From Chiloscyllium plagiosum (Eukaryota): a stretch of 64,000 nucleotides of DNA. How positions within the stretch are numbered: position 1 is the first letter of the stretch; the number at the start of each line of letters is the position of its first letter. The notes under the pieces are model-generated. The model saw nothing but the letters and a program-made list of their open reading frames with translations. It did no database searches and was not told the DNA's origin. This document shows positions 1 through 64,000 of the stretch, in pieces. The stretch lies in assembly GCF_004010195.1 (NCBI RefSeq), contig NC_057718.1, positions 57,584,660 to 57,648,659 of the forward strand, read 5' to 3'. The translations under genes were made by a program, and so were the position numbers.

Positions 1-12
1 TTCTAAACAAAA

Positions 13-66
13 TGGACGGGTTGGACCGAAGGGTCTGTTTCCATGCTGTACATCTCTATGACTCTA
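13..66 (+). mobile_element. CR1 LINE 3' terminal fragment
   Basis: GGACGGGTTGGACCGAAGGGTCTGTTTCCATGCTGTA...CTATGACTCTA matches the 3' ends of CR1 copies at ~40350-40392 and 50557-50610 (-). Confidence 0.7.
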
Positions 67-84
67 ATAGAGTGTCAAAAGCTG

Positions 85-292
85 AAGCTGCTGAAAAAGC
101 TCAGCATGTCTGGCAGCATCTATGGAGAGAAATCAGAGTTAACATTTCAGGTCCAGCGACCCTTCCGTGAGTTCTGAGGAAGGATCACCAGATGTGAAAC
201 ATTAACGCTGATTTCTCTTCACAGATGCTGCTAGACCCGCTGCGCTTTTCCAGCAATTTCTGATTTACAGCATCCATAGTTCTTTTGGCTTT
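85..292. mobile_element. Penelope-like element (PLE) terminal repeat, fold-back copy (subfamily 2)
   Basis: Imperfect inverted repeat centred near 167. The right arm matches the tail of the GIY-YIG-bearing PLE at 48600-48735 and contains CTGAGGA...GAAA at 174-199. Confidence 0.75.
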
Positions 293-689
293 TCTTTAGT
301 AATGGAGTGTCACAAGTCAGTATGATACGTGACTTTGTAGACAATGTTGCTTTATATTATGGAATCCAGTTCCAGGCTGGGTTTGCCTTCAATCTGGATA
401 CTGCATTTACAAGGAAGGCCTAGCCTGGGTTGGTCATCAATCTTTCAGGTTGCTGATAAGATCAAACCTAGCTGGGCAAAGATTTTAATTTGTGTTAATA
501 AATATTCAATTTAGCATAGAATGTATGTCGTCCATTTGCTTTACGGTATATTGCTTGGATGTAGTTAAAGGCTTAGGTTTTTCTGATAGTGTTCATATGA
601 TGTGTCAATTCAACCACATGTACTGTCTGACTAGGCTATTGCCAGCTATAACATCGCAGTTAGCTCTTGAACTTAATTGACATTGTTGG

Positions 690-755
690 TGTTGAGAGTG
701 TGTTGCTGGAAAAGCACAGCAGGTCAGGCAGCATCCGAGGAGCAGGAAAATCGAA
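690..755 (-). mobile_element. PLE terminal-repeat fragment (subfamily 1)
   Basis: GCTGGAAAAGCACAGCAGGTCAGGCAGCATCC is shared with 3211-3242. Confidence 0.7.
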
Positions 756-1147
756 TTTAGCAGCATTTAATCCACTGCTAAACTACTTCACGACTTGCAG
801 CTCACTGTCAGGGAATAGCCACTTTGACTCCCACACAATTAAGTATCTGTGGCTGCCTTTTTCACTGCTTAACCGCAGCTTCACTAGATTCTAACCATTG
901 TAATGGACGATCAGAAGGAAAGAGGGGAAGGCAGCAGACACAGAAGTTAGCTTGATGCCATTCTGCCCTAACTCCACATTTGGTTTAGGAAATGCAAATG
1001 GATCTAGGCTGCACCTAAAATTCCTGCCCCCAAAAGGCACAAGTTCTGACTTACAGCCTATCCCAACCAAACTATTTTTTGTTGTCAGTCAATTTTTTTC
1101 TTCAAATACACAGTCTTATTTTGTATTTTTCTTATTTGGTACCGCAT

Positions 1148-2157
1148 AGTCAAAACTCCAAGACTTAGGTCTGGCTCCGCCCTCTGTAACTGATTCCTCA
1201 GCTTCCTGGACCACTGCAATCAGTGAAGATAGACAACATCTCCTTCATGATAATCCTCAACACTGGCGCCCTGCAAGGATGTGTACTCAGTCCCTCACTG
1301 TACTTCCTGTACACTACGGCTGTGGCGCCAAATTTGCTGATGACACCGCATTGTAGGCTGGATATCAAACAATGATCAGTCAGAATACAGGGCTTGGTGT
1401 CATGGTGGAATAATAACAAACTTTCTCTCAATTTCAGCAAGACAAAAGAACTGATCATTGACTTCAGGAAGCAAGGGAGGGGACATGCCCCTATCTACAT
1501 CAATAGAGCTGAGGTGGATACGGTCGAAAGCCTCAAGTTCTGTGGAGTGCCAATAATCAACAATCTGTCCTGGGCCTCCCACGTCAGTGTGATGGTCAAG
1601 AAATCACAACAACCTTTCTTCCTCAGGAGGCTGAGGAAATTCGGCATGTCCATTTGGATCATCACCAACCTTTACAGATGCACCATAGAAAGCATTCTAT
1701 ATGGATGCATAATAACTTGGTTTGGCATCTGTTATGCCCAGGACTGTAAGAAACTACAGAGAATTGTGTACACAGTCCACACCATCAAGCAAGCCAACCT
1801 TCCATCCATGGACATTATCTATACTTCTTCAGCTGTGGAAAGGCTGCCAACATCATCAAAGACCCCTCCTACCCGGTAGTACTGTGTTCCAACCTTTTCC
1901 AGCAGGCAGAAGATACAGAAGCTTAAACACACATACCAACAGTCTCAAGAGCAGCTTCTTCCCCACTGTTATTAGACTGCTGAATAGAACTTTCTAATTT
2001 CAAACCTAATGTTGATCTTGCTTTTATGCATCTTATATGCCTCGCTCTGCTGAAACATCTTATGATCTGTATATCCTTGTATGTTATGATCTGCTTGCAA
2101 AGCAAAAGTTTTCACCGTACTTAGGTACATTGACAGCAATAAATCAAATCAAATCAC
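1148..2157 (+). mobile_element. Rex1/Babar-like LINE, 5'-truncated RT C-terminal half and 3' end
   Basis: NTGA.QGCVLSP motif near 1259-1295; ORF 1394-1879 has LSLNFSKTKELIIDFRK...FLRRLRKFG...YRCTIESIL; ends in (AAATC)3. Confidence 0.8.
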
Positions 2158-2171
2158 AGAGTAGACTAATC

Positions 2172-2490
2172 AGATTAGATTAGATTAGATTACTTACAGT
2201 ATGGAAACAGGCCCTTCAGCCCAACAAGTCCACACCGCCCGCCAAAGCGCAACCCACCCATACCCTACATTTACCCCTTACCTAACACTACGGGCAATTT
2301 AGCATGGCCAATTCACCTTACCTGCACATCTTTTGGACTGTGGGAGGAAACCGGAGCACCCGGAGGAAACCCACGCAGACACAGGGAGAACGTGCAAACT
2401 CCACACAGTCAGTCGCCTGAGGCGGGAATTGAACCCGGGTCTCTGGCGCTGTGAGGCAGCAGTGCTAACCACTGTGCCACCGTGCCGCCC
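2172..2490 (-). mobile_element. HE1/V-SINE-type tRNA-derived SINE
   Basis: Minus strand GGGCGGCACGGTGGCACAGTGGTTAGC (A box), GGTTCAATTCC (B box), CR1-like tail, (TCTAA)n; near-identical to 6256-6558 and 21085-21400. Confidence 0.9.
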
Positions 2491-3170
2491 ACGGTGTTTC
2501 ACCAGAATGTGACAGCCTGCTGTAAGGGTTAATATTTCTTTGGAATTTCTCTTCCTTGGATAGGATAGCTGGAGGTCAGGGAATGTTTCCGGAGTAGACA
2601 CTAAGGGGTCACTTGCTGTGTGTGAAGAAGGTGACAAGGGATGCCATAGCTGGAGTGGCTGGTGCACAAAACATCTAAAGTGCTAGAAGAGATGTGACCA
2701 AGATTGTGATTGAGCCTCAATGTTGACATTTGGTTCTAGCTGACAAAATATAGTTTTGCAAGGTTGGAAAATGAAAGGACACTGCAATGCATGTGTGTAT
2801 ACCTGCATGCTAATACCAGTGCCTGTGATTGAGCATTGTGCAGTCAGATTGAGCTATAGTAACTTAAGTCACTAGGAGTAAAAATTATAGGGATGAAATC
2901 AGGTATATGTAGGAAGGCAGGATTGAGAATAGGTAGGAAGCAACCTGCGGTATATCAGTTTGAAAAGTTAGATGCACTGTAAAATTGGCTATTAATTTGC
3001 TGCTGCCCATGTTACACCACTACCCAAGACCCATTCTTCCCCTTACCTGAAGATAAGAAGGATTTATAACTTTATATGTTGAAGAGATACTCTGCTGAAT
3101 TATGAGAATGAATGAGACATAAAGATCTTAATGTAAGGCTGCATTATATTATTGTCTATTATAGAATTGT

Positions 3171-3359
3171 GGAGAAAGTGAGGTCTGCAGATCAGAGCTG
3201 AAAATGTGTTGCTGGAAAAGCACAGCAGGTCAGGCAGCATCCAGGGAACAGGAGAATCGACGTTTCGGGCATAAGCCCTTCTTCAGGAATCCTGAAGAAG
3301 GGCTTATGCCCGAAACGTCGATTCTCCTGTTCCCTGGATGCTGCCTGACCTGCTGCGCT
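3171..3359. mobile_element. Young PLE-derived hairpin insertion with 16-bp flanking direct repeat
   Basis: 69-bp arms 3219-3287 / 3291-3359 (1 mismatch, 3-nt loop); CTATTATAGAATTGTG at 3156-3171 and 3358-3373. Confidence 0.9.
3286..3325 (+). ncRNA. Putative minimal type I hammerhead ribozyme
   Basis: GGAATC-CTGAAGA-A-GGGC TTAT GCCC-GAAA-CG-TC-GATTCT: complete CUGANGA/GAAA/GUC core, 6-bp stem I, 4-bp stem II, palindromic ACGT stem III. Activity untested. Confidence 0.7.
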
Positions 3360-3878
3360 ATTATAGAATTGTGTGTTACAACAGTCGTTTCTTTCCACAA
3401 TGCAACTTTTTCTTTGTTCATGAGAAACTGAGAATTATTCAAATAAACTGGATGGGAAATTTCAGGCTGTCATGATACTGTATCACTTGCATGCTCTGCC
3501 CCAGCAAAGTGGCAGAAAATCCTTAACTACAATGTAATTTTAGCCCTCAAGTTAGATTAGAAATACACTATCTGAGCTTTGTGAATTCCTGAAAACAAAA
3601 CCGCTGACTCAGTCATTCTATAATTCCAGTTATCCTGCCAAGAAATCACTTCGTGGCTTATGTTACGTCAAATCACTGAGTCATGATTACTTTAGAACTA
3701 TATATATTAGATGTATTGAACATAAGTCAACAGGCTTTTGTTTTGCTCATTTCAGATTTTACAAATGATCTGAACTGAGGCTTTAAGGAAAGATGTGAAA
3801 CAATGGCTCCAAATTACAAACATTAAGAATTAAAGAACTCTGAGCTTCTTTCTTCATATAGGTCATTTATTTTCCTCA

Positions 3879-4073
3879 GTTGAGGACGTGGTGCTGGAAA
3901 AGCACAGCAGGTCAGGCAGCATCCAAGGAGAGGGAGAAACTGATTCCCGATGAAGGGCTTATGCCTGAAATGTCAATTCTCCTGCTCCACAGATGCTGCC
4001 TGACCTGCTGTGCTTTTCCAGCAACACACTCTCAACACTGATCTCCAGCATCTGCAGTCCTCACTATCTCCTA
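3879..4073. mobile_element. PLE-derived partial hairpin insertion
   Basis: Same subfamily as 3171-3359; flanked by ATTTA(T/C)TTTCCTCA at 3865-3878 and 4074-4087; degenerate hammerhead core CCGATGA at 3947. Confidence 0.8.
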
Positions 4074-5197
4074 ATTTACTTTCCTCACCATGGACACTAT
4101 CCAGAGGATATACTCAAACTTCTGAGGAAGTCACTAAAATCACAAATAAAAGCCTAAGATGATAAATCTACATGAAACATTTACTTGACCTCCTGACATT
4201 CTGAAATTTAGTTAAGCTCAATACACAGCTAACGTTTTTATTATTCCAATAGGACACAAACATTTATGTTTCATTTAGACTTGGAAAAGCTTAAAGACCA
4301 TCCTAAACAGATAATCATTTATCTCTCCTTCTAAAGAATGAACGAACACACCTGAAATGGTTTACCTGCAAATGTTCTTGTTTATCTATTATTATCTGGA
4401 GACATTTTTAACTTGCTTGAATCAAAGAATACATGGGAGAAAAAACAAATAGTATAATACACTTTTATCTCAGACAAATGGATTCTAAATTGATGAATTC
4501 AATTTTTAAATTACTGCTGGGTTTAAAACTAGTATTGTCCACTGGTTGCCCACTGTAGAAACCAGTTAATTCACAATCCCAGCACATTAGCTGGGTGACA
4601 AGTTAAAGGTTTACTCAAATGTAGTGGTCTGAGATGTGATGAAAGCACATCTGTGTAAGAGAAGCAGCAAGCTGTGTTGGAGAATGATTGTAGTTTCCAT
4701 AAGGAAATAAGAAGTTATTTCTGAGACCACAAGTAAGTATGAAAGAAAATAAATTTAGGTTTCAGGGCAAGGTTATTGGGCCAACATAGAACATTCTGCA
4801 GCACAGTTCAGATGCATTTTCCGATTCCTAGTGTCATGCCAAATTGAACATTCAATTATGAAGTATCAAACTTGTAACAAGAACAGTGTTTATTTTTAAG
4901 ATGCTCTTTAGATGAGAAGATCAACGGACAAAACAAACTATTCTTACTGAATATATCACTTTCTGGGAAAGCATCAGTAACAGTTCAGAACTTGGTGCTG
5001 AGCTTTCCAATTGCATAACTACATGTACTTTCCATGTTGTGTCAGAAAACAATGGCTGGGAATTTGGGCTCAGCAGACCACCTCTGCAAATTAGTGGAAA
5101 TATTGTTTTGTATTTATGGAGGTGGGTTCCTAACCTTTTGGAATTTCAAGGAGTGCTGCAGGATACTGACAAAGAAGTCTCTGTTCACTAATACTTT

Positions 5198-5950
5198 CTG
5201 TGAGGTCATGCACTTTGGTAAGAAGAATTAAAAAGCATAGTATTATTTAAATGGAGAGTGACTCCAAGAATGTGTAGTGCACAGAATCTGGGAGTCGTTG
5301 TACATGAGTTACAGAAAGTTAGCATACAAGTACAGCAAGTAATTAAGAAAGTAAATGGCATTTTGACCTTTATTGCTAAGGGATTTGGAGTTTAAAAATA
5401 GGGAAATCTTATTCCAACTGTACAAGATGTTGGTGTGGCTGTACCTGGGATACTGTTTGCACCTTTTGGTCTCCATATTTGAGACAGGATGCACTGGCAT
5501 TGGAGGCAGTTTAAAAGACAATTATACAGGTTGGACCTTTATTCATTAGAGTTGAAAAGAATGTGGGGTGATTTTATTGAAACATACAAGATTCTGGGGG
5601 ACTTGACAGAATACATGTTGAGAAGGTGTTTCCCTCTAGTGGGGGAATCTTGAACAGGGAGATGGTTACAGAATAAGGGGACACTCATTTCAAACCAAGA
5701 TGTGAAAGGATTTCTTCTGTCAAAAAGTAACGAATGTCTGAAATTCTCTATAACAGAACGGTAGAGAGAGAAGATCATTGAAGGTATTTTTTTTTAAAAA
5801 AGAGGTAAATAGATTTTTGAAACATCAGTGAGTTCAAAGATATGTCATGAAAGAGGACTTAAGGCCTGGAGCTTATCAGCCACAATCTGTTGAAGACCAG
5901 GCTGCCTTGAAGAGCTGAATGGCCTTCTCTTACTCCAATTCTTATGTTCT
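5198..5950 (+). mobile_element. CR1 LINE 3' fragment (decayed)
   Basis: CEVMHFGKKN motif, LYK.LV...L.YC motif, 3' UTR ending GGCCT..T.TACTCC..TTCTTATGTTCT. Confidence 0.85.
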
Positions 5951-5977
5951 GATCTCAATTCTGTTTTATCTCCCATT

Positions 5978-6174
5978 AGGAGAAAGTGAGGACTGCAGAT
6001 GCTGGAGATCAGAGTCAAAAAGTGTGGCGCTGGAAAAGCACATCCAGTCAGGCAGCATCTGAGGAGCAGGAGAGTTGACCTTTTGAGCATAAGCTCTTCA
6101 TCAGATCAGTTCTTCACCCTGATGAGCTTATGCTCAATACTGCTTGACTGGCTGTGCTTTTCCAGCATCACACA
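5978..6174. mobile_element. PLE-derived partial hairpin insertion
   Basis: Starts with the family terminus GGAGAAAGTGAGGACTGCAGATGCTGG; flanked by TTATC(T/C)CCCATT at 5966-5977 and 6175-6186. Confidence 0.85.
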
Positions 6175-6255
6175 TTATCCCCCATTGTCCAATCTCTTCC
6201 TATCTACATTCATGACTCTTCCAATATCCTCTGTCACTTCAATAGTTTCCATCTT

Positions 6256-6558
6256 TAGATTAGATTAGATTACATTACAGTGTGGAAACAGGCCCTTCGG
6301 CCCAACAAGTCCACACCGACCCGCCGAAGCGTAACCCACCCATACCCCTACATTTACCCCTTACCTAACACTAGGGGCAATTTAGCATGGCCAATTCACC
6401 TGACCTGCACATCTTTGGACTGTGGGAGGAAACCAGAGCACCCGGAGACACGGGGAGAATGTGCAAACTCCACACAGTCAGTCGCCTGAGGCGGGAATTG
6501 AACCCGGGTCTCTGGCGCTGTGAGGCAGCAGTGCTAACTGCTGTGCCACCGTGCCGCC
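6256..6558 (-). mobile_element. HE1/V-SINE-type tRNA-derived SINE
   Basis: A and B boxes, (TCTAA)n tail; near-identical to 2172-2490 apart from a short internal deletion. Confidence 0.9.
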
Positions 6559-7735
6559 TACAACCTTTCTGGCCCTAAGTGTTTATTTTTTCACTGGGGC
6601 CGTCCAATCCTTCTACATCTCCAATCATCAGCAAAACATTCTAGAGTTCTAGAGCTTGCTGTTTTTTTTTCTTGAATGGGGACCGAACCAGTTCTCATCC
6701 ACAATCACACTCCTCCACTTGACTGAACTTGTTCTCATATTAAACAAATACCTTTTTAACTCCCATTCACTTTCTCCAAATAAATGGAATAAAACCTTTA
6801 AGTTTCCTAGCAGTTTCTGACTTCTTGTGGGAAATGTGAATCATTCTTTGTTCCAGTATTATTTAGGCATTACTTCCTGCTCTTGAACTGAACTGGAAAA
6901 TTTAATTAACTTTGCTTCCAATTACCACTCTTCGCTGGTCCATCTCTGACTTGCCTTTCCTTCTTAGACTTCTTTGTTTCCATTTTTGGGGATAGCCAAT
7001 TTAGTGGTGAGTCTTGGCTGAGAGCCCAGACATCCATTACTCTCTTGAAACATCAGAGCCTCCACTTGATTGACAGCTCTGACTGTCTGATCTCTGTCAA
7101 TTTCATACTTATTTACACAAGATTAATAGATTTCAAATACCTGCAGTTTCAGTCTTGAAACTTCAAAGGATTTGGATAATTAACAAAATGATTACCCGTA
7201 GCAGAAGAGAGTTAATTTCAACACGGTGGTATGTTTTCCATGAATTCTATTCAAGCGTTTTTTTCTTACACAAACTACTTTCACCATCGAGTTCATTGGT
7301 TGGATATTGTGTGTAGTGGGTCAATGGCCAAAGAAGTGCCTTAACCTAGCACAAGACGATAAAGGAGGATTTTTTTAAAAAAAGGATCAATGCTGACATT
7401 GGCCGAAAACTTTTGTAGTTTCAAGAAGACTGAGAACAGGAGAAACCACAATCTCCAGCTGTAAATTTCGACATCAGCCATCTGTTTGACTAATCCAAGA
7501 CGAGCAAACTGTTTGAAGCAAGCAGGAGATCAGCATCCTCCTGCGGGAACCACGAAACAGTTTTCACCTATTACAGGGTTGAATGTCTCTTCTATGTATG
7601 TACTTCATGCATCATATATAAATTATGGTTAGTTAACTGTTTTAAAATCAGTTATGATTTTGATCGCCTTGTTGAGTAAACTGATTTTGAGACCAAAACC
7701 ATATAGAGGAGCTCTCCAGAAAAGTGTGTTGTCCT

Positions 7736-8241
7736 CCCTGAGACCTGTGAGCCTGTGGCAGCCCCTGGACTCTGTGAGCCTGTGGTCACTCTGGGCCCTA
7801 TGTACCTTTGTCGCTCCTTGACCCTGTGAGCCCAAGGTCATCCCTGGGCCCTGTGAGCACATGGTCATTCCTGGGACCTGTGAGCCTGTGGCAGCCCCTG
7901 GACCCTGTAGTCACTCCAGGCCCTGTCAGCCTGTTGTCACCCCGGGCCCTGTCAGCCTGTAGTCACCCCGGACTCCGTCAGCTTGTAGTCACCCTGGGCC
8001 CTGTGAACCTGTGCCAGCCCCCGGACCCTGTCAGCCTGTAGTCTCCCCAGGCCCTGTGAGCCTGTAGTCACCCTGGGCCCTGTTAGCCGGTAGTCACCTG
8101 GGCCCTGTCTGTCTGTAGTTGTCCTGGGCCCTGTCTGCCTGTAGTCGCCCTGGGCCCTGTCTGCCTGTAGTTGCCCTGGGCCCTGTGAGCCTGTAGTCGC
8201 CCTGGGGCCTGTCAGCCTGTGTCGCCCCTGGACCCTGTGAG
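7736..8241. repeat. GC-rich minisatellite, ~26-bp unit, about 19-20 copies
   Basis: Consensus approximately CCCTGGGCCCTGTGAGCCTGTAGTCA in tandem with variants. Confidence 0.9.
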
Positions 8242-8561
8242 TATTATGGCCCCTGTTGCTGGCAGTTATCACAGCTAGTGTTTACCTGCCAACCTCCAGG
8301 TGACAGGCCACATACAAAGAGCTGGCTGGTTCATTCTGACACCATTTTTGGAAAGTAATTCCCAAGTAAAACCATAATTGTTCCAATTGGATGCTTGCCT
8401 CCATACTGTAGGCTGACAAACTTTGTTCCTCGCCCATCCCTGGGAACTTTCCCACTGGCAAGGCAACATCTGGCTGCCATCCTGACATTGTATTCCACAC
8501 TCATCCCAATTTCCTAGTTCCTCCATCTCCACATCAGAAAATGCAGCCTGCTAATCCCATT

Positions 8562-8645
8562 TCCCTTGTCACAGATAGTGTCAGATTTGCTGAGTATTTC
8601 CCATTTAAATTTGAGATTTCAAGTATCTGCAGTAATTTGTTCTTG
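8562..8645 (+). mobile_element. Decayed PLE terminal fragment
   Basis: ACAGAT.GTGTCAGATTTGCTGAGTATTTC...ATCTGCAGTAATTTG resembles 48652-48730. Confidence 0.55.
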
Positions 8646-8779
8646 TTTTGATGAGTTCAAAAGAATCAGTTGGCTTGTTTCTTCAGTTATGGGTTCTATT
8701 CCTGCATTCTTCTTGGGCGGCAGTAAGACTTGAAAATGGAACAGACTGCAAAGAAGGCAAAAGTGAGCAGAGGGAAACT

Positions 8780-8905
8780 GAACAGAAGATCCTACGCTCT
8801 AAGAATCATGAAGCAATACTTCTCCTACCTCCATCACAGCCAGAAGCAGAATTGGAAAGACCTCAAGTTCACCAAGGAGGCTGCGAGTGATCTTTGCAAT
8901 CTGAG
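8780..8905 (+). mobile_element. Harbinger (PIF) transposase N-terminal remnant
   Basis: RRSYALRIMKQYFSYLHHSQKQNWKDLKFTKEAASDLCNL resembles the HARBI1-like N-terminus and the homologous segment at 54520-54630. Confidence 0.5.
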
Positions 8906-9001
8906 GCCACAGAACCGGACAGAGGAGGCTGTCGTGATATACATCATTTCTACATCAGTAGATCCTTCAGAGCAGGTCACTTCAGCAACTTCTCTCATTT
9001 T

Positions 9002-12000
9002 CTTTTACTTATTCATTTTGTGGGATGTGGGCATCACTGGCTAGCAAACAATTATTGCTTGGCTCTAGTTGCCCTTGAGAAGGTGGTGATGGGCTGCCTT
9101 CTTGAACTACTGTAGTCCACCTGCTGTGGGTTGACCCACAATGCTACTAGGGTGAGAATTCCAGGATATTGACCCAGCGGCAGTGAAAAAATGGTGATAT
9201 ATTTCCAAGTCAGGTGGTGGTGTTCCCATACATCTGCTGTCTTTGTCCTTCCAGATGGAAGTGGTCATGGGTTTGGATGGTGTGGTCTGAGGATCTTTGG
9301 TGATTTTCTGCAGTGTATCTTGTAAATAGTACACACTGCTGCTACTGAGTGTCGGTGGAGGAGGGAGTGAATGCTTATGGATGCAGTGCTAATCAAGCGG
9401 GCTGCGTTGTCCTGGATGGTGTCAAGTTTCTTGAGTGTTGTTGAAGCAGCACTCATCCAGGCAAATGGGGAGCATTCCATTACACACCTGACTTGTACCT
9501 TGTAAATGATGGACAGGCTTTCGGGAGTCAGGAGGTAACTTACTCGCCACAGTATTCATAGCTTCTGACCTTCTCTTGTAGTCACTGCGGTTATGTGGCG
9601 AGTCCAGTAGAGTTTCTGATCAATGATAACTCCCAGAATGTTAATAGTGAGGGTTTCTTTGGTGGTAACACTGTTGAATGTCAAGGGATGGTGTTAGATG
9701 ATCTCTTATTTGTGATGGTCGTAGCCTGGCATTTGTGTGGCACGAATGTCACTTGCCACTTGTCAGCCCAGGCCTGGATATTATCCAGATCTTGCTTCAT
9801 TTGTACATAGACTGGTTCAGTGTCTGAGGAGTCATGAATGGTGCTGAATATTTCACAATCAGGGACTATCCCCACTTTTGACCTGATGATGGAGGGAAGG
9901 CCTTTGATGAAGCAGTTGAAAGTAGTTGGGCTGTAAATACTACCTGAGGAACTCCTGCAGAGATTCCCTGGACCTGACTTGACTGACCTCCAACAACCAC
10001 GATCATCTTGCTATGTCAAGTACGACTCCAACCAGTGGAGAGTTTGCCCCGATTCCCATTGATTCCAGTTTTGCTAGGGCTCCTCGATGCCACACTCCAT
10101 TGAATGCAGCCTTGATGTCAAGGGCCATCACTCTCACCTCTTCTTTGGAATTCAGCTCCTTTATCCATGTTTGAACTAAGGCTGTAATCAGATCAGGAGC
10201 TGAGCGGCCCTGGCAGAACCTAAACTGGGCTTCACTGAGCAGGTTATTGCTGAGCAGGTGCTGCTTGACAGCACTGTTGATGACACATTCCATCACTTTC
10301 CTGATGATTGAGAAAAGACTGGTGGGGTGGTAATTGGCCAGGTTGGATTTGTCCTGCTTTTTTTGCACAGGGCATACCTGGTCAATTTTCCACATTGTCA
10401 AGCAGCTGCCAGTGTTGTAACTGTCTGGAACAGCTTGGCTAGGGGAGTGGCAAGTTCTGGAGCACAAGGCTTCAGTACTATTGCTGGAATGTTGTCAGGG
10501 CCTCCAACTGTTTCTTGATATCATGTCGAGTGAATCGAATTGGCTGAAGACTGGTATCTGTAATGCTGGGGACCACTGAAGAAGGCTGAGATGGATCATC
10601 CACCCGGCACTTCTGGCTGAAGATTGCTGCAAAAGTTTCAGTCTTAGCTATTTGTGGAGTCTCCTCCTTCAGTGAGTTGTTTAAATGTCCACCACCCTTC
10701 TTGACTAGATTATGCAGGACTGCAGAGCTTAGATCTGATCCATTGGTTGTGGGATCGATTAGCTCTATCACTTGCTACTTATGCTGTTTGATGTGCAAGT
10801 AGTCCTGTTTGGTGACTTCACCAATTTGACACCTCATTTCAGGAATACCTGGTGCTGCTCCTGGCATGCCATCCTGCACTCTCCATTGAACCAGGGTTGA
10901 TCCCCTGGCTTGATGGTAATGGTTGAGTGGGGGATATGCCAGGCCATGAGTTTGCAGATTGTGCTGGAGTACAGTTCTGCTGCTGTTGATGGCCCACAGC
11001 GCCTCATGGATGCCCAATCTTGAGTTGCTAGATCTGTTTGAAGTCTGCCCCATTCAGTGCAGTGATAGTGCCACACAAGACAATATATTCTCAATGTGAA
11101 GGTGGGTCTTTGGCTCCACAAGGACAGTATGGTGGTCAGTCTTACCAATACTGTCATAGACAGATACATCTACAGCTGGCAGATTATGAAGGATGAGGAA
11201 AAGTATGTTTTTCCCTCTTCTTGGTTCATTCACCACTTGCTGCAGACTCAGTCGAGCAGCTATATCTTTAGGACCCGACCAGCTCAGTCAGTAGTACTGC
11301 TGCCTAGCCACTCTTGGATATTGAAATTTCCCACCCAGAGTACATTTTGTGCCCTTGCCATTTTGTGCTTCCTCTAAATGTTGTTCAACATGGAAGAGTA
11401 CCAATTCATCAGGTGAGGGAGGATGGTATGTGGGAAGCAGCAGGAGGTTTCCATGCCTATGTTTCACCTGAAGCCATGAGACTTCTTGGGGTCCAGAGTC
11501 AATGTTGAGGACTCCCAGAGCAACTCCCTCCTGGCTGTATATCACTGCGCTGCCACCTCTGCTAGGTTCATCCTGCTGGTGGGACAGGATATATCCAGGG
11601 GTGGTGATGGTGCTATCTGGGACATTGTCTGTAAGGTATGATTTTATGAGTATAACTATGTCAGATTGTTGTTTGATTAGTCTGTGAGACAGCTCTCCCA
11701 ATTTTGGCACTAGCCCCCAGACGTTAGTAAGGAGAACTTTGCAGGGTTGTCAGGGCTGTTTCTGCTGTTGTCCTTTCTGGTCTTCAGGTCGATGCCAGAT
11801 GATCCTTCCAGTTTCATTTCTTTGAGATTTTGTAGCAAGTGGTACAACTGAATGGCTTGCTAGGCCATTTCAGAGGGCAACTGAGAACCAACCACATTGC
11901 TGTGGGTGTGGAGTTCCATGTAGGCCAGACCAGGTGAGCATGGCAGATTTCTGTCCCTGAAGGACATTAGTGAACCAGATGGGATTTTCTGACAATCAAT

Positions 12001-12165
12001 AATAATTGCATGGTCATCTTTAGATATGTAATTGCAGGTTTATGTTTTTTAAAACTTCAATTCCATCACCTGCTGTGGCGGGATTCAAACCTGGGTCCCC
12101 AGATTAATGTTGCAGCATCATAGATTAATAGTATAGCCATAATACCACGAGGCCATTGGCTTCCC
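9002..12165 (-). mobile_element. Near full-length CR1-group LINE (APE + RT, frameshifted) with tRNA-like 5' head and no ORF1
   Basis: APE in ORF 11288-11710 (DIVILIKSYL, RGGSAVIY, TYHPPS) and TDHHTV in 11054-11236; RT in 10003-10467 (NYHPTSLFSII.KVME, QFRF, ALDIKAAF); QDLDNIQAWADKWQVTF in 9681-9875; A box 12144-12155, B box 12081-12091. Confidence 0.85.
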
Positions 12166-13000
12166 AGGGAAGTGAGAGATGCCTATATGAATGTAGAGGG
12201 TCTGTGCTAACTTCTCATTGACCAGAGAGAAGCAAGAGGAGAGTTCATGCCTCTGAGAGATTAACGGCATAGTGTGCAATCCACTACAAGCAGGTAGCTA
12301 TGGGAGCCACTAATGGCGAGATTCTCTATGAGAGCCTCTTGGTGAATGCCCAATAGCCTGGCAGGAGCCTCAACACCTTCATTCTGTGACGTACCCATCA
12401 GGAAGAACAAGAGGCTGGATGCTGTTCTCCTGGCACAATACTCCACCTGTCCAGATGAGAACAGCATGATGACTGCAAGAGAGACAACAGCAAGTGGAGG
12501 GGTTGGCATGCTAGTATTGCACTGAGGAAGGACAGCGGGTTAATATACCCCAAAACCATTGGCACTGGGTGATGTGGAATAGTTGAATGCCAGGTTGAGT
12601 CTTGCTGACCAGTGAGTGATGAGTGTTTGGTGCAATGTGTTGCATGAGATATTGATGTAGTGGATATAAATGTTTTTTTAAGCTGCATTCCTGAGTGACT
12701 TTTTATGGCACTGCTGCTGGATCCTCGGGCCCAGACCCAGACTCTCCAAAACAAAATTGGCTGGCCACCTGCTCCATTCCCTTCTAAGGATGCATCTTGA
12801 AGGCCTCCCTTCTCCTGTAGGAACAATCTCAAATCCTTTCAAATTCCTGACTAATAATTCTGGTGTCATATCAGAAATCCCATGATTACTCTCTTTTGTC
12901 TGTTGCTTTATATTCTGCACTTCTGCTTCTGTACAAGGCATGCCCAATCTGCAGCAGCTCTAGTAGGTTGTCCTTAAGAGATTCAGGCTGTCAATATGCT

Positions 13001-13323
13001 GGATGGCACAAAGGCTTTGAGGTTAGCACAGCTGCCTCACAGTGCCAGGGACCTGGGTTAGATTTCAATCATGGGCGACTCTTTGGAAAGTTTGCATATT
13101 CTCCCCATGACTGTGTGGGTTTCCTTTGGGTGCTCTAGTTTCTTCCCACAGTCCAAAGATATACAGTTAAGGTGGATTGGCCATGTTAAAATACCCCATA
13201 TTGTCTAGGAATGTGTACTAGTTGGATTTGCTATGGGGATTGTGGGATTATAGGGAAGGGGGGCTTTGGGTTGGATACTCTTAGGAGGGTCAGTATGGGC
13301 TTGATGGGCATAGGGATTCTATG
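13001..13323 (+). mobile_element. Older HE1-like SINE
   Basis: GGTTAGCACAGCTGCCTCACAGTGCCAGGGACC...TTTGCATATTCTCCCC...CAGTCCAAAGAT, a diverged copy of 21085-21400. Confidence 0.8.
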
Positions 13324-14869
13324 TGTCCTTAATTACACATGCTGCTGGGTCTCTTGTTGAGTATACAGTTAGTCAGCAGCATGACCTGTGAAATGAAGAT
13401 GAGAGACAGCATGGACATGCAGCTTGTTTCAGTGGAACTAGGTATGGGGTGAGAGTGCATTGTGATGCATGTACCAAAATGAAGCTTTTTCACTCTTCTT
13501 TTAAATGCTTGCAATGACAAAGAATGCTCCATCATGTCTCCAATGCAGATGCTGCACTTTCAACAAACACTTGGAGGTATAAGAGAACAACTTACCTTTA
13601 ATTATCTTCTTTGCAGAGAAATATTTGACTTCAAATTATTTACCCTTTAAGATTGCTCTGTTAAACTCAGCACCTTGGTAGCATGGCAACGTTAACCACT
13701 AAGGTAAACTTTGCTACCTCACTGTGCAGCATGTTAGCACACTGTAATGTGAGTTGAGATTAATTTACGATAAAAAGGAAATGTTACAAATCCTGAATAT
13801 ATACTTTTTAATTACTGTTTATCATATAGAAACATTTATATGTATATATGCCTATATGTTTGTGTGTACACAAGGTAGGAAATAAATAGTGATCTGAAAA
13901 TTCCATCTATATAGAATTCCTCATATATATTATAAAATTATTCTTCGTTTCCTGGAGCAACACGCACAAAGCAAGAATTATGTAATGTTGGAAGAGTGCC
14001 ATAGCTGGAGCCTGCAGTCTGGGTAAACAAATCCTCTGGATAATGGGCAAGTGTAACTTCCAGTTAACAAACCAAATTGGAACTTCAATAGATAGTATTT
14101 GACAGGGTGAGCTCTGAATGTCATCAACAGCAAACACAGGGAGCAATTTAGGGAAAGGAAAATCCAGCAAATCTCTCAGATACAACTTTTCTTAAACATA
14201 AGCACTCCTTAATCCTCATCAAATGTTTTAGTGAGCATAGGTCGACAACACATACTGTCAAGAATAAAAAGACCTAGTGTACCAGAAACAATACCCAGAT
14301 TTGTAAGGTCTATGTGTTTTAGTTCTGAAACAGGAGTCTGAGGAATTAAACAGCAACGTTGTCAAAATAATTATTTTCCTTCAAACATTGTGTAACAGTT
14401 TCTTGACCTGAGAATTTGACAGTTTGAACAGTTGAATTATACCTAAAAGTGTAGAAGTTTTTTGCAGAATTTGAAATAGTTTATGCTTCATAACAAAGAC
14501 ATGGTAGTTAACAAATGCTTATTTGGAAGACATCAATAAAAAGCCATCCAGGAGGAGTAACAGGGCAATGAAGAACTAGCAGAGCATTGTCTGGGATCTG
14601 CTGTTAGTTGACTAGTGCTATGGCAGAGGAATTTTCCTTAAACTTGCATCAGCAAATTTTGCAGCATCATCTACTTAGAACCGCAGCTTAATGAATTCAG
14701 AGTTGGGAATGATGCTGAGCTCATCCACTGAGATCATCATAAAACCTGTTTAAAGAGGTGATACAGTTGTTTGTGAACTGGCCACCATCTTGCAGAAGTT
14801 GAATCACAACTCTCAGACATCCTCCCTTATCTCCTTTCAACCACAACTTCATCACTGAATGTCAACAAT

Positions 14870-15120
14870 ATATTATGTTTATATAGCACTTTTAACACTG
14901 TATATGTACCCAGACTCTTTCCAGGAGGGTGTCAAACAAAAATTAACATTCAGTCACATATTAGATGGTTAATGCTTGGCCAAAGAGGTAGGTATTAAGG
15001 GCTTTGTTCTTAAAGAGGAAAGCATGGTATAGAGTTGAAGAGTCAGTTCCCAAGTCACCTGAGATCAATGACACAGGAGTAATGGCTGAACAAATTTTAT
15101 AGTAACCTAGAACAGAGTTT
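14870..15120 (-). mobile_element. L2 LINE 3' end remnant
   Basis: GCTTGGCCAAAGAGGTAGGTATTAAGG..TCTTAAAGAGGA is homologous to 58410-58455; TTTATATAGCAC terminus typical of L2 tails. Confidence 0.55.
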
Positions 15121-15149
15121 GGATGTTCTGAAGTCGAGGGTAGAATGTT

Positions 15150-15970
15150 GGAAGGATTATTTCCCATATTATTACTGACCTCTCTTTTCTGGAAATATTC
15201 CCATCCCATTGTATTGTCTACAATATCATAATCCTGCAACACAACAATGCATTTCTATCTCCTTCCTAGAAACCACAAACAGGCTTGCCCTGGTAGATTT
15301 ATTGTTTCAGTTTGGTTGTATTCTATGGAACTAATTTCTTCCTATTTTGACTATTTCTTCCTCTCTTCTCCAGTCTCTTCCCACCTACATCCATAGCTCT
15401 TCTAAGAGCCTACAATATTTTCACAGTTTCCAGCCTGCTAGCTCTAACTGTTTCCTTCTTCCCCTGAAGGTCCATTCTATTGAGACGTCCACTCCCCACC
15501 AGGGACATCTAAGGAGTACCTGCCTCTTTAATGAATAAGATCTGACCAGTGGCCATCCACTGCCACCTCCTCCACTTGGTTGAATTTGTTTATACATGAC
15601 TTCACTCTCTTCCTCCAAATAAAAGCTGCCGTTAGTGAAATCTGTATTGGTGCTGGCTACATATACCTTTTCATACGATCTGTGGAACATTCTTTGTTCT
15701 GTTCCTACTCAGGATGGCCTCCCTCTGCTCTTTCTCTGGAATATTGATGACTCTAATGGTATTGAGACCTGCTGACTGGTAAACTGGAAAACATCATCAA
15801 CAATTCATCCTATTTCAAACTCTCCCACACAGTCATATTGTGAATTTCAGACTCTTTCTTGCTTTTCCTTTCTCTCGTGCTTTTTCTGGAATTCAGCTAT
15901 CAACAATATCCATTATAATCCTAATGACTGTCTCAGTTACATTGACTACACTACCTTCCACCTGGCTTGT
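15150..15970 (+). mobile_element. PLE reverse transcriptase remnant
   Basis: ORF 15347-15538 LLQSLPTYIHSSS...STPHQGHL; downstream DYTTFHLAC-like motif near 15940-15970. Confidence 0.65.
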
Positions 15971-16003
15971 AGCCTGTGGCATATGAAGGTGATTCACAGA
16001 GGC

Positions 16004-16536
16004 AGAGTTAGAGTCATACAGCACAGAAACAGACCCCTTGGTCCATGCTGACCATAATCCTAAACTAAACTAAACTAGTCTCACCTGCTTGCACTTGGCC
16101 CATATCCTTCCAAATGTTTCATATTCATGTACTTTTTCAAATGTCTTATAAACATTGTAACTGTGCCAGCAAACACCACATCCTCTGGAAGTTCATTCTG
16201 CACATGAACCACTCTGTGTAAAATAACTTGCCTCCCTCTGATGTCTTTTTTTTTTAAATTTTGCTCCTCTCACCTTAAAAATGGGCCCCATTCTTGAAAC
16301 CTCCCACTGTAGGAAAAAGACACCTGCCATCCACCTTATCTATGCCCTTTATTATTACAAACCTCCTATAAGGTCAACTTCCTAAACCTCAGTGAAAAAG
16401 ATCCCAGCTTGTCCAGCCTCTCCTTATAACTTAAACCCTCCATTCCTGGCAACATCCTGCATCCTAAACTCCACCTGCCACTCTTCGGCCCACTGACCCA
16501 ATCGATCAAGTAACTTTAGATAACCTTCTTCACTGT
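16004..16536 (-). mobile_element. CR1 LINE 3' fragment with internal deletions
   Basis: Reverse complement of the CR1 3' end at 40190-40392 (TAGTTTAGTTT.GGATTATG, GGACC.A.GGGTCTGTT). Confidence 0.8.
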
Positions 16537-17017
16537 ATGTTCTTCACTTTCATATTCACGCATGCGATGCCAGTGAACTTATTGCGGCTCTGATTCTAGG
16601 TCCTTATGGCTTGACCCCTGGCATTACCCATGATAGCTGCTGGTCTTATTGCCTTCTAAGAGTTTTTGGTGGGCCCCTGCAGTAGATATAACATCTCTCC
16701 TTTCAGCTCCCCAACAACCTAGGTTTCCAATATACTTTTGGGATATGTTGGGAGCTCGCACACTGCCATGTTATGCCATAATTCACTCTTCTTTTTGTTT
16801 ATACTGTCTTCTATAATCATTTCCAGCAACAACACCAGTCAGATTAAAGCTTCCCTTTAAAAAGTGCAGCCTAGTTTTCAGGAGTGCAGGCTATCTTGAA
16901 CTCGTGCTGATTTCTCTCGATTTTACGACCCCGGTGGAGTTATGCAACCACTCATCTTAGAGCTAGTAGTACCCTACAATTATCTGAAGGAGGCAGCACT
17001 AAGTGGCCACAGTATTC

Positions 17018-17130
17018 TGAGTTCTGAAGAGTCATGCAGGACTCTAAGGTAACACTGTTTTTCTCTCCACAGATGCTGTCAGACCTGCTGAGTTTCTGTT
17101 TGAATTTGAAAGTACCTTGGATTTGTTTTC
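17018..17130 (+). mobile_element. Decayed PLE terminal fragment (subfamily 2)
   Basis: GAGTTCTGAAGA.GTC...GAC...CTCCACAGATGCTGTCAGACCTGCTGAGTTTC. Confidence 0.65.
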
Positions 17131-17851
17131 TGTGAAGATTAGGCTCTGAAATTTTAAATGGAGAGCATTCCTGTTCCTCTTTCATGGGCATTTCCACTTT
17201 GGTATCAGGAAATAGAGCACTACTTCCTTCTCCATACTATGCAACACCAAACAATGTTGCAAAACATTTTTGGACCAGAGATGCACTCCTCATTAAACTG
17301 TTAGTGAAGAATGTTAAGAGGTTACACCAAAACAGCAAGCTCCTTGTCAGTGGTGGGTTTAATGTTGAGAATGTGTACTGAATAAAATATGCGAGCTGAG
17401 CCCGCAAGATTTGATGGGTCTGGTTAACAAATTGGGAAAGAATCATCTGTATACTCAGATTCGAATAGGGTTACGCATTTGTTTGTTTGCCTTGCTTAGT
17501 TATTTTGTTTTACAGTAGAATAGTATCCTGTAAATTGGAGTAAAGCCACTGCATTGGAATGGAGTTCTCAGATGACAGAATGGAGACATTGGCCTGGATT
17601 TTAATGGAAGCCACAGAGACTCCAAAATGGTGGCCGGACCCTGGACTTGGAAGCCCTGGAAAATCCCAACTTTACCAGGAGGGAAGGTCAGGTAGGTGTG
17701 GGTGAGTGGATGACGGGTTTTGATATCTGATTAACATGGTGGAAACCCAACTTAGCTTGGTCATTTGAACTCAGTGCTAAGTTTAAAGATACCCCATTTT
17801 TGCTACAGCAAGGGCCTCAACCTTTAGCATGACGTAAACCCAGGCAAATAG

Positions 17852-18474
17852 TGCGGTGAAGAAGGCATATGGCGTACTGGCTTTTATTGGTAGAGGAATT
17901 GAGTTCCGGAGTCCTGAGGTCATGTTGCAGTTGTATAAGACTCTGGTGCGGCCACATCTGGAGTATTGTGTGCAATTTTGGTCGCCATACTATAGGAAGG
18001 ATGTGGAGGCACTGGAACGGGTGAAGAGGAGGTTTACCAGGATGTTGCCTGGTATGGTAGAAAGATCGTATGAGGAAAGGCGGAGGCACTTGGGGTTGTT
18101 TTCATTGGAGAAAAGAAGGTTTAGGGGTGACTTGATAGAGGTTTACAAGATGATTAGGGGTTTAGATAGGGTTGACCGTGAGAACCTTTTTCCATGTATG
18201 GAGTCAGCTATTACGAGGGGGCATAGCTTTAGATTAAGGGTTGGTAGGTATAGGACAGATGTTAGGGGTAGGTTCTTTACTCAGCGAGTCGTGAGTTCAT
18301 GGAATGCCCTGCCAGTAGCAGTGGTGGACTCTCCCTCATTATGGCATTTAAGTGGGCATTGGATAGGCATATGGAGGATAGTGGGCTAGTGTAGGTTAGG
18401 TGGGCTTGGATCGGTGCAACATCGAGGGCCGAAGGGCCTGTACTGCGCTGTATTCTTCTATGTTCTATGTTCTA
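17852..18474 (+). mobile_element. Young CR1 LINE 3' fragment
   Basis: ORF 17856-18389 LQLYKTLVRPHLEYCVQFWSP...RGDLIEVYK...TRGH..., 3' stem-loop GGGCCGAAGGGCCT and (TTCTATG)n tail; CpGs retained. Confidence 0.95.
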
Positions 18475-20103
18475 AACAAACATTCAGAGAAGTAGTAAAA
18501 GGATGGATAGCATTTCTTGAACAATCAAGTTGTCCGGTTATTTACATATGCAACCTTTTAAATGTGAGAGTCAAGATAAAATGCCCAAAAAAGTTACAAT
18601 TGCTGTTGATAATATAATCCCAATACTATCATTCCATTATTATTAATGCTTGGTTGCTTTACAACCTATCAATACTTCAGTTAGGGTACTGTTTCACATT
18701 TTGATGGACAGCTCCAAGAAATTATTAAATGATTAATTACATTTGTTTTGTACCTGTCACTTGATTTTATTAGAGGTTTGGTGTTTGAGGATCTTTCATT
18801 TGCCCTTTAATGAATGAGAGTGTTTTAATGTAATGTGGGCTGTAATGGATGTTTAAGCCTATAATTTATTTCATCTCAACAAAGTTCCTGAGGTTTGACT
18901 TAGTGAACATTAGGCAAATTGAGAGAAGAAATGAGGGCAAAATGAATTTCCAACTTGAAATGGAGGTATAAGGGACCATGGGGTGGATGGGGCAAGTGTT
19001 GGCATTAAGCTGGCACAATAGCTAGACGAGCTAATGATGTCAGTGATGAGACTACAGGGACTAATATTCAACAAAGCAAATGAGACAAAGTCCAAGATAA
19101 CCAAGATGGGCCTTTTTAACAGACCACCTCAGTAGCCAGCAGTCCCTGTGGCCTCCTCTGATCTGCTTCTGTGGAGGGGGGGGGCACGCCCGATTCTATC
19201 CTACACCATACTTCCCTCCAACCCCCGAAAATAAAGATCCTCACATTTGACATTTAGCTGAGAATTGCTGGAAGATGGAGTAGCGAGACAGAGATTTTCC
19301 CAACTAGCAGTATCTAACTCAGGAGTGAACATCTGGTTGACTACATTTGTGGATAAACCCCATCAATCTAATATCCCACAGACACTGGAGGAGTCGTTCT
19401 AATCCACTTCACCTTGAACACTAATTTACAAAAAATGGAAAATGCAAAGGTTTAGGTTTTCAATAAAACACAGATGAGATGTTCGTATTCATGAGGAATG
19501 AATTACATACTCGATTAAATTTATATAATTATTGTTTTCAAGATTAGCTTAAGGATAAGTTTGGTGTATGCTTTTAATCAACCCATTGTCACCATGTCTC
19601 CATGGTATGATGCTACATTCGGAACAGAATCTTTTATGGAATAGTTGCCTCCAGCACTTCATGTGTAACCTGATGTAACATTTTCCACAAGATAGTTAAA
19701 ACTCATAATTCCTCCTCCTTTAGAAAGATGATTTAAATTTTAAGTTAGCTGCAGTTTTTGAATTTTCAATTAACATGAGATTTGTGCAGTTAGCTTCACA
19801 AATTACTAGGATACCGATAAATAAAGAAAGAAAAAAGGTCACATTATAAGGTCATAAACTAATCTATAAGCTACATCTGCTTCTCCTTATTCTTAAATTA
19901 TTCAAAATGGCATCAAATTGTGGCAACAAATGAAAGCTTTTCACTATATTTTGTTGTATTCTGACTATAAAATGCATGTGACAATATCATTCATTCATTA
20001 ACAATCTGTCATTTTTATTTATAAATTTATTTCAGTCTTTATCGTAGCTGGATAATAATTGGTTCATTCTATGCTTTTTCGTTGAGTATTTTCAATTATA
20101 ACC

Positions 20104-20640
20104 AGGTGGCTCAGTTGGTAACACATTTGCCTCTGAATTATATAAAAAGTTCCAGAAGGGCTTTTGTAGTGCCATGGTCATGTCCCTGCCTCTGCACCAG
20201 GAGGCCCAGATTTGTGTCCCACCTACTCCAGGAGTGTATAATCTCTGTAGTGGTTCAGTAGAAAATGTATATGAAGTTGCAGGCTGAAGTTCCATTGTAG
20301 GGTTTTAAGAACAAAAATCAAGGTTGACGTTCTAGCACAGAACTATGGAGAATTGCACTGTCTGATATGCAATGGGTCTTTTAAATTGAGGTCCCTTCTG
20401 GCTGCTTCCATCTATAAAAGATCCAGTAGCACAATTTTGAAGAAAAGCAGGGCAGTTATCCTCAGTTTCTTGGCCAATATTTGTCCCTCAATCAGCATCA
20501 CAAAAAGTAGATAATCTGGTCATTATCATCTTGCTGTTTGTGGGAATTAGGGTTAGTACACTTTAAAAAAATATTTAACTGTGTGTAAAACATCACTGGT
20601 GATCAGTATCAACACTGTACAAGTGCAATTATTTATCTTG
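20104..20640 (+). mobile_element. DeuSINE (SacSINE1/AmnSINE1-related) with a nested short SINE
   Basis: A box GGTGGCTCAGTTGG; Deu-domain-like GAAGAAAAGCAGGGCAGTT..TGGCCAATATTTGTCCCTCAA..CATCAC..AGATAATCTGGTCATTATCA..TTGCTGTTTGTGGGA at ~20439-20545. Confidence 0.75.
20158..20270 (+). mobile_element. Short (~110 bp) tRNA-derived SINE nested in the DeuSINE head
   Basis: Aligns to the reverse complement of 36536-36646 (GGGCT.TTGT..TGC..TGGT..TGTCCCT.C.TCTG.ACC.GGAGGC...GTCCCACCT..TCCAG). Confidence 0.7.
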
Positions 20641-21084
20641 CATTTCTTAAATAAGCAAGACACAGAGAAGCCTTTAGACTACACCAGCTTAGGAACTTTC
20701 TCTGTTCTCTGTAATAAAAAAGGTACATTAAGCCTGAAGTAAATCGGTGTTTTTCTTTTCTTCAACAGTTGCTATAAGCTGTGACATTTAATTGATATGT
20801 CAGAGATATTTTATAGGTGAAACAGCCACACTGTGCCTCTTGTAAACCAGTCGGAGCATCCAGGGAAGGACTGAGAAGCAAACTGACCAGCACAAGAATT
20901 GTTGGAGTCATCTTAGCAATCCAAGAACCAGTGAACTGCTTTACCTCTCTGTTCCTAACCTGTTTGATTTTGTTTATGTGTTTGTTTGTTTGTTTGTTTG
21001 TATTTGTGTAAGGGAGAGCTTTAATTAGTAGACTTACTTGCCACAGTTCGTAAATAGCTAATTTATAGCTAGAGTCTAATTAGT

Positions 21085-21400
21085 GGGCGGCACGGTGGCA
21101 CAGTGGTTAGCACTGCTGCCTCACAGCGCCAGAGACCCGGGTTCAATTCCCGCCTCAGGTGACTGACTGTGTGGAGTTTGCACGTTCTCCCAGTGTCTGC
21201 GTGGGTTTCCTCCGGGTGCTCCGATTTCCTCCCATAGTCCAAAGATGTGCAGGTCAGGTGAATTGGCCATGCTAAATTGTCCATAGTGTTAGGTAAGGGG
21301 TAAATGTAGGGGTATGGGTGGGTTGCGCTTCGGCGGGGCAGTGTGGACTTGTTGGGCCGAAGGGCCTGTTTCCACATTGTAAGTAATCTAATCTAATCTA
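21085..21400 (+). mobile_element. HE1/V-SINE-type tRNA-derived SINE (young)
   Basis: A box, GGTTCAATTCC B box, CR1-like 3' stem-loop, (ATCTA)n tail. Confidence 0.92.
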
Positions 21401-21589
21401 ATTTATAATAAACAGTCATGTTGTTACGTACAGAAACCTGGTCCATACTTTATCAACCTGGATTCAAAGCACGGGTAATTAGGGGGATTTTGAATACTTT
21501 TTACAATCTTTAACTTTTGTGACTTTGGAAACAGCATTTCACTACCCCTTAGATTTACAAAGTGTGGGACATGGGAATTTGTTCAGGAA

Positions 21590-22475
21590 TGTAAAAGGAT
21601 AATTCAGCTTAGGTGTTACAGAGGCAAGGTAATGCTTCATCAGCAGAGGCAATGTACAGTTGGGCAATATTACAGACTGAAACTAGGTTATCTTAGTTAT
21701 TTGAAGAAGGTGTAGTTGCATGCTTATGTCAAATATGTGAACATTGTTGTTCAGCCTCTGTCAATTGCCAAGGAAATGGATAGAGTCACTGGTTAAGGAA
21801 TAGAGGAGAACTTAAGTGCAGGCTTCTATCTTTATTTAGTTGGAGGAAATTTCAGTTTATCCAGTACTGAATGGCACACAAGCAATCTGATGATTTAGAG
21901 AGAGGAGGGGCTGAATGAGGTATTTGTGAGATAAAGCTGAAAATAGTCAGTACACACATTGAATGCCATACTGTGTTCTTACAAGATGTTGCCAAGGCCA
22001 GCGTGCAGACAAGAAATTGGAGAGGTAAAGGGTAGATCCAGAATTAATGATTTGAGAGTGGGAAGAGTATTCATCGTTAGTGATTCTTCAGTTATTAATG
22101 GATTGGTAAAAAGGTATCAGATAAGTGTAGTCCCATCTATCTGGAGAGCTGTTGGGTTAGGAAAATATGATTAACCATACTGAAGGTTCAAGACAGATTA
22201 AGACGCAAGAGGAGGGATAACTTATTTTTCTCACAGTCACAAAGGACGCCACTTGTGATTTTTATAAAACATTTGGTACTGCATGGGAATAAGAATGCAA
22301 ACTTGCTCGAGGAAAGATAGGCATGAATTTTGGAAGTGACAGCAAACTTACGGACTGGAGAGACAAAATGGAGGCTGCGGGGACAGAAAGCTTAAGGGTT
22401 GGTTTTTGAACAGAAGGATGATGAGGGACTACATGAAGGACAAGGGAACTGTGCCTAAACAGCCAGAACTATTAT
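21590..22475 (-). mobile_element. L2 LINE RT remnant (old)
   Basis: Purine-rich plus strand with L2-type antisense motifs (TTTTTGAACAGAAGGATGATGAGGG, GCTGAAAATAGTCAG.A.ACA, ATTTAGTTGGAGGAAATT); heavily decayed. Confidence 0.55.
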
Positions 22476-22499
22476 GGAGGTCACAGATGATTTTTTTGA

Positions 22500-24330
22500 C
22501 TCCATTGCACTCAATAAGTATATGCTCAGATCCAAATAAAATAAGGAACGTGAAAGTCATGCCAAATCAAGACAAGGATGATTTTTGAAGATATCTAGGT
22601 CTCTTTAATTTCTTGCCATTGTAAATTCCCAATTATGCCTAAAAGTCTTCACTCCTAATTGTTAGAGGATTTACCTCTCCTATAGAACCGGGGAAAGGAA
22701 TGCAGTCACTGGCTAAGGAACAGAGGAGAATTTAAGCTGTTGGCTTCCACCTTCCCAATATTTAGTTCTTCGAAGCACTGAAACATTCTCTATCATTGCA
22801 TAAGGTTGTAATTTTATGACCCTAGGAAGACAACTACCCAGAGACAGATGCTTCACAGAAAGGTCTGAGAGTACGGATACTACAAAGGCCAAACACCTTG
22901 CTTTTGCTTCTGTATACAGCACAATTTAACTAATCAAACACTGAGCAGGAAACATTAGTTTCATTTTCTGGAATCATGCATTTTCACACCCATCTATTCA
23001 GCAAGAAATTTATGCTAGAGATCAACCACAAGTCACTGGAGATGACTTTGGTGAAAGCCATTGACAATGCATGATCAACATTGCAGTGCCTCCTGATAAA
23101 GATCCAAGTCTATGAGCGTGAGATTAGGCACAAACTTCATAGTCACATTGGATACTTAGCAGCCAGCTATCCTGGTGAAAACAGAAGATATCTCCTTGGA
23201 TCTGCAATTTGACTTCATTGACATCAAACTTTAAGAAGTTTTCCAAATTGAGCTCATGCATTTTACACAACAACAATGCCAACATCCATGGGAAGATACA
23301 GAAAGGGATTCCACACACAGTAATGATGGAAAAATATTATTGAAGAATAGTCAGATTCAATTCAGCAAGTCCACCAACATGAGAGTATATTGGCCTTTTT
23401 GGAATGAACTAAGTATCTCCCTAAGAGTCATTTTTAAAGGAAGACGTCATCATACTAGAATCTTTGTGAGATGATATTCTCAACAACTTCATCACTCTCA
23501 AACAGGCATAGACTAGACAAGACAACCTGCAAGAAAATCAGTACATTGGCTGGATATCACTAGTAGCAACATCCAAGTCCCTGTTACGTTTTCAAGGACA
23601 TCTATCAAGTTAGTACAAGGAATTATTGATAGCACATGAAATCCTTTCCCATCCTTGGTTCAAAATTGTATTTGACCTTTTTCATGTCCATGGAATGATT
23701 ACATCTATGATTAAAGTGCCCAGTCATTCATCAATTCCGCGTTAATCAAGTACAAGTGTCTCATACACACACTTATCTCTATATTTATTCAGGGGGAATC
23801 ATTAAGGACAATGGTCTGAAACCTAGTGGTGAGCCATTCCAGGGCCTGAATGGGAAATGGAGTAATGATCACACTACTTTTTCTTCACATTATTCCAGGT
23901 CCAACGGTCTAGATGAATGCATGGTCACAAATCTGATCCTCAAATGCAGACGAACCAAGCAAGGTCTACACATTGCAATGTTACACTTGAGAATATCACC
24001 TCTGAGTGCAATCATTTCATCATTGGCAGAGCTCATGTTTGGCAGATCAATGCATACCATCTACTGACTCATACCTAAAGTATTCTTTTTTGACGTGAGA
24101 GAAATTTATAAATCTGTAAGAGAAGATGACAAACATGCGTGATAAAATTGTGAATACAGAATTCTCAAAATTACAAGTGGGACCAGAAGTTCCTTTCAGG
24201 GTCGCTTAGAGCTTGCATTACAACCAGCCAAGGTGACAGTAACGTGCTCTGAGTTGCAATCTTATGAGGTCGATGCACACATGGGCACAACAGTGTAAAA
24301 GAACAGAGGACGGATCAAGTCTGTCCCAGT
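22500..24330 (+). mobile_element. Ty3/Gypsy LTR-retrotransposon pol remnant (RT linker, RNase H, integrase)
   Basis: SDPNKI..V..MP...YLGLFNFL; RNase H-like NTEQETL..HFHTHLF..F..EINHKSLEM (~22945-23045); LHHSQTGI..ARKSVHW; HPWFKI.FDLF; ORF 23756-24067 DNG...SSHYSRSNGL...AELMFGR. Order RT-RH-IN. Confidence 0.8.
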
Positions 24331-25524
24331 TCCTGAACTACCTCCTGGTCCTGTTGCATTTTGTACAAAATCCCAAACATAAACAGGAATGACAGATAAT
24401 ATCGATGATGACTGGGGGGTAATCAAGAACATCTCCAGAAAACATCACAATTACAAGACCTGGACATGTTGGCAAATTACCTATACATTATAAAGATTCA
24501 TAGGCTGAATTGTTATTGTAAATAGTTAAAAGTTTCTTTTGTTGCACATCTTGACTCAAGAGAGTTCACCCTAAGGACTTCGGGTGCAGTGTGTATGCAA
24601 TGTTATGGCTGTCTGATAGTTCATTTGCTGTAGGCATGAAAACTGCAGATACGTATACAAAATACAGAAAAGAAGGGTTGCTGCAATGTCTGCTTCCTAG
24701 CTTGCAATGTATTTCACTGTACAATATACATTATTGCTTTGGGTAAACAATTCATAATTATGATTAACATGACATGCATTTAAGGGGAGATTTGTTACTC
24801 ACTTGAGGGTGAAGGAAGTAAGAAATCAGGTGAGGAGCAGTAATTGGTTTGGGAGTATAAATATTGAGCATTTGGGTCAAGTGACTTACAGTGTAAACCA
24901 TTTTTTAATCTAACATATTTATTACATCTTAAATAGAATAACACCTCCATTAAACTAACAATGTTGGAGGGATATTTTAAGCCTTGGAGTTTTTTATTTT
25001 ATAACACAGTGATTATTCCTCATCAGTGTGAGCCTGATTTCCTGATATGTGCTTCCATGTGTTGGCAATCAACCATGGAAACTGTCTAACTTCAGAATCC
25101 TCTCAGCACTCAGCTAAAGAAAGTGATTTTGCTGTTCCCATGCTGATCCCAACATTGGAATGAACTCCAGGTTGGAAAACCATAAGTTGTTGTGGAGGGA
25201 TATCAAATGTGCTTTTCTTGGAGGCAGCCAACTAAGAAGCAGGTTCTAGGACCTCCATCCAGTTAGGCAGTTACAATCAGTGAAGCTCAAGATTATGGTG
25301 GCTGGCTACCAATGAAAGACTCCTGTCCATTAGCAGGAGTGACCATGGAGGCAATTCCTGAAGAAAGGACAGGTAATAGGAAATACACAAGATTCCATGA
25401 AGTGACTGGAAGAGTATAGCAACTGCTTGTGGTAGATTACCTTTGTGAATTACCACAATACAAACACACAAAATAAAAGCAGAAGTAGGCAAATCAGCTC
25501 ATCAAACCTGGTCCACTATTTGTA

Positions 25525-26300
25525 TTCCAAGAGAGGTGAGTACATTGCATTCTTCCTTGTCAGAGCTGCATAGGTGGAGTGAGCACATGGCACCTGGGGC
25601 AACTTGTAATCCTGAAGCTATCTTTCACTGACCATACTCATTTCATTTTGCAATCTATCCACCCTTCAGGCACTCTGCCTCTTTCCTGATGAAGGGCTTT
25701 TGCCCAAAACGTTGATTTCCCTGCTCCTCGGATGCTGCCTGAACTGCTGTGCTTTTCCAGCACCACTCTAATCCAGAATCTGGTTTCCAGCATCTGCAGT
25801 CATTGTTTTTACCTTGCAGATCATATATGTCAATTCTTGGATGTGCCATGAATGGGAAGGGATTCCACTGCCTCAATGTCTGATGGTGTATGACTGAAAT
25901 CAACAGGTCATGCAAGACACTGCTTAGTTACCCAGCAGTAACCACATGTTCACCATGCCATCTAAATTTCAACCATCACATAAAACTAGAGAGTGGCTAC
26001 TGGACAATGTAGGTTATCTATTGACCACTTGGCTCATGACTCTGGTGCAGAACCCACAGCCACATGGAAAGTGTGAATGAAATGAAAGCTATGCTTCCAC
26101 ACCATCTTTCACTGAAAAGATCATTGTGGTGCTTGTGTAACACATCCATTGCTTACACAGCACTGCAGGAGCCCAGCAGCTCTCCCCAGAGTTTCTGCCA
26201 TGATTCACGATAGTCTGCTGCACTCTGCAAAGCCACCATTACGAAAGTTCAGCCATTGGCATAATGGATGCAGTGTGCAGCTAAAGGGGAGGAGGGAAAA
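25525..26300 (+). mobile_element. Harbinger transposase remnant (DDE region)
   Basis: NGKGFHCLNV (~25851), WLLDNVGYLLTTWLMTLVQNP (~25994-26056) and NESYAST...EKIIVVL match the HARBI1-type motifs NRKGFHSLNV, LLGD.GYPL..WLMTP, YN..H..TR..IE. Confidence 0.75.
25655..25814 (+). mobile_element. PLE terminal repeat inserted in the Harbinger transposase
   Basis: CTGATGAAGGGCTTTTGCCCAAAACGTTG...GATGCTGCCTGAACTGCTGTGCTTTTCCAGC...CATCTGCAGTC. Confidence 0.8.
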
Positions 26301-26934
26301 CATGAACAGAGTAGCAGGAAAGGAGGAGACTACCAACACTGCGATCATCTCATCTACCAATCAGCTGTACCAATCAGCTCAACTTCAATTCCACGTTTAC
26401 CAACAATCCTACACCTTATCATCCTGTTATTGAAAACGACTGTGTGTCCTCATTGACACACTGCTAAAGGGCACCACAAAATTCCAAGTGAAATTTGTAT
26501 GTCAAATCATCCAATATTCCATACATCATCATCCTTGTACCTTTCTTCTCTTGTCTTAACTGTCTAAATGCTACCCCTTGCAACATGGATGGTATAGATT
26601 ATTGTCTATCCACGAGGCTGTCTTTGAGCAGTACTAGGACTCAAGAGCCTGTCTTTATACTGCATCACAGCAGTATAGAGAGAACCAGTGAGGGCTTTCT
26701 GGCTGGCAGGCACAAGCAGGGATACTGACAGAGTGGCAGTGTGGGTGGACGAAAGTTGTCATCTTGACAGAACAGAACAGTTTGATTCTCCATGAAACTC
26801 AGGCGACCTGCCCAGGCCACTCATATCTCAGCAAGGAAGGACAGATTGCTGGACTGTCAGCACACATCAAAAACCTATTTGAATGTTGATATTCACAGCA
26901 AAGATGGTAGCTGTCTGAGGTGGGTATGGCAAAA

Positions 26935-27144
26935 TCGAAAAGTGTGGCACTGGAAAGGTATAGCAGATCAGGCAGCATCCAAGAAGCAGGAGAGTCGACA
27001 TTTCGGGCATAATCCCTTCAACAGGACATATGCCCAAAATGTCAACTCACCTGCTCCTCAGATGCTGCCTGACCTGCTGTGCTTTTCCAGTGCTACACTT
27101 TTCAACTTTGACTCTCCAGCATCTGCAGTCCTCACTTTCTCGCA
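26935..27144. mobile_element. PLE-derived hairpin insertion
   Basis: Inverted arms around ~27025; perfect 11-bp flanking repeat GTATGGCAAAA at 26924-26934 and 27145-27155. Confidence 0.85.
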
Positions 27145-27374
27145 GTATGGCAAAAGTTGATCTTGCATGATTGCAGTTCGAGTTTCTGCTGTTGGAGAGT
27201 TTTTGCTTCTGAAGCAATGGAAGGTGAGACATTGGTCTGCATTTGTTGTCACGGAGTTGCTCACTCCTAGTAAAACTGCTAGACACTCCCAGTAAGTACA
27301 GGTTGGTTGATTAACACCTGTGAAAGGTAAGGATTTCGAAAGAACACTGAAGGATAAAAACCAATAGACGCTTG

Positions 27375-27560
27375 GAGAGGCTTGAGTTTTTGAGTTTCTT
27401 ACAATGCTGCATCCAGGTCAAGGAGCTGGGTTCCTGGCATTGACACCACAGCTAGCTGGTTTCACTACTTTCTGAGAGTTTACCTGGAGGACATCTCGCC
27501 TTCTCTGCATTTCCCTGACCAAGTCACCAAGGCTGCCAATTTGAAGCCCATTTCTGCAAC
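27375..27560 (-). mobile_element. Harbinger Myb/SANT-like accessory gene remnant
   Basis: Minus strand with frameshifts: LVREMQRRRDVL...GVNARNPAP..WMQHCKKL, resembling L..EV..RR.VL..W..V...VN....R.W.QC.KK; convergent with the transposase at 25525-26300. Confidence 0.55.
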
Positions 27561-29164
27561 TTTATACCATTCTGGTGTCTGCCTCACACAAAAGAATCTT
27601 TTGCAACTACCTCCTGTCGCTCTTCCCTGTTTAGGGGGACGTTAAATATTCCTGTGCAACTTGAGTTTATGGTAGTTTCACATGATCCCAGGGCACCTTG
27701 CTGAGTATGCAGCCTTTCAACTGTATTTTCAGAATAGGGTTGTACAACTCGAATTATTAAAATTTTGCAGGCAGCTCAAAAAGGCATACACTGTGTGCAT
27801 TGGAAGCAATAGGTGTGGTTAATCATAGTGTGCCGTCTGCACCCATTTTGAAGTCTTATTGAATTTTGCCAACATGATAAGGCATTGTAGGATTGCTTAA
27901 CCAAACTATTTCTTTAAAGGATTAAATTTTAACCAATGGATGCTCAATAGAATTAAGCCTTGCAAATAAAAAAAATACATCTGATTTTTTTTGCCTTCAG
28001 AGACATGACTTTGGTCACATTTCTAAAGATTGTTAAATGGCATGGAATACATAGGCTCTTAATTTTATCAGGGATTCATCTCAATTTTGCTATAGAAATG
28101 ATAAGTAAGACATTGTTGTCCTGGTGCAGTTGGCAAGGGTTACTGCTCTCTGCCCAAACAAGATTATTATTTTACTACATGCTAGTTACTGCCAAATTCC
28201 TTTTTGCTAAGTCATCACAAAACTGTAAGCTCAGAAGCGTAAGTTATGGTTGGCAAAATCCCACAAACAAAATTCTAAATATATCAGTAATCCCAAGCTG
28301 TACTGCAGTTATTTTTTCTTAAGTATTAAGAACTCTATCATATGAACAATAACTGAATGCTATTATGGACTTGCCTAAATACACATTACCACTTGTTATA
28401 AATCTATTGCCTTGTCAATAGCTTTATTTATTTTCAATGCAGTTTCAAGCCAAAGGTATCAATCACATCATCCATCTCTTGGCACATAATTTTCCCCTCT
28501 CTGTCATGAACAATGACAAGTAAGGCCTCAAAACACACAATGAGTGGAAAGGTTCAGAATTTTGACTTTGAGAAGTATTTTTGTGACATCCCCCTCAATC
28601 TATATTAGCGACTTTAGAATCTTGTCATTCAGTGCATTTGTATCTCATCAAAACCCCTAGTTCTCGTTTCCAATTCTCCTCTTCCTCCCTGAGAAACTAG
28701 ATGATGCAAATTCCTGACATGCATGTCAGAGCCGGTACCTTGTGGCTTGTCCCAACCATCACCGAAAATGTTTCTTCACAGCCACTGCCCTCCTTGACAC
28801 TTCATCCACATATATCCGTAAACCATCAGCCTCACCACATTATCAAACCTGTTCGTACAGTGACTCCCACACCACTTCAACCCTTAAACGACCACTTAAA
28901 AGCTCAATGACATGAGCTTCCGACCTGACATGCATTTGTCAGGTTGCCTTATGTGCAGGGACATAAACATCTCATGTGTCTACATACGAAGCAACATAGG
29001 GCGGAGAATTCTTTGTTTCTTCTCACTCTCTCTGCACTAACCTGGAGGCTGCTAGTCTCTGTCTATTTCACATGTCTGTCTTTAGTGTACACTCACTGAC
29101 TTTAGCACTGATTCACAGGCTGTCAGCCTGTGTGTGTGTGTGTGTCCCATTGCTTTCTTAGTGC

Positions 29165-29250
29165 CAGTTTATAGCCCAACAGGTTTATATAACCTGGTTT
29201 GAGAGATTTTTAACTTGGTCCACCCCAATCTAACACCAGCTCTTCCACAT
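29165..29250 (+). mobile_element. Probable terminal fragment of another PLE-type repeat
   Basis: Short fold-back CCAG.TTATA...TATAACCTGG followed by GATTTTTAACTT.GTCCACCCCA.TC.AACACC.GC; family assignment from recall only. Confidence 0.4.
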
Positions 29251-29722
29251 GGCTTTGAAAGGGTGGACGCTAGGAAATTGTTTCCGTTAGGCGAGGAGAG
29301 TAGGACCCGTGTAAGGCCTTAATTCCTTGTAACATCAAGAATTTATGAATCTCAATGACAAGAGGCCTTACTTGACAGAGGCGGGAAAATTATGTGCCAA
29401 GAGATGGATGATGTGATTGATACCTTTGGCTTGAAACAGCCTTAGAATTAGAGGGGGTAAATTCAGAACAGAAATGCGGAGACATTTCTTCAGCCAGAGA
29501 GTGGTGGGCCTGTGGAATTCAATGCCACGGAGTGCAGTGGAGGCCGGGACGCTAAATGTCTTCAAGGCAGAGATTGATAAATTCTTGATGTCACAAGGAA
29601 TGAAGGGCTACGGGGAGAATGCGGATAAGTGGAGTTGAAATGCCCATCAGCCATGATTGAATGGTGGAGTGGACTCGATGGGCCGAATAGCCTTACTTCC
29701 ACTCCTATGTCTTATGGTCTTA
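29248..29722 (+). mobile_element. Young CR1 3' fragment containing a foreign insertion at 29312-29437
   Basis: Nearly identical to 53512-53860 outside the insertion; tail CCTATGTCTTATGGTCTTA. Confidence 0.92.
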
Positions 29723-30469
29723 TCTTGCTTTCTTAGCACACAGGGCCTTCATTGCTCAGTCACAGCTTTCCACCCTCTGTGGCTTTTATCACAGAGAGAC
29801 AGGCTGCTTGTCATTGGTGGAGAACACTTAATACTCATTGGGGTGGGCATTTTAACGTACATCACCATGTAATATCTATTCCACACCAGCAGAATGTAAC
29901 AGCAGCTTCCACAGCAAACAGACTGCGTGCGCTCCCAGTAAATGGTCATATCTGAAAGTCAACAGGGAAACAAGTCTTAGGAGAGTGAAGGAGAATTACA
30001 GACTGTCAGAGAGTACTCCCACAGTCAGCCAAAGGACTTGTCTGATTAAGGTCCAAGGTTTCGGCTGTGATCAATCAGGTATTTGATCCTACCGGAATCT
30101 GTCGATGTATGCCCTTGAAATCCAGGATTTTTGTCATGTTCAGTCTTGCAGCTCAACTGCAGCCAGTGTGGGGATTTAGGCAGGTCAGTTAGGGTGCAGG
30201 AGAGATATCCGTCTGGGAGATAGGCCAATGTTTTCCTTTTATGTGACACAGGAAGGGATTGAATATATTATAAGTGAATAAAAGTGCAGTTAACAGTGAT
30301 GCAGCAGCAGTAATGAGGTGTCCCTGGTAAGCGGGTAGGAAGTGCAGAGGTCAGCAAGAGTTTGGGAGAATGGGATGGGTGAGAGGAGCATGTAGTTGCA
30401 GAATTCGAGTGAGTGGTGGACTTGTAAATATGAGGCAGTGCAGTGAAGATGGTGGCACATTCTTGTGTG

Positions 30470-30705
30470 GGGCATGGAGGATGACTAGCCTTCTTCCTGT
30501 ACATTGGGTGTCCCACTTCACCTGGAACACAGCACTGATCCAGGCTGCAATTTGTCCCCAGACTAGCTTGGTCTGGTGCCATGGCCTCCTGTGACAATCT
30601 GCATTAAGGAGGACTGTCTTCCTCTCCATGAACCATCCACTAAAAGCTCCAGGTCCCTGTTTGCAAAGTGGGGAGTGAACTTTCCTATCCTTTGAGTCAT
30701 GCCGT
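30470..30705 (-). mobile_element. Harbinger Myb/SANT-like gene remnant
   Basis: MTQRIGKFTPHFANRDLELLVDG / MERKTVLL..DCHRRPWHQTKLVWGQIAAWISAV...QC (one frameshift), typical of Myb-like domains of Harbinger accessory proteins. Confidence 0.65.
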
Positions 30706-31636
30706 TGGTGACCAGCCAAGGACCTCAGTATGGGGGGGGCAGTTCCAAGCTTGCAGCACTTTATCTAGTCCCAATGGCACAGCCAGGCCTCATGATTCCC
30801 CAAAAATGATGCCCAAGTGCCCAACTGCATAATTAAAAAAGCAGAAGATAGAGAGAGTGAAGTCACTCCGTGCCATGGCGAACTGGGTATCATGAACCTC
30901 CTGCGAAAGGAGTCTTCAATTGAAATTGGGAAAATTCTGCCCTTGCTTTTTTACTTTCTGGTGTTTTTAACAGAAAGCTATTTAAAATTTCAACATAGAG
31001 ACAATATAGAGACAAATTATATGAATTTCTGGGGGTTAACACAAAATAAAATGTACTGTAAGTGACAGAATTACGAACTTGAACAACAGAAGCCATTGGG
31101 TACCATCATAGCAAACCTGGCCTATAGGGAAAAGTAAAAGAATCTCATACGTAAGAGCAAAACCAAAGTACTGCATTGGAAGTACAAGGTTTTTGGGATG
31201 GCTTTATGTAATCAGATAGATTTTGATGATCATACCAATTAATCAAGAACTTTTCTATGTTGCATTATCTTCCACTCATTCCCAAAACTGTCCCTAGGAA
31301 ATGGTGAATCAGGGTAATTTGGCATGAGCCTGGCATTGTTTGGGATCATAGGTGCCAACTCCCAAATTGCCCACAGGGTGGGAGTAATTCCGACCTAGAG
31401 AGCACCAACATTTCCCTGAAACATCCAATCAGGGAGAGATCTGCTGGAGTTCTTCATCCAATCAAAGGTTGCTAGTCCTTATGCCTGCTGCGAATTAGCT
31501 TGTTGTAAACCTATCAGCATAAAATGTGGGAGGCAAGGGATCTCCAAACAGACAAAAAGGGAGAAGGCGAGTGATAGTTGTGAGCCCTGGGCTGGAGGCC
31601 AGGTGGAGCAGGTGCAAGGGGCATGCGTCTGGGAAG

Positions 31637-31638
<2 letters not shown>

Positions 31639-31670
<32 letters not shown>
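31639..31670. repeat. (GT)16 microsatellite
   Basis: Direct observation. Confidence 0.95.
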
Positions 31671-31673
<3 letters not shown>

Positions 31674-32027
31674 GCTTGAAGGAGGGGTCACCCTCATTCC
31701 CATCCAGCTTTGCTCTCTATTTCTCCTACATGTGTGGCCAAAGAAACTTTGGTGTAGTTCCCCATTGGGAATACATTCATATTCCCCATTCATTGTCTCT
31801 CACTGTAATAGTGCAGCTGCATCATTGTAATTTCCAGGATACTGCTATCTCTTCCACTTATTTTTCCCATTAGATTGAGGATTCTACACACATCTTTAAT
31901 TTCTGGCATCCTCTCTCACCTTTTCTATTCACAGCTGATATTTTTTGATGTCTCACATTAAGTTTATTATCACTTTCCTGCAGCTCTGGCTCCAGAGTTC
32001 AAATATTTGTCAGCAACATGTCCTCAG

Positions 32028-33163
32028 TATAACACAAAACAGCACAGGAACAGGCCTTTGGCCCACCAAACCTGTGCCAATTCCTAATCCTTATTTGGAC
32101 CCATTACATATGACCCATACGTGGTTTCTATTCCCTCTGTTCGCCTCCCATTCATGTGTCTATCAAGACACATCTTAAACATTGCTAATGTGCCTGCTTT
32201 CACCACCTCCACTGGCAGCATATTCCAGGCACCCATGACTGTCTGTGTGAAAAACTTCCTCGCACTTTTCCCTGAAACTTGCCCCCTCTCATCTTGAACC
32301 CGTGCCTTCATATAGTTGACCTTATCATCCTGCGATAAAGCTTCTGACTATCCACCCTATCTATGCAATTCATAATTTTGTAGATCCCTCAGCCTCTGTC
32401 TTTCCAGTAAAAACAATCTGGGTTTATCCAACCTCTTTATAACTAAAACCCTCCAGCCCAGGCAACATCCTGGGAATTCTTCTCTGCCCCCTCTCCAAAG
32501 ATTCCATGTCCTTCTGGTAGTGTGGTGACCAGAACGGCATGCACTATTCCAAAAGTGGTCTAGCTAAAGTTTCATACAGCTGTAACATAACTTGCCAACT
32601 TTTATACTCGATACCCTGACTGATGAAGACAAGTGGGCTGTATAGCTTCTTGATCACCTTATCCACCTGTGTAGCCACTTTCAGGGGTCCAGATCCTTCC
32701 ATATGAGACAAAAAAAACTGCAGGTGCTGGGAGTCAAGGTAGACAAGCTGGATGCTGGAAGAACACAGCAAGCCAGGCAGTATCAGGAGGTGGAGAAATC
32801 AACATTTTGGGTTGAACCCTTCTTCAGAATCCCTCTATGTAAATGTCTGAAGGGTTCTGCCATTCATTGTATTATTCACATCTGAATTTGATCTTCCAAA
32901 ACGCATCACCTCACGTTTGTCCAGGTTAATCTCCATCAGCCATTTCTCTGCCCAAATCTGCAATCTATCTATATCCCACTGTATCCTCCTCAAAAAATTT
33001 AATCAAGTTGGTGAGACATGACCTTCCTTGCACAAACCTGTACTGCCTATCTCTAACAAATCCATTTGCTTCCAGGTGTGAATAAATCCTGTCTCTCAGT
33101 ATCTTCTCCAATAGCTTTCCCCACCACTGACCTCACGCTCACCGGCCTGTAAATACTAGGATT
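32028..33163 (-). mobile_element. CR1 LINE fragment (RT C-terminus to 3' end)
   Basis: ORFs 32544-32771 (SQGIEYKS..VMLQLYETLARPLLE) and 32084-32311 (FFTQ.V.GAWN.LP). Confidence 0.85.
32705..32830 (-). mobile_element. PLE terminal repeat (third subfamily) nested in CR1
   Basis: AACTGCAGGTGCTGG...GCTGGAAGAACACAGCAAGCCAGGCAG; minus strand reads CTGAAGA-A-GGGT TCA ACCC-AAAA-TG-TT. Confidence 0.75.
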
Positions 33164-35676
33164 CACTACTTGAAGAATTTAGATTTTTAGCTCTTGGACC
33201 TTTTCTCCATCAATAGTGGGGGGGGGGGGGGGAAAGACTGGAAATGAAATCCATCTGCTCCGAAAATGTTATAACAATTATGAATGTCTTCTTCAAATCT
33301 TTCTTTTTCACTCCCCTCTGTTTCCATCACACTTACCTCACCACACCTCCACACCTATGACTGCTGATTTAAACATACTATTCCCACACCCATTAAAACT
33401 GAATTCAAAATAGTTCTTGTTTTGCTCACAGTTAACTAATTAAGCCCAATACCTCTTTAAAAAGGGCAATTGATAAGTGCAATGCACTTTTCTGCATTCT
33501 GTCATCTCACAGACCATTACAGTTACTTGTTTTGAAATTTTTAAAATATTTACATTCTTGCGTTCAGTGGTCCAATAGAGGTTTTCTTCATCCCTGGTGG
33601 TCTTTTGGTAGTTTAATGCCAATGAACATGCAGCTGCTGGAGGTGGCAATCGAGAGAAAATGTGATATCTCACACTCAAAAGAACTATAGCCGGCCTAGG
33701 TATGAATGATAACTTGTTTTAATATACTCATTCCTTAATAGGTTAATGTTATGAAACATTGACAGCATTATGGTGGCAATCCTTTCTTGATGTGCGCTAC
33801 TGGGAATCATTATTTTGTTTGTTGAACATATGAATTTTAGGACTGCATTGGTTCAAGTAGAACCACTGGTCTGATGTCTAATACTGCCATTAATCAAATT
33901 CAAAAAGGTTTGAGGAAGTTATTAAATCTAATGGTCAGTCTACATTAACGTACAGCACCACTTTTTTGAATTTAAAGTTTATAAATATGTAGAAAGTTTT
34001 ATTTATCAAATTTATCTGGGATCTGTGGGCTTGTACAACAGTGAACTACCTTTGACCATGATCCATGCAACTTTTGTTTTATGGATTCTCTGGTTTGATG
34101 ATTTTTGTATCGACTTTAACTTGTTTTGAAACCTTTGATACCTTCATAATAGTTGTTGAGTCTGCAGCATAAAATTGGCCATAATTAAGTATTGATTTAC
34201 TTTAATCTGACCATTTATTCCAAAAACTGCAAAAATGACTCATGTGAGAATGTGAAATGTGAAACCAGTAGAATAGGAATGCACTTTCATTTGTGGAAGG
34301 CTTTAACATCCCCCAGCGATTGTACATGTTATAACTGAGTGGATTGTAAGGCTGTGAATGGAAAAAATCTACAGCTCAATTTCTCAACACTCACATCCTT
34401 AACCGGACAAACACAAAACTATACCACAATACCAGAAAATTATTTTTAAAAACTCTTATTGCTTTTCAGCAATGTACACATTCGCAATTAATGTCTATTT
34501 CCTTCAAATAAAACTGTACATATTTTTATTTGCAGCTGTACTTACAATAGTATTCTATTTTCTGATTAAAAAGAAAGTAGTTTTCCTTCCCTTATTGATG
34601 AAAACAAATGCTTGCCCCAAACCCTATGACTTGAGATTACATTTTTGTGGAATTGGACCTATTCCAGAGATCTTCTAGCAGGACTCTGATGTGAAACTCG
34701 TGCATCTGTGTCCAACCAATTCCATTTTTGCTGGTAGGATGAAGGGATGAGGCATGAATCTCACAAGCTACAAATCAAAACTTAGCAGGATGATTTAAAA
34801 TTATTACTGAGTTTAATCAGACCTCATTTTGCTATTCCAAAGGCCTTAATCCATATTTTGGGACTCAACATTTGTAGACTAGATGTAAGTGCTCTTCTAA
34901 AGCAGATACATCTGTACAAGTGTCAAGCTCTGAAGTGATTTAAATGCCTGCCCTATAAAAACAAACAAATATAGGCTAAAGTACTGTAGAGCTCAGTGCT
35001 GGCATTTTCAAAGGCTGTTATTACAGCTGAGGTCATTATGAATGCTTTGTTGAGTTGTCAACGTTTTAAAACCACAGACCTCACTCAGCAGGTTGCTGAG
35101 TTCACATTTTGATTGATAGCTTAAAGTGGTTATTAAATGACTAGCTAACACAGTTATGTAACAGAAATTTGCCTGATTTTTTAAATTAACAGATTAAACT
35201 CTTGATAGGGAATTTAAAATCTTTGAAAAGATTCCATGAAATGGATTTTTTTCTGCATAAAATGTATGAGAGTAACAACTCTATTTGAATGTTAAAAATA
35301 AACATTTTTTTCATTTGCACCACATTTCTTAGGTTTGCCCAATGAGTTGAGTAGCTATGGGGATGACATTAGGCATGAGATGGTATGGAGTTGTCATGGA
35401 GGAGTCATAAGGAGTGAGGGCTGGGGTGTCTAAAGGTTCTGAAATAACTATGACAAAGTCTTGGAGAACTAAGGTGGCCCTGTCAACTAGCCTCTGTATT
35501 CATGACCTGTGTGGCCCCATATAGTCTGTTTTCAGGATCAGCAGGCCCACTCTAGCCCCTACTTCCCAGTACTGAAAATTGGTCATAATAAGGATCTTCA
35601 ACCAGAACACCCCAGTAGCAAAACTCCAGTCCTGGATCTCCAAAAAAAAAAATTTTTAGTACAAATAATTGTAAGG

Positions 35677-36005
35677 AGATAGTAATGTATTGGTAATGTC
35701 ACTAGGCTAGCAATCCAGAACACCAACCTAATGGTCTAGAGACATGTGATCAAATTTCATTCTAGCAGGTGATGAAATTTAAATTCAACAACAAAAGTCT
35801 GGTATTAAAAAACTTGATTAATGGCCACTTGTAATCACTGTTGGTTGCTGATCTAGTTCATTGACAGGAAAGCTGCCAACTTTACCTGGACTGGACTTCA
35901 TCTGACTCTAGACTCTCAAAATGTGGTTGCCTCTTGACAGTCCACTGGACAGTGAGCATTAGGTAATAAATGTTGATGCCGACCATCCCATGAACAAATA
36001 TTTTA
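35677..36005 (+). mobile_element. Internally deleted non-autonomous derivative of the 9002-12165 LINE family
   Basis: Shares collinear 5' blocks (AGCAGGTGATG.AATT.AA, ATCT.GTTCA, CTGCCA...ACCTGG.CTGG.CT.CAT, AATGTGGTTG) and a 3' block (AATAA.TGTT..GATGCC..CATCCCA) with that LINE. Confidence 0.65.
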
Positions 36006-36535
36006 AAAATTGCTTATCATTTCAAACAAGTGAATTGTATTTAATTACAAACACAGAACATAAACACTGATTCTATTCTGTTCATTTAAATTCACAAGTA
36101 GCCTCTATCTGCAACAAGTGTGGAAATACAGGTTCCCAATTATGCAGCAAATAGAAAACAAATATAACTAGCTCAATACCTGTATTTTTTTTTCTGGGTC
36201 CTTCAGTTAACTAGCCGAAAGGTGAAACATATCCCCTTGTGTTTGAAGTACATTACATTGCTACGTAGCGCTATGTCAAAAGTATGATGAACAATAATTT
36301 ACAGCCAAATTGCTGAGGAAATGAGAAATGAGCGTGACATGCCTTTCATCATGCTTTACAAATTCACACATGTATTTATCCAAGCTGCCCCACTACTCCT
36401 GAGCCTGCTTGCCTTTCATTTGAATGTGTTTTATCAGCCCCCAGACAGGCGATTAAATGGAATCTTATATAATAGTCAATCAATTTGAAGTGAAAATGCA
36501 GAACTATCATCTATTACTCTCCTACTTTAGATATT

Positions 36536-36646
36536 TTCTGATCAACTTGTTTAGAGATGTTATTACACACCTCTGGAACAGGTGGGACTTGAACTCCAGC
36601 CTCCAGGTTCAGAAGTAGGGACACTACCACTGCATCACAAGAGCCC
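36536..36646 (-). mobile_element. Short tRNA-derived SINE
   Basis: Minus strand GGGCTCTTGTGATGCAGTGGTAG (A-box-like) ... GAGTTCAAGTCC (B box); second copy at 20158-20270. Confidence 0.75.
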
Positions 36647-38869
36647 ACAGTCTCCTGCTTTAATCACAGCTGGATCAGCCAATAATGGGACACTTGCTAT
36701 TATGAAACCAACTGAGAATCAAAATGTTCGTCTGCACTGGATGGATTTAGATCTATAGTGGCAAGCAAGCTGCAAGAGAAGAGAATACAGATTTAAAGCA
36801 ACAAAGGATTCTCTGTTCATACAACAGGAACAAGGAACATTAGAAGTTGGTTTGCTGTTACATCAACAGATGTGTGCACTCATGGAAAAAGACAGGAGAG
36901 TTCAAAGGATTTTCTACTGCTGGAATGTACAGACTTGACATGATTACCTAAGCATGTACAGGTTGTTATAACCGACTAAACTTTGTGGTGTTGATAACCC
37001 ACCATTCAGGATCACTTTTCAAACTAATTCTCCTGCTGTATATCATACTTAACTTAAAAACGTGGTAAGCCTGATTATAATACCTGTTTCCCAGTTTAAG
37101 CGCTTAAGAAGGAATTTGACTTTCTGCTGGCATTCAGATTTCCAAGCAAATTGAAATCAATCCTCTGACTAATTCCAAACACATTTGTTGTGACAGAGAC
37201 AGCATTTATTGTCCATCTGTTGTAGATTATGGGTTGTTAAGAGTCATTTATATAATACAAACTGGAATCATGATTGATATGGATGGCATATTTCCTAATG
37301 AATCATTACAATTTTTATTTATCTTCAATTTTTTTCTTTGTTTATTTCTGAATTTAGTTTCACAAGTTGTGAACTGTTTTGATAACTTCTAATATACCAT
37401 GGACAATATTCTCCCCCACCAGCTTATTGTTAAAAGGTACAAGTAAAATCATATGTATCTGAGCTGTAGTCAGTCATTGGTTAAATGTTGGATACAATTG
37501 TGACTGCCAAAAACTCTACATTCAAAGTGAACGAGAAAATAAATTATTTTTATCTTATGTTTTTGTCTATTATAGAAAGAGTGACAGCAGGAACAATATT
37601 TTGAAAAATAATTACTCATGCCAATGTGTTTTCTAAGTTTTCAAAAATTGCAAGGAACTAAAGTTCTGGCTAATGGATCCTTCATATAGTATTAATATAG
37701 TGCAGTGTACTCGTATCATTTGTTATTGTTCATTTATTTGCATTACATTCATCCAATCTTTAATACAAAACATGAGATGATTAATGTTTCACTTTATAGC
37801 CCACCCATAATAATCTTTAATCACTTGAAATTGATGTTTCTGCACATGATTTTGGTGAGGTGGATAATGCAATATAGTGGAGAGATTTGCATTAATTTAT
37901 ATTTTTTGCAAGCCACATTAATGGCAGGTGCAAACATATTTCAAAATCAATTAGACAAATGATAATGTGCTCTAACACTGATTTTGTATTATAAATTACA
38001 TTTGATATTATCTGAGCATTTTTAATAACAATTTGATATAGTTTCCAGCCAAGCATGATTCATCAAAATATTCAGAGCCAAATCTAGCAAAGTGTATGGT
38101 TCCTGCATGAAGTTAGAACAAGTAACAACTGTAGAAGCTTATAAATTTTCTGGATCACTTCAATTTTTTTTGTAGAATGTCCTGGAAAAAAAAAATTTCT
38201 TTGTTTTTGTGATATTCATTTCTTACAAATATTGAATTAAGGAATGATACATTGCAAATAGTTGAAGTCATTTCTAAAATAAGAGCTGGTTTGCTCATTA
38301 ACTACTTTTGCTGCTATCAAAAATACATTTATTCATATCTGGGATTAGTAAAATATTTCCACAGTACTTCACAAGGTTTTATGTTTACAAAATGCTGTTA
38401 TCTCTCAGCACATTGGAATGTTATCCAATCATGCACATGTAATGTCTTATAACGGCTGACCTGATTTCTTATGAGAGAATGCCAACCATTCACAGCAGAT
38501 TAGAACATTAATCATTGCTTTCCATGCATTAGTAAGAAAAGGTATAACAATAAATTCAGTTATTAATTGAAATGTAAATGTGGAAGCCTGGATTGGCTAT
38601 TCCATTACCGTTGATGGCTAGTTATTTGGCGATGGAAAGCATCATAGTCAAGCTCAATTTTGTACTCATCAGATTCCACACACACAAACCTTATGGCAGG
38701 AATTGCTGGATATTAATCCATTTAGAATCTCTTGCTGATTTTACCTCCCCATAGAGAAATGAGGCTTTAACCAAATAAAACATCTCAAATTTCACTTTGT
38801 TTAGACAACTCAGTGGTGTATGTTAAGCAAAAATGGGAATTGCTTCATGGATGGCTCCACAAGGCCATA

Positions 38870-40590
38870 CGCAGTAGGAATAGGAGTAGGCTACTTGGCC
38901 CCTTGAGCCTGCTCACCAGTTAATTGGATTGTGGCTGATCCAGCTTTCTGTATACCCACTATTCTGCATTTTTCTTGATCTCTCTACTGATCAAGAATCT
39001 ATCTTAGCCCCGAATGTGCACAAGACTCTTGCCCCACAATTGTCTGTTGCAAGGAGTTCCAAAAAATCCACTCACCTGAGTCTTAAATTGGCACCCCTTT
39101 ATTTTGAGACTATGTCCTCTGGTTCTCAACTCTCCCAAGAGATAAAACATCCTTTCAGTATTTACCTTGTCCAGGACCTTCAGAAACGTGTATGCTTCAA
39201 TTAGGTCACCTCTCATTCTTCTAGAGTCCAATGAGTAGAGTCCCAACCTGGTTAAGTTTTGCTCATGAGACAATCCCTCCATACCAGGGATCATCTCAGT
39301 AAACCTAATGTGAACTGCCAATGAAATTATATCTTTTGCTAAATAAGAAAACCAAAATTGCTCACAGAGCTTCAGAAATTGACTTAATGGCAGGAGACAG
39401 AATGGAGGCCTGTGACTAGCTGTGTTCCACAAGGATTGGTTCTAGGTCCTCTTTTGTTTGTTATTTATATAAATAATTTGGATGAGAATATAGAAGGCAT
39501 GGTTAGTAAGTTTGCAGATGACACCAAAATTGGTGGTATAGTGAACAATGAAGAAGGTATTCTCAGATTACAAAGGGATCTTCATCAAATGGGTCAATGG
39601 GCTGAGAAATGACAGATAGAGTTCAATCTGGATACTTGTGAGGTATTGCAGGTTAGTAGAACAAACAAGGATAGGGCTTATACAATTAATGGTAGAGGCT
39701 TGGGTAGTGTTTTAGGGGTGCAGGTACATAAGTTGGCGTCACATATAGACAGGGTGGTTAAAAAGACATTTGGCACGCTTGCCTTCATTGCTCAGTCCTT
39801 TGAGTATAGGAGTTGGGAAGTCACGTTGAGGTTGTACAGGACATTTGTGAGGTCTCTTCTGGAATACTGTGTCCGTTGTGGTCGCCCAGTTGTAGGAAAG
39901 ATATTATTAAGCCAGAGCAGGTTCAGAAGAGATTTACCCAAATGTTGCCAGGTATGGAAGGTTTGAGTTACAAAGATTACGACTTTTTTTTTTACTGGAG
40001 TGTAGGAGGTTGAAAGACGATTTGATAGAAGTTTATAAAATAATGAGGGGTATAGAGAGTTAATGGTAGTTGTTTTTTCCCTGGGATGGGGGGGGGGAGC
40101 AGTTTCAGACTAGGGGGACACATTTTTAAGGTGAGAAGAGACATCATTAAAAAAAAACGTAAGAGGCAAACGTTTTACACAGAGGGTGGTTCATGTGTGG
40201 AATGAACTTCCTGAGAAGGTGATAGATACAGGTACAATTACAACATTGAAAAGACATTTGGATAGATACATGAATAGGAAAGATTTGGAGGGATATGGGT
40301 CAGGAGCAGGCAGGTGGGACTAGTTTAGTTTGGGATTATGTTTGGCATGGACTGGTTGGACCGAAGGGTCTGTTCCGTGCTTTATGATTCTGTGATCCCA
40401 TCAATACCTTGTGTAGTTGCATTAAGGCCTCCCTACTCTCATACTCCAACTTCCTTGAAATATGGGCCATTTATTCTATAAGCCTTCCTGATTGTCTGCT
40501 ACACCCATGTTCTAGAGTTCTTGTTTGGTGCAGAATATCTGCAAGTCTCTTTGTACTGCGCCTTTCTGCAGTTTTCCTACATTTAGGTGA
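38870..40590 (-). mobile_element. CR1 fragment split by a second CR1 (pieces ~38870-39378 and ~40398-40590)
   Basis: ORF 39004-39432 RFTEMIPGMEGL...RRMRGDLIE...TRGH; the antisense CR1 sequence resumes after 40398. Confidence 0.75.
39380..40395 (+). mobile_element. CR1 LINE RT to 3' end
   Basis: VPQGLVLGPLLFVIYINNLD...KFADDTKIGG (39412-39612); 3' end GGACCGAAGGGTCTGTT. Confidence 0.92.
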
Positions 40591-41452
40591 CAATGTGAAA
40601 ATTTAAGAGGTTGATACCGGGAAATGAGGTACAAAGAGGTTTAGGAGAAAAGGTGATGAGTTGGGATGAAAAAGATCAGACCTTATGGATTGACTGGTTA
40701 GTATCTGCTCCTGTAAGGGGTAAGCCTGGAATCTGTTGCAATGGGGCAGCAGGACTGCTGTCCCTTACACAAAATATATATTACTGTTGTCTGTGTGATA
40801 GACCGTAAGAATAAGGATGACTGTGCTCTTCGTAAGAGAATGAATGTGGAATCTTCTAACCCTTAACTCTTTCACATGTTGGCCCAGAACACAGCGTAAA
40901 ATCAGGCCTCTTGTTTCTAACCAATTATATTCAGCACAAAGTAATGTGGAAAATCTAAGACATACTGATAACTTTATGAACTTTTCCCTATATAAAATGT
41001 AGGAATGTGAGAGAATTTAGCAAAATGTACATTTTTAAAACTTTACTTCATACATTCTCCTCAGATTTAGTACTAAAATTCACACTTGTGAACAAATATG
41101 ATAATATTTGACCAATACATAAGTAACTCGTAGGCCCCAGAACTGAATTTCAGCTCACTGGATATACTCGAGTTTAGAAAGCAGAGATGAAACATTTTGC
41201 ATAAAATATCAACAAAAGAATTAGTTGCAATCAATACAAATAAGTTAAGAAAAGAAACAAAGATAAAAGATGGATTTATTGTAAAAGAAAGAATATTAAA
41301 ATCGTCTCAAATTAATAGTCAATGTCCAACAAGATCTGACACATACACAGTAATCATAACATTGTGTATAAAATTGATATTACTGGATCAGCTTTGAATG
41401 AGATAACCTCACAATCTTCAAAACCCTCAAGAACACAGGCAGAGTTTGCCTA

Positions 41453-41925
41453 AACTCCCTTAATAGGATAGTTCCATCATTCCCGGAATAGATATGGTGA
41501 ACCTGTTGCACTCTCTCTATGGGAATATCCTTCCTAAGGTAAGGGAGTAAAACTGGACAGAGTACTTCAGATGCAGTCTAACCAATATTTTATACAATTG
41601 AAGACAGACATTATGACTCCTGTACTCAAATCCACAATGGTAAAGGCCAACATACCATTATCCTTCCTAATTACCTGCTATATCTGCATGTTAGCCTTTA
41701 GTGGCTTATTGATAAAGACATCCAGGTCCTTTTGTATGTTTACACTATCTAACCTCTTGCCATTTAACAGATATTCTGTACATCCTTTCCTCCAATCACA
41801 TTTTTCCACATTATATTCCAAGTGCCATATTCTTGCTCACTCTGCGTCTGTCCAAGTTCTCTTGATGCCACTATGTACCTTCTCCATAGCACGTTTCCAG
41901 TCAGCTTGGTGTCATGCATGAACTT
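41453..41925 (-). mobile_element. CR1 RT fragment (decayed)
   Basis: Antisense of LYK.LVRLHLKYSVQF and GFEYRS motifs at 41550-41640. Confidence 0.75.
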
Positions 41926-42678
41926 ACAGCAATGAAGAAGCTACTCTCCTGCGCCCACCTGGGAGAAAATTCAAAGCTGTCAGACAATCTCGAGGAGAGA
42001 CAGAGAGCACAGGCAATTGGGATGTCTCTGTGGCCAAGCTGGCTGATCCAGTTTAGGGGCTGAGAAGGAGAGAGCAGAGTGCAGTGTAACTGGGGAAATA
42101 CTTTAGGGGTACCTCTGGATACCAGAGAACAAAACTGAGTATCTATCCCCTTGCCTGGTCATCAGTCTGCCAACTTTCATCTGGCAATCTAGATACTTGG
42201 GTCTAGCCTATCCCCCTTTTGTATGAACAGCTAAAGCAAGTCTATAGCTCACTATGTTATGGATTTGCTGCCAGCATCATCTTCATGTGTAGGGATCTAC
42301 AAGGTCTGCTCCGTTTAGTTTGGTGCAGAAAAGCACTTACAGGTCTAACTAGAAGCTACTATTGTATTGAACAAGTAGCTGTTTATTGCTGGCAAGCAAC
42401 CAGATAGGTTACATTGAGAAGACAGACATTGTTACAGAGATTATGAGGAGGACCAGGAGGTCTTACTGCTGAGGTATTAAGCTGTTCTACCCACAAATCC
42501 ACATGATATCACCATAACTGTGTTGTGCTTAAGGCATTCCTCAGTATGAACATTTTCAGACAATTACATACTAAGAAAACACCTTCCACAATTAAAATAC
42601 TAGTGAAGGCAGGGAAGAGCATTTAAATCATCAATAATTGGTCATTTAAAAATCTTGACTGACCAATGTGTGAGCAGG

Positions 42679-42858
42679 GAGGAGAAAGTGAGGACTGCAG
42701 ATGCTGGAGATCAGAGTCAAAAAGTCTGGAACTTGAAAAGCATAGTATGTCAGGCAACATCTGAGAAGCAGGACAGTTGACATTTCAGGCATAAGCTCCT
42801 CTTCCTGCACCTCGGATGCTGCTTGATTGGCTGTGCTTTTCCAGCACCACACTTTTTA
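42679..42858. mobile_element. PLE-derived partial hairpin insertion
   Basis: Perfect 14-bp flanking repeat AATGTGTGAGCAGG at 42665-42678 and 42859-42872; family terminus GGAGAAAGTGAGGACTGCAGATGCTGG. Confidence 0.9.
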
Positions 42859-43271
42859 AATGTGTGAGCAGGCTGCTTGCTACTAATAAAAAATGACAGA
42901 AGGTTGGGCAGTATGCATATGCCATGAGACACTGCCACTACAAAGGCACCCATTAGTAAGGTTCTACAAGGGTCCACTTGCTGCCCCGCCCCTCCCCCAA
43001 CAAGGCTGTAATATTCTGACCTGTCCTTCCATTTACAAAATATATTTTGTGATAACCTTTTCAACTTGCCCTGTCATTGTTAAGTATTTTGTATGTTAAA
43101 CCTCCTCCTGGCTTCTCTGCTGCAGCTGCACCCCCTTTAAAATTGCATCATTTAATTTCTGTTGCCTGTCCACATTTTTCCCTCCAAAAATGTAATCATT
43201 CACATTTCTTGTTGTGAAATTTCAGCTGCCATAGTTGTACCCATTTGAACAGTCTGCTACCTCGGTTTCAC

Positions 43272-44332
43272 TATATTCCTGTAATTCAGTAAGGATTTTG
43301 ACAAGGTTTCACACGGCAGACTGGTTAAGAAGTTCCAGCCCATGGAATCCAGGGCAATTTGGCAAACTGAATCCAAAATTGGTAGCGGCAGGAAGCAGAG
43401 GGTGATACTAGCAGTGTTTTTGAGACTGGATGCCTGTATCCAGAGAAAACCACAGAGTTTGGTGCTGGGTCCCTTGTTGTTTGTTGTGTGCATGTGTGAT
43501 CCTGATACTGAAGGTAAGACGTACAATCAGTAAGTTCACAGATGACATGAATTTCAGTGGTGAGGTATTAGCGAAGAGGAAACAGGATGATACAGACAAG
43601 TTGGTCAGATAGGCTGAACAATGGCAAATGGCTTTTAATCCTGAAAAGTGAGGAATGATGCATTTTGGGAGGACCAACAAAGCAAGGAAATATACATTGA
43701 ATAATAGAACACGAGGAAGCACAGAGGATCAGTAGGACTTGAGTGTGCTTGTTCATAGATTCTTGAAGGCAGAGGATAAGATAAAGGTACATAAAACATA
43801 TAGGATACTTGCTTTTTGTAGTCAAGGCACTGAATACAAGAACAAGAAGGTTATGGCGGAGCTGTGTATAGAATTAGGCCATTGGTCAGCACACTATAGG
43901 AAAGATATGATTGCACTAGAGACAGTGTAGAGGAGACTCACCAGGTTGTTATCTGCTATGATGAGAGACTAGATAGGCTGAGGTTATTTTCCTTCAGGCA
44001 GGGAAGGCGGAGGCAGGGATCTGATTGAAGTGTATAAAAGTCTGAGTGGCACAAACAGGGTAGATAGGGATAAACATTTCCCCTTCATAGAGTGGTTAAT
44101 AATAAGGGGATACAGTTTTTTTAAGGGAGGGAGCAGGAGATTTTTTTCACCATGATGGTTGTGGGTTTCTGGAACTCAGCACCTAACAGGGTGATAGATG
44201 CAAGAACCTGCAAGACATTGAAGAACTATTTTAATGAGCACTTGAAATGCCAACGCATACAAGGCTATAAAGAAAGTGTTGGAAAATGGGAATAGAATAG
44301 ATGGTTGTTTGATGAACCGAAGGGCTTACTTT
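43272..44332 (+). mobile_element. CR1 LINE RT to 3' end (decayed)
   Basis: FSKDFDKVSHGRL, PQSLVLGPLLF, ISKFTDD and QGTEYKNK motifs. Confidence 0.85.
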
Positions 44333-45229
44333 GAAAGTGGACATTTTATAGCCAACTTCAGATAGTTAATATATACCAAAAGTAACAAGGATGCCATTCC
44401 AATCCCAGAAGAACACCACTGTATACTTAACACTGATCTGATAAACAATATTTCACCAATAATCTACATTAAAAATGTTTCAGAAATTATTACACACAAA
44501 TCAATCCAAGCTACTGGAACTTCCTTAAAACTATTGCTGGCCTCTACATCTTCCTGAAATATATTAGCTCCATCCAGAAGTGGCAAATTCCCAATAATTG
44601 AGGGCATTAAGATAGTGGCATAATTATACAAATTAGGTTCACTCAGAAATTACCTTGATCTCGACCAAGTTCTTGTTGGGCGCTAACAAATTATGGCCCA
44701 CCATTTTCATATGCAGAACATTGCTTAAATGGGATATATATAACATTGTGCAAGAAAAATCTTCAGAAATCCATTGTATAGCACATCAAAGGCAATTTCT
44801 AGGTTATAGAATGAGTGGTTTCATGTCATGCAGCAAAGATTAATTATAGTTCACTTATGCCTGTCAGCATGAAAACTGTGGGAATTGGCAGATGAAAATT
44901 CCTTCAGTCGTATACTCTTCTTATCCTTTATCAGAGAATCCCTTCTCATTATTATGTAAATGAATCAATTTGCATAACTGCAAAACATCATTTACCACAT
45001 TCTAGTTAGCATTGGTCTGTTTCAGTTGAATTTTTTCTTCCAAATCTGGAATAACGATCACTCTGGATACATTCATGCCTGTATTTCTGATTTCTAGAAG
45101 TACTTACGCATTATCTTTGTCCTTATCTTTATATCAGGCAACTCTTTTGGATTTTCAGTAAGCTCTTAGTTAATCTCTCACTGTTCACTCAGACATTTTG
45201 ATGAATATATCACCATTCCTGCATTTCTT

Positions 45230-46205
45230 TCTTTGTTCATGAGATGTTGAAGTCACTGTAAAGGCAGTATTTGCTGCCCATGCCCAATGTCCCTTGAGAA
45301 TGATGGGGTATGAGTTGCCTTCCTGAACCCCTGCAATCTACGTGGTGTGGGTGCATCTACAGAGCTGATAAGCAAGGTAGTTCTAGGACTTTGATCCAGT
45401 GAAACTGAAGGAACAATGAAATAGTTCCGAATCAGATGGTGAGAAATTTGGAAGTAAGCTCCACATTGCTGCATCTGGTGCCTTTTTCTTTCTATGTGGT
45501 AGAGTTTTTAATTTGGAAAGCACTGTTGAAGGAGGATTAGCGAGTGTTGTCAGTGTGTGCTTGTAGTGGAGGTTGATGGCCCATCAAATAGGTTGCTATG
45601 TTCTAGATGATGTCAAGTTTTGAGTATTGTTGGACCTGTCCTTATCAAGGTAAGAGAGGTATGCATTGTTCTCCTGACTTGTAGATGGTTGACAGGCTTC
45701 CAGCAGTCAGTAGGACAGTTGCTGGTTGCAGAATTCTCAGCCTCTGACCTGCTCTTGTAATCACTGTATTTATTTGGTTGTTCAAGTTCAGCTTCTCGTT
45801 AATGGTAACCCTCAGGGTATTGAAAGTGATAGGTTCAGAAATGGCAATGTTGCTGAATGTCAAGGGGAGACTTTAGATGATCTCATATTGGAGATTATCA
45901 TTACATGCCACTTTTGCAACATGAATGTTACTTTTTGCTCAGCAGCCCAAGCCTCAATGTTGTCCATGCTTTGATGTAAACAGACATGGATTACCTCTTT
46001 CCCTGAGGAGTCCTAAGTGACACTGGACATTGTCTGCTGACAACTGTGCATCGTCATTTCTGCCCTATGATGGAAGGAAGATAAAGGACCTAAAGATAGC
46101 TGGGTCTAGGGAGCCACATGGAAGAACACCTGTAGGCTTAGGCTGAGGTTCCAACAGCCTTCTATCAGCACTACCACCAGGTTTGACACCAACCAGTGAA
46201 GAAAT
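45230..46205 (-). mobile_element. Older 3' fragment of the 9002-12165 LINE family
   Basis: Collinear with 9005-10045 (CCCTTGAGAA, GTAGATG.TGGACAGGCTT, GAATGTCAAGGG, CAGCCCA.GCCT, CAACCAGTG.AGA). Confidence 0.8.
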
Positions 46206-46381
46206 TTCTCTCAAACCCCTATTTGGGTTACACACTTTGGGATCATTTTATTATAGAGTACTAAGAAAACCTTAAAATTTGTGATGAGTCACATGAAGTG
46301 TTAAGTGCTAGCGAACTATGATTATTCCAATTGTGACATGACTGCCTTCTACCAGTACTGCATATTGTTGTTGAGTTATGG

Positions 46382-46708
46382 TTAGATTAGATTAGATTAG
46401 ATTCCCTACAGTGTGGAAACAGGCCCTTCGGCCCAACCAGTCCACACTGACCCTCCGAAGAGTAACCCACCCAGACCCATTTCCCTCTGGCTAATGCACC
46501 TGACACTATGGGCAATTTAGAATGACCAATTCACCTGACCTGCACATCTTTGGATTATGGGAGGAAACCGGAGCACCCAAAGGAAACCCACGCAGACACA
46601 GGGAGAATGTGCAAACTCCACACAGACATTCGCCCTAGGCTGGAATCAAACCTGGGACCCTGGTGCTGTGAGGCAGCAGTGCTAACCACTGAGCCACTAT
46701 GCCGCCCT
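46382..46708 (-). mobile_element. HE1/V-SINE-type SINE
   Basis: (TCTAA)4 tail, CR1-like stem-loop, tRNA-like head GGCGGCATAGTGGCTCAGTGGTTAGC on the minus strand. Confidence 0.9.
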
Positions 46709-47544
46709 CAAACCATATCAAACCATAAAACTGCCAGTAGAACCTGGATGACTTGGAAATTCCTTTTGCTCAACAATAGAAAATCTCAAGCCAGTCTTTC
46801 TTCCTACTTTCACCAACCTCCATGGTTACTTCCTCAACCTGACTACCAGAGTGATCATTTTATGCTATGATGACACAATTTTACTTCAATACCAACACTG
46901 CCACATCTCTAACAATAGCTTGCTTCATCCTATAGCCCTGACATCCATTTCTGATATCCTTGTCTTTGCTTTTATCATATCAAACTTTTATTTCTAAAAT
47001 GCTTTGACAGCTGCCTTTCTACTCCCATCATTCATAAATTTCTGTTTGTTCAAAACTTAATGAGCCAAGACAATTCTGGCACAAAATCACATACCTGTCA
47101 CTCAATTCTGTACATTTTGAGTGAGAATCTATGGTGTAGGGAGCCAAAGCTATTCTTGATTCCAATGATCCCCAGTTCTGTACTCTTTGGTAATCTTTCC
47201 TAGCCAATGCTTTTTATTCTTACATATGCAGAGTGCTTGGTGTAGAGTAGTCTTTTCCACCATCTTTCAGCATTTATATCTCCGACTTTAGAATTGTCTT
47301 TTGCTCATTCTGCTAACTGACTTTATTCAGATCTTCAAAAGCTTTTGTAACACCTATCTTTTCAAATATGCTTCAATATGTTATATAGAATTACTTATTT
47401 ACACTTCAGTTTCAATCTCTTCCTCAAATCCCCAACACTGCAACCTCCTCAAAAACAGACTCGTGTACAGTGCTTGTGATCTACTATTGGCCATAAACAA
47501 CATACTTACACAAAAGGCTATTTTCATTGACATGAATCAGATCA

Positions 47545-47915
47545 GGAAGAGTGGGCCAGCATGTCCCTGAACGAGCAGTCACTGTAGAATACTGACAAGG
47601 GAGGGGAAAGAAATGTGTGTCTGGTAGTGGCATACTACAGGAGGTAGTGGAAATGGCAGCTTATGATCCTTTCGATGTGGCTGCTGTAGAATGGAAAATG
47701 AGACCCTACTGGTGTCGTGGGTGGGTACAGAAGATGTGAGGGCTGAAGTGTGGGAGATGGGTTGGGCATGGCTGAGGTTCCTGTCAATCATGGTGGCAGG
47801 AATCCTCAGTTTAAGGAGAAAGGTGGACATTTCAGAGGCCCCCTTGTGGAAGCTGGCACCATCAGAACAGATGCAGTGCAGAAACTGAGAGAATGCAATG
47901 GCATTTTTAGGAAGC
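47545..47915 (-). mobile_element. PLE RT thumb/linker segment (inverted 5' part)
   Basis: ORF 47579-47971 KNAIAFSQFL.CICSD.ASFH...EMSTF; continues to a FRDMLAHSS-like motif near 47545-47575. Confidence 0.75.
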
Positions 47916-47934
47916 AGGATGTGAAGATGTAATG

Positions 47935-48735
47935 GTGGTCCCCTCCTCCTCCACTTCTCATGCCTCCTCACAACCCCACAGCACTGATCACGGCAATCTC
48001 AGGTGGTATTTTACCTGCCTGTATACCTTCTCCCTCCTCACCATCCAAGGCTCCAGGCACACTTTCCAGGTGAAGCAGCTATTTACCTGCAATCACTCAG
48101 TCTAGTCTATTGCATTTGCTGGTCACAATGCCGTCTCCTCCAGAATGGAGAGATGAACATGTGTCCTATTGGCAAAAATGATCCAGTGTTTCTGACTACC
48201 TGCCACTTCAACACACCACCCTGTTCCCTGACCAACGTTTCTGTATTGGGCTTGCTGCAGTGCTCCAACAACGCTCAGGGCAAGCTGGATGTACAGCACC
48301 TCATTTTTCACTTGGAGACCCTACAGGTTTCTGGCCTCAATGTTGAGTTCAATCATTTTAGGTCCTGAACACCTTCCCCCACTATCCGTACGCCAGGCCT
48401 TGTCAGCATATGGGCTGCTATCACAACCAACCCATTGTCAGCTATTGATTCTCGCAGGATGAATTTTACCCATTCCTTCATCTGTCTAACTGCTGTTCTT
48501 TCTCTCGCTGGGCTCCAACTCCACCTATCATTTACTCCTCCTCTTTCACCCAATCCAATCTTCAGCTTATATACCAATCTTTTCCTAGCCACAAATTAGT
48601 TCTGAAGAAGGGTCAGTGGATCTGAAACATTAATTCTGTTTTCTCCCCATGGATGCTGCCAGACCTGCTGAGTTTCTCCAGCAATTTCTGTTTTTGTTTC
48701 AGATTTCCGGCATCTGCAGTTCTTTAGCTTTTGTT
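47935..48735 (+). mobile_element. PLE GIY-YIG endonuclease remnant and 3' terminal repeat
   Basis: ORF 48003-48368 LVYCICWSQC.LL..GE...CHFN...HLIFHLETLQ.SGLNVEF (PLE GIY-YIG); tail with hammerhead-like motif at 48598-48635. Confidence 0.85.
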
Positions 48736-49949
48736 TAGTAATGAAGCCTGTGGGTATAATGTGGATTACCTCATGGAGGTGAACCTGAATACTAAATAGA
48801 ATATAGCAAACAGAAGGAATAGAGGGGGAAAAAAAACTACCAAGTCTGTTCCATATCACGTAAATTAAAGTTCACATTCACAAAACATGCTTATTTAATT
48901 CCTGATGAGTAAGATTAAAAACTAGTGCAACGATCACCTGGAATGCATTACAAACAAATGTAGGCTGCAGTCAGGAAGCTTTACTTAATTTCACCTTGAA
49001 ATTAATATTTGTTGACAGAATATAAATCAAGGATAGCTTATTTTATTTTTAATTAGTCAGTACAGGTTTACCTTTTGCTGCTGACTTCACAGTAAATTAG
49101 CCTTGTGTGTAGAATCTTGAGACTGATCCAAAATCTACCAGATATTCTATTGACTAATATCCTGCATGAACTTGCGAGGTATTTGTTCTTTTTTATATAT
49201 GAGCTATTGAGGATGGGGTGGGTTGATTAGTTAGTAAGAATGCTCCCGGCAGATTGGGTAGCTGTCTCTATTCACCTCCCAAAGGTTCTCAGATCTTTTA
49301 TATAGATGAGCTGTGAGATGTTAATTGGAAAAGAATCAAATCGACATAACCAGGATAAATAATATGTCAACACCACCAAGAAACCTGAGCAACATCTGAC
49401 ATCCAACAACTTGTACATCAGCTGCTTGCATCAATTCAGCTCAAATCTGCAACATCACAAGACCTTTCTATAACAGTTTGTGTATTATCTGTGCATCATA
49501 ATCTTTATCTCGACTTAATGATTCCAGCTAGATTAGATTTCAGTTCACACCCCTCAAACTGATAGGTATTCCGAAACTAGTTTGTAAACCCGACACCAAG
49601 AGTTATACAGACCTAAAGAAAATCCTGGATCAAAGTGATTCAATATTATTTTAGGCGTAGTTGTGATTTTGGGTTTAAGAGGGTGGGGCTGTGCTTTTTA
49701 ATCACTGAGCTGGTAATCTGTAAAATATTATATTCATCAGTGATTCATGTCCATCAAGAGCCTGGAACTTCTGATTTTCATTGTTGCTAATATTAACTTA
49801 GACCATCTAGTTAGCTACCTCCATTGCTTCCCTTCCTTGGCCCTATTAATCCTATTACCCCAAGTTCTAGACTTGAAACAGTATGTTTCCCTTGTTTCAC
49901 TCTGCTCATTTTCCCCATGGAATTCACATGCACCCTTTCCTGTTTAACT

Positions 49950-50275
49950 GCTCGCTTGACATCCAGCTTTGGATGAGCGACAATATCCTCCAGATATGTT
50001 CTTTGGCTTTTGCCACACCCTCTGTAACTTTGCCACTGATTCCAAGTCCTTCGCTGGCCACAGTCCAGGGCTGAAGTATACAGCCTTGGCATTGTACACA
50101 ATCCTGACTTAAGGTTTCAATGCTATATCACTATATCCTAAAGATTGCTAAACTCCAACTCCACAACATGTCTGATTGTACCCCTACATCCACTCTTTGG
50201 CTGCTGAAATCTTCATCCATGCTTTTAACAACCCTAGACCAAACTATTTCAATGCTTTCCTGGATGCCTCCTACG
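49950..50275 (+). mobile_element. L2 LINE RT C-terminal remnant
   Basis: DIQLWMSDNILQ and AAEIFIHAF...R.NYFNAFL match the L2 motifs WM..N.L.LN and LIHAF..SRLDY.NA. Confidence 0.7.
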
Positions 50276-50555
50276 ACAGGAGAGAACTATTTGCAATTAT
50301 TCTTTTGAGTTAATATTTTGTATGTTAACCCCACTCTTGGCTTCTCTACCCCTGCACTCATTAAAACTGCATAACTTAATTCCTATTGCCTGTCCTTATT
50401 CTTCATTCCAAAAATATAATAATTCACATTTCTCTATTGTTTTAATCGCTTTTGTCAATGTGTTCCAATGATGTTGAAATGTGAAAGCCATGATTTCACG
50501 CTTGTGACTTTATTTTCTTGTTTTCATTCACCTTCGTAATTTTTACAGCTAGTCT

Positions 50556-50812
50556 TAGAATCATAGAGATGTACAGCACGGAAACAGACCATTCAGTCCA
50601 ACGTGTCCATACCGACTAGATAAACTAACCTAATCTAGTTCCATTTGCCAGCACTTGGCCCTTAGCCCACTAAACCCTTCCTATTCATATATCCATCCAG
50701 ATGCCTTTTACATGTTGTAATTGTACCGGCCACCACCACTTCCTCCGGCAGCTCATTCCAGACATGCACCACCTTCTGCATGAAAAAGTTGCCTCATAGG
50801 TCTCTTTTATAT
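50556..50812 (-). mobile_element. CR1 3' end
   Basis: Reverse complement of the CR1 tail seen at 13-66. Confidence 0.85.
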
Positions 50813-51764
50813 CCCAATATTTAATCAATTAAACAAAGCTAATCAAAGCAAAAATTGCACTCTGCAGTCACTGGTACAACCATCTGCCATGTCATATTAT
50901 TGATCTGCTTATTCCTATTCCACAGTTGGCAGATGAGATAATAAAATAATGAAATTTGGCCATTTTCAAATAGGTTAGTGGGAATTGTGGAATCAGGATG
51001 AACAGTACCTCACTGAGACTAACAAGTATGCCTCCTTAAATAATAAACCATTTGAATGATCCACAAAATTCATTTCTTAACCATTATATCCAGTCAGTCC
51101 TAGGAATTTGTGCATTGAATTTCAAGGTGGGTTATCAAGGGCAAGGGCTGTAGTGGGCAAGTTAGTGAGGGCAATTGTGGGGATTAGAGGTGCAATGCGA
51201 GAATGCAGAAGGACAACACTGTGATGGGGAGGGGCAACTCAACATGTAATTAGGTGGAGATGATATTGCATTACAGAAAATGGATTACTACAGAGGGGAT
51301 TAGTGATGGTGCCCACCACCTTGGCTTTAACAGTGTTTGCCAATGTTAAACTGGAGTTAATGTTGGGAGATTAGACTTAAGTGAAAGAGTTAAGTAAAAA
51401 TGTATAGAAGCTCAAAACTGATGGGGTCAACAGGGAGGGGAAGGAAGACAGAAACATAAAGGTACGGGAAGTGGGGGTAGGGAGCTTTGAGTGAGCGACT
51501 GAAGTGTGACCTATGTTGCATCTTCAACTGAAATCACACTGCACAATGGAAATGGAGAAGTGGTTGCATCTACAACTGGAATGGGTGGAGTAATCCTTTT
51601 ATTAATGCCTAAGGATGGTGACTGCACTTGTGAGAGATGTGAGGTCCTTAAAGTGGCAATTGCATTAATCAAACAATTGCATGTCACAAGTTTAAGGCAT
51701 CCGTAATCATAGAATTCTGCACATGAAATGTGCTATGTAATGAACCAGACTTTATAAAAAGATC

Positions 51765-53861
51765 TTAAAGGGAACACTTAGGAAGCAGCGATCATAATAT
51801 GGTAGAGTTCAGTCTGCAGTTTGAAAGAGAGAAGGCAAAATCAGATGTAATGGTGTTACAGTTAAATAAAGGTAATTGTGAAGGCATGAGAGAGGAACTG
51901 ACGAAAATAGACTGGAAGCAGAGCCTAGCAGGGAAGACAGTAGAGCAAAAATGGCAGGGAGTTTGTGGGTATAATTGAGGACACCGTATAGAGGTTCATC
52001 CCCAAGAAAAGAAAGATTATCCAGGGAGGGATTAGACAGCCATGGCTGACAAAGGAAGTCAGGAAATGTATTAAAGAAAAAAAGAGATCCTATAAAGTGG
52101 CCAAGAGCACTGGGAAATCAGAAGATTGGAAAGGCTACAAAAACAAACAGNNNNNNNNNNNNNNNNNNNNNNNNNNNNNNNNNNNNNNNNNNNNNNNNNN
52201 NNNNNNNNNNNNNNNNNNNNNNNNNNNNNNNNNNNNNNNNNNNNNNNNNNNNNNNNNNNNNNNNNNNNNNNNNNNNNNNNNNNNNNNNNNNNNNNNNNNN
52301 NNNNNNNNNNNNNNNNNNNNNNNNNNNNNNNNNNNNNNNNNNNNNNNNNNNNNNNNNNNNNNNNNNNNNNNNNNNNNNNNNNNNNNNNNNNNNNNNNNNN
52401 NNNNNNNNNNNNNNNNNNNNNNNNNNNNNNNNNNNNNNNNNNNNNNNNNNNNNNNNNNNNNNNNNNNNNNNNNNNNNNNNNNNNNNNNNNNNNNNNNNNN
52501 NNNNNNNNNNNNNNNNNNNNNNNNNNNNNNNNNNNNNNNNNNNNNNNNNNNNNNNNNNNNNNNNNNNNNNNNNNNNNNNNNNNNNNNNNNNNNNNNNNNN
52601 NNNNNNNNNNNNNNNNNNNNNNNNNNNNNNNNNNNNNNNNNNNNNNNNNNNNNNNNNNNNNNNNNNNNNNNNNNNNNNNNNNNNNNNNNNNNNNNNNNNN
52701 NNNNNNNNNNNNNNNNNNNNNNNNNNNNNNNNNNNNNNNNNNNNNNNNNNNNNNNNNNNNNNNNNNNNNNNNNNNNNNNNNNNNNNNNNNNNNNNNNNNN
52801 NNNNNNNNNNNNNNNNNNNNNNNNNNNNNNNNNNNNNNNNNNNNNNNNNNNNNNNNNNNNNNNNNNNNNNNNNNNNNNNNNNNNNNNNNNNNNNNNNNNN
52901 NNNNNNNNNNNNNNNNNNNNNNNNNNNNNNNNNNNNNNNNNNNNNNNNNNNNNNNNNNNNNNNNNNNNNNNNNNNNNNNNNNNGAGGAAGTGGGGAGGCT
53001 GCAGAAGGATCCTAGACAGTTTGGGAGAGTGGTCCAGGAAATGGCTGATGGAATTCAATATGAGCAAATGCGAGGTCTTGTACTTTGGAAAAAAGAATAC
53101 AAGCATGGACTACTTTCTAAATGGTGAGAAAATTCATAAAGCCAAAGTACAAAGGGATCTGGGCGTGTGAGTCAAGGATTCTCTAAAGGTAAACATGCAG
53201 GTTGAGTCTGTGAGTAAGAAAGCAAATGCAATGTTGTCATTTATCTCAAGAGGGTTGGAATATAAAAGCACCGTTGTGCTACTGAGACTTTATAAAGCTC
53301 TGGTTAGGCCCCATTTGGAGTACTGTGTCCAGTTTTGGACCCCACACCTCAGGAAGGACATACTGGAACTGGAGCGTGTCCAGCGGAGATTTACATGGAT
53401 GATCCCTGGAATGGTAGGTCTAATATATGAGGAATGGCTGAGGATCCTGGGATTGTATTCATTGGAGATTAGAAGATTAAGGGGAGATCTAATTGAAACT
53501 TACAAGATAATACATGGCTTGGAGAGGGTGGACGCTAGGAAATTGTTTCCATTAGGCGAGGATACTAGCACCCGTGGACACAGCCTTAGAATTAGAGGGG
53601 GTAAATTCAGAACAGAAATGTGGAGACATTTCTTCAGCCAGAGAGTGATGGGCCTGTGGAATTCATTGCCGCGGAGTGCAGTGGGGGCCGGGATGCCAAA
53701 TGTCTTCAAGGCAGAGATTGATAAATTCTTGATGTCACAAGGAATTAAGGGCTACGGGGAGAATGCGGGTAAGTGGAGTTGAAATGCCCATCAGCCATGA
53801 TTGAATGGCGGAGTGGACTCGATGGGTCGAATGGCCTTACTTCCACTCCGATGTCTTATGG
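51765..53861 (+). mobile_element. Young CR1 LINE spanning the assembly gap
   Basis: APE end EHLGSSDHNMVEF (~51772-51810), QPWLTKE linker, RT C-terminus ORF 53195-53782 (LYKALVRPHLEYCVQFW), CR1 3' UTR. Confidence 0.9.
52151..52983. other. Assembly gap (833 N)
   Basis: Run of N. Confidence 1.
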
Positions 53862-54479
53862 AAACATATGCAGTTAATAACTATGTTGAATGTAAATCCT
53901 GGTCACAAACAACCCTGAACATTACAGATTGATCACACTCATCTCTGTGAGGAAATAATCACAGGCAACATTTAAAGTGTCATTTGTGGGCCACAATTCA
54001 CAAAGACAATCCAAGGTATGACACTGCACAAGGAATTGGAGCTGATTTCCCCTTATTGTGAACTGTAAGTATTTAACAACATACTTTTATTTGTAATGGT
54101 TCGTTCTTGGTTGATGTGGGGCGCCCATGTTTCAGTAATCCTACTGCACGTAGAATCTCCTACCATACCAATGTGACATGGTAAAGCTGCATTCATCATA
54201 ATAAGGTCCACTTGTCAATATCTATGTAGAAGCATTCCGTGGTTCTCCTTGTCAGAGTCCTCCATGTCCCACTGTTTCAAGGATGATGATAAAGTTATCA
54301 TTTGTGGGTGATGTGAATACTGATTACTAACATTACTAAAGAACCTGTTCCATTTCTGATATTCCCCACACAGATTCAATATCCATCCACAGCAGGGGCT
54401 ATTGTTACTGTGGTCACAGCACAACAAAGGTGCAGAGAAACTGAGGGGCAAAAAATGCACAAGTCCAAGACCAGAGATT

Positions 54480-56700
54480 GCCAAAGAGACTCCACACGAA
54501 GATGTTGCAGCTGAAGGCTCCCCCCACCTCAAAGGCAACTCAATGCCATTTCTTTCAAATGACACCTTACTACTACAGACTGAGAATCCCCTGTGACACT
54601 GTCAGCAAACTATGTTACCTGCTGGAGAAGGACTGTCAGACTGAACGGAATGGCAGCTATCCTGCCCTCATGGCCAAGGTGAGAGTGCGCTCCATTTTTA
54701 TGCAACTGACCATTTACTGACCATTCCAACTGGCAATACTATTTGGGATCTATCAAACCACAAATGTATCAAGGCTTTTATTGAAGCAATTTGTGTCAGA
54801 TTACACCACTTCATCTTGTCTGCCCATGATGAGGTCAGTGCTACAGCTCAGACAGTAAGCCTTCCGAACAGGAAAAGCTTTCACCAGGTGTTATACATTG
54901 TACACACATTGAGTTGAGAGCATCGTATCATAACTTGGCAGAATTTATCAATAGAAAAGACTTCATCCAGTAAATGCACAAGTCATTTCTGATCATCTTA
55001 GAGGGTTGCACCAAATAAGAACTCAGAGGAGTAGGCCAGCTGGCCCATCGAGCCTGCTCCGCCATTCAATAAGATCATGGCTGATCTTTCGTGGACTCAG
55101 CTCCATTTACCCATTTGCTCACCCTAACCCTTGATTCCTTTCCTGTTCAAAAATCTATCTTTGCCTTAAAAACATTCAATGAGATAGTCTCAATTATTTC
55201 ACTGCTCAGGGAATTCCACAGATTCACAATCCTGAAGAGGTCCCTCCTCAACTCAGTCCTAAACCTGCTTCCCCTTATTTTGAAGCTATGCCTCCTACTT
55301 CTAGTTTCACCCGCCAGTGGAAACAACCTCCCTGCTTCTATCCCATTTATTCTCTTCCAAAATGACACCCCCGCACCCATCCTTGCCATTCTAAATTCGA
55401 GTACAGTCCCAGTGTACTTAATCTTTCCTGATAAGGCAACCTTCTCAATTCTCAAATCAACCTAGTGACCCTCCTCTGCACCCTCTCAGGGCCAGTACAT
55501 CCTTTCTCAAGTAAGGAGGCCAAAACTGTACACCGTACTCTAGGTGCGGTCTCCCAATCACCTTATACAGCTGTAGTGTAACTTCCCTGTTTTTAAAATG
55601 CCATCCCTTTAGTAATGAAAGATAATATTCCATCTCCCTTAATTACCTGCTGCACGTGCAAACCAACTTTTAGTGATTCATGCACAAGAACACCAAGGTC
55701 CCTCTGCATAGCAGCTTGGTGCAGTTTTTCACTATTTAAATAACGGCCCATTATGAGGTTATTCCTGCCGAAATGGATGACCTCACATTTATCAACATTG
55801 TACTCTATCTACCAGATGCTTGCCCACTCACTTAACTTATCTATATCCATCCGTAGACTTTCAGTGTCCTCTGCACACTTTGCTCTACCACTTATTTTAC
55901 GGTCATCTGCAAACTTTGACACATTCACTTGGTCCCCAACTCCAAATCATCTATGTAAATTGTGGTCCCAATACTGATCCCTGAGGCACACCACTACCCA
56001 CTGATCGCCAACCAGAAAAACACCCGTTTCTCTCCACTCTGCTTTCTGTTAGTTAACCAATCTTCTATTCATGCTAATACATTATCTATAATGCTGTGCA
56101 TCTTTATCTTATACAGCAATATTTTGCACGGCACCTTGTTAAGTGCCTTCTGATAATCCAGGTACACCTGTTCCTCTGGTTCCCCACTGTCCACTACACT
56201 CACCCATGTCCTCAAAGAATTCCAGTAAATTAGTTAAACAAGACCTGCTTTTCATGAACCCATGCTATGCCTGCCTTGTGGAATACCCTGGAATCTACCT
56301 TGATGTCTATGTCCTTGATAACTCTCAACCTCCTTTTTCATTTCAAGACCTGGATGCCTATGAGGAAAGCTGCTGATGAAGAGGGCTACCCTTTGTAACC
56401 ATGGCTGATGACTCCATTGCACAATCCCCTGACTGAGGCTGAGCACAGATATAGCAGAATCCATTCTTCCACCAGGGCCATGGTGCAGCAGACAACAGGC
56501 CTCATGGAGATGAGGTTCTTACACTTGGATCTGTCGGAGGTGATCTTACAGTACAGCTCTGTCACAATATACCACATAACCCATGCAGGTTGTGCTCTGC
56601 ACACTTCAGCAGCCAAAGAGGGGATGTGATGGACACTAAAGAACTGAGAGCATGGCAGCAAACTGAAGAGGAAGACGAAGACTTGGAGCAAGAGGAACAC
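54480..56700 (+). mobile_element. Harbinger transposase remnant interrupted by CR1
   Basis: N-part RLRIPCDTVSKLCYLLEKD...AKV (54478-54720); C-part YPG..D.YVLDNS, GYPL.PWLMTPLHNPLTEAEHRYSRIHSSTRAMVQQTTGLMEMRF..LD...GCALHT (56280-56629). Confidence 0.85.
55015..56272 (-). mobile_element. CR1 LINE RT to 3' end
   Basis: ORF 55147-55455 (RLFPLAGETRSRRHSFKIRG..FRTE); antisense KFADD at ~55903-55915. Confidence 0.88.
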
Positions 56701-57811
56701 CACCTTTAGGCAGTAAGAGAGATTGGAAGGAGTCAGAGGACTTAATTGTCAGCCAGTTCCAAAGGACAAGAGTTTGGTGAGTTTGTTTTTTTTGACTATA
56801 AATGTTTTGTTACATGAAAGCTCCTATTTATTTCCAGAAGGAAATACAGTTTTATTTTTGTTAGTTTCTTCTTTGTTTTACTTGTTGATCAATGAAACTT
56901 AATGTTTAAAACTATTTTGAAGGCTTTCCAATATCTGATCTCCCACAATACAGGAGATGTTTATGCTGAGATGGGCATTAGGGAAAAGAGTAGTTGTTCC
57001 TGTAACAGGGTTTTAACATGGTATGGTACAAAGTTGGAGTAGTCTGTGTATTTTTATTTCTTGTAGCTGCATTTATTAAAACAGCAGATATTTATGAAAT
57101 GAGATTCTGTTTCCAATACTGAGCCACCTATATGCCCTCAGATGCAGTTCCTTCTTGTTTCTCCCCAATTGCAAGTATTGTGAAGGACTACTCACAGTTG
57201 GCAGCAATTAACTTGGTTCAGAACTGGGTTTTAAATACGAGCCAGTGGCAGGAATCTCAACGTCACGGCAACGACAAATATGTCTACCATTGACAATTTA
57301 CTGAGTTGCATGGGTGATACAGGTGTGATGCACACATAATGCGGTGAGCAACAGAGGGTTGTGTGAAGTAACTTGCCAGAGGTCACGGAAAGACACCCTT
57401 AATTAAAATCCCTTAAGTTGTCACTTTGCCAGTATTTAGTCAAATTCAGGCCATTCTCTCCATTTGTAATTAAATTAGTGTCAATTTCCAACTTTGATGC
57501 CTGAGCAGTAAATTATTTGGATAACAACTGAGTGATTTGATAACGTGGTGGGAGTTTTCTACACCACATTATTACCCAGATGATGCTGTGTCCCATGTTA
57601 TTTGTAAATGATTAGGGCTGGAGTTTGGAAGAAGTTAACGATTTATTATTTACATTAAAACAGTGATTACACTTGAAAAGTATGAAATGGCCGTAAAGTC
57701 CTCAAGTTGTGAAAAGAGTTATAAAAATACATTGTGTACTTTAGCTAATAATGTATAGCAGCCATAAATGCCCTAAACATTTTCCCGTGTAGATGTTAAG
57801 TTTAAAAAAAG

Positions 57812-57922
57812 AACCAAAGAACTGCAGATGCTGGAAATCAGATGTAAATACAAAAATCACTGGAAAAACAGTGAAAAACAGATCTGGCAGTATCTGTGCA
57901 GAGAAAACAGAATTAATGTTTT
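57812..57922 (-). mobile_element. PLE terminal fragment (subfamily 2)
   Basis: AAAGAACTGCAGATGCTGGAAATC...AGATCTGGCAGTATCTGTG.AGAGAAAACAGAATTAATGTTT is the reverse complement of 48625-48730. Confidence 0.75.
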
Positions 57923-58374
57923 GTATCCATGTTTTGCTGCTTATTAAATACAAGGACGACCTTTGCTTTCTCTAATTTTCAGGTACTACTCCAGTTTTTG
58001 AGGAGCTCTGCAAAATATCAAAGCATCATTAATTTCCTGCTTTTTATATAAATGACTTTAACATGTATCCAGTGTGGCCGCAGAAGCTCTGTGGATACTT
58101 TATACTTCCAGTTTCTGCATAACTTATTATTTGGCAACTTCTGAATGTGCTATTGCTGCACCCAGGGGTATCCAAGATATAGTCTAGAGCCAATATGTGC
58201 TGTGAAAATCTGGCTCTTGTGTCATTGTCAATTTTTTAATATTTATATTTCTTGTCCAGCCATTTATCTCAGTTGAATTTTATGCATCTGCAAGTTTTTA
58301 AACACTGATTTACTTGAAATAATACATTTAATAGATTACTTCACAGAATTTTATTCATAAAAAAATAGATATCA

Positions 58375-58830
58375 GCTGAAGGAGGACATATACGGGAGAG
58401 TGACTAATACCTTGATCAAAAAATTGAATTTTAAGCATTGTGTTAAAAGAGAGAAAACTACAGAGATGAAGAAATCTAGGATGGGAATTCCAGATCCTAA
58501 AGCCCAGGTAGTATAAAGTCAGAGAGAATACACAAGAGGAAAGAGTCAGAGGAGGTGTAAAACAATGAGGAGAGTTAAATATAATGAAGAGCATTTTAAA
58601 TTGGAGTCACTGAAAGACCAGGAACTAATATGGGTCAACAAAGAGGTCAAGGGTAAAGGTACTGTGAGACAGGATCAGATAACAGTGCTCTGTCCGAGTT
58701 GAGGTTTTACAGAGGGTTGTGAATGGCAGACATGCATGATGTTTTCAGCTGGATAGGGGAAGAAACAGAGAGGCAGCTGATATTATAGATGTGGAAGTAG
58801 TCAGTTATTGCAAGTGAGGGTTTAAAGATC
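58375..58830 (-). mobile_element. L2 3' remnant
   Basis: CTTGATCAAA...TTTTAAG..TGTTAAAAGAG...GGGAATTCCAGA..CTAAAGCCCAGG, L2-type antisense 3' region; homologous to 14870-15120. Confidence 0.55.
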
Positions 58831-59085
58831 CATTCTGAACACAGCTTCTTCATATGTAGAGAAATCCCAAGATATGCATAGCATCAGAAACGTGAATGTC
58901 AGTTCTATATATAGTTGCCAGAGTTCTGTGATGTGCACTTAATATGATGTATGAAGACAAAATCCCAAGTACTCATTGCTTCTTTAAATGCTGACATGAT
59001 CCCTAGGAGGATACTCAATGGGGTGCTGCAACCATTAGGTCAGTGGTAGAGCTCCCACTCTTAGTTAGATAACACATGAATGAGT

Positions 59086-59420
59086 GGGGCAGTGGCTCAG
59101 TGATTAGCACTGCTGCCTCACAGCACCAGCATTCCATTCCAGCCTCAGGTGACTGTGTGTAGTTTGCACATTCTCCCCCTGGCTACATGTGTCTTGTCTG
59201 GGTGCTCCAGTTTTCTCCCATAGCCCAAAGATGTACAAGTTAGGTGGATTGCTAAATTTCCCATAGTGTCCAGGGATGTGCAGGCTAGGTGGATTAACCA
59301 TTGGAATGCAGGCTTACAGAGATAGGATGGGGGTATGGATCTGGATGGGATGCTCTTTGGAGGGTCGGTGTGGATTCAATAGGCTGAGTAGCCTGCTTCT
59401 ACACTAGTGATTCTAAGATT
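59086..59420 (+). mobile_element. Older HE1-like SINE
   Basis: GTGGCTCAGTGATTAGCACTGCTGCCTCACAGC head, internal TTTGCACATTCTCCCC, CR1-like tail. Confidence 0.82.
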
Positions 59421-61403
59421 GCAGAATTGTCATGTTGGTCAGAACTAGATTTTGACTTTGTATTGAAACTATAGCTGAAATATAAAAGTCAAGTCATATG
59501 CATTTCTATGCTCCCTGGTCATATTTAATTACTGGTTGTAACCCATGCTTAGCATATGAGCTGAAAATTTGTGATTGACATTTTATTTTCGATTCTGAGC
59601 CCCGCAGTGCCATTGTGCAATGGTCAATATTACTATGGAGGCAAATTGGCATTAATTTCAGCAAATGTTATTTCACCACTGTTTTAACTGAAGGGAGGTG
59701 AGCTACGATACTTAGCTGTTCAGTATTTTTGGTGAGGATCTCTGCTGAGTAGCAGAAATTAGCAGCAATTATGCATGGGTCAGGTAATAGCATAACTCAA
59801 ATCATAATTTCCTGAAATTACTGTACTTTAATAATAGCGTACACTGTAGATGAACCAATACATTGGCTGAGGCTTTGAGTAAATTCAAGCCTCATGTGCA
59901 GGTTGGAACCCTGTAATAATTCTGTCAAGCAGCAGTCTTGATGGAAAGAAGAAAATTACTACATTGGGGACCATAGCAATCAATAGCATAGCATGCTTCA
60001 TAGACTGAAGACATTTTTAAAAAATTTAAAAGTCTTTACAAACGTACACTTGCTTGGGCTTTTAAAATTCAAATTCTAGTATTTATTCCATAGCAGTATT
60101 ATTCTCTAGGAACGTTGTGCAGTGCTGTTAAGGTACAGACAATGTGAAAACAAGATCTGACATATTTCTGTAATTTGCATTCCAATCTTACTGCCCACAC
60201 TGACTCAAAGATTGAATGTGCTGGGCATTTACAGCAAAATGTTGCTCTTGGCAGAGAGCTGACAGAAAGATTAGCCTCCTGAAATTCTCTACTCACCTGC
60301 TGCCATGTTTCTTATCTTCTTTCATAATTATTTATTGAAGTATTTGGTTCAATCTTGTTTATTCATTTTGAAATGCTTCATTTCAAAACATTCATAACAG
60401 CATTACATTGACTGAATTTTCTTCTGCTATATTTTGTACTATTCAATAATTTTGTTTCACATTTTTCATGGGATGTTTCCTATCTTTAACAGGTAGAACT
60501 TAAAGATGGCAGATTTCCTTCCCAATGGGAGTTTACAGCAATTAATGATCATTTCAATTTTGGATTTTCTTTCAAAGAATTTAAGTTTCACAATTTTACA
60601 TAGGGGGATTTGAACCAATGTCACTAAAGCACTCATCCAGTGACATTATTATTGTGCCACCATCACTCGCATCCTTGTGGGGCTAAATGTACACACGCAA
60701 AACCTTGCACCACAATCATTTTTTTTTAAACAATGTCAATTTAAATTATTACCATGTTATTTAGCACCAGGTTACCATCCAGATTTAGTAGACAGCTGTT
60801 CATAAATTCAATGTAGACACCAGAGAACATTGTGAATCGATTTCAAATTTCACCTTTGCTGCTGGTGTCCTCAGTTAGTCTTTGTGTTCATATGAGTTAC
60901 CTCAAGAATGGATGTTTCACGGTCTTTAATTTTACTGTTGACTAATTAAATAGATTTTTGTCAGATTGACACTGGTTTTCTGGGACAATCCATACCCTTT
61001 TCATTTATGCAGCACCTATTTTACAAGGTTCATACTGAAAGTGAAAGAGTATTATTGCATCTAATCTTGTGTTTTGTCCTAGTAAGTTAAGACAGCAAAT
61101 CTATTCTTCAGTATAGAGAAGATATGAATACAGATGAAGAATATATAGATTTGATTTGACAGTTTGTGCACTATGACCTTGTGTATATACCTGTGGGAAT
61201 CAGAAAGGGATAGAAAGGGTTTCATAAAATACATTTGTAACATATTATCTCAGAATGTTTTAAGAATGCACATTGCTGCTCTCCTTTAGCAGATGAAATA
61301 TATGGAGAATGAAAGTTAAATATTAAAATAAATATGTTCATCCTTGAAGAAAATCAAATAACTTACCTGTGATAATGTCTCAAAAAGGTAAGAAAACTGA
61401 GTA

Positions 61404-61560
61404 CAGAACAACCTTGATTATCCAAACCAGAAGGGTGGGGAGTATTTCATCTGGATAACTGATTGTTCGGATAAGGATAACGCTCTTATGGCACCTTGAG
61501 ATCTTGTTTGGATAATCCGAAATTTGGATAATCGACGTTTGGATAACTGAGATGGTTATG
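61404..61560. mobile_element. Tc1/mariner (pogo/Tigger-like) MITE
   Basis: TA on both sides (61402-61403, 61561-61562), CAG start, imperfect terminal inverted repeats (20/26 including TA), repeated GGATAA subterminal motifs. Confidence 0.7.
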
Positions 61561-63481
61561 TATACAGTCATGTGCCAAAATCTAGTCCTGTTCCATAAGA
61601 ATTCTAATTATTTTAACAAGTGTGATGTTGAAACATATAATAATTATTGTATATGTGACTCATACTCCAGTGACCCTATTTATCTGGCTAATTTGACTGT
61701 GATTAATGTGGTCATACAAACAAGTTCTGACTGTGTAATACACACGGGAGCTTCCATTAATCTCTGTATAAAATATCTCCAGATTTCTCAATGATGTCAG
61801 CATTAAAGTGTCCTTAGGGCCCAATGTTGATCACGCAATTGTTCTTCAACTACAATTCTTGCATAAAAAAATTTCAAAAACATCAAGCTAAAGAATCCAA
61901 GCTCTAGATTAGAAAAGAAACAGCAAGCATCTGCAGGAAATTATTAATTAACTGATTGTCATTTTATAAATTTAGAAAACAAATGGAAATCTATACATTT
62001 TAGTTAGTTTTAGCCTGACCGTTTTAATTTAATATGAACAGAAGTTCACTTTCCAGCCCATTGATCTACCCTGCCATGAACGATTATTATCAGGAACATA
62101 AAATACTTTAACCATATATATTATTATATTTTGAAACTTCAATACCCATTTCAAATGATTTCCATTGTCTTGCATGCCTATTAGAACATTAACAATGATA
62201 ATTTTATTCCACACAGTTAACATTGTCTGAACATCAGCTATTTTGTGGTGCACTAAAGAACTAAAATGTAAGGCTCACCAGAAAAACCCACCATTAAAAT
62301 CAAGCAGTTACAAATAATTAAGAATAATTCTGAGTTTTTTTTTTGATATTCATTCAAGTATGAACATATTTTTGTTCAATTGGTGCACACTGCTAACATC
62401 CACAAGGTGAAAAGCTGTTCAACTTGGCCATGGGAAAGCACTGAGTTAGCACAGCAAGTTGATACTAAAGCATCCAGATTAATAAATGAATTTGTACTGA
62501 AGACAATTTTTGAAATTTCAATCTCAGCTACTCATTCAAGTTCACCCTATCACTTTTATCCTTTTAACTAACATAATCATCTAATATGGTTTGAAGGGAT
62601 ACCTGAAATCAAATGGAACTAAGGAATAGGTGATGGACATATTAAAGGTTAAGTATGTGTTAATTAGGTAAATAATTATGGGGAGTTAGTAACCAATAGT
62701 GAGGGTTTCATAGAGTATGGTTAATTGAAGCGAAGCACCCACTAAAAGTTTGGACTTGGATAGAGTTTAAAAACAAGGGTATTTTAGTGTATAATATCTT
62801 CAGAAAGTTAATATTAACTACAAATTATTTATGCCCAAAATACTCTTGTATAATCCTATTATCACCTATATGGTTTTGGCCTGGCTATTTGCATTTGGGG
62901 ATTCTGTTCACTTTGTGAAGTAGTTCCAGAGTTTTGCATTTTCCACATTTTGGTGAGTTGTTTGGCATTGCTTCAATGTATTTGACTGGATCTGGAACTG
63001 GACTCTTTGAAACAGATTGCCAGTAAATGGCTTCCAACAGAAGAATGATGACAAGCCAAATTTTTTCCAGATCACTCTATTTGAGGTGTGGTTGACAGCT
63101 GATTCTATGACTATTTTTTTCCATTAATACAAGGATCCCCTAGTGCTCAAATCCCATTTTAATCCTATATATAGAATTATTGAAATTACAGTTCAGAAGA
63201 AGGGAATTTAAGCTATCAAACTAATGTTAGTGCTAGCTCTTGAGCTCGAGTTGTCTGTTTTGAAACCAGTTGCCCTGCCCTTCCCACTGTCCTCTGTTTC
63301 TAAATATTCTTATTTGTTACAAATTCATGTCTATTGTAAACACCTTGATTTTGTGACATAAGTTACTCCTATACTGTTTCAGAATGTATTACGATATATA
63401 AAGTTGATATTACCTTTTATCTACTTACACAACTTTGCACCTTTGGTTATGCTATTTCATGTAATACTGGTATCATTAATA

Positions 63482-63971
63482 ACAGTAGACAATAGGTGCA
63501 GGAGTAGGCCATTCTGCCCTTCGAGCCTACACCACCATTCAATATGATCATGGCTGATCATCCTTAATCAGTATCCTGTTCCTGCCTTATCTCCATAACC
63601 CTTGATTCCACTATCCTTGAGAGCTCTACCCAACTCTTTCTTAAATGAACCCAGAGACTGGGCCTCCACTGCCCTCTGGGGAAGAGCATTCCACACAGCC
63701 ACCACTCTCTGGGTGAACAAGTTTCTCCTCATCTCTGTCCTAAATGATCTACCCCGTATTTTTAAGCTGTGTCCTCAGGTTCGGTACTCACCCATCAGCG
63801 GAAACATGTTTCCTGCCTCCAGAGTGTCCAATCCTCTAATAATCTTATATGTCTCAATCCATATCCCCTCTACCTTACACTGAAAGACTGGAGCGACTGG
63901 GCTTGTATACCCTTGAGTTTAGAAGACTGAGAGGGGGTTTGATTGAGACATATAAGATTATTAAAGGATTG
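63482..63971 (-). mobile_element. CR1 3' fragment (63482-63871, -) with inverted 5' piece (63873-63971, +)
   Basis: Antisense CR1 tail and RT end; plus-strand YTERLERLGLYTLEFRRLRG.LIETYKIIKG. Confidence 0.85.
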
Positions 63972-64000
63972 CCTTCCTGTTCTTGCCACCAAAGTGGATA

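What the first reader, a model, noticed from the sequence alone, without database searches (positions are those of the whole stretch)
3286..3325. Core-intact minimal hammerhead ribozyme in a young Penelope-derived insertion
Seen: GGAATC | CTGAAGA | A | GGGC-TTAT-GCCC | GAAA | CG | TC^ | GATTCT. All conserved catalytic-core nucleotides are present (CUGANGA, GAAA, GUC cleavage triplet ending at 3319). Stem I is GGAATC/GATTCT (5 Watson-Crick + 1 G-U), stem II is 4 bp with one extra A after A9, and stem III is reduced to the palindrome ACGT. The fold-back places a mirror copy on the minus strand (3253-3292, stem I with one mismatch). Known: Penelope-like elements carry minimal type I hammerheads with palindromic stem III that are thought to act as dimers. 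Inference: this shark repeat family spreads potentially self-cleaving motifs through non-coding DNA; the class of motif is known, but this family or copy may be unannotated.
Basis: partly seen in the sequence, partly recalled or inferred. Interest (0 to 1): 0.72.

Follow-up and report, generated by a model that had tools for sequence, protein, structure and literature searches.

The report
Hammerhead trapped in Penelope palindrome stub
The hammerhead-ribozyme motif is real but ordinary: it is one of over 50,000 exact copies left in this genome by what is very likely a Penelope-type jumping gene, and this copy sits in a mirror-image stub whose RNA is predicted to zip into one long hairpin, so it likely cannot cut itself.

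Summary
The motif at 3286-3325 reads as described. It is the known minimal hammerhead of Penelope-like elements (PLEs): 54,284 exact core matches genome-wide, reversed control 0. The core stays invariant while stems covary across lineages.

It lies in a 186-bp head-to-head insertion with a 16-bp target duplication and a one-sided tail, a described PLE layout.

Two corrections. The 6-bp stem I is made by the junction (618 loci share it); the parent's stem I is 2 bp + U·U + 1 bp.

Family statistics suggest a mechanism. Copies start 1-6 nt before the core, with a 4.8-fold excess of a non-element G at -5. There is no clear pile-up at the cut site, and the tail falls on either arm. This fits two reverse transcripts running off a capped, uncleaved RNA and joining. 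The scan noted this reading before on other DNA, including this genome (e1-9027279). Cleavage is untested.

The parts
3156..3171 (+). Left copy of the target-site duplication (16 bp; its last base could also belong to the element)
   Evidence: only flank repeat of 8 nt or more found around the boundaries, 16/16 identical to 3358-3373
3172..3288 (-). Long arm: PLE terminal-repeat (pLTR) fragment in antisense, from the ribozyme's 5' edge to the long 3' end, with a 9-nt deletion in the tail
   Evidence: ends at reference position 125, as one arm does in 31 of 31 such junctions
3172..3200 (-). One-sided 'tail' (about 35 nt in the family, between the long and short 3' ends; boundary approximate)
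   Evidence: two recurrent 3' ends, near 88-92 and 124-126 nt from core C3
3253..3292 (-). Mirror hammerhead motif with the family's native ATTC before the core, preceded by G; stem I has a U.U mismatch
3286..3292 (.).
   Evidence: 618 exact loci; native upstream is CCTCATTC
3286..3325 (+). Minimal type I hammerhead motif: core 3292-3298, extra A 3299, stem II 3300-3311, GAAA 3312-3315, palindrome ACGT 3315-3318, predicted cut after 3319
3290..3357 (+). Short arm: sense pLTR fragment, ending about 20 nt before the family's usual short end
3358..3373 (+). Right copy of the target-site duplication (first two bases also match the element)

Best explanation
This is a 186-bp head-to-head stub of what is very likely a Penelope-like retroelement, carrying that family's minimal hammerhead on each strand; the ribozyme is likely inactive here because any read-through RNA is predicted to form one 66-70-bp hairpin. 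Shown: the motif, the arms, the tail, the target duplication, the copy number, and that the 6-bp stem I comes from the junction. Inferred: the element's protein nicks both target strands about 14-16 bp apart and primes two cDNAs at two internal sites of the RNA (long and short ends). Each cDNA reads through the uncut ribozyme and runs off an RNA 5' end about 4 nt before the core, often gaining a C (cap-templated or untemplated). The two ends then anneal. Selection on the hammerhead acts in the active master elements, where it would cleave weakly, as a dimer or with protein help; the dispersed stubs are passengers.
For: Layout matches described EN+ PLE insertions: inverted 5'-truncated pLTR, 30-40-bp one-sided tail, target duplication (PMC8557442 and PMC3846280, passages). 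In 31 of 31 loci with this junction exactly one arm reaches the long end, and 25 of 31 short arms end near the short site. The long arm is on either side (13 vs 18), and 21 of 31 have their own exact 12-18-bp duplication. A finding-type motif lies 1,208 nt downstream, same strand, of DNA 79% identical to a weakly RT-like coding stretch; sister-type motifs lie 1,134 and 1,161 nt downstream. The core is invariant and 6 of 8 stem pairs change on both sides across lineages, 0/500 shuffles. 21,635 of 44,859 core matches lack the native C at -12; 29 of 30 such loci leave the native sequence within 6 nt of the core. G at -5: 2,665, against A+T 1,626, 4.8-fold over composition. Only 2 of 25 breaks near the cut site fall on it. 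Fold. In the anole PLE, RT starts at two internal sites and uses uncut RNA (PMC11167929, part 2 read).
Against: The element's protein could not be shown to be PLE-type by tools. Pfam RVT_1 was only E=0.2, the Atlas family hit was a cluster with 19% RVT_1 members, and a GIY-YIG search of the genome gave one weak, unrelated match. Most coding DNA next to the motifs reads N in the fetched loci. The extra G is clearly outside the target duplication in only 3 of 9 simple insertions; in 6 it lies inside the duplication, and 9 of 30 loci could not be classified. The loose-end consensus at -4 in RNA reads does not show the extra base (agreement 0.39). No RNA start was seen (table 6 empty). A modest excess of ends at the cut site is not excluded: by eye 8 of 100 rows, or 15 with 7 ambiguous junction rows, against 5-10 at each neighbouring position. 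Folding is an equilibrium prediction.
Confidence: 0.8

Rival explanations
1. This copy is an active ribozyme in some RNAs. A transcript starting near 3286, or two such RNAs pairing through ACGU, would fold the 6-bp stem I and cleave after C3319, perhaps better than the parent.
For: 3286-3325 alone folds as a hammerhead, with stem I pair probabilities 0.72-1.0, against 0.07 or less in parent context. All core bases are intact. 618 loci share the junction.
Against: Six more upstream bases (3280-3335) already drive stem I to 0.00. No reads on the unique flanks in about 2% of one RNA run. Minimal PLE hammerheads had no detectable monomer activity (PMC4209133). The cofolded dimer pairs through stem II, not stem III.
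Confidence: 0.07
2. The stub formed by fold-back self-priming of a single cDNA or antisense template (the model in PMC3846280), not by joining two cDNAs.
For: Published reading of palindromes at PLE inverted junctions. 18 of 31 loci, this one included, have the orientation that a hairpin closed on GG-AAT-CC would give.
Against: In 13 of 31 loci the tail-bearing arm lies on the other side. Self-copying of a cDNA begun at the short end cannot produce the longer arm (inference).
Confidence: 0.2
3. The palindrome is a non-autonomous MITE-like or retrozyme-like unit that amplifies as a whole.
For: The same 43-nt centre occurs 618 times; the arms resemble terminal inverted repeats.
Against: Arm ends vary from copy to copy and the tail switches side. 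No other of the 30 loci examined shares this copy's short-arm end. There is no tandem array, unlike non-LTR retrozymes (10.64898/2026.07.22.740005, passages).
Confidence: 0.03
4. The pile-up of 5' ends before the core marks an RT pause, splice site or structure boundary rather than a capped transcription start, and the G comes from target-site microhomology.
For: The G lies inside the target duplication in 6 of 9 simple insertions. An intron end maps to the 5' side of helix I in D. virilis Penelope (PMC4209133). Subfamily B copies are mostly longer.
Against: The native base at -5 is C, so microhomology with the element would favour C, not G. G before a -3 start is rare: 18 of 100 rows by eye, about 450 copies, against 2,665 at -5 (the T share of that control is inflated by deletions). 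The junction explained by an added C is 2.4 times commoner than the perfect palindrome, 618 vs 259 loci.
Confidence: 0.3

Closest known systems
Minimal hammerheads (min-HHR) of metazoan PLEs (Cervera and de la Pena 2014, PMC4209133; parts 1-2 of 4 read)
   Same: Core boxes, extra base between 9 and 10.1, G10.1-C11.1, palindromic 15.2-16.2, thousands of solo copies, several covarying families per genome.
   Different: Stem II is 4 bp, not the 7-8 bp of S. mansoni. Native stem I is weaker (2 bp + U.U + 1 bp). The copy number (over 54,000 exact) exceeds the 4,000-9,000 given for coelacanth and Xenopus. No shark is named in the parts I read; figures and supplementary alignments were not seen.
Poseidon from Anolis carolinensis (Frangieh et al. 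2024, PMC11167929; parts 1-2 of 4 read)
   Same: Hammerhead upstream of two RT start sites that bracket the tail; both target strands extended; uncut RNA is the main template.
   Different: The coding fragments here look like a different clade (Neptune-like motifs, recalled, not tested). The parts I read do not describe 5' ends piling up before the core or an extra G.
EN+ PLE insertion unit: inverted pLTR, tail and TSD (PMC3846280, PMC8557442; passages)
   Same: Head-to-head inverted pLTR, one-sided tail of 30-40 bp, target duplication, palindromic junction, Inr-like motif in the pLTR.
   Different: Here the whole insertion is only the two pLTR ends (186 bp), and the duplications (12-18 bp) are longer than the 8-10 bp in A. 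vaga. Tail-side switching argues against their self-priming model.
Non-LTR retrozymes (10.64898/2026.07.22.740005; passages)
   Same: Non-autonomous, PLE-related, hammerhead-bearing; one chondrichthyan genome was sampled.
   Different: Those are tandem arrays. This is a dispersed inverted stub with a minimal motif.

Membership tests
Metazoan PLE min-HHR | Core CUGANGA, GAAA, UH triplet | tested here: met
Metazoan PLE min-HHR | Extra base between positions 9 and 10.1; G10.1-C11.1 pair | tested here: met
   A3299, G3300-C3311; G10.1 invariant in 11 of 11 rows
Metazoan PLE min-HHR | No helix III loop; palindromic 15.2-16.2 | tested here: met
   ACGT 3315-3318
Metazoan PLE min-HHR | Short helix I (4-5 bp) | tested here: inconclusive
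   6 bp in this copy, but junction-made; parent 2 WC + U.U + 1 WC; 3-4 WC in other lineages
Metazoan PLE min-HHR | Families with compensatory stem changes around a fixed core | tested here: met
   lineage majority lines anchored downstream of the motif; 6 of 8 pairs change on both sides (rows hand-picked, 7 of 11 found by the core descriptor)
Metazoan PLE min-HHR | Self-cleavage as a dimer or with protein | not testable with these tools
   needs an in vitro assay; RNA reads showed no end pile-up, a weak test
Rfam hammerhead families | Covariance-model match | tested here: not met
   none at E<=10 in window 1-10000; the motif lacks the stem III loop those models are recalled to expect
EN+ Penelope-like element | Inverted 5'-truncated pLTR with a one-sided 30-40-bp tail | tested here: met
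   31 of 31 loci
EN+ Penelope-like element | Target-site duplication | tested here: met
   16 bp here; 12-18 bp in 21 of 31
EN+ Penelope-like element | Telomerase-like RT upstream of the pLTR | tested here: inconclusive
   RVT_1 E=0.2; Atlas 0.92 to a cluster with 19% RVT_1; same spacing to finding-type and sister-type motifs
EN+ Penelope-like element | C-terminal GIY-YIG endonuclease | tested here: inconclusive
   family search gave one weak, unrelated match; a Cys-rich GIY-YIG-like stretch was recognised by eye (motif recalled)
Non-LTR retrozyme | Head-to-tail tandem array | tested here: not met
   single inverted pair
MITE-like unit | Fixed ends shared by the copies | tested here: not met

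The most novel reading that the evidence does not exclude
Tens of thousands of stubs record the PLE insertion reaction in vivo. The RNA starts, capped, four bases before the hammerhead core. The protein copies it uncut from two internal sites on both target strands. The added C lets the two cDNA ends pair as GAATC/GAATC around one A.A mismatch, and repair of that mismatch sets which arm carries the tail. The hammerhead then has at most a 4-5-nt 5' strand in the leader copy, so it would be switched off there and could cleave only in the downstream pLTR or a dimer.
Probability: 0.4. Interest if true: 0.55.

Novelty: new member of a known kind. Interest (0 to 1): 0.28.

Why it matters
The copy itself matters little: it is one of tens of thousands, and the motif class was described in 2014. 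The family is useful as a natural data set. How PLE tandem and inverted structures form is named as open in PMC8557442, and the ends of these stubs give testable numbers: an RNA start at -4, an added base, uncut template, and two cDNAs per insertion. It is also a caution for ribozyme scans: insertion junctions can build a better stem I than the element has, while the same geometry silences the motif.

Tried and rejected
Rfam: no hammerhead match. The microRNA-precursor matches are all far below gathering score and reflect the perfect hairpin; rejected.

GIY-YIG family search of the genome: one weak match, uninformative.

A Pfam scan of the coding fragments next to finding-type motifs was not run, so the link of that subfamily to an RT rests on DNA similarity.

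Sequencing runs: no RNA holder listed. Run X17 laid 0 reads, which is no test. Contigs of X12 and X13 match the left flank without differences, but overlap the junctions by under 31 letters, so they do not formally bridge them; these runs may also be the assembly's source.

Footprint of self-cleavage (copies starting at the cut): looked for, not found.

Slippage onto the downstream GATTC as the source of the extra G: rejected, since C precedes that G in only about 10 of 100 rows by eye.

ORF scan: no ORF of 170 aa or more near the finding; host-gene context is unresolved.

Literature: the paper on dimer cleavage by PLE hammerhead variants (Lünse et al., recalled) is not held. Searches for a shark PLE palindrome or hammerhead, PLE start sites, PLE cryo-EM and cap-derived G gave no description of this family or of an extra G in PLEs. 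Subscription papers, Repbase and Dfam were not searchable, so absence from print is not established. Cap-templated G at full-length L1 5' ends and the Inr consensus are recalled, not sourced.

Full report
Observation. The motif lies at the centre of an inverted repeat; window 3240-3340 folds at -99.5 kcal/mol, z = -22. The insertion spans 3172-3357 between 16-bp direct repeats at 3156-3171 and 3358-3373. Its arms pair over 70 nt with one CpG-type mismatch. A sequence-independent descriptor found 18 motifs in 455,250 unselected bases against 1 in the reversed control. Rfam found no hammerhead in window 1-10000.

Family. The core-to-triplet pattern has 54,284 exact matches in the 3.56-Gb genome, control 0. 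The finding's subfamily (A at position 7) has 44,859 matches to a 23-mer. Majority lines for seven groups of 6-80 copies, each collected by an anchor downstream of the motif, keep CUGANGA, GAAA, CG and UH while stems I and II differ. The exception is the six-copy group D, which reads AAAA, as expected from CpG decay. In an alignment of 11 hand-picked copies (7 found by the core descriptor, 4 by the downstream anchor) the invariant columns are the core and G10.1. Six of 8 stem pairs change on both sides, 0 of 500 shuffles reach this, and slid structures fall to 11-54% pairing. Relatedness inflates the shuffle test. These features match the min-HHR of metazoan PLEs (PMC4209133, parts 1-2 of 4 read).

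Is it a PLE? The layout says yes. In 31 of 31 loci sharing this junction (the window plus 30 of 618) exactly one arm runs to a long end 124-126 nt from core C3. The other arm stops near a short end (25 of 31 at 84-107, alignment overrun included) or earlier (6 of 31, this copy among them). 21 of 31 have their own exact 12-18-bp duplication. An inverted pLTR, a one-sided 30-40-bp tail and a TSD are the described PLE unit (PMC8557442 and PMC3846280, passages). In the anole element the tail is the stretch between two RT start sites (PMC11167929, parts 1-2 of 4 read). Protein evidence is weaker. A coding stretch upstream of a sister-subfamily motif gave RVT_1 at E=0.2 and an Atlas score of 0.92 to a cluster with 19% RVT_1 members. 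DNA 79% identical to it lies 1,208 nt upstream of a finding-type motif. A GIY-YIG search gave one weak, unrelated match. Most coding DNA reads N in the fetched loci, and the PLE-like motifs I recognised are recalled.

Correction 1: stem I. Where copies keep their own upstream DNA it reads CCTCATTC (2,963 exact matches to one long variant). That gives 2 pairs, a U.U mismatch and 1 pair. None of the 30 loci has six consecutive pairs. The GGAATC strand of this copy is the end of the opposite arm. In parent context stem I has pair probability 0.07 or less.

Correction 2: context. Only 3286-3325 by itself folds as a hammerhead. In the whole insertion stems I and II are 0.00 on both strands. In about 2% of one polyA single-cell run, 223 reads lay on the repeat and none on the unique flanks. 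On a parent-like locus 1,754 family reads lay with no pile-up of starts or ends; this library type is a weak test. Published minimal PLE hammerheads are inactive as monomers and weak as dimers, or protein-assisted and dispensable for insertion in vitro. In the retrozyme preprint 1 of 9 dimers cleaved (passages).

How the stub likely formed. 21,635 of 44,859 subfamily matches lack the native C at -12. Of 30 such loci, 29 leave the native sequence within 6 nt of the core, and 7 of the 8 that start at -4 have G before it. Genome-wide, with the commonest junction excluded, G at -5 occurs 2,665 times and A or T 1,626 times, 4.8-fold over composition. G before a -3 start is about 450 copies (18 of 100 rows by eye, of 2,518). 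In RNA reads 111 loose ends sit at -4. By contrast, copies breaking around the predicted cut are few (1,114 pass the filter; the denominator was not measured) and spread out: 2 of 25 breaks on the cut by script, 8 of 100 rows by eye, or 15 with ambiguous rows, against 5-10 at each neighbouring position. The sequence at -6 to +1 fits an initiator consensus (recalled). I infer that cDNAs run through the uncut ribozyme to an RNA 5' end at -4 and gain a C, and that two such ends anneal around one mismatch. That would explain why this junction outnumbers the perfect palindrome 618 to 259 and why the tail is on either side, 13 vs 18. The 13 cannot come from self-copying of one cDNA. Against this: the G is outside the target duplication in only 3 of 9 simple insertions, 12 of 30 were fold-backs and 9 of 30 unclassified; the loose-end consensus does not show the extra base; sister subfamily B is mostly longer; and assembly may under-count perfect palindromes.

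Novelty. The motif class, its place in the pLTR and the insertion layout are published. My searches found no description of this family or of the extra G in PLEs, but Repbase, Dfam, subscription papers and the supplements of the papers cited were not seen and may hold it. I wrote down the run-off idea before consulting the scan's notes. Those notes hold 51 findings with the same words, including the same reading in this genome (e1-9027279); they are unchecked and add no independent support. Verdict: real, a new member of a known kind, likely inactive at this locus; interest 0.28.

Noticed in passing
window 89-256, 693-754, 3888-4048, 5980-6179, 25683-25766, 26939-27141, 32753-32832, 42682-42855, 48647-48684: Older, decayed members of the same repeat superfamily, several also head-to-head; none keeps an intact core by the descriptor.
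   Followed up: partly
L111:2939-2988 (+), L099:8718-8767 (-), two more in L111: An unrelated repeat family with its own minimal hammerhead (longer stem II, GUU triplet, 3-bp stem I) and a CA-rich downstream stretch; likely a second PLE lineage.
   Followed up: partly
L093:3607-3650 (-) and rows: A subfamily variant with GAATC after the triplet restores a perfect 4-bp native stem I; the best candidate in this lineage for a cleavage assay.
   Followed up: no
rows, e.g. G000:C1:98823922-98823956: 7 of 100 rows join an antisense arm ending at the usual 5' site directly to the sequence just after the predicted cut; either the same annealing used internally or microhomology with the variant subfamily.
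   Followed up: partly
window 7731-8254: Tandem array of about 26-bp units, 60-90% alike.
   Followed up: no
window 2172-2492 and 6257-6561: Two copies of a roughly 320-bp SINE-like repeat, 93-97% identical in the matched blocks.
   Followed up: no
window 17838-18389 and 53171-53782: Open frames that look like the C-terminal part of CR1/L2-type LINE ORF2 (identification recalled).
   Followed up: no
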